Under the pieces are notes generated by a model. That model saw nothing but the letters and a program-made list of their open reading frames with translations, did not search any database and had not been told where the DNA came from. Position numbers and translations under genes: made by a program. DNA of 61,796 nucleotides, the filler included, from Candidatus Woesearchaeota archaeon (GTDB lineage: Archaea; Nanobdellota; Nanobdellia; Woesearchaeales; GCA-2685855): assembly GCA_002685855.1 (NCBI GenBank). It is 6 parts of 6 records of this genome, joined end to end, with 100 filler letters (N's around TTAATTAATTAA, not from the genome) between each part and the next. Parts side by side here need not be neighbours in the genome. Positions count along the whole stretch, not along the records: positions 45,663 to 54,508 come from NYYS01000020.1; 5 more parts are not named here. One strand, given 5' to 3'. Each line of letters opens with the position of its first letter. The stretch's first letter is position 1. This document shows positions 1 to 61,796 of this stretch, in pieces.

Positions 1-270
1 GGGATTAGTGCGTTGGGTACAGGGATTTATCTTGAGCAGGGAGTAAGTCCTTTGTTTATTGTTGTTGCAGCTTTTCTAATTATAATATTCAGAGATGCTG
101 TTGGTGTACGGAAGTCTGCGGGCGAGCATGGAGAAGCATTGAATAAGATTGTGAATAAGCTCAATCTGAAGATTTCTCATCTGGATGAGGTGGTTGGTCA
201 TACGTTTGTTGAGGCTTCTGGCGGGTTGTTGATTGGGATTGGGCTTGCGTTGATTGTGTATGCTTTGTAG
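1..270 (+). CDS. Divergent PAP2 family (DUF212-like) membrane protein, 5' partial
   Basis: Motifs IIFRDAVGVR..AGEH and EVVGHT..E...G; gene begins before the window. Confidence 0.75.
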   Translation, partial: GISALGTGIYLEQGVSPLFIVVAAFLIIIFRDAVGVRKSAGEHGEALNKIVNKLNLKISHLDEVVGHTFVEASGGLLIGIGLALIVYAL

Positions 271-330
271 AATGAATTAAGGGGCTTTGGCGTTATATCG
301 AGACAATGTCATAAAGGGGCAGAATTAGGA

Positions 331-629
331 TTATGAAAATCTTAGATTAAGATATTTCTTTAGAGCTTTTTTACTATGCTTGTAAACAATATCATGATGT
401 TCATAATCAACAAAATAAACTGTTCCATCCTCACCAAAAAATAAAATTACATAAGAATTATTAATATGAACTCGCTTAAATCTTTTTAGAGACTTTGTTA
501 GATTTTTATAATGATCTAGATCTTCGGATAAAAGAATTTCATCCACTTTATTCCAAATATTCTGAAGCTCTCGGCCTTGAGTTTTTTAGGCTGCTTTCTA
601 AAAAGATGACTATACTTTCTTTTTCTCAC
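331..629 (-). pseudogene. RelE/ParE-like addiction module toxin with a 1-nt frameshift near 580-590
   Basis: GTG at 629 overlaps the antitoxin stop (GTGA). Reads MRKRKYSHLFRKQPKKL, then shifts to QGRELQNIWNKVDEIL..HYKNL..KRVHINNSYVILF..DYEHHD. Span is 299 nt, one short of in-frame. Confidence 0.65.
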
Positions 630-877
630 TTTAACTTAGCTCTTTTTCTCATTTCTTTTTCGAATTCTTTTGATTCACACTCAGATAGAAAAGTATTTGC
701 TTCTTTACTGTGTAATCTTTTTAGATATTCTTCTCTAACTTCATATTCGTCATAAATTTTCTCTCTAGCAGCTTCTCTAAAGAACTCTTGAACGTTCAAA
801 TAGCCATGAGCTTGAGCATAATCTTTTGCTTGTTGTAAAAAATCTTCAGGCATCCTCAAATTTATTTGTATTGTCAT
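626..877 (-). CDS. Ribbon-helix-helix (CopG-like) antitoxin
   Basis: N-terminal IQINLRMPEDF...GYLNVQEFFREAARE RHH pattern, directly upstream of the toxin. Confidence 0.7.
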   Translation of the reverse strand: MTIQINLRMPEDFLQQAKDYAQAHGYLNVQEFFREAAREKIYDEYEVREEYLKRLHSKEANTFLSECESKEFEKEMRKRAKLK

Positions 878-878
878 G

Positions 879-902
879 ATATCAGATAATATTATCTGAT
901 AT
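879..902. promoter_or_regulatory. Perfect 24-bp palindrome, probable operator of the TA operon
   Basis: ATATCAGATAAT|ATTATCTGATAT lies between a TATA-like TTTTAAAT (minus strand, ~901-908) and the antitoxin start. Confidence 0.7.
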
Positions 903-915
903 TTAAAACTATCGT

Positions 916-1809
916 TTATTCTTTGTTTTCGTAAAAGGTTCCGTCTTCAAGGTATCCTGATGCAATGGTTCTTCCTTTCTCTTTGAGGCCGTCGAGGGTT
1001 CGCTGGTAATAGGTAGTGGAGATGGCTGCTGCAAGGGTGACTGCTCCGTCGAGGCAGGCGGGGCCTGTTCCGTAGTTGTCGATGACAAAATCGGGAATTT
1101 CGTCTGGGGGAAGGATGACGAAGTGAGGTCCCCAGCGTTCTAAGGCTTTTTCTGCTATTTCAGACAGGGATAGATTGGTTTGGATGGAGTAGGTGAACAT
1201 TCCGCTGAAGTCAGGTGAGCCGCAGCTGTGTAATGAGGTGGGGGAGATATCTTCGATGTGGTTGTGTGTGATTCCGAGTTCTCGTTCGAGTTTTTCTGTG
1301 AGTGCAGAATCGAAGTTTAGTGTTCTGTTTGTGTTTTGGCAGAGTCCTGCGACTGATGCGTCGTAAACGTTTGGGACGTGGTCTGCATCTTTGTGTCTTC
1401 TGTGGACGATGGTGTAGCCTTCTTTGCTCCACACGGTTGCTCCGACAGAGGATACTTTCATCCTGTTTCTTTTTTCGGGCGGGAGTGCTTCGGGGTTTCT
1501 TGAGACAAAGAGATACTCTTTGAACTGGGTTTGGTTGTAGGTTATGCTGTCTGTTGTGTCGAAGAGTGTTCCGAGGCCGTTGGGTTTTGAGAAGGGAGGG
1601 TTTTTTCCTGCTTGTCGGGCTTGTTCTTTGATCTGGTTCCAGAATTCTCCTATTTGTTGGCGTTCTTCTTCGGTGAGGGCGTCTGTGAAGAGTGTGTTTT
1701 CTATCTGGATATCTGTGGTTAGGGTTCTGGGAACAGAGAGTTTATAGTGTACTCCTTTGACAATTGATGGTTTGGTAGGGGGTCTCCAGTAGATTTCTAT
1801 GTCGTTCAT
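916..1809 (-). CDS. Hypothetical protein with a divergent Nudix-like domain
   Basis: SVGATV...IVHRR...YDASVAG...EKLERELGI resembles a degenerate Nudix box. Confidence 0.5.
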   Translation of the reverse strand: MNDIEIYWRPPTKPSIVKGVHYKLSVPRTLTTDIQIENTLFTDALTEEERQQIGEFWNQIKEQARQAGKNPPFSKPNGLGTLFDTTDSITYNQTQFKEYLFVSRNPEALPPEKRNRMKVSSVGATVWSKEGYTIVHRRHKDADHVPNVYDASVAGLCQNTNRTLNFDSALTEKLERELGITHNHIEDISPTSLHSCGSPDFSGMFTYSIQTNLSLSEIAEKALERWGPHFVILPPDEIPDFVIDNYGTGPACLDGAVTLAAAISTTYYQRTLDGLKEKGRTIASGYLEDGTFYENKE

Positions 1810-2028
1810 GGTGAGAGGGAATTGTTATGGTTTTATATAGATTTCTCATATGTGACTTGTTCTTGAAAATGAGATATACTCTTCAAGGCCACCCTGTTCA
1901 ATTATCAATAATGAAGCATTTATCAGTGGACACACTAGCCAAGTTCTGCCCTCCAATTTATATGTTCATTCCGATCTCTGATAATTACGCCCTGTTATTA
2001 ACATAAAGAAAACTTAGGGGTGTTTATC

Positions 2029-2793
2029 ATGAGATTAAATTCATCAACAGTTGAAATGAGCCCTCGAGACTTAGGCAGAAAAATAACTCTCCCGAAAAAA
2101 TTAACAGAACAATTATCCGAACTTATTGGGATTATTCTTGGTGACGGACATCTTGGACTCTACCCTGGGATAACTAAGAAAGGACATAGATTTGTCAGAT
2201 CCAACATCGTTGTGTCTGGTCATAGTAAAGAAATAAAGTATCTTAAATATGTAATGGAACTATTCAAAAAATTGTTTAACTTGGAAATGGTTCATAGAAA
2301 AGACCACGGAGAAAATGCTGTCATTCTTAAGGCACATTCAAAAGGTATTTTACAATTCCTTAATAAGGTTTGTGAAGTTCCAATAAATGACAAGTCAGGT
2401 ATTATTACTATTCCAAGCATAATAAAAAAGTCTACTTCAAAAAATAAATTTTCCTTTTTGAGAGGGCTTTGTGATACTGATTTCTCTATTTGCTTCAAAA
2501 AGAAAACTAAAAAAGGCCACACATACCCCGTTATTAAAGCTGCATTCAAAAGTAAAAAGCTGGTTGAAGATCTAGAGAAGCTTTATTCAGAATTAGGATT
2601 CAAATATTGCGTCTTGTATAATGAGCGGAGATATGATAAACGATATAGAGAATGTAAATACATAAACACCATATATTTGAATGGAAAAAATAATTTGTTG
2701 AAATGGATAGACAGGGTGGGCTTCTCAAATTCAAAATTTAAAAAAAAAGTGGGAAAATGGCAAAAGGAGGGTTTTTGTCCTCCAGGTTATTAA
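2029..2793 (+). CDS. Free-standing two-motif LAGLIDADG homing endonuclease
   Basis: LSELIGIILGDG and FLRGLCDTD motifs; Lys-rich, AT-rich; no intein splicing ends. Confidence 0.85.
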   Translation: MRLNSSTVEMSPRDLGRKITLPKKLTEQLSELIGIILGDGHLGLYPGITKKGHRFVRSNIVVSGHSKEIKYLKYVMELFKKLFNLEMVHRKDHGENAVILKAHSKGILQFLNKVCEVPINDKSGIITIPSIIKKSTSKNKFSFLRGLCDTDFSICFKKKTKKGHTYPVIKAAFKSKKLVEDLEKLYSELGFKYCVLYNERRYDKRYRECKYINTIYLNGKNNLLKWIDRVGFSNSKFKKKVGKWQKEGFCPPGY

Positions 2794-2798
2794 AAAGA

Positions 2799-2871
2799 AG
2801 CCTCCGCCGGTATTCGAAACCGGGATCTCCTGATTACAAGTCAGGTGCATTAGCCACTATGCTACGGAGGC
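2799..2871 (-). tRNA. tRNA-Thr (anticodon TGT), intronless, CCA not encoded
   Basis: Reverse complement folds: acceptor GCCTCCG/CGGAGGC, anticodon arm CCTGA-CTTGTAA-TCAGG, T arm CCGGT-TTCGAAT-ACCGG. Confidence 0.95.
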
Positions 2872-3124
2872 ACAGCTACCGAAGCGATCAAAAATTACTT
2901 AGAATTTTTGAGTATGCTACGGGCCGTATAAAGTTGGGGTTTTCAGCTATTTAAAAAGCTTACTCTGATCTCGAAAGTGTTTAAGAGGCCTCTCAGCGCT
3001 ATAAAATAAACGATTATACATAAAGAAGGCTTCTTGAGCAATGTTGATTTTATCAGGATTTGTTTCCGATCTCTCCGGATGAACTTATTTCTGTTTCCTA
3101 TTGTAATCTTATGGCGGAGAGACG

Positions 3125-3658
3125 TTAGGGTTTTATCCGTGCATGTTGGTCTTCGGCTTCGAAGAGGTCGTAGGGGGTGTAGACCTTTACTTTGACAAAG
3201 CCGATTCTTCCGTCGTCTGAGTAGGTGTTTATTTTGTCGTAGGGGACGGTTATTCCGTAGTTTGTTCCGGGAAGGGCTGCTTTCCAGGTGTTTATTTTGT
3301 GTGTTCCTTCATAGACAGAACGGTGTTCTCCCCAGTCGTTGTTCTGGTCGTAGAGGCCGGTCCAGATTTCTACATCTACATTGAGTTCTCGGTCTTCGAA
3401 TTTTATTTGTTGTCCTTTGTTGTCGAGGAGTTGGGGATAGATACGTATTCCGTCTGGTTCGGGGTCCTGGTCCCAGCTTTGCGGGACTGTTTTGAGTCTA
3501 ACTTTGTCGATGTCTTCGATGGGATCGTGTTCTCGTTCTTCGAGGACGTGGGTTGTCGTGGTGGGTTCGGGTTGTGGTTTTTCCTGTTCCTGTGGTTCTG
3601 CACATGCAGCAAGCAGAATGATTGTCAGAACGAGCATTCCTCTGTAGATATGTTTCAT
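3125..3658 (-). CDS. Putative lipoprotein, hypothetical
   Basis: AGGAGGT SD before ATG 3658; hydrophobic stretch ending LAAC (lipobox). Confidence 0.7.
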   Translation of the reverse strand: MKHIYRGMLVLTIILLAACAEPQEQEKPQPEPTTTTHVLEEREHDPIEDIDKVRLKTVPQSWDQDPEPDGIRIYPQLLDNKGQQIKFEDRELNVDVEIWTGLYDQNNDWGEHRSVYEGTHKINTWKAALPGTNYGITVPYDKINTYSDDGRIGFVKVKVYTPYDLFEAEDQHARIKP

Positions 3659-3721
3659 TGTGTACCTCCTTACAAGCCCGTTTGGAATAGAAACAGAGTT
3701 GTTTTTAAAGATTTTGGTAAC

Positions 3722-3788
3722 GTTTGATTTATTAGCCATACTTTATCGAAGATAAAGTTAGGAATGACTTAATGACTATATTGAAATT
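3722..3788 (-). repeat. Dispersed ~65-bp hairpin-containing repeat, copy 1
   Basis: Core CCATACTTT-N9-AAAGTTAGGAATGACTTAATGACTATAT matches the reverse complement of 20660-20726. Confidence 0.8.
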
Positions 3789-3862
3789 AATAGTATTCGT
3801 TGACTACTTTCAAGTGGTATTAAAAAGAAAGATTTATATAGTGAGAGGACTCAATAAAGTAT

Positions 3863-5551
3863 ATGAGCCTGGACGAATGCCTGTTGGATGCTGTAGAGGA
3901 GAAACGAGAGATTATTGTTGCAGACAGTGCTGGGTTCGGAGAGAGATTTGAGGAGATGATGAGAGAGGGGTTGTCACTTGCCTTTGGGGGGAAGGTCAGA
4001 TTTCGTGTTGTTGATCCTGCTGATCTTGTTGAGACAGCGCGCGAGGCAAAAAACCCATATGTTCTTCTGGGAGTGAGCGATAGAAGGTTTATTGATTTAC
4101 GGAGTCTGACCGAACAGGCCACATACTGCAGGAAAATTCGGGAAGCTGTTCCGGATGCAGAGGTTGTTATTGGTCTGCCTAACATCGAGTTAGATATGCA
4201 TTATTCAAATCCTGTTCTAGAAGCACTTAAACGTGTTCTTTCAGTAACAGGTTTACAGGGAATCAGTCCCCATATCCAGGGTCTTGGTAGTTGTTCAAGT
4301 TTAGAAAGATATCTTTATAGTAAAATTAAAAATTACACGCATGGATTGGGTGCGCGAAGGGATGCACGTTTTCTTGATCGGCTTTCTTCTAGTTTTCTTG
4401 ATGGAAGGCAGTCAACATGCGAGAAAAGTTTCCTTGTTGTGAGTGACCGGATGGATAACAAAGAGGGCAGGCTGACGGTTGTTAGGCAGGATCGCGATAT
4501 TAGTAGTTTAGATCTTTCAGGGTATGCTGCAATTATTATTGATAACAACTATCAGGGAGATGCGGGAAATTTAGGTACGGGCGTTCGTGTATTGCGGGGT
4601 TTGTCTGAGAGAGGAGTTGATGTTCCAATTATTTATCAGACTGCTCATTCCTTTGATGTTTTGTCTAAAGAGGAAATTCGTTTTATTGAATCGTTTCCGC
4701 ATACTGTTCTTCTTCCGAAGGGGATGGCCTTTAAGGTTTGTATGGGTCGTGATGTTGCAGAGAAGGAGTTGGCTGTTGGAAGCATGGTTAGTGGTAGTGA
4801 TGCTCTGGTACGGTATACTGCGTCGATGGTGGAGATCGGGAATGAAGGATATCTTCAGAAGGATGATGTGTTTATTCTTGCTTCGCGTACTGCGCATGAG
4901 AGGGAGGAAGATGATGTCTATAAGCCGGGAGTGTTTGATCGATGTGGAGTTGATGATACGCTTTTGAATCATAGGATGTATGTGCTTTCCTTGTTTCATG
5001 GTTTGTTGAAGGATCGAATTGGTGAAGCGAGTGTGCAGCGTACGAGTAGGGATTTTTATTCGTTTGATGAACTGGTTGATGAATTAGGAAAGGGCAAGGG
5101 AGTATGTCAGAGACTGGAGGTTCTTCGTGATAGGTACGAGGCTATTCTTGTTTATCATCGTGAGTTAGAAGAAACGGTGCTTTCGCATAATGATGCGAAA
5201 TGGGATAACTGGTTTCATGGAAGGGTTCTTGGTGATTTTGGGAGTGTGGAACCGGGAAGAGAGTATAAGGATATTGCAAAGGCGTTGCTTGATCCTGCGG
5301 AGGGGTTTTCTCGTACATTGGATAGGGAGCGTACGGATGCTGCTATTCATGGGTATGTTCTGCTTCGTAAGGAGATTGATCCTGAGTTTGATGAGGATGA
5401 AGAGCTCTTTAAGGAGCGCGTCTATGAGATGTTGGTTACCGAGAGTTTGCGTACTGCTTTTTATCGTGCTGAAAAAAGTGATGTTGTTGATTCTCTGCTT
5501 TGTGTTGCTGAGACCTATACCCGAAGAGAGTTAGTTGCCACTGTAGTTTAG
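3863..5551 (+). CDS. Receiver (REC)-like domain fused to a C-terminal APH/choline-kinase-like phosphotransferase
   Basis: YAAIIIDNN..G.GVRVL....VPIIYQTA...LLPK (REC); SHNDAKWDN and DFG (kinase catalytic and Mg-binding loops). Confidence 0.65.
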   Translation: MSLDECLLDAVEEKREIIVADSAGFGERFEEMMREGLSLAFGGKVRFRVVDPADLVETAREAKNPYVLLGVSDRRFIDLRSLTEQATYCRKIREAVPDAEVVIGLPNIELDMHYSNPVLEALKRVLSVTGLQGISPHIQGLGSCSSLERYLYSKIKNYTHGLGARRDARFLDRLSSSFLDGRQSTCEKSFLVVSDRMDNKEGRLTVVRQDRDISSLDLSGYAAIIIDNNYQGDAGNLGTGVRVLRGLSERGVDVPIIYQTAHSFDVLSKEEIRFIESFPHTVLLPKGMAFKVCMGRDVAEKELAVGSMVSGSDALVRYTASMVEIGNEGYLQKDDVFILASRTAHEREEDDVYKPGVFDRCGVDDTLLNHRMYVLSLFHGLLKDRIGEASVQRTSRDFYSFDELVDELGKGKGVCQRLEVLRDRYEAILVYHRELEETVLSHNDAKWDNWFHGRVLGDFGSVEPGREYKDIAKALLDPAEGFSRTLDRERTDAAIHGYVLLRKEIDPEFDEDEELFKERVYEMLVTESLRTAFYRAEKSDVVDSLLCVAETYTRRELVATVV

Positions 5552-6463
5552 GAGGAAGAAGAGGTTTGTTGTTGCGACGTGGGTGAGTCGTATGCTTTCT
5601 GCGATGTGATAGATGATGACGCTGTCTATGGATGTTGTTTTTTCAAGGAGGGGGTAGATCTTTGTTTTGAAGAGATTGTCGCGAATAAATTCCACTTTGT
5701 CTGCGAGGTCGATCTCCTTTTTGTAGAATGCTGAGCTGAAGATGGCGAAGAGTTCGATTGATTTTTTGTAGAGTTCGAGAATTTCTTTTTTGGGTGTGTA
5801 TTTTTTTTGTTTTTCTGCATAGAGGTGGAGGTAGTAGTGTGCGTGGGCGATGAGCGAGAGTTTGGACACAAGGTTCATGAGGGCGTAGGAGTTTTTTCTT
5901 CCTCCGATTCTGTTTTTTATGATGACTCTTCTGCAGAAGTTGGTGTAGTTGTCGATCATCTGTTTTGTTTCTTCTCTTTTTTCGGTGTTGAATTTTTTTG
6001 TTGTGAGGTCGTTAAGGATTTCTGTTGTTTCCTGCTGGATGCTGAAGAATATTTTTCTGAGGATGACGTCGAATTTTTCTGCAGAGGGTTCTGCGATGTT
6101 TTGTATGATGCAGACATCTTTCTGGATTTCAACAAGTTCAAAGCCGAGAAGGGTTTGGTGGACGATCTCTTTTATTGCTTCTATCTGGGAAGGGTTTGTG
6201 TAGCCGAGAAGTATTCTGTCGTATCCTTTTCTGTAGTTCTGGTTTAGGATGTTTAGAATGGTTCTTTTTGCATAGGATTTTATGTCGATGTTGATGCTTG
6301 TTTCGGGCGGCTTGAAGTCGTGGGCGAGTTCGATGACGATCTGTCTGTCTTCGTGTTTGAGAAAGACGTCGTTGCCTTCTTTGAGGCCTTCTTCCCGGAT
6401 CCAGTGTATAGGCAGGGTGAGTGTGTAGGAGTTGTTGCCCTGTTTGATGATCTTTCGTTTCAC
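5531..6463 (-). CDS. AbrB-domain phosphate uptake regulator (archaeal PhoU-like)
   Basis: MKRKIIKQGNNSYTLTLP.WI AbrB N-terminus; YRKGYD, LLGFE and helical PhoU-like repeats. Confidence 0.8.
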   Translation of the reverse strand: MKRKIIKQGNNSYTLTLPIHWIREEGLKEGNDVFLKHEDRQIVIELAHDFKPPETSINIDIKSYAKRTILNILNQNYRKGYDRILLGYTNPSQIEAIKEIVHQTLLGFELVEIQKDVCIIQNIAEPSAEKFDVILRKIFFSIQQETTEILNDLTTKKFNTEKREETKQMIDNYTNFCRRVIIKNRIGGRKNSYALMNLVSKLSLIAHAHYYLHLYAEKQKKYTPKKEILELYKKSIELFAIFSSAFYKKEIDLADKVEFIRDNLFKTKIYPLLEKTTSIDSVIIYHIAESIRLTHVATTNLFFLLNYSGN

Positions 6464-6490
6464 GGGAGAGGAAAGGCAGGGTTCTATTTA

Positions 6491-6530
6491 AATATTGCTA
6501 TTTTTAGGCAATATTCATATTAGGAATATG
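6491..6530. promoter_or_regulatory. Inverted repeats in a divergent promoter region
   Basis: AATATTGC-N9-GCAATATT and CATATT-AGG-AATATG between the PhoU-like gene and the 6612 operon. Confidence 0.4.
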
Positions 6531-6611
6531 TTTTATAGCGAATAACTATTTATTCTGTTTCTTACTTCTTAATAGTAAATAGCCAGAAAGGCTGTTTGGA
6601 AAGAAAAAAAA

Positions 6612-7175
6612 ATGACGGCAAGTACCGAAGAAGTACGTGATCTGGAGATCGTTCGGATCGGGATTTTAACCCCCTATCTGTTTGATGATGTGAGAGATCG
6701 CTGTGATGAAGAGTATATTAAGGACCAAGAGGAGCGGTATGGGTATGATCGGGATAATCTGATTCAGGTTCCCCAGATGATAACGAGCAGGCACAGAGTC
6801 CTGATCGAGACACCTGATAATTGTGCAGGACCTTCTGGGTTTCCACAATTAGTGATACATGGGTCTACACGGCCTGCAGAAGAAAGGGTTGAGAGCATAA
6901 AGGGATCAGGCATTGTTGTTGCCAGATACAGCATCTTCTATGGTGGACCAAGCCATTATTCTGGAAGCTATCCTGAAGATGCAGGGTATGCGTTGGATAT
7001 CCCAAAGAGTCCGGATCTTGTGCGTAGTTTACTGACGCATGAAGGTTTCCTGGATGGGCTTGTTTCACGCGAAGAAGGAAAGATACGGTCTGCGCTTGAA
7101 GAGTTTGGAAGCGGTCTGGAAGAGCCTGTGCTTGTAACGCCCTACTTAACTGAGGCTTTGGCGGTTCAGAGGTGA
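6612..7175 (+). CDS. Hypothetical protein
   Basis: 187-aa ORF; stop overlaps the next start (GTGA). Confidence 0.6.
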   Translation: MTASTEEVRDLEIVRIGILTPYLFDDVRDRCDEEYIKDQEERYGYDRDNLIQVPQMITSRHRVLIETPDNCAGPSGFPQLVIHGSTRPAEERVESIKGSGIVVARYSIFYGGPSHYSGSYPEDAGYALDIPKSPDLVRSLLTHEGFLDGLVSREEGKIRSALEEFGSGLEEPVLVTPYLTEALAVQR

Positions 7176-7744
7176 TAAGGATGGAAGACGAATGTCCAAT
7201 GGAGCGTTTTTTGCGTGCAATGAACAGCCCTACCGGCTTTATGAAGCCGGGAGAGAAGTTTAGCACCGCATCTGCACGGCTTAGAGCTAAAGGAGGTCTT
7301 CGGGCCTTTTTTGCTCCTGGTGTCGGATTTGAAGATTTCAATGAAGGAGTTTTTTGTAAGTATCTCCTTGTTGTTGAGCCTGATAGTGGTTTGAGAAGGG
7401 AGATTCTCTCCTCATTTGAGGAGTCTGTCTTTGACTGTTATGGTGCAGGAACGTTCGAGGATGCAAAGAGGGTTCTCGATGTAGACAGAAAACTGGACTA
7501 CCTTGTTGTTGCAGACAGGTTTCCTCAAAGTAGAGGAGGAGTGCCTGAGGCTTTAGCTGACAGGTTGGTTGTACATGCACGCGAGCATTCACCGATTGAA
7601 CGTCCAAACCTTCGCTGTTTTGGCTTTGTGGAGTCCGAGTCAGGTTTGAGTGTGCCTTATCGAGGAATTATTCGAAAAGGTGAGTCAGGTGTTCGTGATC
7701 TCTATGATATGTTGATTGCGGATTCAGAAGGTGGTGCAGATTAA
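7172..7744 (+). CDS. Hypothetical protein with a degenerate C-terminal receiver-like domain
   Basis: LLVVEPDSGLRREI...CYGAGTFEDAKRVL...LDYLVVAD..P resembles REC beta1-beta3. Confidence 0.55.
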   Translation: MIRMEDECPMERFLRAMNSPTGFMKPGEKFSTASARLRAKGGLRAFFAPGVGFEDFNEGVFCKYLLVVEPDSGLRREILSSFEESVFDCYGAGTFEDAKRVLDVDRKLDYLVVADRFPQSRGGVPEALADRLVVHAREHSPIERPNLRCFGFVESESGLSVPYRGIIRKGESGVRDLYDMLIADSEGGAD

Positions 7745-7768
7745 TACATTTGAACAGGAGGAAAAAAA

Positions 7769-7931
7769 ATGACGGAAAAATTAGAACGAATATTGATCAT
7801 CAATGATGATACTGAGGATGTTCTGGCAATAAAGGCCAGACTGCCGGAAGAGATTGAGATAGAAGCAGCAAGCCAGATCGGGGCCAGAATGATGGAACAT
7901 ATCTTTGGCTATGATCTGGTTATATTGGATA
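7769..7931 (+). CDS. Response regulator receiver domain protein, 3' truncated by contig end
   Basis: RILIINDD...YDLVILD; AGGAGG SD upstream. Confidence 0.7.
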
Positions 7932-8031
7932 NNNNNNNNNNNNNNNNNNNNNNNNNNNNNNNNNNNNNNNNNNNNTTAATTAATTAANNNNNNNNNNNNN
8001 NNNNNNNNNNNNNNNNNNNNNNNNNNNNNNN
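7932..8031. other. Artificial contig spacer
   Basis: N44 + TTAATTAATTAA (stops in all six frames) + N44. Confidence 0.97.
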
Positions 8032-8460
8032 AAGACCGTGCATCGCCCCCACAACAAAAGAGCCATGATAATGGTGATGCTGTTCAGAATGCGCATGAGA
8101 ATGAAGATGCAGATGTTCAACTCCGTCATGCCTATGCCTGTGAAGGTGAATCTTTTCCTGAATAATTACCCGAAGCCCCAATACAACTAACATTACACCC
8201 ACACCCATCTCAAACAGATACATAAATGTATCTGGAATACTAATGCGGAAGAGAAGAAGAATAATGCCTGCAAGGATAAGAATACTACTATGCCCTAACC
8301 CCCAGAAGAAGCCTAGTAAAGAAGACCTCTTCAAACTTCCTGCTCGCCCGATAAATGTAGATACTGCTGCAAGATGGTCTGCCTCGATTGCATGAGCAAA
8401 TCCTAACAACATTCCTGCTCCTGCTAAAGATAAGAGCGATACAAGAACAACGTGATCCAT
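8032..8460 (-). CDS. Nickel/cobalt transporter (NiCoT/UreH-like), 3' truncated
   Basis: HAIEADHLAAV, WGLGHS, His-rich loop HLHRHRHDG..HLHLHSH, GAMHGL. Confidence 0.8.
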
Positions 8461-8541
8461 GCCTCTGGAAGGCCTGAACTCTTTATAAACCTCTGCTTTA
8501 ACAAAAGCAAACTTTATAGGACGCGATTGAATCCGCTCTCT

Positions 8542-9171
8542 ATGGAAACTCTCCTTAACCAAACACATATCCATCCAAGAGAGATCGCAAAAAAATTGTA
8601 CAACCCAAAAGATGTTGGCGTTCTTGTTCTTCCTTATGCACTGCCTAAATCCACAAGAGGTCAACTCATTCTGGAATACGTAGATCACCCCTTTATCTAT
8701 TCAGAAAACAATGAAGAGGAACACTTTGACGATTGTTCTACCTTTGTCCCAAAACTCAAACACAAACCCGTTGAACCACTATCACTGGAACAATCGCTTC
8801 CAATAACCTATCAACTCCATCAAGAACTGCAACAACTCTACTCAGAGATAACCCGTCATGCAAAGCTTTCCTCAGGAAATCTCAATTCAATCATTATTCA
8901 GAACTTCAAAAAAGGATCAAAAGGACTCTCAAATCGCACAGAACCCTCTGACACTTCGAATATGGCAATTGCAGGAGTACTTTCTGGTCAGGCATTCTTC
9001 TATGCCAATAGCCCTACCTGTTTTTCAATCTACAAAGCACCCGTCGGCTCACTTATCCTTGTCCGCGCACAGATACCTGCTAATCAAGAACTTCTTCCTA
9101 CCTATGCCCTTGGTAGAGTAGATGAAGAACGCACTCTGCTCTGGATGAGAGAAAAAACACAGGAAAACTAG
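8542..9171 (+). CDS. Hypothetical protein, possible degenerate 2OG-Fe(II) oxygenase (AlkB-like) fold
   Basis: NSIIIQNF..GS.G, IAGVLSGQA.F, GSLILVR and terminal R...R, but no HxD...H. Confidence 0.45.
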   Translation: METLLNQTHIHPREIAKKLYNPKDVGVLVLPYALPKSTRGQLILEYVDHPFIYSENNEEEHFDDCSTFVPKLKHKPVEPLSLEQSLPITYQLHQELQQLYSEITRHAKLSSGNLNSIIIQNFKKGSKGLSNRTEPSDTSNMAIAGVLSGQAFFYANSPTCFSIYKAPVGSLILVRAQIPANQELLPTYALGRVDEERTLLWMREKTQEN

Positions 9172-9207
9172 AAACCTTTTTATTATCTGACCTCAAAAAA
9201 GGAATCA

Positions 9208-10077
9208 ATGCCTAAAAAAAAGAGCAATATCCACAAAAAAACAGCCTCTCAACAAGCAACTAAGCAAAATAGCTTCAGGGAACTTATCAAATTCTACATG
9301 ATAGACTGTAAATCACCGATGGGAAAACTTGTCGATATCTTCATCATCCTTCTCAACCTCATCATCTGTTTTATCTTTGTACTTGAAACCTATCCCATAG
9401 CAGAATCAACTCGAGCTCTTCTCTGGAAGATAGAGATTATTACCGTCATCTTCTTTATCGTTGAATATCTTGCACGACTCTATGGAGCAAGAGACCGATT
9501 TAAACACGTTAAAGATATCTACAGCATCATCGACCTTTTGGCAATCCTACCCACACTCTCACTTATTTTTATTCCTGCAACCCTAAACATAGGATTCGTT
9601 CGCATCATTCGTGTCTTCAGAGTCTTTAGAATATTCCGTTTCCTTCGCTTCACCGCCGATCCAAACTTCTTCTTTGGACGAGTTACCCTCATGCTGTTTA
9701 ACATTCTTCGACTCGCTATTACCATACTGCTTATCTTCTTTGTCTCATCCGGCCTCTTCTATCATGTAGAGAGTCAAATAAACCCCGAAATCAACACCTT
9801 TGGTGACGCATTCTACTTCACTGTTGTTACGCTCACAACTGTTGGCTTTGGAGATATCATTCCCCTATCAGAAGCAGGAAGATGGATCACTGTACTTATG
9901 ATCATCTCAGCCATAATACTTATCCCCTGGCACGCAGGACAGATCGTTAAACAATGGCGTTCTGTCGGAAAAAAAGAGGCAACCTGTCCTACCTGCGGTC
10001 TTACACAACACGATGAAGATGCCTCTCATTGCAAAGCCTGTGGAACAGTTATCTTTCAGAAGTATGGGGGAACATAG
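9208..10077 (+). CDS. Voltage-gated-type potassium channel with C-terminal zinc ribbon
   Basis: S4 RIIRVFRVFRIFRFLR; filter TTVGFGD; CPTCG..CKACG. Confidence 0.92.
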   Translation: MPKKKSNIHKKTASQQATKQNSFRELIKFYMIDCKSPMGKLVDIFIILLNLIICFIFVLETYPIAESTRALLWKIEIITVIFFIVEYLARLYGARDRFKHVKDIYSIIDLLAILPTLSLIFIPATLNIGFVRIIRVFRVFRIFRFLRFTADPNFFFGRVTLMLFNILRLAITILLIFFVSSGLFYHVESQINPEINTFGDAFYFTVVTLTTVGFGDIIPLSEAGRWITVLMIISAIILIPWHAGQIVKQWRSVGKKEATCPTCGLTQHDEDASHCKACGTVIFQKYGGT

Positions 10078-10109
10078 AAAAAGAAAATAAATAAAAAAAT
10101 AGGAAAGAC

Positions 10110-10304
10110 CTATTTCTTACATGCCTTCTGACATTCTGGACACTTGGTAGTACAAAGCTTACACGCTCCTACGACAAGGAAAACTGCTGTCCACCAGTTA
10201 ATACCCCAGAAGCTCCAGATTCCTAAATCTCCGAGTAAAAATATAATACCTAATACTAAAATAATCAGTCCACACAGACTCTTACACTTATTGCAACATC
10301 CCAT
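10110..10304 (-). CDS. Small Cys-rich membrane protein
   Basis: GGAGAGGTG SD; two hydrophobic segments (LLGDLGIWSFWGINWWT) flanked by CxxC motifs. Confidence 0.65.
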   Translation of the reverse strand: MGCCNKCKSLCGLIILVLGIIFLLGDLGIWSFWGINWWTAVFLVVGACKLCTTKCPECQKACKK

Positions 10305-10355
10305 AATTGATCACCTCTCCAGAGCTAATCATTCAGAATTTAAAAGGTTTACTAT

Positions 10356-11141
10356 TTAAAGAAGCGAGCTCTCAATAGCCGTCCTGCACCCACACTCCCA
10401 GTCAGAAAGCAAAGGAACAACCTTCAAAACAAGCTTCACAACATTATCAGCGTTCAGCTTCATTGTTGCCAACAACATATCGACACTCACATCCTCTGTT
10501 CCCTGCCGCCAGCAATCATAATCCGTACTCATCGCAATCGGCTGATAGCAAATTCCTGCCTCCCGAGCCAACACCGCTTCCGGAACAGTAGTCATATTAA
10601 TCGTGTCACACCCCCACTTCCTGAACAGTTCAGACTCTGCACGCGTGCTAAACCGTGGCCCTTCAATCACAACCATGGTTCCCTTTCCATGAAACTTCAA
10701 CCCAAGATTAGCCGCCTCCTTCACCAACAAATTACGCACCTTTTCACAGAACGGATCAGCCATACTAATATGACACACCTCCTGCCCCTCATAGAACGTC
10801 TGATGCCGTTTGGTTGTCCGATCAATAAACTGATCAATAAAAACCAGATGCCCCGGAGCAATATCCTCACGTAGACTACCACACGCTGTCGGCGCAAGAA
10901 TATGTGTTACTCCTAATTCTTTCATCGCCCACACATTTGCCCGTGCATTCACCTTGCTCGGATAGATATGGTGATTGCGGCCGTGCCGCGGAATAATCAC
11001 CACATCAACCCCTCCCACCTTCCCTGTTGTTACAAGATCAGAACACATCCCATACGGAGTATGCATCTTTTTCTGTTCAGAATTCTGCAAAAGATCAGGA
11101 TTTTCCAATCCCGAACCACCAATAATACCAACCTTTACCAT
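10356..11141 (-). CDS. mtnP: S-methyl-5'-thioadenosine phosphorylase
   Basis: GIIGGSG, PRHG..H, IEGPRFSTRAES, NMT..PE, TDYDCW. Confidence 0.95.
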   Translation of the reverse strand: MVKVGIIGGSGLENPDLLQNSEQKKMHTPYGMCSDLVTTGKVGGVDVVIIPRHGRNHHIYPSKVNARANVWAMKELGVTHILAPTACGSLREDIAPGHLVFIDQFIDRTTKRHQTFYEGQEVCHISMADPFCEKVRNLLVKEAANLGLKFHGKGTMVVIEGPRFSTRAESELFRKWGCDTINMTTVPEAVLAREAGICYQPIAMSTDYDCWRQGTEDVSVDMLLATMKLNADNVVKLVLKVVPLLSDWECGCRTAIESSLL

Positions 11142-11191
11142 AATGCAGCGAAAAACCTCATCTATTTAAACATTAGCCTTCCTCTTTAAGA

Positions 11192-12076
11192 ATGGAATCC
11201 CATCTTTCCCGCTATCGCAAACTCGGAGCAGACTTCAACCCTGAAAAAATAGTCATCAAACCCGCTTTTAGAATTAACACCCTTCGCATCCCTCCAAAAG
11301 ACCTCCTCAATAGACTCAACAAACAAGGAGTCAAACTCAAAAAGATCTCCTGGCTCGAATTCGGATATTTCTATGAATCAAACTTCTCTCTTGGCGCAAC
11401 ACCAGAATACCTCCTTGGCTACTACTATCTCCAGGCAGCACCCTCCCAGCTCGCAGCAGAAATCCTTGATCCGCAACCCAATGAGATGGTTCTGGACATG
11501 GCAGCAGCCCCCGGAGGAAAAACAACCCACCTCGCCCAGCTCATGAACAACAAAGGAGTAATTATCGCACTCGACATAGAAACAAAACGCCTTCAATCCC
11601 TTCGCAACAACCTCGAACGTCTTGCAATCTCCAACACCATCCTCTACAAAAAAGATGCCCGCTTCATCACCGACTTCAAAAAAGAGTTCGACAAAATCCT
11701 CCTCGACGCTCCCTGTTCAGGAAACTTCACACTCGAAGAAGACTGGTTCAAAAAAAGAAACCTCCTCGACCTTCCCCAAATGGCAAAACGACAAAAAGAA
11801 CTCCTGAATGCGGCTTGGAAGGTCCTAAAAAAAGGAGGAACACTCCTGTACTCCACTTGCTCACTCGAACCCGAAGAAAACGAACTCCAACTTGACACCT
11901 TCCTAGAAAAACATTCCGATGCCGAAATTCTCCCCATCAAACAAGAAGCAGGATCACCCGCCTATACAACCATCTTTGAAAAAGAGCTCGATCCTTCCAT
12001 CAGCAACGCAAAAAGGTTCTGGCCCCACCTCCACAACGTTAACGGGTTCTTTCTTGCCCTAATAAAAAAGAAATAA
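11192..12076 (+). CDS. RsmB/NOP2-family RNA m5C methyltransferase
   Basis: VLDMAAAPGGKT, DKILLDAPCSG, YSTCSLEPEENE. Confidence 0.95.
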   Translation: MESHLSRYRKLGADFNPEKIVIKPAFRINTLRIPPKDLLNRLNKQGVKLKKISWLEFGYFYESNFSLGATPEYLLGYYYLQAAPSQLAAEILDPQPNEMVLDMAAAPGGKTTHLAQLMNNKGVIIALDIETKRLQSLRNNLERLAISNTILYKKDARFITDFKKEFDKILLDAPCSGNFTLEEDWFKKRNLLDLPQMAKRQKELLNAAWKVLKKGGTLLYSTCSLEPEENELQLDTFLEKHSDAEILPIKQEAGSPAYTTIFEKELDPSISNAKRFWPHLHNVNGFFLALIKKK

Positions 12077-12084
12077 CTGTGTGG

Positions 12085-12112
12085 TGTCCTGCGAGTCCAC
12101 TCCGTGGCCTCG
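12085..12112 (+). repeat. 28-bp palindromic direct repeat, copy 1
   Basis: TGTCCTGCGAGTCCACTCCGTGGCCTCG, identical at 14093-14120. Confidence 0.9.
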
Positions 12113-12198
12113 AGAAGCTTCATAGATATCACATATCTCGACTAAACATCCTCGAAAGAAATAAACACATTTAAATAGGTTTAAACCCTTCCTGACAT

Positions 12199-12792
12199 GT
12201 GCCAAAAGGATATATGTTTGAAGAAAACGTTCTTGTAATAGATCGCACTCTTACGGAATTAGATCTCTTTGTAAAGTCCTTTCTTGAAATAATTCACAAG
12301 CATGTTGATTATCTTATTGTAAGCGGTTTTGTAAGTATTTCCACAGGAAGAACACGTGGAACAGAAGATGTGGATGTGCTTATTCCAAAGATGGACAAAG
12401 AACAATTTATCCCCTTATTTAATGAACTGTTAGAAAACAACTTCTGGTGTTTTCAGGGAGATACTGTTTCAGAAGTGTATCCCTATATAGCAGAGCTTGA
12501 AAATGTCCGCTTTGCAAGAAAAGAAGAGCTCTTTCCCAACATGGAATGTATACCTGTCACTCCAGAAAAAAAGGCTCAATTTTTTGAGTTCTCACATCCG
12601 CAACACATAAGAATTCATGATTTCACATTTAAAATTCCCCCCTTAGAATTTGAAATATTGTATAAAGAGCTTGTGCTAAAAAGCGAGAAAGATCTGCTTG
12701 ATGCATTGCATCTCCGTACGGTTTTTTCCGAAATCCTTAAACAGGAAAATTTTAAAAAGTTTAAAAAAATAATCGAAGATGGATTGAAATGA
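12199..12792 (+). CDS. Nucleotidyltransferase (AbiEii/MenT-like superfamily)
   Basis: SG..S..TGRTRGTEDVDVL and C-terminal K...KDLLD motifs. Confidence 0.65.
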   Translation: MPKGYMFEENVLVIDRTLTELDLFVKSFLEIIHKHVDYLIVSGFVSISTGRTRGTEDVDVLIPKMDKEQFIPLFNELLENNFWCFQGDTVSEVYPYIAELENVRFARKEELFPNMECIPVTPEKKAQFFEFSHPQHIRIHDFTFKIPPLEFEILYKELVLKSEKDLLDALHLRTVFSEILKQENFKKFKKIIEDGLK

Positions 12793-12980
12793 ACAAACAA
12801 GAATATGTTGTAACCTATGCAAAAGAACTTAAAAATAACTCCGCCCTCTTTTCACAACAAAAGCTCATTATAGATTCTCAGATAAAGGCTAGCGCTTCTT
12901 TTTTCAGAAATATGTTTAAAGAAGAGGAATACAAAAAAGCTGCACGAAGATATCTCCATCAAAGAGGACTGCTGAAATAA
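12789..12980 (+). CDS. Small basic protein translationally coupled to the nucleotidyltransferase
   Basis: ATGA overlap; 63 aa. Confidence 0.6.
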   Translation: MNKQEYVVTYAKELKNNSALFSQQKLIIDSQIKASASFFRNMFKEEEYKKAARRYLHQRGLLK

Positions 12981-13036
12981 TTTAACGTGGCTGAGAACAC
13001 CTCCTGTTCCAGAAGTATCCTGGATTGAAACCTCTT

Positions 13037-14053
13037 CTATCGCATCGAAGAAAAACCAAATGCCCCATTATACCCTATCTCAAAAGATATTGGAAAAGAA
13101 GTATCAAGCTCCTCCCCTAAATCATTCATTGAATGCTGATGTGCAAAAGAGATGCCTCCATAATATTCAAAGAAAACAGAGATGCCCAAGAAAGATGGAT
13201 CAACTCCTTGGAACCTCTGACCCAGCCGAAGCGAGTGTATAAAAAGTTCTCCAAGTGGCTTACGCTCATACCAATGCCACCTTCCCCTACTTTGATCTCC
13301 TTGACCTACAGACTTGTTGTCCTTGTTCCCCTTAAAACTGTAAAAATCCACCTTATCAAGAGAATATTCTAAAAAGAGTGTTTTCTGTGCAACCGCAGGA
13401 TCTGAGTTTTCCTGTTCCTTAAACGATCTCGATTGTACAAGACTGGCCCGAAAAAAAAGACCGCTCGCATCTCGAACATAGGAAGGTATTTCACCCAAGG
13501 ATCTTAATCTTTTTCCATGATACTGCACACCAATCCCATACGTGTCTGCATAATCCCTGTCAGGTTCAACATAGCCGGCAACGTCCGCAGCATGGTCAAT
13601 ATAGGTTCGAATACCAAGGTCAAACACCCATTCAGGAGTTTGATAACCAACACTTGCTTCCAACGTAACAGGAATAGGAATAGGGAAGATAAACCGGTTA
13701 TCTCTGTGGAATACATTAGTTGTTCCTCCTAAGGTTTTATCCGGCTGAAGATCCATACCCTGTTTCCAGGGGCCTTCCTCCATCCAATATCCTTCCCGAA
13801 ACTCTTCAGGAAAGTTCGAACCCTGAACAAGTCCGCTTTGCAATCCAGCATGCGCCTTCAAGTGAAAATCAACATAAACACCCTTTGTTGGTTCCGGTCT
13901 CGCTGTTTCCTTTTGCTGCTCCTGCCCCGCCGGATCCCTCTCTGCTCCCTGTGCAGAAGAGCAAGGAAGAGGAGAAAAAGAAATTGCCGCTGCCAGCACA
14001 GCAGCTCCCACTGTCGATCTTACACGCTTCATCATCGATTCCAAAACAGACAT
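13037..14053 (-). CDS. Exported beta-strand-rich hypothetical protein
   Basis: Signal peptide KRVRSTVGAAVLAAAISFSPL..AQG; many alternating Y/F/G strands. Confidence 0.65.
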   Translation of the reverse strand: MSVLESMMKRVRSTVGAAVLAAAISFSPLPCSSAQGAERDPAGQEQQKETARPEPTKGVYVDFHLKAHAGLQSGLVQGSNFPEEFREGYWMEEGPWKQGMDLQPDKTLGGTTNVFHRDNRFIFPIPIPVTLEASVGYQTPEWVFDLGIRTYIDHAADVAGYVEPDRDYADTYGIGVQYHGKRLRSLGEIPSYVRDASGLFFRASLVQSRSFKEQENSDPAVAQKTLFLEYSLDKVDFYSFKGNKDNKSVGQGDQSRGRWHWYERKPLGELFIHSLRLGQRFQGVDPSFLGISVFFEYYGGISFAHQHSMNDLGEELDTSFPISFEIGYNGAFGFSSMR

Positions 14054-14092
14054 AAAGAAGGAAAACCCCGACTCTATATTAACTTTTTTCTT

Positions 14093-14120
14093 TGTCCTGC
14101 GAGTCCACTCCGTGGCCTCG
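14093..14120 (+). repeat. 28-bp palindromic direct repeat, copy 2
   Basis: Identical to 12085-12112. Confidence 0.9.
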
Positions 14121-14291
14121 GAACCACTCAAACCTCCCCTTCTCCACCCCTCTCTTTTGATTTCCTTCACTCATTTAAAAACACCCTCAAGAAAGCTTTA
14201 AATACCCCTCAAGATTCCCTGACTTTAAGAAGAAAATGCGTTGTTTGGCCTCAACAAATCTGCCAAACCACAACAAAACGGAGGAACAAAG

Positions 14292-14573
14292 ATGAAGATC
14301 ACACCACTCGGAGAACGCGTCCTGATCGAGCCTTCAACAGGCGAAGAACGAACAAAAGGAGGAATCTATATTCCGGATTCTGCAAAAGAAACAAAAAAGG
14401 AAGGAACTGTCATCGAAGTCGGAACAACAAAACAAGGAACACCCCTCCCTCTCAGCAAAGGAGACAAAATTCTTTACGGCGGTTACAGCAACGAAGACTT
14501 TGAAATAGAAGGGAAAAAATACATCATACTTGAATACAAGGACATCATCGCAAAACTCGAAAGAACTCTGTAA
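14292..14573 (+). CDS. groES: Co-chaperonin GroES
   Basis: MKITPLGERVLI..TKGGIYIPDSAKE...GDKILY; GGAGG SD. Confidence 0.95.
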   Translation: MKITPLGERVLIEPSTGEERTKGGIYIPDSAKETKKEGTVIEVGTTKQGTPLPLSKGDKILYGGYSNEDFEIEGKKYIILEYKDIIAKLERTL

Positions 14574-16250
<1,677 letters not shown>

Positions 16251-16931
16251 ATAAACCTCTCCTCACAAATTGGGAGAAAGGTGGGAAGAGAGATTACAGG
16301 ACTGCATCCTATAATGGACGCTCATCTTCTTTCTGGAGACAGAGTTGCCTCTACTCTTTTCCCTGTTTCCACAGCAGGAAATACAATAACCATACGAAGA
16401 TTTGCACGGAATCCCTGGACAATTACAACCCTAATAGCAAACAATACTCTCTCAAAAGAGATGGCTGCGTTCATATGGCTGGCAATGCACTATGAAATGA
16501 ACATCCTGGTTGCAGGAGGAACAGCATCAGGAAAAACATCTATGTTATCAGCAATATCCGGATTGCTGCCAACCAATCAAAGAGTTATTTCAATAGAAGA
16601 CACAAGAGAAATCACTCTTCCTGAAGAACTGGAATGGAACTGGGTCCCTCTTACAACAAGAAACCCAAACCCTGAAGGCCAGGGAGAAGTCACCATGCTG
16701 GACCTGATCGTGAGCTCATTACGCATGCGTCCAGACAGGATTATAGCGGGAGAAGTCAGAAGAAAAGCACAGGCAGAAACCATGTTTGAAGCAATGCATA
16801 CAGGTCATAGTGTATACACCACAATTCACGCAGACACAGTTGAACAAGTAAAAAGAAGGAAAACCCAAATACGGATTCAGATACTCTCCAATAATAGTAA
16901 TAGGGAGTCTGGTAATATTTTTTATCTGTAG
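16251..16931 (+). pseudogene. Internal fragment of a type II/IV secretion (CpaF/VirB11-like) pilus ATPase
   Basis: Walker A GGTASGKT, IEDTRE, LRMRPDRIIAGEVR, AMHTGH. Lacks the N-terminal half; similarity ends at ..VEQVKRR (~16860). Confidence 0.8.
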
Positions 16932-17031
16932 ATACGTGATTGGTAACTTTTTTGAAGGATTAATATAAAGAGGAGAAATGAAAAAGTTTATATGTTGAGC
17001 AACCTAAAATAGTAAAAAACAGGTGATTTTC

Positions 17032-17496
17032 ATGAAACTGCAAAAAAAAGCCCAAGGCGCAACAGAATATCTAATAATTCTTGCAATAGTAATCATAATA
17101 GCACTAATCGTTGTAGGTGCAATGGGGGGTATACCAGGTATCGGAACAGGAGCACGGTCAAGAGCATCTTCCTCGTTCTGGCAGACAGCTGATATCGCAA
17201 TACCTGCATATGCAGTAACAGCGTCTAACGATGATATGGTGTTAGATGTAAGGAACAATCTTAGAAACAGCATCTCCTCACTCACAGTAACTGTTGATAG
17301 TGATTCGGCAACGTGTTCACAAACAAGCCTTTCTGCAGGACAGGTGGCGAACTGTACTATCACAGATGTTACATCATGCGCTGCAGGAGACGCGTTTAGT
17401 TTTGCAGTAAGCATAACCTACACAGACGACGAAACATCTGCAGCTTATACCTATACAGGCGAAGGCCATAACCTTGATGGTAAGTGTGCCACATAA
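17032..17496 (+). CDS. Archaeal type IV pilin-like protein (class III signal peptide)
   Basis: KKAQG/ATEYLIILAIVIIIALIVV cleavage motif with Glu and hydrophobic helix. Confidence 0.9.
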   Translation: MKLQKKAQGATEYLIILAIVIIIALIVVGAMGGIPGIGTGARSRASSSFWQTADIAIPAYAVTASNDDMVLDVRNNLRNSISSLTVTVDSDSATCSQTSLSAGQVANCTITDVTSCAAGDAFSFAVSITYTDDETSAAYTYTGEGHNLDGKCAT

Positions 17497-17538
17497 CTTT
17501 TTTTCTTTTTTTAGACTTTTTTTTACTAACCCATCCAG

Positions 17539-18423
17539 ATGAATATAAATCATGAACTTCAAAAAAATCCCGTACTTCTTTCAGTTTTTCCTGTAGAGTT
17601 ATATAGTTCAGCAATAATAAAGCTCTTAAATACAATTCACACAAAAAAGGTCTGTTATGTGAGCCTCAATAAAACAGCTCACTCGCTTCAAAACTTTTTC
17701 CCCTTAAACAACGTCAATGCAAAAAATTTCTTCTTTATCGATACTGTTTCAGAAGGTATTGGCAATACTGCCTCTAATGATAATGTACTCAAAATATCCT
17801 CGCCCGCAGCATTTACTGAGCTCAGCATAGCAATAAGTGAAGCCGTAAAATCGGGCTACTTTGATCTTGTTTTCTTTGACTCCCTTTCAACACTCTCCTT
17901 CCTAAATGTAAGAAGAGGAAAAACAGAAAAGTTTATCTCCCATACCATCAACGTCGTGAAGAATCAGGACAAGAACGGCATTTTTACCTGTCTGGAAGGA
18001 GAAATGGATACAACACTCATTAAAGATTGCTGTCTCTGTGTTGACAAAGTTGTACATGTTCACATCAGCCCATCTCAACAACCCCCCTTTGCCGTCCTAA
18101 CAGGAATGATCATTGCAGCAATAGGAACAATCGGGCTTATAAGCAGAACAGGATTTCAAAACACCCTCCCAACCGCATTAGCAATACTTGAACCCTTCAA
18201 ACACACACAATCTCCTATCTATATCTTTCTCTCCCTCTTCTTCCTTATCTGTGCAGGACTTCTGATTTACAAAAAAAGAACCTTGACAACTATTCCTCTA
18301 GAAAAGATCCGCACCATCACTCCCAAAGAAAAACCACACCACCAGATCAGAACCCATGCACGCAAAACAATTCATGCCTGGATAAAAAAAGACAAACAGA
18401 ACAATCAAACCTCGAACCCATAA
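17539..18423 (+). CDS. Inactive KaiC/RecA-like domain fused to two TM helices
   Basis: VCYVSLNK, FFFIDTVS, SSP..TELSI, VFFDSLSTL; no Walker A. Confidence 0.6.
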   Translation: MNINHELQKNPVLLSVFPVELYSSAIIKLLNTIHTKKVCYVSLNKTAHSLQNFFPLNNVNAKNFFFIDTVSEGIGNTASNDNVLKISSPAAFTELSIAISEAVKSGYFDLVFFDSLSTLSFLNVRRGKTEKFISHTINVVKNQDKNGIFTCLEGEMDTTLIKDCCLCVDKVVHVHISPSQQPPFAVLTGMIIAAIGTIGLISRTGFQNTLPTALAILEPFKHTQSPIYIFLSLFFLICAGLLIYKKRTLTTIPLEKIRTITPKEKPHHQIRTHARKTIHAWIKKDKQNNQTSNP

Positions 18424-19049
18424 CTTCCATACATCGGCGTAAACAGAAACGGCCCTAACAATTCCCTGCGCAGCCTGCCTTGTTCATCCTTCACACCCTT
18501 AATCATCTCCTGTTCTTCTCGCGTCCCAACCGGACCCACAATAATACCGCCCGGCTTCAACTGCTCCAGCAACGGCTTAGGAAACTCCTTACAGGCAGCA
18601 GTAATAATAATCTTGTCAAACAAGGCTTCCTTTGCATGACCTTGGGCTCCATTCTCTTCAAACACTACAACATTCGTAATCCCTGCCTTCTTCAAATGTG
18701 TTCTCCCCATATTTACAAGCTCAGGAATAATCTCTGTACTCACCACCTTTCCAGAAGGCCCCACAATCTTTCCAATCATCGCAGCCTGATACCCGCTTCC
18801 TGTGCCAACCTCAAACACCCGCTCACCCGGCTTCAACTCCAATGCAGAGGTCATAATCATCACCGTCGTCGGCTGAGAAATTGTTTTCCCCCGCAGCAAT
18901 GGCTGCGGCCTGTCCTCATACGCCTTTTCCCTGAACTCTTCAGGCAGAAACTCCTCCCTATTCAATTCAGAAAATGCCTGGATTTCCTGCTCCCTAAAAT
19001 GAAAGTTCTCCTTCCAAAATCTGATAAGCTGTTCTTTTGCAGGGTTCAT
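18405..19049 (-). CDS. pcm: Protein-L-isoaspartate O-methyltransferase
   Basis: TISQP, EVGTGSGYQAA, FDKIIITAA, LLEQLKPGG. Confidence 0.95.
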   Translation of the reverse strand: MNPAKEQLIRFWKENFHFREQEIQAFSELNREEFLPEEFREKAYEDRPQPLLRGKTISQPTTVMIMTSALELKPGERVFEVGTGSGYQAAMIGKIVGPSGKVVSTEIIPELVNMGRTHLKKAGITNVVVFEENGAQGHAKEALFDKIIITAACKEFPKPLLEQLKPGGIIVGPVGTREEQEMIKGVKDEQGRLRRELLGPFLFTPMYGSYGFEV

Positions 19050-19199
19050 ATACGCCTTTTGCTATCGCTTCCTTTTATACTTTTGGAAGACTCTTTTTTT
19101 TCAATATAGTCATTAAATAGGTCGTGGCCGTTTCTTTTACCTGGCCGTTTCTTTCTACCCTGCTTTCTCTTTCACCCAACCTTCTCTTTGATCAGCTAA

Positions 19200-19628
19200 T
19201 CAAGCCCACAAGCCAAGCATAACACCCATCACTAGCAGACTCATCAAACTATATCCATTATTCAGCAAATAAAGCTGAAACGGCTTCCGTTCCCACAACA
19301 CCATTCCTAACGTTGTTGTAGCAATAAATCCCAGCCACAGCCAGAATCCAACAATGGCCCCACTCACACCACTCCCCGCACCAACAATCCGAATCATAAC
19401 TGCCAAAACAAAACTCATCACCAAACTAGAAAGAAACCCCAAAAAATACCGTGAACCCATCCCCTCTTCTTCAGCACGCTCCTGATCCTTTTTTGTAAAC
19501 CCTGAAAGTTTAATCCACATCTTCCCGAACATTCCTGGACTATACCATGCCGCTCCCAACACCATCGAAACAAGTGCTGCCACCACAACCGCCCACAATT
19601 CAACCGTTGTATAAAAGACATTAACCAT
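19200..19628 (-). CDS. DUF1761-family membrane protein
   Basis: LGAAWYSP.MFGK.W, LWLGF, LWE.KP..LY..N.GY. Confidence 0.8.
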   Translation of the reverse strand: MVNVFYTTVELWAVVVAALVSMVLGAAWYSPGMFGKMWIKLSGFTKKDQERAEEEGMGSRYFLGFLSSLVMSFVLAVMIRIVGAGSGVSGAIVGFWLWLGFIATTTLGMVLWERKPFQLYLLNNGYSLMSLLVMGVMLGLWA

Positions 19629-19833
19629 AGCTATCCCTCCAAAATATTAAGAACAGAAAGCAGCCGTTCTATATAAACATACAGGAAGCCCTCTTAAAGA
19701 GAACGCCAGAAATCCCCCCAAACCCCCATATACTGCTGATAAACCACAACCCTTATAAAAACAGTATGCCTCCAAACAAAAAATCGTCAAAACGAGTTCT
19801 TTTCCTTGTTTTTTCGAATATGGAGTGGATACG

Positions 19834-20262
19834 ATGCCCGTAAAAAATGGAGACAAAATAAAAGTTGACTACACAGGGAGCCTGGAAGACGGCACAATCT
19901 TTGACAGTTCAGAAAAAGCAGGACACCCGATCGAAGTAGAAATAGGAGCCCACAAAGTCATCAAAGGATTTGAAGACGCCTTGCTCAACATGAAAAAAGG
20001 AGAAGAAAAAGAAGTAACCCTCCCATCCGATATGGCCTATGGAGACCCAAATCCACAACTCCTCAAAAAAGTCCCTAAAGACCAGCTCCCCAAAGAGCAA
20101 GAACTCAAACCCGGAATGATGTTGGCAGTCAGTCTTCCCAACGGAATGCAACTCCCTGCAAAGATCGTAGAAGTAGGAGACACAGAAGTAACCCTCGACC
20201 TCAACCATCCCCTTGCCGGAAAAACATTAAAGTTCAAACTCAAAGTTGTTGACATACTTTAA
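19834..20262 (+). CDS. slyD: FKBP-type peptidyl-prolyl isomerase (SlyD-like)
   Basis: VDYTGSLEDGTIFDSS, AYG, LDLNHPLAGKTL.F. Confidence 0.92.
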   Translation: MPVKNGDKIKVDYTGSLEDGTIFDSSEKAGHPIEVEIGAHKVIKGFEDALLNMKKGEEKEVTLPSDMAYGDPNPQLLKKVPKDQLPKEQELKPGMMLAVSLPNGMQLPAKIVEVGDTEVTLDLNHPLAGKTLKFKLKVVDIL

Positions 20263-20305
20263 TAAAAAGAACCTATCTTAGGATATCACTAAACAATAAG
20301 ACCCT

Positions 20306-20539
20306 TCATTTAGAAAGATATCTTGAAATGCGTTCAACCTTCTCTTTTTTATCTATCAACTCATAAAACTTTTTTGCATGCCGAAGCGGAAGAATAGGAA
20401 GTTCAAGACCCTTTCCATGAGAGGTCTCTACCTCTCGAAATATGACCTCTTTTGAACCGTCCCAATTCATTTTCCGGATGAGTTCAATAGGAATAGATAC
20501 CTTATACTGATGATTGTTTTTTGTAATTTTTCGTTTCAT
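20306..20539 (-). CDS. AbrB/MazE/SpoVT-family DNA-binding protein
   Basis: RKITK..HQYKVSIP.ELIRKMNW; TGAGTAATCA tandem repeat just upstream. Confidence 0.6.
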   Translation of the reverse strand: MKRKITKNNHQYKVSIPIELIRKMNWDGSKEVIFREVETSHGKGLELPILPLRHAKKFYELIDKKEKVERISRYLSK

Positions 20540-20659
20540 GGGCCTGAGTAATCATGAGTAATCAACCACCTTTAAAAAACTTTCGATAATTAACTACTCT
20601 AAAGTGAAAACATATTCATCAGAGAGCCTGCATTCAAAGAGAAGATCGTCAAATCAATA

Positions 20660-20726
20660 AATTTCCATATAGTCATTAAGTCATTCCTAACTTTCTCTAC
20701 GAGAAAGTATGGTAAATAATTGAACC
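20660..20726 (+). repeat. Dispersed ~65-bp hairpin-containing repeat, copy 2
   Basis: Matches the reverse complement of 3722-3788. Confidence 0.8.
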
Positions 20727-21263
20727 TTAGTAAAACGCCCTCTGCAACCCAAACACCCTCTCCCGATACCCTTCAACATCCTCCTCCACATACTCAGGAT
20801 ACAACTCCTGCATCAACCTCCACCCTTCAACAGCCATCCCCTCATCCACACCCTCAAACCAGCCCGTTTCCTTTACCTTCCTCACCTGTTCTTCAGCACT
20901 CGTCACACTCGGAAGAGAATCCAGCAACCGAACACAAGGCTGCCCATACCGAACTCCCTCTTTCTGCGCATGAAAAAACAAGCGATAAAAAATACTTCCC
21001 TGTCTATCCCACTCCAACAATCCCGTCCTCTCAACCAACCCTTTACTCAAACCAAACAACCCATTACTAATATCCGGAACATTCTTCCGAACCACAGCCA
21101 TCTGATCAGAAAAATGCAATAACAAAAACACACAATTATTTGCCAGCTCTAAATACTTTCGAAGACCTTCATCCTCACCCGGCAGCACAATCCGATCCCG
21201 CTTAGCCAACACATGATCAACATCCTCTCTCTGATAACACTCCCAAACCTTAACAGCATTCCT
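20727..21263 (-). CDS. Hypothetical protein, 5' truncated by contig end
   Basis: Frame stays open up to the spacer. Confidence 0.55.
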   Translation of the reverse strand, partial: RNAVKVWECYQREDVDHVLAKRDRIVLPGEDEGLRKYLELANNCVFLLLHFSDQMAVVRKNVPDISNGLFGLSKGLVERTGLLEWDRQGSIFYRLFFHAQKEGVRYGQPCVRLLDSLPSVTSAEEQVRKVKETGWFEGVDEGMAVEGWRLMQELYPEYVEEDVEGYRERVFGLQRAFY

Positions 21264-21363
21264 NNNNNNNNNNNNNNNNNNNNNNNNNNNNNNNNNNNNN
21301 NNNNNNNTTAATTAATTAANNNNNNNNNNNNNNNNNNNNNNNNNNNNNNNNNNNNNNNNNNNN
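21264..21363. other. Artificial contig spacer
   Basis: N44-TTAATTAATTAA-N44. Confidence 0.97.
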
Positions 21364-22621
21364 CCGGAGCATCATTCACATTCGTAATATTCATAAACAC
21401 TGTCTGATTATCCACTCCCGTCACATTATCCCACAAAGTAATATTCACATATCTGCACACAACATGCGAATTATTCAATGTAAAATTTATCAAACCCGAA
21501 GCATTACTCCCAGAACTATTCGGCGTAGTAACCTGCCAGGGATTCGCAATAGAACAATTAGACGACGTATTAAACGTAAGACTATCATTCTCCGCATCCA
21601 AATCAGAACCATTCAACGAAACAGTAAACGCACTATTTTGTGTCCCATTCTGCTGCGGAACAAACTGCAGCACAGGATTATTGTTATTCGCAGTAATATT
21701 GATCCCTAATACACCACTTCTATTCCCATTCAAAGAATCATTAACCCACATCGTAATCCAGTACTGCCCCCGCTGACCAAACGTTGGAGTAAAATTAATC
21801 AAAGCACTCGTGTTCGACGTATTCGTCACATTAAACAATGTAGAATTCGAATAGGTGAAAGGAAAATTATTTTCTTCATCCGTCGCATTCAACGTATGCG
21901 TACACTCACTTCCAGAAGTACAATTAAAAGTCATAGCAGACACAAAAACAGGCGCATCATTTGTAGCATTCACAACAAAATAGATATCACTTCCCCCATA
22001 TTCCAACCCATCATAGGCCAGAATTGAAATCGTATGATTTCCAACAGACGTACTATTTGCAGTAAACTCGATCAACCCTCCACTTGTAATCGTAAACAAT
22101 GACCCACCAAAATCTGATGCATTCTGATCCACAGCAAGCCAGTTCGTAATCGTATCACCCTCTGCATCCGTAGCATTCGCAGTAAGATTAAACAACAGAT
22201 CCTCAACCGGCCACTGCGTAACATTCGGCTTAATCAAGGTCGGAGGCGTATTAATCGTAACACTACTCGAATTAATCCAGTCAGTAGTATTAGTCTCATT
22301 CTTCAACTGGATAGAACACACCCAAACCTCCCCCGACTCTGTATCCCCTGACTCAATATCTCCCGTCGCTGTAGTAGACGTAGAACTCCCATTAGTTACA
22401 TTATCCCTAGTTTCATTATCTGCCTCATGACTCACAGAATTATTAAACCAGCTCACACTCACATTCAACTCCCCTAAGCCCGTCACAGTAAAACTACAAT
22501 CAAGGGTTTGAGTCGTCTTCGGCCGAGAAGGAGCAATCGTAGGACCTGAACTCACATTCAACCCTGCAGCCAACTCTAACACAATCAGAAAGAGCATACC
22601 AAAAAGAAGAACCTTTTTCAC
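21364..22621 (-). CDS. Secreted cadherin-like/Ig-repeat surface glycoprotein, 3' truncated
   Basis: Signal peptide; repeated NTPP/NDAP and ATD.EGD motifs; very many N-x-S/T sequons. Confidence 0.8.
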
Positions 22622-22740
22622 CTACTCCCCACCTCCAACTTCCTAATAACAAACTCCTTTAATGTAAGATCCTTTGTAATCGCCTCAAGCTTCAGCCGTT
22701 TATGAAGATCTTCAGGGATTTCAATATTAATATTAGCCAT
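22618..22740 (-). CDS. Ribbon-helix-helix microprotein B (40 aa, not in the ORF track)
   Basis: MANINIEIPEDLHKRLKLEAITKDLTLKEFVIRKLEVGSR; TGA overlaps the GTG of the surface gene. Confidence 0.8.
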   Translation of the reverse strand: MANINIEIPEDLHKRLKLEAITKDLTLKEFVIRKLEVGSR

Positions 22741-22741
22741 C

Positions 22742-22858
22742 TTACCTCTTCTTCAAAAGCTCTATAACTCGTTCCTTCAGAGATACTCCCTTCTTTGCAG
22801 AAGTAATCTTCAACCTCTTATGAAGCTCATCCGGAATCTCAATATTAATATTTGGCAT
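22742..22858 (-). CDS. Ribbon-helix-helix microprotein A (38 aa, not in the ORF track)
   Basis: MPNINIEIPDELHKRLKITSAKKGVSLKERVIELLKKR; paralogue of 22618-22740. Confidence 0.8.
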   Translation of the reverse strand: MPNINIEIPDELHKRLKITSAKKGVSLKERVIELLKKR

Positions 22859-22881
22859 CGTCCCCGCAAATCAACCAATAA

Positions 22882-22940
22882 GTTAGCTAACGTAACTAAG
22901 TAAGCTTACTAATCTAACTAAGCTAAGTTATTTATAAAGA
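22882..22940 (-). promoter_or_regulatory. TATA box plus three AGCT-centred palindromes at 18-bp spacing
   Basis: GTTAGCTAAC (22882-91), AGTAAGCTTACT (22899-910), TAACTAAGCTAAGTTA (22915-30); TTTATAAA at ~22931-38. Confidence 0.7.
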
Positions 22941-23000
22941 TTACGATTTATCCCGTAGAAATCTACCTATAGAACAAAACACAAAAACCCCTAACTAATT

Positions 23001-23363
23001 CTATCTCCTCCAATACCTTCCATGATGCTGTCTATTCGGTCGCAGCAACCTCTGCCCCCTAAACACCCCCTTATCATACCTTCCAATAAGAATCTGATTC
23101 CTTCCTGATCGCTGATCATGATGCCTTCCAATATACAGATTCTGCCTATACACCCCATCAACACGCCCACGATTTGTTCTACCCTGAACCCGTCCATTCC
23201 GGGCAGTCCTCTCGCCTCCAACCTCCCCATCAAGTGAATGTCCCACAAGATGATAATGATGAGGAGTGTGGCATCTCTGTGAATGGCCAACGCTTTGCGT
23301 TGGAGTTGCCAATATCATACCCATACTCACAATACCTACCAAACTCGTCCGATCTAACCGCAT
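23001..23363 (-). CDS. Hypothetical secreted Arg/Gly/His-rich protein
   Basis: GAGGTG SD; N-terminal hydrophobic segment. Confidence 0.5.
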   Translation of the reverse strand: MRLDRTSLVGIVSMGMILATPTQSVGHSQRCHTPHHYHLVGHSLDGEVGGERTARNGRVQGRTNRGRVDGVYRQNLYIGRHHDQRSGRNQILIGRYDKGVFRGQRLLRPNRQHHGRYWRR

Positions 23364-23473
23364 AATTTCACCTCAATAAGAACATAATCTTAATACTTAA
23401 ATATCTTCCCAAAATAATTCCAACTCTATTGGAATAATTCCAAATTCATCAGAAACCCCCCTTCCCTAGCGTA

Positions 23474-25339
23474 TCAATGATGCGCCCAGAAAAAGCTCAA
23501 CTCAAAAAACACACGATCAAGCTTATCATGAACAGTTTTCTGTTCCTTGCCTGACATCTCCTGATACTCAGACAATAAACTCTCATACTTTCTCTTAGCT
23601 ATATCAAACTCAGAAAACATCAACGCTCGATAGAAGTTATGAAGTTCCTGCTGAAAACGAAGAAAATGACCCTTGGAAAGTCTCTTTTCAGACACATGTT
23701 TTTCCAACAACATAGAAGAAGGTGAGGTAAGATAGATCAACATCTTCAACTCCTCAACAACCAAATCAATATCGGCATCCTCAGACAAATTCTGGATATT
23801 TTCCACCAGATCTGACAACACCTTCTTAATCTGAGTAGGCATAGTAAATACCTGTAAAGATTCAAGCATATCCTCAAACGAAACACTCTTCGGCAAAAAA
23901 ACAGCGCCAAACGAAAGAATAACCTCTTCAACAACCCGCTTTGTTGGCTTAGAAAGCAGAGTAATAAGCCTATCCCTCTCTTCGAGATCTTTAATCAGGA
24001 TAAATCGCGGCCCTTGAGGCACAACAGCAAAGACCATATTCCCAAAAAAGGTACGAATCTGCTTATGAAAGAACTTGTAGGCTACATACATACAAAACAC
24101 AATAATGATCGAGATCAACAAGAAGATCGTAAATGTCCTAGCTGCAGGAAGAAGAGCAGGCATCTCAAGCTCACTACACGGCGGACAAGACCCACCACAG
24201 TCAACATCCTCCTCATCCTGATTTAAAATATTATCAGTACATGTCGGACACGGCTCACACAATCCACCACAATCCACTCCCAACTCAAAACCATCCTTCA
24301 CATTATTCGTACACGTATCACACAGCCCACACGGCCCTCCACAGTCAACCTTCTCCTCGCCCTGATTTAACACCCCATCAGAACAACTAGGACAATCATC
24401 ACACACCCCGCCACAATCAACACCCTCTTCCCTCTCCTGCTGAATCCCATCAGTACAGTTAATATAGGTACAATTTCTCCACACCCAATCTTCATACAGA
24501 TCTGTATAACACCCAACAAGCTCAACACAGAATTTCCTCTGCGTACTATTCCTCAAACAGTCCTGATAATCATAACACTCCCATTGCGGATCACACAACG
24601 CCAAACCCCCACCACTACTCGATCCAGCAGCCGCAGCCGGCGGCTGACTTGCACGTACACAACTCACACTCGTGATACTAATAGCATTACTCTCTGCAGA
24701 AAAATCATACGGATCTGTAGCAGTAAACGTAACAACATTCGTAAAACAAGAACTTGAAGTCACAATAACCTCAGAATTATCTGTAATAGTAATACCAAAC
24801 GCAGTAAAAGAGGTTGTATAACTCAGATTATCCCCATCCGGATCAGTAAAGTAATCATTCAGAAAAAAAGCAGAATGCGACGTCCCTCCAACAAACTCAA
24901 CATTCGGGAGATCCGTAACTAAGAGCGGAGCATCATTCGAATTCGAGACAGTAAGATTAAACACCTCATACGCATCAGACTCACACCCACTACTATCATT
25001 AATCGTAACATTATAAGAATGATTCCCAACAACAGCATCCAAAGGAGTAAAATTAATCCAGCCACCACTCGAAATATTAAACAGATCAGTAGAAGTTATA
25101 TTCGTACCCGAAAAATTAACAGAATCCCCCTCTGCATCACTATAATTTACCTGACAGCTATAACTCTGATTCTGAGGAGCAGTAACATTACAACTATTAT
25201 TGATTGCAGGCGGCGTATTCAAACAAAAACCCAACGTCCCAGTAACCTCGCCCGTTGGCAACGACTGAGCAGCAACAAGAAAGAGACTAAAAAAAACTAC
25301 CACAATACCCAAAACTGTCAGATACCCCTTCCCCTTCAT
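23474..25339 (-). CDS. Membrane-anchored surface protein: cadherin-like domains, Cys-rich DCGG repeats, TM, cytoplasmic domain
   Basis: Signal peptide; NTPP/NDAP/DPDGD; four C.D...N..E..VDCGG.C..C repeats; TM FTIFLLISIIIVF. Confidence 0.8.
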   Translation of the reverse strand: MKGKGYLTVLGIVVVFFSLFLVAAQSLPTGEVTGTLGFCLNTPPAINNSCNVTAPQNQSYSCQVNYSDAEGDSVNFSGTNITSTDLFNISSGGWINFTPLDAVVGNHSYNVTINDSSGCESDAYEVFNLTVSNSNDAPLLVTDLPNVEFVGGTSHSAFFLNDYFTDPDGDNLSYTTSFTAFGITITDNSEVIVTSSSCFTNVVTFTATDPYDFSAESNAISITSVSCVRASQPPAAAAGSSSGGGLALCDPQWECYDYQDCLRNSTQRKFCVELVGCYTDLYEDWVWRNCTYINCTDGIQQEREEGVDCGGVCDDCPSCSDGVLNQGEEKVDCGGPCGLCDTCTNNVKDGFELGVDCGGLCEPCPTCTDNILNQDEEDVDCGGSCPPCSELEMPALLPAARTFTIFLLISIIIVFCMYVAYKFFHKQIRTFFGNMVFAVVPQGPRFILIKDLEERDRLITLLSKPTKRVVEEVILSFGAVFLPKSVSFEDMLESLQVFTMPTQIKKVLSDLVENIQNLSEDADIDLVVEELKMLIYLTSPSSMLLEKHVSEKRLSKGHFLRFQQELHNFYRALMFSEFDIAKRKYESLLSEYQEMSGKEQKTVHDKLDRVFFELSFFWAHH

Positions 25340-25382
25340 CTAATTACTTAACAGAAACCATATATAAAGATAGCGGTAGAAC

Positions 25383-26009
25383 TCAACTCTCAGCAGCACT
25401 AAAAATAACACTCACATTCCTATTAGAAGCCGAGATGTTGGCAGGAGCGAACAGATTAACCTCTACCCTAATACTCGAATTCGTACTCCAATACAACTGA
25501 TCACACACCGTCTGAGGACTCCCAGAAAAATTCGTCCAATTATCTTGCATCCCAGACACACATGAACCCACCATAATATCATCAACACCACGCCACATAA
25601 ACCCCGTACTATCAGACACCCCCCAGAACCCAGAAGCAGTCGATCCATTAACCGTAACACTCACATTCACATTCCCTGTATTATTCACAATAAAATCATC
25701 CCCCTCCACCAAAGCAGACGTCCCGCCCGAAATATTAATCCAGCACGCATTATCATTCGTCCCAGCCCCTGTCGTCGAAAGATTAATCCCCGACGTATTA
25801 CACGCGGCCAAAGAACGATTCACCCGTCCAGTCCCCCAATCCAGCGAAGCCTGATTCAAAGTAATCCCCACCTCAGAAGCAACCGTGATAGTTGTAACAC
25901 CCGAACCCGTAGCCAACCCCGTCAGCATCTGAAAAGAAAGTAACTCCCCAATCTGCCACACATAGAGAAGAGCTAAAACCACAATTACTAAACTAACCCA
26001 CTTTTTCAT
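25383..26009 (-). CDS. Secreted or surface glycoprotein
   Basis: N-terminal TM, LTGLAT, NTGNVNVSV; many sequons. Confidence 0.7.
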   Translation of the reverse strand: MKKWVSLVIVVLALLYVWQIGELLSFQMLTGLATGSGVTTITVASEVGITLNQASLDWGTGRVNRSLAACNTSGINLSTTGAGTNDNACWINISGGTSALVEGDDFIVNNTGNVNVSVTVNGSTASGFWGVSDSTGFMWRGVDDIMVGSCVSGMQDNWTNFSGSPQTVCDQLYWSTNSSIRVEVNLFAPANISASNRNVSVIFSAAES

Positions 26010-26051
26010 CCTCTGATTACAAGAATCATTTATAAAAAGCTATCGATAGAC

Positions 26052-27203
26052 CTACTTTTTCCCCTTCTCCTTCTTTCCACCAAAAACCACCTGCAAAATC
26101 AACAACAGAAGAAGCAACAAAATAATCGTAATCAAAGCAAACTCACTAATCCTAATAGTATCATCATTCACAACCTCTACCGAGACAAGATGAACATCCT
26201 CCCTCCCCTCATACTTCAAACGAACCTTTGCCTCATACATCCCCACAGGAATATACTTTGTATCAATATATGCTCCCTCCAATACTAACGTCTGAAACCC
26301 TCTCAGCTCACGTGGAGGAATCTTAGAAGAATACAACACATCCGTCCCATTCCAGACTTCAACATCCCCTTTCACACCCTTAAACCCTGCATTCCACTCA
26401 TTCCTCACCATAACATCAAACGCATTCACACTATGTGTATAGAGCTCATACGTTGTATTAACAAGACTAATCTCCTTCTTCCCTAACTCAAACAACAAGG
26501 TTTTACTCTCACGTTCCCCCTCAAAAACCAGATCTGCCTCAACATGATACCTTCCTGACTGCCAGGCAGCAGTAGAGACAGGAACAACAATCTGAGCAGA
26601 CTCACCCCGCTTAACCAGAACAGACGCAGACCTCCGATCTCCAAACGTTCGATTATCTTGGCGCATACGAACCACAGCAGAAACATCCTCCATATCCTCA
26701 TTCCACCAGTTTTCAACATCAATCAGGACAGAAAGCTCTTCAGCCCCTGCATCATACTCCTGGCTAAGACTCCATTCAACAAAGGGATCAGCAAAAAGAG
26801 ATCGCACAAAAACACGCACATTCACATTTGAAACCCCTTCCAGCGCCCCTTCATCAGAACCCGTCTCAGTCACACCAACCCAGGCCTCATGCAAACCCGG
26901 ATCAAGCTCATCAGGAAATTGTAAAAGAAAGATAAACTCAGTCTCCTTATTCGGAACAACATCTCTCAACACCTTTTCCGGAAAAACAAAATACCTGCTC
27001 ACATTCCCCTGAACATCAAAAGCAGAAAGAACATAATCCTGTGTCCCCCCTTCTCCAATAAACTGATAGGTGAAACTCTGCTCAACCAATGGCTCAAAAA
27101 GAAGAAACTGCTTATAACTCTCATTCCCAACAAGCTTCAAACCCGAAACAGAAGCCACTAAGAGAATAACTAGAAAAACAAAGAAAAAAATCTTTTTAGC
27201 CAT
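26052..27203 (-). CDS. Membrane-anchored Ig-fold surface protein
   Basis: Signal peptide; C-terminal TM followed by a basic tail. Confidence 0.7.
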   Translation of the reverse strand: MAKKIFFFVFLVILLVASVSGLKLVGNESYKQFLLFEPLVEQSFTYQFIGEGGTQDYVLSAFDVQGNVSRYFVFPEKVLRDVVPNKETEFIFLLQFPDELDPGLHEAWVGVTETGSDEGALEGVSNVNVRVFVRSLFADPFVEWSLSQEYDAGAEELSVLIDVENWWNEDMEDVSAVVRMRQDNRTFGDRRSASVLVKRGESAQIVVPVSTAAWQSGRYHVEADLVFEGERESKTLLFELGKKEISLVNTTYELYTHSVNAFDVMVRNEWNAGFKGVKGDVEVWNGTDVLYSSKIPPRELRGFQTLVLEGAYIDTKYIPVGMYEAKVRLKYEGREDVHLVSVEVVNDDTIRISEFALITIILLLLLLLILQVVFGGKKEKGKK

Positions 27204-27209
27204 TGCGTT

Positions 27210-27425
27210 CTACCCACCATCACTCTCAAACGATTCATTCCCCTCTGGCTCAACAGAAATACCAACATTTCCAACAACCCGGGACGTAGGCGTGGAAGAA
27301 ACCTCCTGTTTTTGATATCCTTCCTCAATAATCTCCACAGTAGCGACAACCCCCAAAAACACAACAATAAGTACACTAGCAACGATCAAACGCGTAGACG
27401 TAGAGCTATCATCCATGAAACCCAT
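27210..27425 (-). CDS. Small single-TM protein
   Basis: 71 aa; first gene of the surface-protein run. Confidence 0.55.
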   Translation of the reverse strand: MGFMDDSSTSTRLIVASVLIVVFLGVVATVEIIEEGYQKQEVSSTPTSRVVGNVGISVEPEGNESFESDGG

Positions 27426-27472
27426 ACTGTTTTAGAAAGAAAGCACTATATATAATTTTCTCTAATCAGGCC

Positions 27473-27676
27473 CTATTTCATCTCAGTATAGCCGCATTTC
27501 CCGCAATGCACCCTATTCTGATGCTGCCCCAGAAACACATCACACTTAGGACATTTTCTGTTCTTTCTCTTCAAAGAATCCCCAGCAACCTCATACACAG
27601 CTGCAACCTTGGCAGAAGGCTTCTTTTTCTTCTCTGTTTTTTCCTTTGATCCCTTTCCGCCTTTTTTATTTGCCAT
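27473..27676 (-). CDS. rps27ae: 30S ribosomal protein S27ae (eS31)
   Basis: CPKC..FLGQH..R.HCGKCGYTE. Confidence 0.93.
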   Translation of the reverse strand: MANKKGGKGSKEKTEKKKKPSAKVAAVYEVAGDSLKRKNRKCPKCDVFLGQHQNRVHCGKCGYTEMK

Positions 27677-27681
27677 ACCCA

Positions 27682-28044
27682 TCACTCCTTCTTTTCAGCT
27701 TCTGTTTCAGGCTTTGCTTCTTCTTTTTTCTCTGGTTCTGCATCTGCCTTTTTTTCTTCTACTGGTTCCTTCTTCTCGAAATTCCTCTTAATAGCATACT
27801 TTTCCTCTACCTTTGAAATAACATCCTTAGAATCATACACATACGCTTCAACTTCACAACTCTCCTTTCCATACAACGGAATAAGATGATCAACAACCAC
27901 TAATTCAGGTTTTGACTTCTGAGATGATGCAAGAGCATTCTGAACATCTTTCCTACTCGGCACGCTCCCGCTAAAACTCAGCCTGCCCTTTACAACAGTA
28001 CGCGAAAGCAGAGGTTGTTTTTCTGTTTTAATATCAAAGTCCAT
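27682..28044 (-). CDS. rps24e: 30S ribosomal protein S24e
   Basis: PLLSRT...PSRKDV...YG....EAYVY; operon position. Confidence 0.88.
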   Translation of the reverse strand: MDFDIKTEKQPLLSRTVVKGRLSFSGSVPSRKDVQNALASSQKSKPELVVVDHLIPLYGKESCEVEAYVYDSKDVISKVEEKYAIKRNFEKKEPVEEKKADAEPEKKEEAKPETEAEKKE

Positions 28045-28230
28045 CTATCTCACCTTAATTGCATACTCGCCTTGCTTTTCCAAACCCATCTTTTGGCCTA
28101 TTTCAGAATTCTCCTGATTCGTAATAAAGATCCTTCCCTGCCAGTTCGTACTAAAATTCTGTCTTCCGCAGATCGTACATTTATCACCTTCAACAAAGAT
28201 CTTGCAATTCTTACACGCTTTTTTCTTCAT
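28045..28230 (-). CDS. spt4: Transcription elongation factor Spt4 (RpoE'')
   Basis: ACKNCK....C..CG...WQG...GEYAIKVR. Confidence 0.93.
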   Translation of the reverse strand: MKKKACKNCKIFVEGDKCTICGRQNFSTNWQGRIFITNQENSEIGQKMGLEKQGEYAIKVR

Positions 28231-28775
28231 TTTTTCTCCTTCTTAATATCTTCCACCACCCAATCCTCACGCCCAAGCCCTGCCTGGCGCATCGTAAGTC
28301 CAATCTTCGGATTCGTGGTGTCTTTAAAACTAATCGCGATCACACGCGCATGACACTTATCATTCACCTTCAACGAACGCTTTGTCTCCTTACCAATCAA
28401 CACCTTATCCTTACTAAAACTCACAAAATCATTCATCGTCTGGCTAATATGAATCATTCCCTCAATCGGTCCCACAGTAATAAAAGCCCCAAAATCAGCA
28501 ATATCCTTAATCTTACCCTTCACAATCTCCTGAAGTTCGGGCTTATAACTCAACAAACTAAACGTAGTAGAATAATAACTCGCACCATCACCAGGAATAA
28601 TAATTCCTTCCCCCACCTCATCAACCCTATCAACATCGATCACAATACCCAAATCCTTACTAATATAGCCCCCATACTGATTCCTCACCTCTTCAATAAT
28701 AGCAAGGTTCAAATCCTTACCAAAATTGTTCGGAGGAACCCGGACATGGTCTTTTACTTTAATCTTGTAGAACAT
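28227..28775 (-). CDS. rpoE: DNA-directed RNA polymerase subunit Rpo7 (E')
   Basis: VRVPP..FG, IIPGDGA, FGAFI..GP.EGMIHISQ, KIGLTMRQ.GLG. Confidence 0.95.
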   Translation of the reverse strand: MFYKIKVKDHVRVPPNNFGKDLNLAIIEEVRNQYGGYISKDLGIVIDVDRVDEVGEGIIIPGDGASYYSTTFSLLSYKPELQEIVKGKIKDIADFGAFITVGPIEGMIHISQTMNDFVSFSKDKVLIGKETKRSLKVNDKCHARVIAISFKDTTNPKIGLTMRQAGLGREDWVVEDIKKEKK

Positions 28776-28776
28776 T

Positions 28777-29160
28777 TTATTCTCGAATCAGATATTTCTT
28801 CTGTTTTAGGGTGATAATCATGGCTTTTTTGGCCTTTACCCGTTTTTTAAGCTCCTTATCAAGCGTTGCAACCCCTATTTTCGGCCCGCAAAGACGCACA
28901 ATAGCATCATCAACGCTCTCCCCTGCGGAACTTGACATGCTTTTTAAACTTTTTTGTTTTAAAAGGATCAAACCCAGCTTTGCAGCCATCCTGTCCTTCT
29001 GAGAACCCGATTCTGCCAATTTCATCAGCTCACGCTCTGTACCATCAATATACACCAATTCAAAAGGAAGATCCATCACCTCCTCCATCTGGCTAAAGAT
29101 GTCAATATGGAACTGCCCCGGCAGCAGCAACATATTTGTATCAATAATGACCTGTATCAT
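28777..29160 (-). CDS. PIN-domain protein (Fcf1/Utp24-like)
   Basis: IIDTNMLL, ERELMKL, VDDAI, VATLDKELK; conserved position before rpoE. Confidence 0.85.
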   Translation of the reverse strand: MIQVIIDTNMLLLPGQFHIDIFSQMEEVMDLPFELVYIDGTERELMKLAESGSQKDRMAAKLGLILLKQKSLKSMSSSAGESVDDAIVRLCGPKIGVATLDKELKKRVKAKKAMIITLKQKKYLIRE

Positions 29161-29198
29161 CCATTTAAAAATAGGCACTGCTTTATCAGTTTTATGCT

Positions 29199-29513
29199 TC
29201 AACCATTCAAATAATCCAAATTAGTATCCTCTAGAATAGCAATCTCCTCATCAAGCAGCTCCTCATATACAAGAGCCGCATCCCTGTCAACCCACATATA
29301 ATACGCCAATAACTCCCGATAAGGAGCCGTTCCACACCTCATAGGAATCAAGTTCAGCAAACCATCCATCACCCGTTCAATCTGTTTACTATTTGTACAC
29401 TTCTCAGCAATCAGATTCTCTACTTCAACCTCTAAATCAGCTTCCAAATCCTCAAATGCACTTCGAGATGCCTTAATGACAGCTTCTAACCTCTTAACAA
29501 GTTCATCCATCAA
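29199..29513 (-). CDS. Hypothetical acidic helical protein
   Basis: 104-aa ORF. Confidence 0.55.
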   Translation of the reverse strand: MMDELVKRLEAVIKASRSAFEDLEADLEVEVENLIAEKCTNSKQIERVMDGLLNLIPMRCGTAPYRELLAYYMWVDRDAALVYEELLDEEIAILEDTNLDYLNG

Positions 29514-29592
29514 ATTGGAAACTCCTTCCCCCTCAAAAATATTCTCTTTTAACCACCAAAACCATTAAAAACGCCCTCCCTTGACCCTCTTC

Positions 29593-30129
29593 ATGACCCT
29601 CACCTTCGTCACCTCAAACATGAATAAATTGAGAGAAGCAGAGGCCATCCTCCAACAAACACTTGAAAACACCGCACTCGACCTCCCCGAAATCCAGGGG
29701 ACCCCCGAAGAAGTCACCAAAGCCAAAGCCGCCTACGCCTTTAACATCCTTAAAAAACCCTGCTTTGTCGAAGACACCTCACTCATATTCAACGCCCTCA
29801 GCACACTCCCCGGCCCCTACATCAAAGACTTCGAACACGCACTATCATTGGCTGAACTCCCCAGAATCATCGACAGCTTCCCAGACAAAACCGCCCAAGC
29901 CATCTGCTGTATCGGATATGCATCTCCAGAAAAAGAACCCGTGGTCATCAAAGCAGTCGTCCCAGGAACAATAGTAAACCCAAGAGGCACAACCAACTTC
30001 GGATGGGACCCCATCTTCCAACCCGACGGATACACCAAAACCTTTGCAGAAATGACACCCGAAGAAAAAAACACAATCAGCCACCGAACACAAGCATTTA
30101 GAAAGTTTAAGGAATATTTAGAACGATAG
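29593..30129 (+). CDS. rdgB: Non-canonical purine NTP pyrophosphatase (HAM1/ITPase)
   Basis: TSN.NKLRE, LPEIQ, VEDTSL, PGPYIK, FGWDPIF, SHR. Confidence 0.93.
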   Translation: MTLTFVTSNMNKLREAEAILQQTLENTALDLPEIQGTPEEVTKAKAAYAFNILKKPCFVEDTSLIFNALSTLPGPYIKDFEHALSLAELPRIIDSFPDKTAQAICCIGYASPEKEPVVIKAVVPGTIVNPRGTTNFGWDPIFQPDGYTKTFAEMTPEEKNTISHRTQAFRKFKEYLER

Positions 30130-30178
30130 TAACAGTCTTTCTATTAAATCTATTTTTTTTCAATTACTCTGAAACTTA

Positions 30179-31116
30179 CTAACTTCTTTGAAATTCATGT
30201 AATGCTTTAATACAGGATGATGTCGTAAATATTCTATTTTGATCTCTTGCATCTTCCCGCCATCGATTTGAATCATACCAGGGTTGCATATTTGAAGGTA
30301 AGGGAAATTGAAGAATTGGTCTCGTGTCCCAACTTCCATCTTTCCTTTGACTTGACAGTAATTTTTCAATACGCGATTTGATAATTCCATCATATTTTTT
30401 ATTTCTAACCACTGTTTGTATTGATAATGCCAGATAAAATGGGATGTTAGGAATATTATCGTCTTGTGCAAGCCATTGCTCTGCTTTTTTAACGTGATCA
30501 TCACATTCAAATTTTGAAAGAGCTTCGACACAATGTGCTGTTGCATATACATCACTAGTCCACCAATAAGATCTCCACCGACCATCCTCCTGTTGTGTAT
30601 CTAAAAGAAATTGGACAGCAACATCATTATCCATATTTGTTAATAGTACAGAACCAGTAATATAGGGAGTGGAGGAACATCAACCTTCAACAGACATTTC
30701 AGGAGGTATTCTTGTGTATTCTCTTATCGATCGTTCTTGATACGTTCTAAATCCTCCATCTGAATGTTGATGTTCTCTTAGAAATTTTTTGGCCATATCA
30801 AGTTCACTCTGATAATCAAAATGTGATAAAGATCTTATTGCAAATGCTGTTGAATCTGCGTCTGGAACAATTTTATGATTATAACTAAAACCGCCATTTT
30901 CTCGTTGTCGTCTAAGTACGCTTTCTGCTGTTGTAGTAAGCTCTTCTTGATCGATCCCAGAGTCTAATAAATTAAGTCCTGTAAATGAACTAACCCAATC
31001 AGCACTCTCGCATGGTGTCTTGTCAAAAAATTATACCACATCCCATCCTCATTCCGATTAGAAAAAACAAATTCAGTAGCTTTCAGGATTGCATCACTAA
31101 TGTCGGTTTTCATCAT
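30179..31116 (-). pseudogene. Squalene-hopene cyclase-like / prenyltransferase-repeat protein pseudogene
   Basis: QW-type repeats (RNEDGMW, QRENGGF, QHSDGGF, QQEDGRW, QRKDGSW) and PDADSTA; 1-nt frameshift at ~31010; in-frame TGA at 30680-30682. Confidence 0.75.
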
Positions 31117-31244
31117 TATTAAGGAATAACTCTGCTTATTTAAATCTTCTGTTGGCGGGTTTAAGGCAAACAGCATTCAATATTCTTCTTTCCCACTTCC
31201 CCCCCAGAATAATTTCCGACAAATCAACCAAAAAACATATAAAC

Positions 31245-31268
31245 TTGTTTAAACTAACGTTTAAACAA
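31245..31268. promoter_or_regulatory. Inverted repeat, probable vapBC operator
   Basis: TTGTTTAAAC-TAAC-GTTTAAACAA ends 4 bp before the antitoxin ATG. Confidence 0.65.
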
Positions 31269-31272
31269 TACC

Positions 31273-31485
31273 ATGGCATTCAAAGGAAAAATAAAAAAAT
31301 GGGGAAATTCCTATGGAATACTCATAACAAAAACCGAAATGAAAAAGAAAAAACTTCACGAAAACCAAGATGTCCTTGTCCACATCAAAAAACAGCCTCA
31401 AATCGCTGAACTCTTTGGAATAGCAGAATTCAAAAAAACCACAGAACAACTCATGAAAGAGATCAAGGAAGGATACGATGACTAA
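31273..31485 (+). CDS. vapB: AbrB/MazE-type antitoxin (VapB)
   Basis: KIKKWGNSYGILI; overlaps the PIN toxin. Confidence 0.85.
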   Translation: MAFKGKIKKWGNSYGILITKTEMKKKKLHENQDVLVHIKKQPQIAELFGIAEFKKTTEQLMKEIKEGYDD

Positions 31486-31846
31486 CTACTTCTATGACAG
31501 CTATGCCATCATCGAATACATACGAGGAAACAAAAAATATCAAACCTACTTTGAAACCCACAAAGGAATCACAACCCTCTACAACATCATGGAAGTATAC
31601 TACTGTCTCCTCCGAGAACAAGGAGAAAAAAAAGCAAAACACATCATAGAAGTCCTCAAACAGATACTTATTCATCCCTCTTTTGAAGATATAGAGCCAG
31701 CAATGAACTTCCGATTCAAACATAAAGAAAGAAAATTCTCCTACGCAGACTGTTTAGGCTATTACCTGGCAAAAAAGAACAAAATCCGCTTCCTAACAGG
31801 AGACAAAGGATTCAAACATATTCCACATGTTGAATTTGTGAACTAA
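31478..31846 (+). CDS. vapC: PIN-domain toxin (VapC)
   Basis: FYDSYAIIE, E, SYADCLGY, LTGD..F. Confidence 0.9.
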   Translation: MTNYFYDSYAIIEYIRGNKKYQTYFETHKGITTLYNIMEVYYCLLREQGEKKAKHIIEVLKQILIHPSFEDIEPAMNFRFKHKERKFSYADCLGYYLAKKNKIRFLTGDKGFKHIPHVEFVN

Positions 31847-31944
31847 TACTCCTAAGTAGGATAGATACAAAAAGGTATCCAATTCAAAACACACACTCTC
31901 AACCAAACCCAAACCTTTAAATACCCCTCCCCCTCAAACCCACT

Positions 31945-32634
31945 ATGAAAATCATCCTCAAAAAAACACCTAAAAAACCCACCATCATCGAAGGATTCCC
32001 CGGATTCGGACTCGTAGGCACAATCGCAACAGAATTCCTCATCGACCACCTCAAACCCGAACTCATCGGAGAATTCATCTACACAGAACTCCCAGCAACA
32101 ATAGCAATCCACAAAAACGACCTCATCCGCCCCATGGCAGTATTCTACGACAAAAAACACAACATAGTCATCCTCCACACCCTCCTCAACACAAAAGGAT
32201 TCGAATTCGAAATTGCCAACAACATAGCAGACATGGCAAAAAAAATGCAAGCCAAAGAAATCATAAGCCTTGAAGGAGTAGCCTGCAACAGCCCAGATGA
32301 AGAAACCAAACTCTTCTGGTATGGAAACAACAAATTCGGAAAACTCGGAGCAGAACCCATACAAGAAAGCATCATCGTCGGCGTAACCGCAGCAGTCATG
32401 CTTCGCTACAAAGATGTAAGCTGCCTCTTTGCCACAACCCATTCAGCCCTTCCAGACAGCTCAGCAGCAGCAAAGATCATCGAACTCCTCAACAAATACC
32501 TAAAACTAGGAGTAAACACCAAACCACTCCAACAACAAGCAGAACAATTCGAAAGCAAACTCAAAAACATGCTCCAACAAACAGCAAACACAGAAAGAGA
32601 GCTCGAAAAGAAAAACCTCTCCTACGTAGGATGA
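31945..32634 (+). CDS. Proteasome assembly chaperone (PAC2 family)
   Basis: IIEGFPGFGLVGTIA, LPD..AAA. Confidence 0.9.
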   Translation: MKIILKKTPKKPTIIEGFPGFGLVGTIATEFLIDHLKPELIGEFIYTELPATIAIHKNDLIRPMAVFYDKKHNIVILHTLLNTKGFEFEIANNIADMAKKMQAKEIISLEGVACNSPDEETKLFWYGNNKFGKLGAEPIQESIIVGVTAAVMLRYKDVSCLFATTHSALPDSSAAAKIIELLNKYLKLGVNTKPLQQQAEQFESKLKNMLQQTANTERELEKKNLSYVG

Positions 32635-33299
32635 AAACAATCGTTCTAAGCCTCGGTGGAAGCCTCATCATCCCAGAAGAAATCGCTATCGACTACCTTC
32701 AACAGCTAAAAAAAACACTCGACACACTCCCCTACAAATTCATCATCACCTGCGGCGGAGGAAAAATCTGCAGAACCTACCAAACAGCAGCCAAACAGCT
32801 CACAAATCCTCTGCCTGAAGACCTCGACTGGCTCGGAATAGCCGCAACAAAATTCAACGCAGAACTCATCAGAATCCTCTTTGAACAAGAAGCATACGAA
32901 AAAGTAGCAACCAACCCAACAAAAAAAATAGAAACAAACAAAAAATATCTTATCGCACCCGGATGGAAACCCGGAAACAGCTCCGACCTCGTCGCAATCC
33001 TCCTCGCAATCACCCACAAAACAAAACACGTCTACAATCTCACAAACACCAACGGCGTCTACACTGCAGACCCCAAAAAAGATCCCAAAGCAAAACTCCT
33101 AAAAACACTAACCTGGACAAACTACCTCAAACTCGTCGGAACAACTTGGGACCCCGGACTAAACACCTCCTTTGACCCCATCGCATCACAAAAAGCAAAA
33201 GAACACAAAATAGACGTCTCCATCCTCGATGGAACAAACCTAAAAAACCTCAAACAAGCACTTCTCGGACAACCCTTCCAAGGCACAATCATCAACTAG
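32631..33299 (+). CDS. pyrH: UMP kinase
   Basis: SLGGSL, GGG..CR.YQ, DWLGI.AT..NA, PG.SSD, FDP.A. Confidence 0.93.
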   Translation: MKTIVLSLGGSLIIPEEIAIDYLQQLKKTLDTLPYKFIITCGGGKICRTYQTAAKQLTNPLPEDLDWLGIAATKFNAELIRILFEQEAYEKVATNPTKKIETNKKYLIAPGWKPGNSSDLVAILLAITHKTKHVYNLTNTNGVYTADPKKDPKAKLLKTLTWTNYLKLVGTTWDPGLNTSFDPIASQKAKEHKIDVSILDGTNLKNLKQALLGQPFQGTIIN

Positions 33300-33333
33300 A
33301 AAACTATAAATACAATTACATCCTCAAACTACT

Positions 33334-33636
33334 ATGAAAACCCTTATCGCAGTCTACAAAGTCAAAAAAGAACATGTAGAAACTGTAAAAAAGGCCATAT
33401 TCTCTTATGTCAAGGAAATCAAGGAAAAAGAACCCGACACCATACTCTACGAAGCCTACCAGCAAAACGACTCTATTACCTTTTTCCACATCATGGACTT
33501 CAAAGACGCAGAAGCAGAACAAGGACACAGAGACGCAGCCCACACAAAAAAATTCGTAAAAAAAGTCTATCCTCTTTGCGATGAAGAGCCCGTCTTCACG
33601 GACCTCACCCTTCTGGCCTCAAACAGAGACCAATAA
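33334..33636 (+). CDS. ABM (antibiotic biosynthesis monooxygenase)-fold protein
   Basis: EPDTILYE...F.H...F.D..A...H....H..KF. Confidence 0.75.
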   Translation: MKTLIAVYKVKKEHVETVKKAIFSYVKEIKEKEPDTILYEAYQQNDSITFFHIMDFKDAEAEQGHRDAAHTKKFVKKVYPLCDEEPVFTDLTLLASNRDQ

Positions 33637-33681
33637 ACCCCCTCCCAAACCTTTTTATACACCTACCCACTAAACACCCCT

Positions 33682-34221
33682 ATGAAACCCTTTGATCTCG
33701 AAATCATCAAACTAAAACTCCAGCCAGACGCCTCAGCACTCGACCACGTAGGAACTGTCCAGGACAAAATCCAGAACGCACTTTCCAAACACAAAATAAA
33801 CGCCATCTGCACCCCCGGAGGCAGCGTAGCCAAAGGCACCTTCATTGGAAAAGACTTCGACGTAGACCTCTTTGTCCGCTTCCACAAAAGCTACGAAACA
33901 ACCAAACTATCCGACCTCCTCGAATCCGCATTAGAAGAGTTCCAACCCATCCGCATCAAAGGAAGCAGAGACTACTTCCAATTCAACGCCTACACCCTCG
34001 AATTCGAAGTCATCCCTGTCCTCAACATCAAAAAACACCATCATGCAAAAAATCTCACCGACATGAGTCCTCTCCACGTAGACCATGTCAGAAAACATCT
34101 CGAAAAAAATCCACAACTAGCAGACGACATCCGACTCGCTAAACAGTTCTGCAAAGCAGCCAACGCCTACGGAGCAGAAAGCCACATCAACGGAATATCC
34201 GGCCATGTCCTCGACCTCTTA
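33682..34221 (+). CDS. cca: Archaeal (class I) CCA-adding enzyme, 3' truncated
   Basis: GGSVAKGT...DFDVDLF, GSRDY, D.SP.H, IRLAKQF.KA...YGAES.I.G.SG. Confidence 0.9.
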
Positions 34222-34321
34222 NNNNNNNNNNNNNNNNNNNNNNNNNNNNNNNNNNNNNNNNNNNNTTAATTAATTAANNNNNNNNNNNNNNNNNNNNNNN
34301 NNNNNNNNNNNNNNNNNNNNN
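34222..34321. other. Artificial contig spacer
   Basis: N44-TTAATTAATTAA-N44. Confidence 0.97.
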
Positions 34322-34739
34322 CACTTAGCTCAGCAAGCCGATCCATTGATTGAACCCGCTCGTACATCAACCCATCAATAACCCAGGTAGGAGTGATCTT
34401 CACAGCAGAATTCTCAGAATAATCCTTGTACGTAACGTATTCAAAACTCTTCCCAAAGTTGGTCTTTTGTTCAGCAGTATACTTGCACCACTCAGCACCA
34501 TATACAACAACGCCCTTTTCGGTCATGCACTTGGCCAGATTATCATAATGGCCTGGCGCCTTAGATTGTTTAACTGCATAGATGCCGACCGCAAGAATCA
34601 GGACAACAACTGCTCCGCTAATAAAGAATTTCTTATTCCTTGAGGCCGCTTTCTGCTCGCTTCGCTGCCTGTTTCGTTCATCCTTGAGCTGCTGGCGCTT
34701 CAGCCTCTTCCGCTCTGCCTTGGAAAGCTGCTCTTCCAT
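34322..34739 (-). CDS. Membrane-anchored thioredoxin-like protein, 3' truncated
   Basis: TM, then LAKC...YGAEWCKYT..QK..FG and TPTW.I.G. Confidence 0.7.
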
Positions 34740-34740
34740 C

Positions 34741-34944
34741 TTATGCAGCACCTTCTTCTGCAGTCATGGTGGCTTTGCCAATCATCTCAACCGTATCCTC
34801 AGCAACCGGAGCTGGTGCAACACCACACCCACCACCTACAGGAGCTCCTGATGGAGGAGGTGCATACTGCGGTTGTGAAGAACATCCTGCAAGGAAGAGA
34901 ATTCCGACAATAAGTCCAATTACAACAAAGGTCTTCAATCTCAT
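34741..34944 (-). CDS. Small lipoprotein with a GGGCGV motif
   Basis: Lipobox LAGC; PVGGGCGV. Confidence 0.6.
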   Translation of the reverse strand: MRLKTFVVIGLIVGILFLAGCSSQPQYAPPPSGAPVGGGCGVAPAPVAEDTVEMIGKATMTAEEGAA

Positions 34945-35075
34945 TATAGTACCCCCTTTTATAGACTGAACAAGAGGCACTCATATATAAAACTTCTTAC
35001 TTCATATGTTCTTTTTGCCATATATCTTTTGTAGTAAACCGAAACAGTTAATAATCCTCAACTACTAGAACAGGA

Positions 35076-36140
35076 ATGATAAAAACAGCGATTTCCTATA
35101 AGGAATTCCGGCAAAGAAAACTCAGAAAGATCGTTCTTGCAGCCGACATCGGAGGAACAAACACCCGATTAGGCGCCTATGCTGTTGCAAAAAAACCCTT
35201 GTTGCTCTTCAAACAAAAAACCCCTACTCAGAGCCAACATCAATTAACAAAATTCATCAACAACTTTAACGAACTCATCAGAGAGGTCTATCAGACAACA
35301 CCAACAACCGCAGGCATCGCCTGCGCAGGAATCCCAAACAAAAACAGAGTATATATAACGAATGCGGGCTTTGAACTTGATTTAACACAGCTTTCCCGGG
35401 CATGCAAACTCAAAAGATGCGTGCTGCTCAATGATTTCGAAGCACTAGGCCATGCACTTCCCCTCCTCACTTCAAAAGAACGGCTAACAATCCAACCCGG
35501 AACTACAAAAAAGAAAGAAGGGCCGATAGGGATTATCGGAGCAGGGACAGGACTTGGGCATGCAATGCTTTTTCCAGAAAAAAAAGGATATATTGTCAAA
35601 GGCTCAGAAGGAGGTCATTCCGCGATCGGAATCCGAACAATCACCCAGGCACGCGTTGCGGCCTTTCTTATTGCCACCCATCGAACCCCTCAAGGCGTCC
35701 CGGACAGAGAAGATGTTCTCTCAGGAAGAGGCATCCTCAACCTCTACGCATTTGCAAGAAAACGGGAACGAAAAGGAAGCTATCTCAACCAACGAAGGAT
35801 CCACCGATCAGAGAAACCTGCATCACTCATATTCGACCTTGCAGAACAGAAAAAGGACAAGGCTTGTAACCGGGCAGTTGAACTCTTCCTAGAATTTTAC
35901 GGCATGGAAGCAGCCAACCTTGCACTCCAGATCAAGGCAACCGGAGGTATCTTTATAACAGGAGGAATAGCCCAGAAACACGCGCATCTCTTTAAAGGAA
36001 CAGTCTTTCACAAAGGCTATCTTACAGGCAGAAAAAAAGACGCAGATATAACCCTTTTTTTGAGATCTGTTCCTGTTTCTGTTGTAACCCATCCCGAGCC
36101 AGGTCTGTTTGGAGCAGCGGTGGCTGCAACAAGATCTTGA
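35076..36140 (+). CDS. glk: Glucokinase (bacterial Glk type)
   Basis: ADIGGTNTR, ITNA, LLNDFEA, GAGTGLG, SEGGH, E.VLSG.G, GGIFITGGI. Confidence 0.92.
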   Translation: MIKTAISYKEFRQRKLRKIVLAADIGGTNTRLGAYAVAKKPLLLFKQKTPTQSQHQLTKFINNFNELIREVYQTTPTTAGIACAGIPNKNRVYITNAGFELDLTQLSRACKLKRCVLLNDFEALGHALPLLTSKERLTIQPGTTKKKEGPIGIIGAGTGLGHAMLFPEKKGYIVKGSEGGHSAIGIRTITQARVAAFLIATHRTPQGVPDREDVLSGRGILNLYAFARKRERKGSYLNQRRIHRSEKPASLIFDLAEQKKDKACNRAVELFLEFYGMEAANLALQIKATGGIFITGGIAQKHAHLFKGTVFHKGYLTGRKKDADITLFLRSVPVSVVTHPEPGLFGAAVAATRS

Positions 36141-36153
36141 GTTCTATACACGC

Positions 36154-36280
36154 AAAAAAGATAGCCTCGCCTTTTAAGGCGAGGATACTTTTTTGGTGTC
36201 CTAAAAATCCGCCTATTAAAGCAGGTGTTCGATCAAGCCCCGCACTTTAGTGAGGGGTAGAACACCTGCGGCGGATTTTT
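36154..36280. mobile_element. Non-autonomous palindromic element resembling IS200/IS605 ends
   Basis: Hairpin CCTCGCC-TTTTAA-GGCGAGG, then a nested hairpin AAAAATCCGCC..GCAGGTGTTC..AAGCCCCGCACTTTAGTGAGGGGTA..GAACACCTGC-GGCGGATTTTT. Confidence 0.55.
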
Positions 36281-36492
36281 ATGACAACAACAGATTTTGC
36301 ATACTCAATAACTTTTTTATCATCCCCAGAAAAAATCTTACTAGCTTTAAGAATCTCCAGACTCAAAATAGACCCATCCTTTCCAAGATCGATAATAATC
36401 CCTGTAGGAAGTTCAATACTTTTCCAATACTCGCCTTTTCTAAGTTCAATATCTAGGATATCTGTTTCTTTATCATATCTTGTTTCGTTCAT
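36247..36492 (-). CDS. DUF2283-family protein
   Basis: YDKETDIL.I...GIIID..KDG.I..LEIL.AS; C-terminus runs into the palindromic element. Confidence 0.8.
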   Translation of the reverse strand: MNETRYDKETDILDIELRKGEYWKSIELPTGIIIDLGKDGSILSLEILKASKIFSGDDKKVIEYAKSVVVIKIRRRCSTPH

Positions 36493-36628
36493 AGAGATGT
36501 AAAATCTCAAATATTTATATGTGTTTTGTAACGTGTTTTCATACATCTGAAGCCTTTTTAGTGATGGTTTTTCTTTTTAATGGAAATAAAACCCAAACAC
36601 ATAAATAGAACAACCTTTCAGTATCTGT

Positions 36629-37045
36629 ATGACAGAGAAGCTACACGCAGCCGGATTCGTAATTTTTAAAGAAACCCTGAATAGTGTTGCCTATCTTCTG
36701 CTCCACAATACAAAGGGGCACTGGGATCTTCCAAAAGGACTTGTCGACGATGGAGAGGACCTTCTCGAAGCAGCCAAACGCGAAGCAAAAGAGGAAGCTG
36801 GACAAACCAATCTTGCCATCATTGAAGGATTCCATGAAACCATCCACTATACCTACAAGGAAAAAGGAAAAGAGTACAAAAAAACCGTTGACTTCTTCCT
36901 AACAGAAGGCCATGACGCAGTCATTCTGAGCGATGAACACGACGAAGCAGAATGGTTCAGCTACGAAGAGGCCCTCAAAAAACTGAAGTTCAAAGAAACC
37001 CGCTCCCTTCTGGAAAAGGCAGAAGCATTTCTCTTGCAAAAGTAA
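36629..37045 (+). CDS. Nudix hydrolase (Ap4A hydrolase-like)
   Basis: HWDLPKG..D.GE....AA.RE..EEAG, LSDEH. Confidence 0.9.
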   Translation: MTEKLHAAGFVIFKETLNSVAYLLLHNTKGHWDLPKGLVDDGEDLLEAAKREAKEEAGQTNLAIIEGFHETIHYTYKEKGKEYKKTVDFFLTEGHDAVILSDEHDEAEWFSYEEALKKLKFKETRSLLEKAEAFLLQK

Positions 37046-37072
37046 TATATACTAGTCTGCCATAAAAGAGCG

Positions 37073-39337
37073 ATGAAAAAGATCTCGCTCCTATTTCTTG
37101 TTCTTCTTTTTCTCATTGCCTGCACTCAGCCTACAGAACCCGCTCCAGAACAGGAAACCGCACCCCAATTCGAAGAACCCCTCGCACCCGACACAGAAAT
37201 TAATGAAATTCTGCCTGTCCTCGAAGAAACAGAATACTATGTTGCCTATGCATCCCCCTCACAGTATGCTATCTCAATCGCAGGAGCAGACAACACAATC
37301 TGGGCCGCTGATCTTTTAACAAGAACGATCTACACACTCAAGGAAGAAGAAAACGGGCTCCGCATAACAAAAATAACAAACGTCATCGCAGAACCCGAGA
37401 TCGACTACGGACAATCACGAGACATCACCCACGACGGGGAAAACCTCTGGAGCATCGACTGGGGAAGCCTCTTCCGTCACGACATGCAATCACCTTCCCT
37501 TTCCCCCACCTTCAAGGTCAACGAAGAAGGACAAGGCCCAGACTATCCTCATCTGCACCACATGAAAGGCATTGCCTGGAATGGAACACATATCTGGAGC
37601 GGAGCAGACGGCCACCTCTACCACCACAGCCCAGAAGACTATACGGTAATGAACGACCTGTCCTTTCCTCCCGGCGTATCAGGACCTGCAGGAATGAGCT
37701 TTAACAGAACAGATCTCTGGGTGGCAGGACGCGGCCTCGGCCGCGTGTACCAGATCAACACAAAAACAGAACCCTATGAACTTGTGAACAACTACAGCAT
37801 CACAGACCAACCCTATGGATTGGCCTGGATCGATGAACAATTATGGATCTATGACTGGGCCACCAACCAGATCTTCAAGATAAAAAACCTTCCTGACACA
37901 TCTTTGGACAAAGAGGATGACTGCCTCACAACAGAACAGTACACGCTTCCAGAAGAGATAACTGCAGACACCACCTGGACAAAGGAGCAAAGTCCCTATC
38001 TCATTGGATTAGATATGCAAGAAGCAGAAGAAGCAGGCTACCCCGGAGGACAGAGCCTCTTTAATGGAGTGCCCGCTGGAACAACACTCACCATAGAACC
38101 CGGCGTCACAATCTACCTCAAGAAAAATGCGGTCTTTGGAGTAGATGGAATCCTAAAAGCAGAAGGAACCGCAGAGGAGATGATCACCTTCACGCATGCA
38201 GACTGCGACGAAATCTGGGGAACTCTTGTCTTTATGGGAGAGGAAGCATCCAACTCAGTACTCAACTATGTAAAGATCCAATACCCCGATGACGGCATTA
38301 AAGGAGAAAACGCACTCCCCAAACGTATTTCCAACTCGATCATCAGAAAGATCGGACAATACGGCATCAAAATCCACCTCGAAAAAGGAAGCTATCCTGC
38401 CTTTGAGTTAGTTGGAAACAGAATCAGCCAGGGCGGCTCGGTAGCCGTCACCCTCGAGCTGGGATCTGAGATAGAACTTCCCTCGATCACTATTCAGGAA
38501 AATGATATCGAACACTTCTATTCAGCCGCCGTAATCATTAGTGGTGTCGAAGAAACCATTCCGCCAATAAATATCCATGTTGAACACAACCTGTTCCACC
38601 ACGGCTTCCGCGGTGTAGGTGGCGGCTTTTCCGGTGTTGGAAACATTAAATACAACGATAACTATCATGCAGAAGCAGTTTCAGGAAGCGGACTCCAACT
38701 CTTCCTACCAAACGCAAACGCAACAAACAACTATTTTGCCTATTTATCTGAACCCGCATTCCAGCTCTCTGCATCACGACCCGACCTTCGAGAAATGAGA
38801 GGCGACGGTTTTTTACGGTTCATAAATAATACTGTTGTGGAGAGTGGACTTCAATCAAACTATGGAGACCCAACAACCGTAGTCGAATACAACAACTTTA
38901 TTCCCCGTCCAGGGGCAGGTCATTGGGCAGGAGGAATGGACAAAGCATCCGGTCTGACTGCATCAATGAATCACAACTGGTGGTCAACACCCGATCTGGC
39001 AACAGTTCGAAGACACATCATCGATGCCAACCTTGGAGAAGAATATGCAAACGACTACATGCCTTTGGAGATCGAACCCATTCTTGAAAAACCCAATGGA
39101 ATCGGCTTTCTTCTCGCAACAGTAAAAGATAATGATAAAAAAGTAAGCCAGGCAAAGATCACCTCAGATCGATGGACAGACAAAGCTATTCACACAAACA
39201 TCGATGGTAAGGTGTTTACATCCTTAGAAGAAGGAACCCATACCCTTACCATAGAACACAATGGAAAAACAAGAGAACAGAGCCTATCTATTCAATCTGG
39301 AAAAATCACAGAAACAGAACTTCTTTTAACAGATTAA
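37073..39337 (+). CDS. Large lipoprotein: beta-propeller-like repeats, right-handed beta-helix, C-terminal Ig-like domain
   Basis: Lipobox LIAC; G(I/L/M)(A/T)(W/H/F)DG..LW repeats; WT...SPY...LTIEPGV, A.GT....I.FT, NWW. Confidence 0.75.
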   Translation: MKKISLLFLVLLFLIACTQPTEPAPEQETAPQFEEPLAPDTEINEILPVLEETEYYVAYASPSQYAISIAGADNTIWAADLLTRTIYTLKEEENGLRITKITNVIAEPEIDYGQSRDITHDGENLWSIDWGSLFRHDMQSPSLSPTFKVNEEGQGPDYPHLHHMKGIAWNGTHIWSGADGHLYHHSPEDYTVMNDLSFPPGVSGPAGMSFNRTDLWVAGRGLGRVYQINTKTEPYELVNNYSITDQPYGLAWIDEQLWIYDWATNQIFKIKNLPDTSLDKEDDCLTTEQYTLPEEITADTTWTKEQSPYLIGLDMQEAEEAGYPGGQSLFNGVPAGTTLTIEPGVTIYLKKNAVFGVDGILKAEGTAEEMITFTHADCDEIWGTLVFMGEEASNSVLNYVKIQYPDDGIKGENALPKRISNSIIRKIGQYGIKIHLEKGSYPAFELVGNRISQGGSVAVTLELGSEIELPSITIQENDIEHFYSAAVIISGVEETIPPINIHVEHNLFHHGFRGVGGGFSGVGNIKYNDNYHAEAVSGSGLQLFLPNANATNNYFAYLSEPAFQLSASRPDLREMRGDGFLRFINNTVVESGLQSNYGDPTTVVEYNNFIPRPGAGHWAGGMDKASGLTASMNHNWWSTPDLATVRRHIIDANLGEEYANDYMPLEIEPILEKPNGIGFLLATVKDNDKKVSQAKITSDRWTDKAIHTNIDGKVFTSLEEGTHTLTIEHNGKTREQSLSIQSGKITETELLLTD

Positions 39338-39375
39338 AGATCTGCATCATCAATATCGGCATCCATTGCATAAAA

Positions 39376-39708
39376 TCATTTAACCAGTCCAACAAAAAGA
39401 GAACCCGCTACCGGACCTGCAACAAATCCTAAACTTGCTCCCAGCATTGCCCCCTCAAGGCCCTGATCATACCCGATCGCAACACCCAACAGACATCCAT
39501 AGTTCGCAGCAGTCACCGTCCCAAACCGACGAAGAGGCGTCCCAAAATAGATCTGATCAATCCCCCTCCACACATCTACAATTCCCCGACCTGTTCTATC
39601 TAAAGCTCTTCGCACACGGCCTCTTTCATCTACACTCGGTGTTTCATTAACCTGTTCGGCAAGTTGATCAGAAAGTTCCAGCGGTTCCTGTATTTTTTTG
39701 GTCACCAT
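39376..39708 (-). CDS. Hypothetical membrane protein
   Basis: Gly-rich hydrophobic C-terminus. Confidence 0.5.
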   Translation of the reverse strand: MVTKKIQEPLELSDQLAEQVNETPSVDERGRVRRALDRTGRGIVDVWRGIDQIYFGTPLRRFGTVTAANYGCLLGVAIGYDQGLEGAMLGASLGFVAGPVAGSLFVGLVK

Positions 39709-39800
39709 ACTAATAGGAATGTCTATGCATATTTTAATCTTTTGGTTGAAGATCTCGATCAAAAGAAAACCTTAATAAACCCCTTAATCAAATAAGAGAG

Positions 39801-40064
39801 ATGCAAGAATATATTAAAAAATCGGCAATCTATGCTGCACTATTCGCTCTTGTTTTAGGAATTGCAAATGTGGCCATATCTCTCTTCCTCGACTGGAAAA
39901 GCAGATCCAGAAACCCAGAACTCTATGATAAACTCATTCAAACAGGAACAATGGATTCTGTCTTCTCCTGGGGTCGGATCTTGCTCTATACGCTTGAAAT
40001 CTTTGTAGCGGTCTTTCTGATCTTTTCTATCTATTATTATTTTAAAAATAGAAAAACCACCTGA
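39801..40064 (+). CDS. Small two-TM membrane protein
   Basis: 87 aa with two hydrophobic helices. Confidence 0.6.
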   Translation: MQEYIKKSAIYAALFALVLGIANVAISLFLDWKSRSRNPELYDKLIQTGTMDSVFSWGRILLYTLEIFVAVFLIFSIYYYFKNRKTT

Positions 40065-40164
40065 AGCACACAGTTTTTTTCAATATAGTAAATAATTCCT
40101 CTTCCTTTCTTTCCTTCTTCTACCCAACAATCACCTTTAAATAACCCTCTGAGCTAACACCCCA

Positions 40165-41928
40165 ATGACAAAACGAATCGCTGTCGTAGACAAAGAGAAA
40201 TGCTATCCTGTCAAATGTGGAAACCACCTTTGCATCAGGCTTTGCCCGGTCAACCGATCAGGAACCGACTGCATTGTAGAAGATCCTGATGACAAAAAGA
40301 TCCAGATCATCGAAGAAACCTGTACGGGCTGCGGCATCTGCGTCCACCGCTGTCCATTCGGAGCCATCAGCATCGTAAACCTCCCGGAAGAACTCGACAA
40401 ACCACCTGTACACCGCTACGGCATGAACAAGTTTGCACTCTTCTCCCTTCCTGCACCCTTATTCGGAAAGGTCGTCGGACTTCTTGGAAAGAACGGCATT
40501 GGTAAAAGCACTGCCTTCAACGTATTAGCAGGAACACTAACACCAAACATCGGAAACTACGACGAACAACTCGCTCCTGAAGAACAGTTCAAACAACTCA
40601 TCAACTACTTCAAAGGAAGTGAAGCACAAGCATTCTTCGAACAACTCAGAGATAATAAGATTCAGATCAGCTACAAACCCCAACAAGTGGACCTCATCCC
40701 CAAACACATCCAAGGAACAGTAAAACAACTCCTTGAAAAAACAGGAACAGAAAAAGAGATCGAACGTATTGCAAAACGCCTATCCATCGAACCCATCCTC
40801 GAAAGAAAGATCGACCAGATATCTGGAGGAGAACTCCAACGAGTAGCAATCGCAGCAGCAACACTAAAAGAAGCCAACGTTTATTTCTTTGACGAACCCA
40901 CAAGCTTTCTTGACATAAAACAGCGCATAAAAACTGCACGCTTTATACGACAGTTGGTCAACGAAGAAACAGGAGTCCTTGTTGTAGAACACGATCTCAT
41001 ACTGCTCGACTACATGACAGACCTCATCCATCTTATGTACGGAAAAGAGGATGTCTTTGGAATTGTATCTGGAGTAAAACCCACACGAACCGGCATGAAC
41101 GTCTACCTCGCAGGTTACCTTAGAGAGGAAAACGTACGATTCAGAGATTACAAGATAGAATTCCTCAAAAGACCCCCACTTACAACAACCCAACAGAAAA
41201 CACTGACCGAATGGGAACCTTTCACAATAAACCTGGGAGACTTTTCTCTGGAAGCAGAACAAGGAACCATCTCCCAACAATCGATCGTCGGAATCGTAGG
41301 AGAAAACGGAATCGGAAAAACAACCTTTGTCAAAGCACTCGCAGGAGTCCTCCCCGGACACCAAGGCATTGGAGTAAAGATATCCTACAAACCCCAATAC
41401 TTGGAACCCTCGGAAAAATCTGTGGCAGAAGTTTTACAGCAAGCAATGATGAAATACGACGCAATACTTGTAAAACCCCTTAACCTCCACATGCTCATGG
41501 ACAAACAGCTCAACGAACTCAGTGGAGGACAACTTCAAAGAGTATATATCGCACATGCACTCGCACAGGAATGCGACCTCTACTTGTTAGATGAACCATC
41601 TGCCTACCTCGATGTAGAGCAACGCCTTGCAATCTCAAAAATTCTAAGAGACATACTCGCAGCAACCGGAAGATCTGCATTAGTTGTAGACCACGACCTT
41701 CTCTTCCTTGATTATATATCTGACCACATCATGGTATTCGAAGGAGAACCTGCCAAAAAAGGAAAAGTTACAGGACCCTTTGAAATGGAAGAAGGCATGA
41801 ACCGCTTCCTCCAGGGAATCGGCATCACATTCAGAAGAGACGAAGAAAACAACCGGCCCCGGGCAAACAAAGAAGAGAGCCAGCTCGACAGAGAACAGAA
41901 AAAAACAGGGAAATTCTATTATTCATAA
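40165..41928 (+). CDS. Ribosome recycling ATPase ABCE1/RLI
   Basis: N-terminal FeS cysteines (C.GCGIC...CPF); two ABC domains (GKNGIGKS, SGGELQR, GENGIGKT). Confidence 0.97.
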   Translation: MTKRIAVVDKEKCYPVKCGNHLCIRLCPVNRSGTDCIVEDPDDKKIQIIEETCTGCGICVHRCPFGAISIVNLPEELDKPPVHRYGMNKFALFSLPAPLFGKVVGLLGKNGIGKSTAFNVLAGTLTPNIGNYDEQLAPEEQFKQLINYFKGSEAQAFFEQLRDNKIQISYKPQQVDLIPKHIQGTVKQLLEKTGTEKEIERIAKRLSIEPILERKIDQISGGELQRVAIAAATLKEANVYFFDEPTSFLDIKQRIKTARFIRQLVNEETGVLVVEHDLILLDYMTDLIHLMYGKEDVFGIVSGVKPTRTGMNVYLAGYLREENVRFRDYKIEFLKRPPLTTTQQKTLTEWEPFTINLGDFSLEAEQGTISQQSIVGIVGENGIGKTTFVKALAGVLPGHQGIGVKISYKPQYLEPSEKSVAEVLQQAMMKYDAILVKPLNLHMLMDKQLNELSGGQLQRVYIAHALAQECDLYLLDEPSAYLDVEQRLAISKILRDILAATGRSALVVDHDLLFLDYISDHIMVFEGEPAKKGKVTGPFEMEEGMNRFLQGIGITFRRDEENNRPRANKEESQLDREQKKTGKFYYS

Positions 41929-41940
41929 TTTTGAAATTAA

Positions 41941-43617
41941 TCACTTATGACTAAACCAGAGATCAACCTGCTTTCCTTTCTTATCCACACGGACAAACCC
42001 AAATCGTTCTGCCTGGACAACATCATCCACTGCAAACGTTGAAAGTGTACCTTCAGCAACCCCCTCCACTACAGAAGCATCATCCATCATAACAGAAACA
42101 GGAACATTCTTTCCGTTATCTGGCAGAAAATGCATAATCCTTCCCTTATTCTTTGTATCCTTGAATTCAGAATACTCTTCAGAATGAAACACAAACTTTT
42201 TCCCTTTCTTTTCAAAATTAATACAATCCATTAAACGATGAATCTTCCCTTCCTCTAACTGTGAAAGATCCTTTTTTGAAAGTAAAAACTTTTCACTAAT
42301 CTCAAACTTCCTCCCTCCCTTATGTGCATCCGGATGAAGATTCAATTCAACCTTCTTCAAAGGAGTGTTTTCAATCACAACAGGAACAGAATCAGTCAAT
42401 AGAAAAAACCGTTTTGCAACTGGATCCAGCAACCTTCTGTTAATACTGGCAACAGTGTCATACGAAATATTTGTGGGTGTAGAAGAAAGCCCCACCTCCT
42501 TCACTAGTTCACGATAGGTTTCAGGAATAATACCTCTTCTTCGAAACGCTTTTATCGTGGTCAAACGAGGATCATCCCAGCCCGTTACAGCATCTTTCTC
42601 AATCAGTTCACGAATCTCTCTCCCCTTGCTAATTGCACCAAGTACATTAAACCTGCCATACTCAACAATCTCCTGTGTAGGTAACTGTAACAACTGCTTA
42701 ATATAATCCTGAAGCTCACCCCGCTGCATAAACTCGTTGCTCCGAAGAATGTGACTGATCCCGAGCGTTGCATCCATGATCGCGTTATAGAAATCATACA
42801 TCGGCCATATCGAATACTTTTTTTTATGCTTAAAATGAGCTACATCGATCCGACGAAACAAAGCAGGATCACGCATCACCCCATTCTTTGATTTCAGATC
42901 GCCCCTCAAACGCAACAAAGCCGTTCCCACAGCAAACTTTAATCCAAGAAACTCTTTCCATAACTTCATATTCTCTTTAGCATCGTTCTCCCTGCAATCA
43001 CAGGCCTGCATCTTATTCCGTAACTTCTGAAGCTTCTCCTGTTCACAAAAACACATATAGGCATTCCCTTTGGTAATGAGCTCTTCTGCTCGTGTATAAA
43101 ACTGATCCATAGAATCCGACACAAACAGCTCCTTGTCCGGCTTAATTTCAAGATAGGCAAGATCCTCTCGCATGGCATCCACATACTCCTTTGTAACCTT
43201 CTCAGGATTTGCATCCTCAAACCGAAGCAGACAACTCCCTTTGTACCTCTGTGCATATAAAAAATTCAATAAGAATGAAAGCGCGTGACCAATATGAATA
43301 TATTTGCTCGGTTCAGGAGGAATCCGCGTATGCACTTTTCCCTGCTTCATCGAAGTAATAACTGGAAGATCCCTCTCCTTCTTCTCCTTCTTCTCAAGAG
43401 CGGAAGGATCCAGCTTTTTTAACAGTGCTTCCTGTTCCTCTGCTGATAGTTTATTGATCTCCTTGCATTCTGCCTCTAAAAGCTTTCTCAGATCATCTAT
43501 CTTTTTCCGCTTCTCAGGAAACTCCTTTAAGACTGCCCCTAACACCGCCTTTGGATTCGCTTTTCCACCATACTTCACAGCATTCTTCAGCACCAAAACC
43601 CTTATTCCGTCATCCAT
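41941..43617 (-). CDS. gltX: Glutamate-tRNA ligase (archaeal type)
   Basis: PPEPS.YIHIGH, LRFED.NP, GWDDPRL.T, QAERFGF. Confidence 0.95.
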   Translation of the reverse strand: MDDGIRVLVLKNAVKYGGKANPKAVLGAVLKEFPEKRKKIDDLRKLLEAECKEINKLSAEEQEALLKKLDPSALEKKEKKERDLPVITSMKQGKVHTRIPPEPSKYIHIGHALSFLLNFLYAQRYKGSCLLRFEDANPEKVTKEYVDAMREDLAYLEIKPDKELFVSDSMDQFYTRAEELITKGNAYMCFCEQEKLQKLRNKMQACDCRENDAKENMKLWKEFLGLKFAVGTALLRLRGDLKSKNGVMRDPALFRRIDVAHFKHKKKYSIWPMYDFYNAIMDATLGISHILRSNEFMQRGELQDYIKQLLQLPTQEIVEYGRFNVLGAISKGREIRELIEKDAVTGWDDPRLTTIKAFRRRGIIPETYRELVKEVGLSSTPTNISYDTVASINRRLLDPVAKRFFLLTDSVPVVIENTPLKKVELNLHPDAHKGGRKFEISEKFLLSKKDLSQLEEGKIHRLMDCINFEKKGKKFVFHSEEYSEFKDTKNKGRIMHFLPDNGKNVPVSVMMDDASVVEGVAEGTLSTFAVDDVVQAERFGFVRVDKKGKQVDLWFSHK

Positions 43618-43740
43618 GCCTCTTTGAAGAGAGAATCGCTTTAAATGTCTTTCTAGAATAAGTTATGTGGTGAAAAGAACATATGTCAAAAATAAGCAAA
43701 AGATTTATATACGTGATGGACATATGACTTGAAGAACATC

Positions 43741-44235
43741 ATGACCCAAACAAAACATGTCAAAGGAATATATTCCCTCTTTAATGCAAGATGGTATGAT
43801 CCATTCAGGACAGTGTGGGGATCGATCGTATCAAAAAAAGCAGAAAAAGACTTTCTAACGAATCTAAAAAAAGAGATAAAGCCCCAAACTAGAATTCTCG
43901 AACTTGGATGCGGCTCAGGTATCAATATCGGAAGACTACAGCACACTCTTTTCAAACAGTATACTGCTCTTGACTTCTCAGAAGAGATGCTGGATCGAGC
44001 AAAAAAACACTATACCAAGATCCCTAACCTCATACTCAAACACCAAGACATAACACGTGTTGATCATCTCCACTACGACATCATCATCTCAACATGGGTA
44101 CTCTCCCATCTCGAAAAACCTGCAGACATCATAAACAAATGGTATTCCCAACTCGCACCTGGAGGAAGCATATACCTCATCTTTCTTACAAAACCAAAAT
44201 GGTATATTAACCTCTGGTTCTATCCTTTTGCATGA
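43741..44235 (+). CDS. Class I SAM-dependent methyltransferase, possibly cut short by a premature TGA (frame stays open to 44352)
   Basis: ILELGCGSG, DFSEEML, LAPGG; 38 further sense codons after the TGA. Confidence 0.8.
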   Translation: MTQTKHVKGIYSLFNARWYDPFRTVWGSIVSKKAEKDFLTNLKKEIKPQTRILELGCGSGINIGRLQHTLFKQYTALDFSEEMLDRAKKHYTKIPNLILKHQDITRVDHLHYDIIISTWVLSHLEKPADIINKWYSQLAPGGSIYLIFLTKPKWYINLWFYPFA

Positions 44236-44384
44236 CTGTTTGCAACAAGATATGTCACACAACAAGAAATAAACAAAATAAATGGGGGAAAAATTATAAA
44301 GAGATACAGTGCAGGAATGACGACCTATATACATCTTCAAAAGTCAAGATGATGGCTTTCTAATCTTTTTATTGGAGAAAACTC

Positions 44385-45562
44385 TTAGTTATTTTTCAAA
44401 ATCGCGTGTTTATCCCAGAATGTCTTGTCATTAGCTGCGGGAGCATACTTTCCAGGAAACATCGTCAATACTGCATAAACACCTTCAAATTCATTAAATG
44501 CCTTACTATACTTTACAAAAAAATCTTTATCAACGTTCATCCCAAATTGGGGGTTAAATCCAACTAAAACAATGTTCAATAATGAAGTTGAAGGAATCGC
44601 CTTATCAGTATAAACGACATTCATAGGATTACCCCTCACATCTTCGACATGAACAGTTCCCCATTTCATACTATCATCAACAGATATTAAACCATCTTTA
44701 CCAACATTAACTCCTGTGTCTAAATTTTTTAATTCAACTCTTCCGCCCTGAAGTTTATTGGGTGATAATTCCCTCGCTAACACTTTATACAGTTTAGTTG
44801 AAGTATCTAATTGGTTAAATTTTGAACCCACCTGTCCTGTTCCTGTTCCATGTTTTCCCAATAAATAATCCGGACTTAATGCAACGAGTTTCTTGTTTTT
44901 CACGTTTAGAACAACCATTCCCGATGGAAATTCAGTAACCAAAGGAATCCCCTTTTTTCCTTCTTTGGCCTGAACGAACCTTCCGTTGACGTTCTGTTCT
45001 AATGCTTTGGCTCTATCCAGCATTCTTTTTGCTACATAAAAATCAGTTCTAAGATGTGATTCTATTTTAGAAATTATGGCTTGAAGTTGTTCACAAACCT
45101 TTGAATTACCTTTGGATTTTTTAATAACCTCTTTTATTTCTGTAGTCAAATCAGCTTCTTGTGTTTCAACATCAACTTCTGCTTCATGAATAGCTTTAAA
45201 TTCCTGTAAAACTATTGTTGCAAATCGTAATAATAGTTCTCGAGCCTTTTTCTTTAACTCAGTCACTTGACCTTTTGATAATGTAGTTCTGTCTCTTGTA
45301 AGAGTGATCAATAACTGTTTTAAACTTTTTCTGACACCCTCCTCTTCCTGTTCCAATCTAATCTCCTTTTTTCCATCTCTTATTACCTGTTTATCTAAAG
45401 ATCTATTGCTTTTAAAAATCCGTTTAAAGATTGTATGGATCGGCTTACTTCCATGACGTATCTTTCTTTCATCTCTTTTTTCCTGTCTTAAATCGCTGAT
45501 TAGCTGTTGTAAATCTTTATCAAAAGCAGATCTTATTTCATCAATTGTTTTATTGTCTAAAG
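44385..45562 (-). CDS. Coiled-coil protein with a globular C-terminal domain (toxin-like), 5' truncated
   Basis: Frame open up to the spacer; helical N-part; C-part KHG...GSKF and LTMFPG.YAP...FW.KH. Confidence 0.65.
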
Positions 45563-45662
45563 NNNNNNNNNNNNNNNNNNNNNNNNNNNNNNNNNNNNNN
45601 NNNNNNTTAATTAATTAANNNNNNNNNNNNNNNNNNNNNNNNNNNNNNNNNNNNNNNNNNNN
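45563..45662. other. Artificial contig spacer
   Basis: N44-TTAATTAATTAA-N44. Confidence 0.97.
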
Positions 45663-46136
45663 AGTAAACTCACTAACCTGAAAAGAAAAGGCAGGAACAT
45701 CTACATTCAGACTTTTTTCTAACAATTGTTTCAGGTTTTCCTTAGGGATGTGCTTTATTCGGGCAAGAGTAAGATGTGGCTTAAAAGAGTGGTCAGAAGG
45801 ATAATCAGAGAGTTTGGTTTCTATTGAAGAAGAGAGTTGCATAAGTTCAGGCACAGGCTCAACTCCCAGCCATAAGACGCGAGGATTCTGAACACTGGGA
45901 AACACCCCCATATGCGTTGTTTTAGTTTGAAAAGAGGAAAATGAGATCTGTGCTAAGCGGTCTTGGAGAAATGACATCTCTGTTTCACTCACATCACCTA
46001 AAAACTTGAGAGTCAGATGAATCGAACGCGAATTCAGGATAGCAAACCTGCCCAAGCGCAGGTCAATACCTTCTTGGATTTTTTTAATTCGTTCTTGAAG
46101 CTCCTTGGGAATATCTATTGCAAGAAATAAACGCAT
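45663..46136 (-). CDS. thpR: RNA 2',3'-cyclic phosphodiesterase (2H family), 3' truncated
   Basis: MRLFLAID, HLTLKFLG, PRVLW, FKPHLTLAR. Confidence 0.92.
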
Positions 46137-46183
46137 AAAGAAAAAAAAGAAAGAAAATATAAAAAATTTGTGGTTATGAAGCC

Positions 46184-46900
46184 TTATTCATCCTTTTTTG
46201 GCTTTTCTTCAGCTTCTTCTTCAGCAGGCGCTTCTGGTTCTTCTGCCGGAGCTTCAGCTGGAGCTTCAGACTCAGCTTCCTCAACAGGCTCTTCAACTTC
46301 AGGAGCAGGAGGAACTTCAGCTTCTGCTTCCTCAGCCGGAGCTTCAGCTTCAGGTTCTGCTTCCTCAGCAGGTGCTTCTGGTTCTTCTACTGGAACTTCA
46401 GGCTCTTCAACTTCAGGAGCAGGAGGAACTTCAGCCTCAGGCTCTTCCGCAGGAACTTCTTCAGCAGGTGCTTCTGGTTCTTCTACTGGAACTTCTTCAG
46501 CAGGCGCTTCAGACTCAGCTTCCTCAGCAGGAACTTCAGCTTCAACTTCTTCAGCAGGCTCATCTCCGAAGTCTTCTGTGTCCTTACTTGTATCAAAGGT
46601 TTCTTCTTGCTCAGCTGCTGCTGCAGCAGGTGCTGCATCATCTCGAGGAGCAGGTTTAGAACCCGCTTCAACAGGTCCTTTTGCATCGCCCATAAGCTCT
46701 GCAAAGGCTACCTTTCGCAAGACCTTTGTAACTCTAATGTGCACTTCATCTCCTTCTTTTACACCGGGAACAAAGAGGACAAATCCTTGCTTTCTGGCAA
46801 TACCATCGCCTTTTTCTCCCACTGCTTCTATTCGTACGTCTAATTCTTCACCTTCTGTAACAGGAGGTGTACTACTCTGATATGGTCTTCTATCCATCAT
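46184..46900 (-). CDS. TRAM-domain RNA-binding protein with a long acidic Glu/Ala/Pro repeat tail
   Basis: PPV.EGEE.DV.IE.VGEKGDGIA...GFVLFVPG...GD.V...KVAFAE; repetitive EEPEAPAEE tail. Confidence 0.88.
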   Translation of the reverse strand: MMDRRPYQSSTPPVTEGEELDVRIEAVGEKGDGIARKQGFVLFVPGVKEGDEVHIRVTKVLRKVAFAELMGDAKGPVEAGSKPAPRDDAAPAAAAAEQEETFDTSKDTEDFGDEPAEEVEAEVPAEEAESEAPAEEVPVEEPEAPAEEVPAEEPEAEVPPAPEVEEPEVPVEEPEAPAEEAEPEAEAPAEEAEAEVPPAPEVEEPVEEAESEAPAEAPAEEPEAPAEEEAEEKPKKDE

Positions 46901-47039
46901 ATTCTATTTCACCTTATTTTATTTTATGTGGGTTCGCTCTTTCGAGCTGTTCGATGGAAAGAAAGATTATTTATAAAGGTTCCCTATTAGAAGGGGTTAA
47001 AAGCTCGAAAAATAGATATAAAAAAAAAGAATAAAAAAA

Positions 47040-47975
47040 CTAGGTATCCCTCAAACAATCCTCTTCAACATAGAAAAGTGTTTCTCCATCAGGAAGGTTT
47101 GGACTGTCTACCAGTTTTGCTACACGGCTTCCCTTTTTTCCTTTTCTGAGATAGATTCTAAATGCAGAATTATGTCCTACAATGTGTCCGCCGATTGCCT
47201 CTGTTGGGTCGCCAAAGAACTGATCGGGTTTTGACATCACCTGGTTTGTGACATAGACTGCAACATTATAGTGGTCGGCAAGACTGCTTAATGTATGCAT
47301 GTGTTTGTTCAGCTTTTGCTGGCGTTCTGCAAGCGTTCCTCTTCCAACAAACTCTGCTCTGAAATGGGCAGTCAGGCTATCTACAATTACCAACTTTACA
47401 TTGTCTCCTTCTTTGACAATATCTACGATTTTTTCTGCGAGAAGCATCTGGTGGTCTGAGTTAAAAGCACGTCCCACTTTAATCTGTGCTAAGACCTGTT
47501 CGGGTTCAAGGCCCGCCCCTTTTGCAAACTGTGCAATACGTTCCGGTCTAAACGTGTTTTCTGTATCTATGAACACCACACGGCTTTCAGGATATTGTTT
47601 AATGCATTGAACTGCCAAAGAATGCGCGATCTGTGTTTTTGAACTACCATACTGACCAAAACATTCGGTAATGACGCCCGTCTCAAAACCTCCACCTAAG
47701 AGGGTGTCAAAGTTTTTGCTTCCTGTACTTATCCTGTGAACGTTTTCACGCTTCTCCATCATATCAGTTCCAGTAGAAAAGCCCATATTCATACTATCTC
47801 TTGCTGCATGGATAATCTTTCTTGCTGTAGCCTCGGTTACTCCGGAAGCTTCTACCAGCTGGCCGTTTGTGGCTACGGCGATAGAAAGGAGCGTGTCAAA
47901 GCCGGACATAATCAGTTTTTCTGCTGTTGCTGCACCCACACCGGGAAGATCCTGAATTGAAAGTTCGTCTGTCAT
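47040..47975 (-). CDS. radA: DNA repair and recombination protein RadA
   Basis: HhH LPGVG..TAEKL; GQYGSSKTQ, IDTENTFRPERI, VDSLTAHFRAE.GRG.LAERQ, R.AKLVDSP. Confidence 0.96.
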   Translation of the reverse strand: MTDELSIQDLPGVGAATAEKLIMSGFDTLLSIAVATNGQLVEASGVTEATARKIIHAARDSMNMGFSTGTDMMEKRENVHRISTGSKNFDTLLGGGFETGVITECFGQYGSSKTQIAHSLAVQCIKQYPESRVVFIDTENTFRPERIAQFAKGAGLEPEQVLAQIKVGRAFNSDHQMLLAEKIVDIVKEGDNVKLVIVDSLTAHFRAEFVGRGTLAERQQKLNKHMHTLSSLADHYNVAVYVTNQVMSKPDQFFGDPTEAIGGHIVGHNSAFRIYLRKGKKGSRVAKLVDSPNLPDGETLFYVEEDCLRDT

Positions 47976-48067
47976 ACATACTGCCTCTTGTTTCATAAGG
48001 GAACACCTCTTCATTTATTTATCTATCTACATCGATGAGCATACAATAAAAAAAAAAGAAAAAAAAA

Positions 48068-48358
48068 CTATGCGGACTCTTCTGCGATAGCATCGTCTCT
48101 TAGGGCAACATATTCATAGGCCTTATTGAGAACGAGAATCGCTTTAGGAAGGTCTGACGTTCGTAAAGAATGTGTATCCTTCCACTCATTATTTTTGTCC
48201 TTATAGCTTCTCCGGAGGCTAATTGTCTGAAACTGGACGGGGCTTCCGTCACGGGTTCCTTCATTGAGCCAGATCGTAGCCTCAATCGCTCCGGCCTTAA
48301 ACTTCTTCTGGGGATAGTTCTTCCCCATAATTTCCTGCACTGTTGGTGCTTCTTTCAT
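48068..48358 (-). CDS. Small conserved hypothetical protein, possibly ssDNA/RNA-binding (PC4-like)
   Basis: P.KKFKAG.I.ATIW.N...ISL.RSYKDK..EWK.T.SLR..DLPK; co-oriented upstream of radA. Confidence 0.65.
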   Translation of the reverse strand: MKEAPTVQEIMGKNYPQKKFKAGAIEATIWLNEGTRDGSPVQFQTISLRRSYKDKNNEWKDTHSLRTSDLPKAILVLNKAYEYVALRDDAIAEESA

Positions 48359-48448
48359 ATTTCCACCTCGCTTGCTTTTCGCTTTTTATTTCAAGCCTCC
48401 TTACCGGCTTGGCTTTGGAGACCGAGGTGTTACATCGTTGATGCAACA
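48359..48448 (-). ncRNA. Candidate structured 5' leader (cis-regulatory)
   Basis: Three stems, one pairing CACCUCG with the SD-containing CGAGGUG; TATA-like ATATAAAG at ~48468-75. Confidence 0.5.
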
Positions 48449-48544
48449 ATTAGGTTAATGCATACTCCTTTATATGCCTTGCGCGCGGTTGTCCAGTGAT
48501 CTTTCGGAAAAGGTGGAAATATTCTAACTATTCAGAATAAGAGC

Positions 48545-48994
48545 TCACAACCCGCCTTTTATAACCAAATAGCCGTTTGCAACCAGGAGAAACCAGAAAA
48601 AGACCATCTCTACCCAGCTTCCCACATGGATTTTTCCTTTAAGGTGCGGCAAAGGCCAGGTTTTTAGCCCTGCCTGCGTCAATAGATCCAGAAAAAGATG
48701 GCCCAGAAAGCCGACACCAAATCCCATAATATAGATCCCTTCGTGAAAGAGAAGATAAACAATCCACATACAAAGTCCCATCCAGACAATTGAATGGAAA
48801 AAGCCTCTGTGTTTGAAGATCCAGCCAATAAATTTTACCTTTCTCCCCAAGTAGCTATGCGGTTCGTCAATATCAGGAAAAAGCGAGGCAAAGAGCACAA
48901 TAAAAAGAAAACCAATAGGATTCCCAATATCAAAAAGTGTAAGCCCTAAAAGAGAGATGAATAATCCAAATACCAAATGGGTTTTTCCTAACAT
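48545..48994 (-). CDS. Membrane-bound metal-dependent hydrolase (YdjM-like)
   Basis: KTH, PDID, HRGFFHS, GHLFLD.LT..G. Confidence 0.88.
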   Translation of the reverse strand: MLGKTHLVFGLFISLLGLTLFDIGNPIGFLFIVLFASLFPDIDEPHSYLGRKVKFIGWIFKHRGFFHSIVWMGLCMWIVYLLFHEGIYIMGFGVGFLGHLFLDLLTQAGLKTWPLPHLKGKIHVGSWVEMVFFWFLLVANGYLVIKGGL

Positions 48995-49815
48995 TATATA
49001 AACTCAGGGAAGAGAAACACCTCTATATACGCTCCCAGGATCACCAAAACAATCGCTATAGTGAAGATAATAAAACCGTCATACATTACTCGTTGAAAGC
49101 GCTTACTCCCCAGCTTTTCTTTCAGGACAGCCTTACTAAGAATACCCCCTCCGATAATAGCAAGCAGGTAACTGCTTACTTCGACAACCGTATGAGGAAA
49201 GACCTGAATAAAGAGGTTCAAAAAGGCAAGAGGTACAGACTCATGGCTTACCTGGGCGGCCTGTTTTGCGATATAGCCAAAGATCGTTCCCCAGACAGAA
49301 GCATTCCATGTAAGGAAAAAGATAGCTCCTGCCCCGTAGACAAGGCTGAATACAAAGCTTACCAATAGAACTTTCATATTGTTGAGAAGAATGCCAAAAA
49401 AGTCAGGGAATAATAAATTTGATGCCTCCCCGGTTACTCCCACGAGTCTCAGTTGACTTTTAAATACATTAGCTACAGTGAGCTCATCCAGGATAAGACT
49501 AAAGATTGAATAGGTTATCATAATGCCCAAGAAGAGAAAGATATATGTTTGAAAGATATCCTGATGATTCCTATAAATTTGAGTAATAGTTGTTCTCTTG
49601 GCCTGCACCATCTGCCGTGTTTCTATGGTTAAAAGACGGTTTAGAGTAGGCAAAACCAGGACAGAGGTAAATGCAATACTCACAAGCCCTACACTCTGCG
49701 GAAAAACGATCATTGCAGAGATAATACCTATTGTGGCATAGAACATTCCTATAAGAAAGGAGACTTTCGGCTTTTTTTCTAAAAATGTTGGTTTAAAGAT
49801 CTGCTCAAACACCAT
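48994..49815 (-). CDS. SpoIIM-like membrane protein
   Basis: ILLNN.KV, LTWNASVWG, PH...E...Y, GAYIE. Confidence 0.8.
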   Translation of the reverse strand: MVFEQIFKPTFLEKKPKVSFLIGMFYATIGIISAMIVFPQSVGLVSIAFTSVLVLPTLNRLLTIETRQMVQAKRTTITQIYRNHQDIFQTYIFLFLGIMITYSIFSLILDELTVANVFKSQLRLVGVTGEASNLLFPDFFGILLNNMKVLLVSFVFSLVYGAGAIFFLTWNASVWGTIFGYIAKQAAQVSHESVPLAFLNLFIQVFPHTVVEVSSYLLAIIGGGILSKAVLKEKLGSKRFQRVMYDGFIIFTIAIVLVILGAYIEVFLFPEFI

Positions 49816-49877
49816 GCTTTTTTAGAAGAAAACTTATTTATAAAGGTTTTTAAAAGAAAAAGAAAAAAAATGCTCCC

Positions 49878-50207
49878 TTAGGAGCTATTTGAGTTATTAT
49901 ACTGGGCTTCCTCCACATTTGTCAGATTAGACCCATTATCAGACATAGACATCGAACCATTACTCCCATTAAACGGAGCCGCCACAACGTTAGTCAAATT
50001 AGACCCATTATCAGACATAGACATCGAACCATTACTCCTATTAAGGAAGGCTTTAATAACAGACTTATTTGTTTCATTCAAATTCTGCTTATCCAATAAT
50101 CTCTTTGCCTTTGCCTTATTAAAAGCCTCTCCTGCGGTGTTTTCTCCTGTACATGCTACAAGAAACACCAACACCACAAATCCTACAAACAAAATTGCTT
50201 TCTTCAT
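49878..50207 (-). CDS. Small lipoprotein with an internal tandem repeat
   Basis: Lipobox LVAC; GAGGTG SD; NGSMSMSDNGSNLTNV twice. Confidence 0.65.
   Translation of the reverse strand: MKKAILFVGFVVLVFLVACTGENTAGEAFNKAKAKRLLDKQNLNETNKSVIKAFLNRSNGSMSMSDNGSNLTNVVAAPFNGSNGSMSMSDNGSNLTNVEEAQYNNSNSS
49926..50038. repeat. Intragenic duplication: 41 identical bp at a 72-bp period
   Basis: 49926-49966 equals 49998-50038. Confidence 0.85.
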
Positions 50208-50421
50208 TCTTTTTCACCTCAAGTTTTTTGAATTCATTAGAGAATGTAAATAATTGAAATTGAGAAAAGTAGAGTAATCCATTCGTTTGACAACAATTAT
50301 TCATTCAGTCACCACACACATCACCCACAAAAGGTATATATTTTCCTATACTCAAGTAGAATTAGCTATTTAAAGTTTTATATACTCTAAAACAACCATT
50401 AGAAAACAAGGTATTTATAAA

Positions 50422-51774
50422 CTAGTCGTTCACCGACTCAAGATCATCAAGATTTACCAATTCTTCATCCAGTGCAAGATCGTCTTCAGGCTTTTTCTTA
50501 TCCTTTTCAAGCACAGCTTCAGCTTCTGGAACTGCTTCATTCTTTTCCTTGGCAATATCTGCTGCAGATTCCAAAACAGGCTCTTTCACAACCTCTTCCT
50601 TTAGCGATGTCGCTGCTTCCGCCTTGCTCTTTTCAACAGGATTTACCACAAGCTCTTCTTCTTTAGAATCAGTACTGGCTGCTTCCTTAGAGGCAATAGT
50701 CTCTTTTTCAACCACTTTCTCTTTCACAGAGAGTTCTTCCTTCTCCACAACAGCCTTCTCCTCTCCATCCGCACTCTTCACACTCTTCAGCTCTGCATCC
50801 AGCTTTGCAATCTCTGCAGAAGGATCGGGATCAAGAACAACACGATTTGCCACAAACTCCAATCGATCAAAGGCCTCATTCTTATTCGTTCTTCCCTGTA
50901 TCTTCACTATTCTTCCAAGTAAATCCGTTTTCACCCCTTCAAAAGCTGCGGGGTTATCCTTCATCCCCACTAACTCTTCATGGCTCTTCCCAAGCGATTG
51001 TTGTACCTGGTTTCTCCACAGCACAACACGAAGGTTGTGTGTTCCATCATCAACAAAAAGGTTCATCACATAGCCATAGTCTGGCCGGACACTATTATGC
51101 GCAGGACAGACAAAAACACCCTCTTTTTCCCGGGCACGTTTTCCACACTCTGGACAAACCTCAAAAAACTTTGGATCAAATATCTGGACAATGGTTGCTA
51201 ATATTTCTACATCCTGGTCCTGCTCCGTGAGTTCATTCAACTTCTTTCGGGTAATTCCTGTCTGAACCTGGATAGACTCAACCCCGTCGGGGTTGACAAC
51301 AAATGTGCTGTTATCATTCAGGTGAATCTCTACCTTACCATTATTGTCCTTGCTGTAGGCACTCTTCACCTTTACCATATCACCTTCTTTTACTTCGTTG
51401 ATCTTCTCTGCCTGTGAGTTCCAGAGAGCTACCCTGATCTGGCCTGTCTCATCTGCCAATACACAGGTTGCGATCTTTCCCTGGCCCCGCTCGGTTTGAA
51501 ATTCCCGAACATCATAGATCTGTGCAACCTTTCCTACAAGTTCCACATTTCTCATGCCTGCCAGGACATTCTTGATCTGGAGTTTGCCAGAGAATGTCTC
51601 TTCAAAAAGCTTCACTCCCAGTTCATTAGCAATAATATGCGCTGCTCCTTCTTCAGATACTAGGCCGGAAAGTGCATCCAGCTTCTCATTGATTTTTGAA
51701 GTGAGCTCCTCGTCAGAAATTCCTGCTTTCTCCTGAATCTTTACCTTGATATCTGCTAATGGTAGTTTTAACAT
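50422..51774 (-). CDS. rpa: Replication protein A (OB folds, Zn finger, acidic tail)
   Basis: GLVSEEGAAHIIA, ADETGQIRVALW, CPECGKR..CPAH, DDGT. Confidence 0.88.
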   Translation of the reverse strand: MLKLPLADIKVKIQEKAGISDEELTSKINEKLDALSGLVSEEGAAHIIANELGVKLFEETFSGKLQIKNVLAGMRNVELVGKVAQIYDVREFQTERGQGKIATCVLADETGQIRVALWNSQAEKINEVKEGDMVKVKSAYSKDNNGKVEIHLNDNSTFVVNPDGVESIQVQTGITRKKLNELTEQDQDVEILATIVQIFDPKFFEVCPECGKRAREKEGVFVCPAHNSVRPDYGYVMNLFVDDGTHNLRVVLWRNQVQQSLGKSHEELVGMKDNPAAFEGVKTDLLGRIVKIQGRTNKNEAFDRLEFVANRVVLDPDPSAEIAKLDAELKSVKSADGEEKAVVEKEELSVKEKVVEKETIASKEAASTDSKEEELVVNPVEKSKAEAATSLKEEVVKEPVLESAADIAKEKNEAVPEAEAVLEKDKKKPEDDLALDEELVNLDDLESVND

Positions 51775-51885
51775 CCCTTTTACCCTCCAATAACGTGAGC
51801 AGAGTGTTCTATTTAAGGTTTATTGTTCTTTAGAAAAGAGGTTTCCCTGTGCCCATTTAAAGACAGAACTATTCCAACCCCTCCC

Positions 51886-54508
51886 CTATATGAGCTTCAA
51901 ATCCACTTCGAGATAGGTCTTTCCTGACTCGAAAAGAAAGGGAGTGATCTGATTGTCATAGTCATCTATCCCGTTCACAGAGAAATAATAGTTTTCATAG
52001 GTGGAGGGAACCTCTGTCAGATAGTAGTAGGTACTGACCGATTCATCAAAATAAAGTGTGTCCAGATATGCCGGCTCCTGCATGCCGTCAGCAGTCATCA
52101 CACAGTCAAAGTCGAACTTTCCAAGAAGGTCCGGAAGATTAAGAGGACTACACATCATGTGTCCGATCGAAGCTCTTGCCTCCCGATACTGTTTCTTCTT
52201 AAAGACAGCTACCGCTCCCATGCCCTGAATTGTTGTTTCATCCATTCCCAGGAAGGGAGCATAATGACCAATAATCCGGTATTCAAACACATCGGTTGCC
52301 ATATCTTTCCATTGGAGCTGAATAACCTTGTTTGCAGGCGGCGGCAGAGGGGTAAACTCTGAAAAATCCAAAGTTAAGACAGATGACGAAAGGTAGAGTG
52401 GATCTTCAGGTGGCTGGATATCTTCCAGCCAGACAGAAAACTTAAGTTCAAGAGAAACTTCAGAAAAATCAGATCCCGTCTGAACAAGCTCTGTTTCGCC
52501 TGTATCATAACAGAGAGAATACTTTCTTTTTGGCTTTTTACAAAGCTGATAGTTGCCCGTATCATAACAGAGATTATCCTCGCATTTCAGTTCATAGCCC
52601 GCATCATCTTTATACTCTTTAACATACACAACACCACCTTCTTCTTTAAACAGATTAATCGTGTCATAGGGCTCCCATTCTTTATCTCCACCCCATTCTG
52701 CCAGGTGAAGCATTCTCTTTTTAAGGTCTCCATCATCATACTCAACATTGATGGTTACATATTCATACTCTTTAGATGTTTCTTCCAATTCTTCCTTTGT
52801 CAGAATACCTTCCTGCGCTTCAGAGAGAGGATAACCAGACACACCTAATTCCGGTTTTTCTAATTCAAGTGCGCCCTTTGCCCAGTGTTTCAACTTTGTT
52901 GTTTCCTCTTCCTGACTTGGATCAAGCTCGATCTGACAGAAGCAGTTTACCTGCGCATTTTCCGTGCAGTCAGTATATTTCTCCACATACTCATAGAACA
53001 GAAGCGATTCTCCACAATCCCGCGACAGATTTCTTTCATTCTCTTCATTAAACTCCGCTATCTTCTGATTCAAGCAATATTCTGTTTTATCATCGCACTC
53101 TTCTACAACCCCCTTCATAAATGCAACCATTTTATCAAATTGGTCCAGGTCATTCTCAATAGCCGCCGATGCAGAAGGAGTGAAACTATAGCTTCCAAAA
53201 CTTTTTATTTCGCCATAGCCCCCTGCACAGGGATCCATACCCCGGGAAACACCTCTATTATAGTGACCTACCCAACGGCTGATGTGATCGCCGGTGCTTA
53301 CCATATGCCACTTATTCTTATCTGTTTTTCTTAGGCTTCCTGCATTGTATACTGCTGCCACCTTTGGCGGATCAAAGTTGTGGCTGCCGCTCTTCTCTGA
53401 AATAAGCTTTGCCATTAATTCTATGCTTTTCTGTTCATCATACAACTCATCCGGAGCGCCCCGAAACCCCAGACCCCATGCAGTGGTGTAGAGCAGGTGA
53501 GCCATTCCATAACTGCAACTTGTCCCTGCAAATTCCTTTGTTCGGGATCCGTCCTGCTCAGGTTTGCAGCTGCTTCCTCCATAATCGTCCGGAATGCAGT
53601 AGAGAGGGAGTTCACACCCAAACGGGTGGCAGGGATGCTTTCCTGGTTTAAACTTACTTTCAAGACTGTCCTCACAACGATTACTTTCCGGATTAAGATT
53701 CACGTCCTCAGTACACAGGTTTGCTGCAAGGATCAACATAGGAACACCGTATGCCTCAGAAGCTGCCTGAAGAACAGTTCCATACTCTTCGGTAACCTTT
53801 ACAACACAGTCTGAACTACTTGCAGGTTCTAAAGAAAAGCTTCCCCCCTGTTTTGTTGCTATACCTTGCGCAGTCAATTTCCATTCCACACCACCCTTAT
53901 AGTTATGAGGCTGCCCCAACTCAGGATCACAAACACCTTCGAGTTGTGGAGGAAGATCCTCATCAGGAACGATCTCTTCTCCCCCATCACCCATCGAAGC
54001 TCTGGCTCGTTGTTCTATATCGTCCAGATCAAGAAGAGGCCCGGGATCCGGCTTCTCAGACTTTACATCTGTATGACTGAAAAGAGTATCTCCGGAAAGA
54101 GAAATTTCATTTCGTTCTCCAATATCTGCAACAAGCTTTACCAGACTATCAATCTGAGTTTCTGTAAACGTTTGATAACAGGTTGACTCAATCAGCTTCC
54201 CCTTCTCCTCATCACCACATTCAAGATCACAAACCCCTCCCTTTACACAATCACTTCCCAGGTTCACAAGAGATATCCCAATACTCCGCGCATTCATCCC
54301 AGTAATTGTACATTTCCCACTACCACACCCTCCTGCATGCTGCGCTGCCTCTGACTCTTTCACATGCTGGGTGACAGAGCCATCCCGTTCAATGATATAG
54401 TGGTAGGACAAACCCCGCTCACGCAGGGTTTGGAGCGTGGTTTCTCTGCTTCGGTCAGCAGTCCAATGAAGCACAACTGCATCAATTGCTTTTCCTCCCC
54501 GGGAAAGA
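51886..54508 (-). CDS. Multidomain peptidoglycan hydrolase: Amidase_2 + SLT-type lytic transglycosylase + long Cys-containing C-terminal region, 5' truncated
   Basis: IDAVVLHWT, SYHYII.RDG, QHAG, NARSIGISLV, TE.QI.SL, SHTD...KPDPG; then AASEAYGV....AA...TE, SYGMAHL, AAVYNAG. Confidence 0.85.
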
Positions 54509-54608
54509 NNNNNNNNNNNNNNNNNNNNNNNNNNNNNNNNNNNNNNNNNNNNTTAATTAATTAANNNNNNNNNNNNNNNNNNNNNNNNNNNNNNNNNNNN
54601 NNNNNNNN
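54509..54608. other. Artificial contig spacer
   Basis: N44-TTAATTAATTAA-N44. Confidence 0.97.
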
Positions 54609-54609
54609 A

Positions 54610-55746
54610 GAAAAAAACATCTTCAAACTCAACACAAACATCACATCCTTTATCCGAAACAAACTCAGAAGCTGTCCACCCGAGATCAACACCCTTCAAT
54701 CCACACGAATCCTCAGACAAACCCTTCCCCATGGCATCGGCTTTCACCACGCAGGCCTTCTTCCCATCCTGAAAGACATCGTCGAAGAACTCTTCTCCCA
54801 GGGACTCATTAAAGTCCTTTACACAACAGAAACATTTGCAGTCGGAATCAACATGCCTGCAAAAACCGTCTGTTTTGAATCATTACGAAAATTCGACGGA
54901 TTCAGCTTTAGAATACTCAACTCAAAAGAGTTCTTCCAAATAGCAGGAAGAGCAGGACGAAGAGGTATTGACAAAGAAGGCTTTGTCTATGTCATGGTAA
55001 ACAGGCGCGATCTCGACTATCCTAAAATGAAATCCATTACAACTGAAGACAGAGAACCCATCCGCTCCCAGTTTAAACTCTCAGTAAACACCGTCTTAAA
55101 TCTTATCCAGCAGCACAACGAAATTGAAATAGACAAAATTCTCAGCATGAGCTTTCACTCCTACCAGAAATACGGTCCCTTATACATGAAAAAGAAAAAC
55201 GTACGAAGCCATAACGCATTCTTCAAAACAAAAAAGAAGTTAGAAGCACTCGGCTATGTAAAAAATAATACACTCACCGAAAAAGGAATATTTTCTGCAA
55301 AGATCTACGCCGACGAAATTCTCTTAGGAGAGATATTTGCAACAGACATCTATAAAAAATTTAACGAATACCAAATACTCCTCTTGCTCGGCTGCATCTG
55401 CTTTGAAGCCAGGGAAAGAACAACCTTTTCACAACGATTCCGAACCACCTTTCTCAGCGACCTCAAAAGAGCAATACGATCCGACCACTATCTCAACAAA
55501 GAAAAACGTTTTGAACAACTCGACAACATCACGGCATTGATCCACCCCTGTTACCACGGATCAACCATCTTTGACATCCTCAAAAACACCAACCTTCTCG
55601 AAGGAGACCTCATTAGAATATTCAGACAGATCCTCGACCGCATCGGCCAGATACGAAATGCAACAACAGACGAACGCCTCTCAGCAATGCTTCACAACAG
55701 CCAAACACTAATCATCGACTGCTTAAAAGACATCGACGTCCTCTAA
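54610..55746 (+). CDS. Ski2/Mtr4-like DExH RNA helicase, C-terminal part (5' truncated)
   Basis: GIGFHHAGLLP..K..VEELF..GLIKVL.TTETFAVGINMPA, QIAGRAGRRG.D, EGDLIR. Confidence 0.9.
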   Translation, partial: EKNIFKLNTNITSFIRNKLRSCPPEINTLQSTRILRQTLPHGIGFHHAGLLPILKDIVEELFSQGLIKVLYTTETFAVGINMPAKTVCFESLRKFDGFSFRILNSKEFFQIAGRAGRRGIDKEGFVYVMVNRRDLDYPKMKSITTEDREPIRSQFKLSVNTVLNLIQQHNEIEIDKILSMSFHSYQKYGPLYMKKKNVRSHNAFFKTKKKLEALGYVKNNTLTEKGIFSAKIYADEILLGEIFATDIYKKFNEYQILLLLGCICFEARERTTFSQRFRTTFLSDLKRAIRSDHYLNKEKRFEQLDNITALIHPCYHGSTIFDILKNTNLLEGDLIRIFRQILDRIGQIRNATTDERLSAMLHNSQTLIIDCLKDIDVL

Positions 55747-56010
55747 CTACTTCTGATATTTCAGCCACAACCTCTTAAAAAAAGGAAGCGACGCAGTAGA
55801 AAGAACAAATCCCGCCGTAGGCACAAGTGAATTCACAAACGGCTTTGGCAAACCCGCTGCAAAAAAGAAGATCACAACAACAATATAGGTAAGCAGTGCA
55901 ACAAGAACCTTTCGTGTCCAGCTCGTCTCCCACCCCTTATCTGCCTCAACCCGTTTATTTCTATCTTTGATCTTGTTAATCTCTTTTTCCAATTGTTCGA
56001 TTTTGTTCAT
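55747..56010 (-). CDS. Small conserved membrane protein
   Basis: RNKRVEADK.WETSWTRK followed by TM helices. Confidence 0.7.
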   Translation of the reverse strand: MNKIEQLEKEINKIKDRNKRVEADKGWETSWTRKVLVALLTYIVVVIFFFAAGLPKPFVNSLVPTAGFVLSTASLPFFKRLWLKYQK

Positions 56011-56534
56011 TTTCTCTTCTCCTCCTGCAAATACCTCTCTACCATCACCAGCCCAGAAATCATCGTAAAATCATGCCCGCCTTCTTCAAGAAATTTGTTA
56101 ATACAAGAAGGAAAATCAAACCACACCGCCTTAATTTGTTCAGTTTTATCAAGATTCCTTTTTCCCTTCTGAATCGAGTCACAAAAAAACAGATGACATC
56201 GAGCAGTACTCCTCGCAGGATGATACATGAAGCTTCCCAACTTAATCAAACGATCAGCAACAAACCCTGTCTCCTCTTCCAACTCCCTCTTTGCCGCCTC
56301 CTCTAAACTCTCCCCCTTTTCAACCAGCCCTGCAGGAAGATCAAACACATCCTTCTGAACAGGAATCCTGAACTGCTTATTCAACAACACCCTTCCCTTT
56401 GAAACAACGACAACCCCGACAATCTCCTTTGACTGTTCAAAATAATAATACGGACTGTCAAAGCCTACAACATCCGCAGCAATAAGCTCCCCATAAGGAG
56501 GGGTTCCAATTACTTTCTTTGACGTAATCTTCAT
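56007..56534 (-). CDS. Nudix hydrolase (ADP-ribose pyrophosphatase-like)
   Basis: QFR.P....LPAGLVEKGESLEEAAKRELEEETG. Confidence 0.9.
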   Translation of the reverse strand: MKITSKKVIGTPPYGELIAADVVGFDSPYYYFEQSKEIVGVVVVSKGRVLLNKQFRIPVQKDVFDLPAGLVEKGESLEEAAKRELEEETGFVADRLIKLGSFMYHPARSTARCHLFFCDSIQKGKRNLDKTEQIKAVWFDFPSCINKFLEEGGHDFTMISGLVMVERYLQEEKRK

Positions 56535-57514
56535 AACTGCTTCACCGTTATACTCTTCAGCTCTGTTGCCAGCAACTCCTTTGCCTTCTTCGTCAACTCA
56601 CCCGTCGTCAAATAAAGCGCAGGAAGCTTTCTTCCGCTTGCCTGAAAAAAGAACGTAGATAAATCACCATCACTAATCCTCTTCTTCTTTTTTGCCTTGC
56701 AAAAATAGGTCAACGTTCCAACCGCTGAAGGAAATTCAACTACAAGATCGTACTCTGAATTCTTTCGAATAATTTTCTGCTCCATTACACGAACCTTGTT
56801 CTTCTTAAAATAGCTTTCAAGTTCATTCCAGAACGTTGACTCTTCCACCTTTTTTTTAGGAACCAATGTTTCCTGTTTAGGCACTTCCTTTTTCGCCGGT
56901 TTCTCTTCTCCAGCTTGTACGGGCTGTATAAAGGTATCTTCTACTTCGACCACATGAACAGGTTGGCTCACACGAAGTTCGGGTTGAACAGGGGGCAGGG
57001 GTTTGCTAATCGGTTCCTGTCGAACAACAGGTTTCTCTTCAATAACAGGAGCAACCGTTTGAACAGGCGTAACCTTCTTCTGTAACCGTTCCTGGAACCC
57101 TGCAACCTCCTCATCTGTTGCCAGATAATACTTCCAGAAAAGCTCATTTCTCCCTTGATGCTCTTTCTGAAACGGTTGTGCAAAATCCTTTGTATTTCTA
57201 AGAGAAACTCTAATCAGTGGATCTTGGCTTCTATCCATAAGAACACGTTCATTTTTCAAAAGAAGAATCGTCCGTCTGTCCTTCTCACCCAGATACTGCT
57301 GAATACTTTCCAGCTTTGGTTCCTGACCTTGCACATAATAAAAAGGACTGCCCCCCATCTTTGTATGTGTGATCTTCACCAGATTATTCGATGCCAACTC
57401 TGAAAGAATTGCTCCAAGAATCGTTGTATCTGAACCCAATGCACGCTTTACCATGCTGGGGTTCACAGGCCCATTCATTCGTACATAGCTCAGCACCTGA
57501 TCCCTATTTGCCAT
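56531..57514 (-). CDS. Conserved hypothetical protein (N-terminal winged helix, C-terminal restriction-endonuclease-like domain)
   Basis: GPV.P...GAILSEL...GGSPFYY; YDL...CKAKKKKRISDGDL. Confidence 0.6.
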   Translation of the reverse strand: MANRDQVLSYVRMNGPVNPSMVKRALGSDTTILGAILSELASNNLVKITHTKMGGSPFYYVQGQEPKLESIQQYLGEKDRRTILLLKNERVLMDRSQDPLIRVSLRNTKDFAQPFQKEHQGRNELFWKYYLATDEEVAGFQERLQKKVTPVQTVAPVIEEKPVVRQEPISKPLPPVQPELRVSQPVHVVEVEDTFIQPVQAGEEKPAKKEVPKQETLVPKKKVEESTFWNELESYFKKNKVRVMEQKIIRKNSEYDLVVEFPSAVGTLTYFCKAKKKKRISDGDLSTFFFQASGRKLPALYLTTGELTKKAKELLATELKSITVKQL

Positions 57515-57557
57515 AAAAAGAATGAAGATCGATCCCTATATATGTTTTTCTTTAATC

Positions 57558-58193
57558 TTAGGGTCGCATCCAGCGAACCTCGTAATAGGTGCAGTCGTTC
57601 TCATCATCAACAATGCCGAGCATCAACCTTTTTTTAGTAGAATGAGCCACACGGTTCTTTGCTGCAAACTCATACCACGTCAATACAGAGGCCTCATGAA
57701 CAGGATAAACAATCCAGCGGGCATGATCCTCTCCTGGCTTGATCCCACGATCATAGACTCGGAAATCAGCCCCAAACTTCAACGCGGTCTTCACAATATA
57801 CCCTCTATTCCTCATATCTTTGTACACCTGATACCGCACCCAAAAATTCGGTTCAAGCTTCTTTGCCTTTTTTACAAAGGTTTCGCCACTGATCGGCTTA
57901 TTTCTTCCATCAAGAATCACAATCCTTCCTTTATCAACGAGATAGAGTCCCTCAATAAGATTTAACTGAAGTTTTCCATCATCAAGCAGTATACCAAACC
58001 GTGATTGATTGTACAACTCTGTGGCATGAGGTGACGCCTCTGCAACAACACGGTCCTCAATAAGCGAACATTTGATCTTCTCCTTTTTTATCCGTACAGG
58101 AAGAGCTTCGTCAGCAATTGCTTCACCCTCTGAAGCGTTCTTCTTTTTCTTAGTTTCCTTCTTGGATTCTGCCTTCTTCTTTGCTTTGGCCAT
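57558..58193 (-). CDS. endA: tRNA-intron endonuclease
   Basis: L.LIE.LYL, VYKD.R.RGY.VKTALKFGADFRVY, H, RVAHS.KK. Confidence 0.94.
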   Translation of the reverse strand: MAKAKKKAESKKETKKKKNASEGEAIADEALPVRIKKEKIKCSLIEDRVVAEASPHATELYNQSRFGILLDDGKLQLNLIEGLYLVDKGRIVILDGRNKPISGETFVKKAKKLEPNFWVRYQVYKDMRNRGYIVKTALKFGADFRVYDRGIKPGEDHARWIVYPVHEASVLTWYEFAAKNRVAHSTKKRLMLGIVDDENDCTYYEVRWMRP

Positions 58194-58304
58194 TTATTTT
58201 AAAAGCGGGCTCTGTTTTATAAAGCTTCTCTCTTATTATTGACCATATAGTAAACAATTCCTCTTCTTAAACACCTTTTTAAACAACCTTCTCTTCCAAC
58301 CGCT

Positions 58305-59204
58305 ATGGAAATCACATTTTTAGGCACCTCCAGCATGGTGCCCACAAAAGAGAGAAACACCCAGGCGATCTACCTAGAATACAAAGGAGAAGGATTTCTC
58401 ATCGACTGTGGGGAAGGAACCCAGCGCCAGATGAACATCGCAGGAATTAAAAGAAACAAGGTAAGAAAGATCCTCATCAGCCACTGGCACGGAGACCACG
58501 TATCCGGCCTCATAGGACTTATTCAAACAATAGGAAACATCGAAGGAGACCAAGAGATAACTCTCTACGGACCCAAAGGAACAAAAGAATGCATGGATCA
58601 TCTTATGCACTCCTGCATCTTTGAAAACAAACTCACCCTCTCCATAATCGAACTCGACATAAACAACCTCTCAACAGTACATGAAACAGATGAATACAAA
58701 ATAGAAGCAATCCCCCTAGAACACTCAGTTCCCAGCCTGGGATATAGCTTTACAGAAAAAGAAAGAAGAAAAATTAATATGGCAAAAGCAAACAAACTAG
58801 GATTAAAAGAAGGCCCCTTTATCGGAAAACTTTCCCAGGGAAAAGAGGTAACCTTCAAAGGAAAAAAGATAACTCCTGATGACGTATCAACAATCCTTCC
58901 CTCAAAAAAAACAGCATTTATCCTCGACACACAGATATGTGAAAACAGCATGATTCTTGCAAAAGATGCAGATCTCCTCATCACAGAATCCTCCTTTGCA
59001 TCTGCACTAAAAGAAAAAGCAGAAGAATACAAACACCTAACAGCAGGCGATGCAGCCCTCATTGCAAACAATGCCAATGTCAAGAAACTCATTCTCACCC
59101 ATCTTTCCCAACGCTACAAAACACCTGAAGAGATCCTGCACGATGCACAAACAACCTTTCCAAATGTAGAAGTAGCATTTGATTTTATGAAGGTGAATAT
59201 ATGA
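58305..59204 (+). CDS. rnz: Ribonuclease Z
   Basis: FLGTSS..PT.ERN, DCGEGTQRQ, HWHGDH, LTHLSQRY. Confidence 0.95.
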   Translation: MEITFLGTSSMVPTKERNTQAIYLEYKGEGFLIDCGEGTQRQMNIAGIKRNKVRKILISHWHGDHVSGLIGLIQTIGNIEGDQEITLYGPKGTKECMDHLMHSCIFENKLTLSIIELDINNLSTVHETDEYKIEAIPLEHSVPSLGYSFTEKERRKINMAKANKLGLKEGPFIGKLSQGKEVTFKGKKITPDDVSTILPSKKTAFILDTQICENSMILAKDADLLITESSFASALKEKAEEYKHLTAGDAALIANNANVKKLILTHLSQRYKTPEEILHDAQTTFPNVEVAFDFMKVNI

Positions 59205-59794
59205 AAGAAACGCCTCTCATCCTCAAACTCAACAAGGAATCCTCAAAAGAACTCAACACAATCCTCAAAAGCAAAGCATCCAAACAAATAATCCAGGAAC
59301 TCGAAAAGAAAAAAAACACCATTTCTGGCCTATCAAAATCACTCAAGCTCCCACTCTCAACCGTCCAATACAATATCCAGTCCCTGGAAAAACTAGGTAT
59401 TATCTCATCCGAAGAATTCCACTATTCTGAAAAAGGAAGAACCGTTCCTCACTACTCTCTTAAAAAAAGCTTTGTCCTCCTTTCATTCACTGAAGGAAGC
59501 TTCTCCTCACTCATGCAAAAATTCCTTCCAATCACCCTCCTCGCAGTCGTAGTATCTTGGATCATATCTATACTTCAAACACAAACAACGCTATCAGGAA
59601 GCCTGGAAAAAGCAACATTCGCAGCACGAGAGACAGCAATAGCAGCACAGGACACCGTTGTTGAAGAAACTGTACAGCACATTCCAACAGCAACAGCATC
59701 ACTAAATCCTGGACTCCTCTTCTTCCTCGGAGCATTCCTTATCATACTAATATTCCTCTTCTTGGACATAAAAAAACAGAGAGAATCTTTTTAA
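59201..59794 (+). CDS. ArsR-family HTH protein with C-terminal TM helices
   Basis: LSKSLKLPLSTVQYNI..L.K.G...YSEKG; two hydrophobic segments. Confidence 0.8.
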   Translation: MKETPLILKLNKESSKELNTILKSKASKQIIQELEKKKNTISGLSKSLKLPLSTVQYNIQSLEKLGIISSEEFHYSEKGRTVPHYSLKKSFVLLSFTEGSFSSLMQKFLPITLLAVVVSWIISILQTQTTLSGSLEKATFAARETAIAAQDTVVEETVQHIPTATASLNPGLLFFLGAFLIILIFLFLDIKKQRESF

Positions 59795-59819
59795 ATAGAC
59801 TTAAAATTTTTCAAAAAGA

Positions 59820-60281
59820 ATGATTATTGCAATAACAGGAACACCAGGCACAGGGAAAACAACCTTAGCAAAAAAAATTGCTGACTATAAAGGTTTCACC
59901 TATGTTGACGTGTACGATCTTATAGAGGAAAAAGGGCTCTGCGAAGAGTTCGATAAAGACCGAGACTGCATGGTCGTAGATGTAGATAAAGTCGTTCAGG
60001 AGATCATCAAAATAAAAAAAGAACATCCCGATCTCGTAATAGACTCCCATCTCTCACACCACATCCCCAAAAAATATATAGATATTCTCATCGTAACAAA
60101 ATGCGACCTGAAAGAGCTAAAAAAACGCCTTGAAAAAAGAGGATACTCACCAACAAAAGTACGAGAAAATCTCGATGTAGAAATTTTTGACATCTGCCTC
60201 CAGGAAGCAACCCAAGAACAGCACAAAGTAATAATCATTAATACTAATAAAAAGATTAAAGTAGAAAGTCTTGGGATATAG
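59820..60281 (+). CDS. Adenylate kinase, AK6/Fap7 family
   Basis: ITGTPGTGKTT, IDSH, RL.KRGY...KV.EN...EI. Confidence 0.9.
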   Translation: MIIAITGTPGTGKTTLAKKIADYKGFTYVDVYDLIEEKGLCEEFDKDRDCMVVDVDKVVQEIIKIKKEHPDLVIDSHLSHHIPKKYIDILIVTKCDLKELKKRLEKRGYSPTKVRENLDVEIFDICLQEATQEQHKVIIINTNKKIKVESLGI

Positions 60282-60288
60282 AATTTTT

Positions 60289-60630
60289 TTATGTGAATAT
60301 GCTTTTTATGATATTTATTCCTCCTACTTGTTCTTCTGAAAGTCTTCCTTTTATTCTGCGGATCGTGTGTTCGATGATTCTTTTATCGATCTTAATTCCC
60401 AATCTTTTCAAGTTGCCTTTTATCTTTCTCGCGGTACGTATATGGTCTTTTTTGTTTTTTCTATACCAGGTAGCATAATCTTGTTTTGGAGATGGGATCG
60501 AGTATTCTACTAGTCCAAATATGTAATCTAATCCCATTCCTAGAAATTTTGAATAATACAGGTATCTCTCTGTCTTTTCTTCTGTGGTGCCTTCTTTCCA
60601 GAAGGCTCCATAGATTTCTAAATCAGACAT
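60289..60630 (-). CDS. Hypothetical protein
   Basis: 113-aa ORF abutting the upstream ORF. Confidence 0.5.
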   Translation of the reverse strand: MSDLEIYGAFWKEGTTEEKTERYLYYSKFLGMGLDYIFGLVEYSIPSPKQDYATWYRKNKKDHIRTARKIKGNLKRLGIKIDKRIIEHTIRRIKGRLSEEQVGGINIIKSIFT

Positions 60631-60861
60631 CTATTCACTATTGAATTTGCCAAGTATTATGCCAACCGTGTCCCTGTTACCAATATTTTCCCACGTTAAT
60701 TTTCTTTCACTGTAACCATGCGTTGCCGCGAATTCTCTTAAAAAAACCCTCTTCATTCTACGTTGTAGTTCTTTAGTGGGTTTGTTTTCTCCTTCTAACC
60801 CTTCCAAGATGCATCGAAATACGTTTACACCAGTCCTTAAAAAGTGGAATCTTCTAAACAT
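60631..60861 (-). CDS. Hypothetical protein
   Basis: AAGGTGA SD-like site; 76 aa. Confidence 0.45.
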   Translation of the reverse strand: MFRRFHFLRTGVNVFRCILEGLEGENKPTKELQRRMKRVFLREFAATHGYSERKLTWENIGNRDTVGIILGKFNSE

Positions 60862-61026
60862 GCCATCACCTTAACGTTGTTTATTTCTCCGGATCTTATT
60901 TATATAAATCTTTTCATTTTTCTCATTAAATCGCTCATTCTGCCATAAAAAGGCACATCCCTTTCACCAGTACACAAACATTTAAATAATCCTTTAACAC
61001 ATTTCCTAAATTAAGAGGTACACATA

Positions 61027-61533
61027 ATGATAACAAAAATTAATCAATCAGTAGCCATCCTCTGTGACGGCAACAACATCGAAAGAAGCATCCACGAACA
61101 AACAGGCACAACAAATGCCATGCTCAACTTCGACACACTAATACCAAAACTCCTCAACAACAGAGGACTCAACCGACTCATCTATTTCAGAGAAGGAAAA
61201 AGTATCTCCTCCAAGCTCGCAGAACGCCTTCACGAACACTATTACGGAAGCGTTGTTCCCTGCCACAAATCCGCAGACATCCCTCTCTCAATCAAGGCAA
61301 CCCAACTCGCATCCAAAGTAGACACGCTCATCATCCTCTCTGGTGATTCTGACTATGTAGACCTGGCAAAACACCTCAAATCAGAAGGCGTCCGCGTCGA
61401 AATCGCAGCAGTAGAAAAAACAACCGCAAGAATCCTCAAAGAAGAAGCAGACTACTTCCACCCCATAACAAAAGAAGACTGGTTTGTCTACAAACAACCA
61501 GTGAAAAAAAGCGTGAGAAAGAGAAGAAATTAA
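61027..61533 (+). CDS. NYN-domain (LabA/DUF88) protein
   Basis: CDGNN, KSADI, LSGDSDY, GVRVE, ADYF. Confidence 0.9.
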   Translation: MITKINQSVAILCDGNNIERSIHEQTGTTNAMLNFDTLIPKLLNNRGLNRLIYFREGKSISSKLAERLHEHYYGSVVPCHKSADIPLSIKATQLASKVDTLIILSGDSDYVDLAKHLKSEGVRVEIAAVEKTTARILKEEADYFHPITKEDWFVYKQPVKKSVRKRRN

Positions 61534-61727
61534 TTAGTGCCCCTTATACCTTTTTCTTTGATTTTATTTGTAATCTCTCGAGAAATCTCTTCACTAAAAT
61601 ACTCTTCATGACACTCTTTACAGACCAGCCCTGGAAATTTTCCAACAGAAACTCCATACAAAGAATAGTCAACATTCTCTCGAACCATCTTTGTATCGCA
61701 TTCCCAACAGCCCTCTTTTTTGTTCAT
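61530..61727 (-). CDS. YgiT/MqsA-type zinc finger protein
   Basis: CWEC..KM......G...G.F...VCKECHEEYF. Confidence 0.7.
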   Translation of the reverse strand: MNKKEGCWECDTKMVRENVDYSLYGVSVGKFPGLVCKECHEEYFSEEISREITNKIKEKGIRGTN

Positions 61728-61796
61728 TAGGGTCACCAAGTAGTATCTTCCATATAAAACTATGTGTGAGCTCTCTCCTGAATACTTGTTGTCACA

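Follow-up and report, generated by a model that had tools for sequence, protein, structure and literature searches.

Why would an archaeon carry a gene that joins two murein-cutting domains, and on what would its product act? We address this for a tiny Woesearchaeota (DPANN) archaeon, of which a 94% complete draft genome in 66 contigs was analysed. Since no Mur ligase (Mur_ligase_M) was found in this genome, we reject remodelling of the archaeon's own wall or of pseudomurein. Instead, with a probability of about 0.62, we read the gene product as a surface-held, pilin-operon-associated, two-domain murein hydrolase that would act on bacteria touched by the cell.

The window, that is, the whole stretch of DNA analysed (61,796 nucleotides), consists of contigs chained by N44-TTAATTAATTAA-N44 linkers, and it holds an 873-residue C-terminal part of the hydrolase, whose reading frame is still open at the end of contig C20 (Table 1). 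As position 54508 is the contig end and a linker begins at 54509, the N-terminus of the protein is absent from the window. A tblastn search with N-domains of the family gave a sole match in the same genome, at C8:21-590, running off the start of that contig; the corresponding open reading frame encodes 206 aa beginning MRRSKKRNKKGYVPILPLGIVAVAFVIL, and the bases left over at the two contig ends (2+1) preserve the reading frame. We infer that the gene is split across C8 and C20 and that the full product is a surface protein some 1,080 aa in length. No k-mers of 21-55 were found in common between the C20 end and any other contig. Contigs in public data stop at 54508 too, no loose end extending from them, so that the join is not covered by sequence. 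The tblastn match places the N-terminus on C8, and this piece carries both of the parts guessed at in the first-pass annotation, a membrane anchor (a prepilin-like hydrophobic helix) and a further, conserved domain. A word-index search with the whole fragment recovered only the fragment itself, and a search for related loci with the protein alone returned 25 pattern-matching stretches, none of them a true relative.

Table 1. Features of the hydrolase locus; positions are those of the window unless another contig is given.
Feature	Position	Strand	Basis
Hydrolase gene, 3' part, 873 codons plus stop	51886..54508	minus	Stop 51888-51886, open to contig end
Amidase_2 domain, fragment residues 5-157	54037..54495	minus	Pfam PF01510, AmpDh2 alignment
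Putative Zn ligand His14	54466-54468	minus	AmpDh2 alignment
Putative Zn ligand His145	54073-54075	minus	AmpDh2 alignment
Putative Zn ligand Asp154	54046-54048	minus	AmpDh2 alignment
Leader sub-domain ('GGVEWKLT') and divergent SLT/GH23-like domain, residues ~192-440	53188..53934	minus	Relatives, motifs
Candidate catalytic Glu267 in LCTED	53707-53709	minus	Motif
SYGMAHL motif	53494-53514	minus	Motif
VYNAGS motif	53335-53352	minus	Motif
Family-specific C-terminal module, residues 435-873	51889..53205	minus	Three-helix part carrying invariant Cys, followed by beta-sandwich domains
Fn3-like terminal domain, fragment residues ~696-863	51919..52422	minus	VIA; Pfam fn3 in relatives
RPA-like ssDNA-binding protein, downstream neighbour of the hydrolase slot	50422..51774	minus	OB-fold; synteny
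Artificial contig linker N44-TTAATTAATTAA-N44	54509..54608	none	Non-biological sequence
First 206 codons of the hydrolase gene	Contig C8, L002:3-620 (outside the window)	minus	tblastn and ORF

The N-terminus, MRRSKKRNKKG-YVPILPLGIVAVAFVILVAAFV, is built like that of a prepilin, with a short basic leader, a Gly/Ala position and about 20 hydrophobic residues forming a helix, followed by the conserved N-domain; [KR][GAS]Q precedes the helix in 10 of 21 family members. The Tyr at +1 after 'KKG' is contrary to the expectation of the FlaFind rule. Nine further genes upstream of the hydrolase on C8 share this N-terminal design, and a loose N-terminal rule, which catches ordinary signals too, picks out 6 of 8 called C8 genes, compared with 81/1076 ORFs of the genome. 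Pilin family models of Pfam and NCBIfam, which like those for class III signals are short and insensitive, matched neither the N-terminal piece nor the nine other operon proteins; all ten C8 proteins remained without any significant Pfam or NCBIfam family, PF07790 had no match in the genome, and the sole match of PF04021 (C17:9013-9081) lies in a different gene. The genome does encode a prepilin peptidase (Peptidase_A24, on C64), together with assembly ATPases (four T2SSE matches) and platform genes (two T2SSF matches, both on C28). A model of the N-domain, with a mediocre pLDDT of 65.8, comprises helices at 15-46 and 50-88 and three strands; Foldseek returned nothing for it at E<=0.001, hence no pilin, and VIA placed the minor pilins PilX (Z 4.5) and PilB (Z 4.1) below many unrelated alpha/beta proteins at Z of about 5 (best Z 5.5). 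One operon protein, of 85 aa, has 272 relatives, of which the named ones are called only 'hypothetical', 'uncharacterized membrane protein' or 'DUF948 domain-containing', and its Atlas clusters are 98-99% archaeal and unnamed. The most informative feature of the locus, its pilin-like front end together with the conserved operon of pilin-like genes, does not figure in the first-pass annotation.

Structure prediction links the front end to its neighbour. When the N-domain was modelled with the 188-aa product of the gene immediately upstream (soluble parts only), ipSAE reached 0.74 against 0.16 for the best control, the runs having at least 77% of contacts in common and a partner pLDDT of at least 67. 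The ipSAE mark is reached by 116 of 157 solved pairs and by 2 of 215 mismatched pairs, counts that are rough because the analysis used its own alignments. The model supports binding of the N-domain to this predicted partner, with an interface predicted between N-domain residues 51-81 and 140-147 and partner residues 47-62, 75-79 and 157-170.

Gene order in relatives follows a recurrent pattern. The hydrolase shares its contig with RadA (Rad51 family, E 1.2e-80) and with an RPA-like OB-fold protein, as the first-pass annotation had noted in calling the context archaeal. RPA adjoins a hydrolase-family gene in 12 of 15 related loci (co-directionally in 10), which excludes the RPA/hydrolase misassembly feared at the outset, and in 14 of the 15 one or more of the C8 operon genes have a homologue upstream. 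The order pilin-like genes, hydrolase, RPA recurs in related Woesearchaeota genomes. What the slot carries varies: SLT in six loci, M23 in three, Amidase_2 in two, Amidase_2 with SLT in one, NlpC/P60 with glucosaminidase in one, and no head found in two. Judged by these domain assignments, the slot carries interchangeable wall-cutting heads among relatives, while the N-domain is conserved whichever catalytic head follows, and in three of the 15 loci head and C-terminal module are separate adjacent genes in unchanged order.

Such an arrangement has to be set against the proposal of a released lysin or scavenger, in which the helix does no more than an ordinary signal or anchor would, the enzyme works at a distance from the cell, killing bacteria or freeing amino sugars and peptides from wall debris, and the neighbours are irrelevant. 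Secreted archaeal peptidoglycan hydrolases that kill bacteria are documented (Strock et al. 2025; PMC12352652), soluble lysins are plausible in this organism because its genome encodes another Amidase_2 protein, which bears a twin-arginine-like signal, and the pilin models, as described, found no match. Nevertheless, the fixed position of the gene, which closes a conserved pilin-like operon across related genomes, the sharing of the N-domain by proteins with differing heads, the predicted binding to the upstream product and the order kept by the split genes all speak against irrelevant neighbours, and we consider this proposal improbable. The surface-held hydrolase being preferred, the question becomes whether its heads could cut.

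The first head bears out the full Amidase_2 domain with Zn ligands described earlier. PF01510 matches at E 1.6e-24, with 87.1 bits against a cut-off of 26 over profile positions 2-131 of 131 (91.5 bits in the genome-level search), and the motifs VLHWT, SHTD and KPDPG are present and align with the corresponding motifs of the solved AmpDh2 (E 3.5e-8). His14, His145 and Asp154, which we take to be the zinc ligands, are well kept: both His occur in all six aligned amidase domains and the Asp in 5/5 family domains, the amidase of the C12 protein having a Cys at the position of Asp154. The domain likewise keeps Tyr in SYHY and Lys in EKPD. The Glu of 'SIGIE', the general base in AmpD-type amidases, is replaced by Ser79, likewise a Ser in the G271 protein and a Glu in the other four of the six aligned amidases. 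T7 lysozyme and PGRPs work without the AmpD-type Glu and use Tyr and Lys instead. Because of Ser79, the amidase may be slow, T7-lysozyme- or PGRP-like in mode, or confined to binding. The domain thus resembles the AmpD/AmpDh2, T7 lysozyme and PGRP amidases in its full-length family match and retained His/His/Asp, with AmpDh2 the closest solved structure, and differs from AmpD-type amidases in the Ser for Glu, in Cys-rich insertions and in its fusion into a protein of this length.

The second head, called an SLT domain in the first-pass annotation from LCTE, SYGMAHL and YNAG, carries these motifs behind a conserved leader sub-domain, and its relatives are SLT proteins, although the direct Pfam scores (PF01464; 15.5 bits at E 0.013, and 17.2 bits) lie below the cut-off of 21.3. 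A phmmer search with residues 190-873 gave 272 matches at E<=0.001, among which SLT is listed in 23 of the 30 relatives scanned, 22 of them above the Pfam cut-off; against proteins passing Pfam SLT, phmmer E-values range from 4.5e-26 to 1e-10. Moreover, a profile of the query and 11 relatives matches the solved transglycosylases MltC (5.1e-9), Slt70 (2.1e-7) and MltE (4.6e-6), and also phage T7 gp16 (E 0.0044). All 12 aligned sequences share the Glu of 'TE(S/D)', Ser-x-Gly and Tyr-Asn-Ala-Gly without exception, the GxxQ-like motif is invariant in the alignment, and the Glu column aligns with 'TES' of MltC. The SLT-like region alone gave no phmmer match in the PDB at E<=10, and SLT clusters are the closest neighbours of residues 230-439 in the low-confidence Atlas model (pTM 0.33), with TM of up to 0.82 by target, which we treat as a lead only. 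As the relatives pass Pfam SLT and the shared profile matches solved enzymes, an SLT-type lytic transglycosylase is indirectly confirmed. Its likeness to the family-1 transglycosylases MltC, Slt70 and MltE (EmtA) lies in the profile matches and the aligned Glu, whereas it departs from them through its strong divergence, the added sub-domain at its N-terminal side and about 35 aa of Cys-rich insertion between SLT motifs I and II.

Behind the heads, the acidic, Cys-containing tail noted earlier was recovered as the last 433 residues, with a pI of 4.26 and 12 Cys. The whole fragment has 28 Cys, with invariant pairs in the family alignment, which fits an extracellular protein; the first-pass guess to this effect appears right, the protein being apparently built for the cell surface and presumably exported. 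For residues 262-429 of the C-module model, VIA found dozens of FnIII domains at Z 6.0-7.1, with an rmsd of 2.4-3.5 over 84-96 residues. Pfam fn3 is present in relatives (3.1e-8 in the G350 protein) and had no match in this protein, where Pfam returned nothing for residues 470-873. Foldseek of the module retrieved only multi-Fn3 chains at TM 0.14-0.17, and no structural match for its helical, Cys-rich first third. Within the phylum sample, the C-module profile matches in 157 of 401 genomes.

These features leave room for an adhesin, in which one or both wall-cutting domains are non-catalytic and bind murein, as non-catalytic PGRPs do, so as to hold the archaeon on a bacterium. The Ser in place of the 'SIGIE' Glu, the divergent SLT domain with its insertion and sub-threshold Pfam score, and a long Fn3-type stalk, typical of adhesins, are compatible with this, but the three zinc ligands are all retained along with Tyr and Lys, the SLT Glu, GxxQ-like and YNAG motifs are invariant, and in relatives the slot is occupied by further catalytic families that are intact (M23, NlpC/P60), which argues for selection on cutting and not on one binding specificity. 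We regard the adhesin as a slimmer prospect than the released lysin. A bacterial gene misbinned or misassembled into an archaeal genome is practically negligible as an explanation and is rejected on synteny: both catalytic families are overwhelmingly bacterial, the assembly is a draft in many contigs and coverage is low in the best public run (about 5), but RadA and RPA share the contig, other genomes of the order likewise have hydrolase and RPA side by side, and the three relatives obtained from the RPA search are all titled Candidatus Woesearchaeota archaeon.

For the favoured surface-held hydrolase, we propose the following course. From the N-terminus, the protein would comprise a prepilin-like signal and helix, the N-domain, a zinc MurNAc-L-Ala amidase, an SLT/GH23-like transglycosylase, a disulfide-rich stalk and an Fn3-like domain. 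It would be exported, anchored at the cell surface via the N-terminal helix and assembled with the products of the neighbouring pilin-like genes. Amidase and transglycosylase could then cut the peptide stems and glycan strands in the murein of contacted bacteria, and such a local opening of the wall might serve attachment, feeding or killing. That the hydrolase sits at the tip of a true type IV filament, rather than being carried by a static surface complex, we hold to be possible at somewhat below even odds. More tentative again is the wider proposal that Woesearchaeales possess a lineage-wide, vertically inherited, type IV-filament-like organelle encoded beside RPA, capped by a modular 'pilin' with swappable murein-cutting heads that the filament brings onto the bacterial sacculus to open it. 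The wall-breaching tool against bacteria put forward in the first-pass annotation therefore stands in part: the lack of a Mur ligase and the fitting surface design favour it, whereas it is deduced from sequence, one amidase Glu is a Ser, and the idea had already been published.

Indeed, large GH23 murein transglycosylases in Woesearchaeota MAGs were given a predatory reading by Vigneron et al. 2022 (PMC9723730), who cite AR20 of Castelle et al. 2015 among them. These share with our protein the phylum, an SLT/GH23 domain, large size and an inferred use on bacterial walls; in the text of that paper covered here, however, the transglycosylase is treated as a CAZy match, the amidase fusion, N-terminal scaffold, operon and RPA synteny are not described, and neither 'pili' nor 'pilin' is used. 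Strock et al. 2025 (PLoS Biol; PMC12352652) likewise report bacterial-type wall hydrolase domains in archaea, in 175 of 3,706 genomes, describe them as prominent and diverse in Nanoarchaeota and read them as weapons against bacteria. The enzymes assayed there differ in being haloarchaeal, Tat-secreted and soluble, with a binding domain and one catalytic domain; Sec and Tat signals only were scored (32% of proteins), the available text has no occurrence of 'pilin' or 'pili', and members of the present family may be listed in its S2 Table. Murein hydrolases in Woesearchaeota are thus already published, and the pilin-like scaffold was not found in the literature searched.

The scaffold has a counterpart in the modular type IV pilins PilB and PilC of Streptococcus sanguinis, which combine a small N-terminal pilin-type module with grafted, interchangeable modules, including a peptidase, and for which a filament-tip position was proposed (Raynaud et al. 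2021; PMC8179133). Those proteins are bacterial, defined by IPR012902 and found in pili, whereas ours is archaeal, has no pilin-model match and carries two murein hydrolases as cargo; neither 'peptidoglycan' nor 'archaea' occurs in the portion of PMC8179133 covered here. Phage T7 gp16 offers another likeness, as one large protein, delivered by a filament or tube, that opens murein locally. Multi-domain VirB1-type hydrolases of Gram-positive conjugation are likewise machine-borne and, like gp16, bear several wall-cutting domains. Compared with both, the sequence relation is limited to SLT, the carrier here would be archaeal and the wall to be cut would be that of another organism.

Little is known about the ways in which DPANN archaea attach to other cells and exploit them, and bacterial hosts for some of them are an open question. 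Murein hydrolase genes in Woesearchaeota had been published as a hint of predation; the locus makes of this hint a device that can be tested, a candidate tool with which the archaeon might contact bacteria or breach them. It comprises a two-headed surface protein, the conserved scaffold that carries it, a partner predicted down to its interface residues, and an operon shared by many genomes within the order. Different heads (SLT, M23, Amidase_2, NlpC/P60) exchanged on an unchanging scaffold resemble the lysin arms race of phages and secretion systems, and by this analogy suggest adaptation to differing bacterial walls. If the filament-organelle proposal were true, it would be the first described archaeal contact-dependent device against bacteria and would offer a mechanistic basis for cross-domain episymbiosis or predation between DPANN archaea and bacteria. 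As a separate observation, a 158-nt contig from an RNA library is identical to positions 54181-54308, a single short piece that possibly reflects DNA carry-over.

The 61.8-kb window strings together separate contigs and is not a single molecule, and neighbourhood across the five artificial linkers that join them is therefore meaningless. The hydrolase is encoded on one of these contigs, C20, from a Woesearchaeota draft genome of 953 kb in 66 contigs (94% complete, 0.86% contamination). Position 54508, which the first-pass annotation had taken as the end of a gene lacking its N-terminus, is the real contig end, and since the reading frame is open up to it, the window does lack the N-terminus. 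Residue numbers refer to the remaining fragment.

Locations of the hydrolase, its separated N-terminal part and associated features
Feature	Location	Strand	Details
Artificial linkers, N44-TTAATTAATTAA-N44	window 7932-8031, 21264-21363, 34222-34321, 45563-45662, 54509-54608		
T2SSE-type ATPase match, directly followed by PF04021 gene	window ~16359-17112 (C17:8328-9081)		
Contig C20	window 45663-54508		carries hydrolase ORF
SpoIIM-family and YdjM-family membrane proteins	window 48545-49815		downstream of RPA on C20; E 3.7e-10 and 2.3e-23
Hydrolase ORF	window, contig end 54508 to stop 51886-51888	minus	873 codons
Metatranscriptome-library match	window 54181-54308		in amidase stretch
N-terminal ORF	L002:3-620 (C8)	minus	206 aa, 3' end open, begins MRRSKKRNKKGYVPILPLGIVAVAFVIL
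tblastn match to family N-termini	C8 ~21-590	minus	runs off the contig's first base
Two 85-aa proteins	L002:7332-7589 and 7064-7321 (C8)		each a prepilin-like helix and a small Cys-rich knot
Homologues of the G173 cluster start	C37:3267-7644, outside window		to contig end
Second Amidase_2 protein	L012, C12:1082-2329, outside window		415 aa, E 4.4e-16

The proposed fusion of two peptidoglycan-cleaving domains in an archaeal protein is confirmed. Residues 5-157 match the whole Pfam Amidase_2 profile (E 1.6e-24; 87.1 bits against a cut-off of 26), the nearest solved protein is AmpDh2 (E 3.5e-8), and His14 (VLHWT), His145 (SHTD) and Asp154 (KPDPG) align with the corresponding AmpDh2 motifs. Six aligned domains (the hydrolase, four family relatives and a second amidase of the same genome) all share both His and the 'HY' Tyr, and Lys-x-Asp is present in all five family members, the second amidase having Arg and Cys there. 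The Glu of 'SIGIE', the general base of AmpD-type enzymes, is Ser in the hydrolase and its relative from genome G271 and is kept in the other four domains; T7 lysozyme and PGRPs are not known to have this Glu. Because of this replacement, the amidase is graded as probably, not certainly, active. Within the amidase stretch, a marine metatranscriptome library (run X4) has a 158-nt contig that matches without difference; the first 29 letters of this contig map twice to the same place, resembling a fold-back artefact.

The transglycosylase domain is recognised through its relatives, the hydrolase itself remaining under the Pfam SLT cut-off of 21.3 in both scans (15.5 bits, E 0.013; 17.2 bits). An exhaustive phmmer search of 1.84 billion representatives with residues 190-873 yielded 272 matches at E<=0.001, of which 35 reach E<=1e-10; when 30 of the 150 matches listed were scanned with Pfam, 23 had SLT (22 above cut-off), two M23 only and five nothing. 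In an alignment of the hydrolase with 11 short relatives, all matching the SLT region in phmmer and six Pfam-confirmed, Glu267 (LCT-E-D), the Ser-x-Gly of SYGMAHL and YNAG are invariant. A profile built from it matches solved MltC (5.1e-9), Slt70 (2.1e-7) and MltE (4.6e-6), with the invariant Glu column falling on 'TES' of MltC. Further features of the domain are an additional conserved leader ('GGVxW.LT') and some 35 inserted residues rich in Cys. As a lead only, SLT clusters are the nearest neighbours of the model that the protein atlas itself provides for residues 230-439.

The remainder, residues 435-873, is acidic (pI 4.26) with 12 Cys, and this C-module is common to 20 of the 149 other phmmer matches listed, whose catalytic parts include SLT, M23, M23 plus SLT, and NlpC/P60 plus SLT. 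Six Cys are invariant across nine aligned sequences. The AlphaFold model (pLDDT 67.5, pTM 0.57) consists of three helices followed by beta-sandwiches; the Foldseek matches are all chains of several Fn3 domains (best E 1.9e-4, TM 0.14-0.17), and model residues 262-429 resemble an Fn3 domain (VIA, Z up to 7.1). The module is read as a putative disulfide-braced stalk. In a phylum sample of 401 genomes from 281 genera, its profile matches 157 genomes in 113 genera, including three unpublished genomes (G244, G322, G395), with weak matches that may include unrelated Fn3 proteins; some 70 of the 157 match at E<=1e-10 (counted from the table), the top matches being partly circular, as nine profile rows come from such genomes and G173 holds the family relative P0007 itself.

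The missing N-terminus can be placed on another contig, C8. The tblastn queries were the N-terminal parts (90-216 residues) of four full-length relatives, together with 11 entire family proteins, the hydrolase among them; in this genome their sole other match lies at the start of C8 and runs off its first base. The ORF there bears the family N-domain, with a Cys-Trp-Cys-Pro pattern invariant in 12 of 12 sequences. It ends ...AEFIPLSAH, the C20 piece starts LSRGGKAIDAVVLHWT, and relatives read ...FIPANPNHYLPNRDGGIDTIVIHYT across the joining place. Two leftover bases on C8 and one on C20 mean that a direct or 3n join preserves the frame. No k-mer overlap was found at the join, and the public contigs end at the same base; the join itself lies beyond the sequenced bases and is supported by recurrent synteny in relatives.

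For that synteny, 15 loci from other genomes of this order were compared, taken where the C-module profile matched best. An RPA homologue adjoins the hydrolase-family gene in 12 (ten co-directional downstream, as here, and two on the opposite strand), is absent in two, and one locus is cut off by the end of its contig; in 14, one or more homologues of other C8 genes are found upstream. This recurrence excludes a misassembly between RPA and the hydrolase, which had been named as a possible refutation. The catalytic head at this position varies: SLT in six loci, M23 in three (one below cut-off), Amidase_2 in two, Amidase_2 plus SLT in one (G271, 1025 aa), NlpC/P60 with a weak glucosaminidase in one, and none recognisable in two; in three of the 15, head and C-module are two adjacent genes. 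In several related loci, the gene after RPA seems to encode a small YdjM-like membrane protein (N-termini, by eye).

Upstream on C8, nine genes are tightly packed on the same strand as the N-terminal ORF (188, 167, 297, 472, 205, 98, 707, 85 and 85 aa), and all nine start with a few basic residues, Gly/Ala (often then Gln) and about 20 hydrophobic residues. A loose rule for such prepilin-like starts, which also catches ordinary signal peptides, flags six of eight script-called C8 genes versus 81 of 1076 ORFs genome-wide. Homologues of the opening genes of the G173 cluster (about 1,100, 162 and 329 aa) keep their order where contig C37 ends, so the cluster occupies a minimum of three contigs here: C37, C8 and C20. 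Candidates for the bulk subunit of the operon's product, whatever that is, are the two 85-aa proteins; 272 relatives were found for one of them, none functionally named, and the protein-atlas clusters of the two (357 and 1,377 members) are 98-99% archaeal, mostly Woesearchaeota.

Evidence that the hydrolase N-terminus is pilin-like is contextual. The genome encodes a prepilin peptidase of family Peptidase_A24 (on C64) and has four matches to T2SSE ATPases and two to T2SSF platform proteins (on C28). No pilin model matched: Pfam and NCBIfam showed no significant family for the ten C8 proteins, and PF07790 matched nothing in the genome. PF04021 (Class_IIIsignal) matches a single gene, beside an ATPase on C17 (24.4 bits); this pair resembles a standard archaeal pilin locus and is separate from the C8 cluster. 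In the model of the N-domain (pLDDT 65.8), a long helix at the N-terminus is accompanied by a sheet of three strands; against minor pilins the model scores Z 4.1-4.5, lower than against unrelated entries. When the N-domain and the 188-aa upstream protein were modelled as a complex, from their soluble parts only and with an alignment for each, ipSAE was 0.74 versus 0.16 for the best control. This mark was met in 116 of 157 solved pairs and in 2 of 215 mismatched ones, counts that hold only roughly because custom alignments were used. At least 77% of contacts are common between runs, partner pLDDT is at least 67, and the interface runs along N-domain residues 51-81. We know of no similar solved complex; the prediction supports a possible multi-subunit assembly.

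Mur_ligase_M was not found in this 94%-complete genome, from which we infer that the hydrolase substrate is not made by the archaeon's own cell. The suggested wall-breaching tool against bacteria is a reasonable reading, and its general form is already in print. In the available text, Strock et al. 2025 (PMC12352652) report that, of 3,706 archaeal genomes, 175 carry peptidoglycan hydrolases, said to be prominent in Nanoarchaeota, scoring Sec and Tat signals only, and Vigneron et al. 2022 (PMC9723730) describe five Woesearchaeota MAGs with large lytic murein transglycosylases, to which they give a predatory reading, citing an earlier such case, AR20; 'pilin' and 'pili' occur in neither text. 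Bacterial modular pilins were defined by Raynaud et al. 2021 (PMC8179133, available text). Full-text literature searches joining Woesearchaeota, pilin and transglycosylase, or 'class III signal peptide', archaea and Woesearchaeota, found none, and a pilin-borne murein hydrolase is not described in the titles and abstract starts of the matches listed for DPANN, pilin and peptidoglycan. What this locus would add is architecture: a conserved prepilin-like scaffold that carries a predicted bifunctional murein hydrolase, the hydrolase gene being the last of an order-wide pilin-like operon with swappable heads.

The second amidase of the genome, on C12, keeps the 'SIGIE' Glu and has Cys instead of the Asp ligand; its leader is twin-arginine-like (NRRKALIG...) and its C-terminal half is repetitive.
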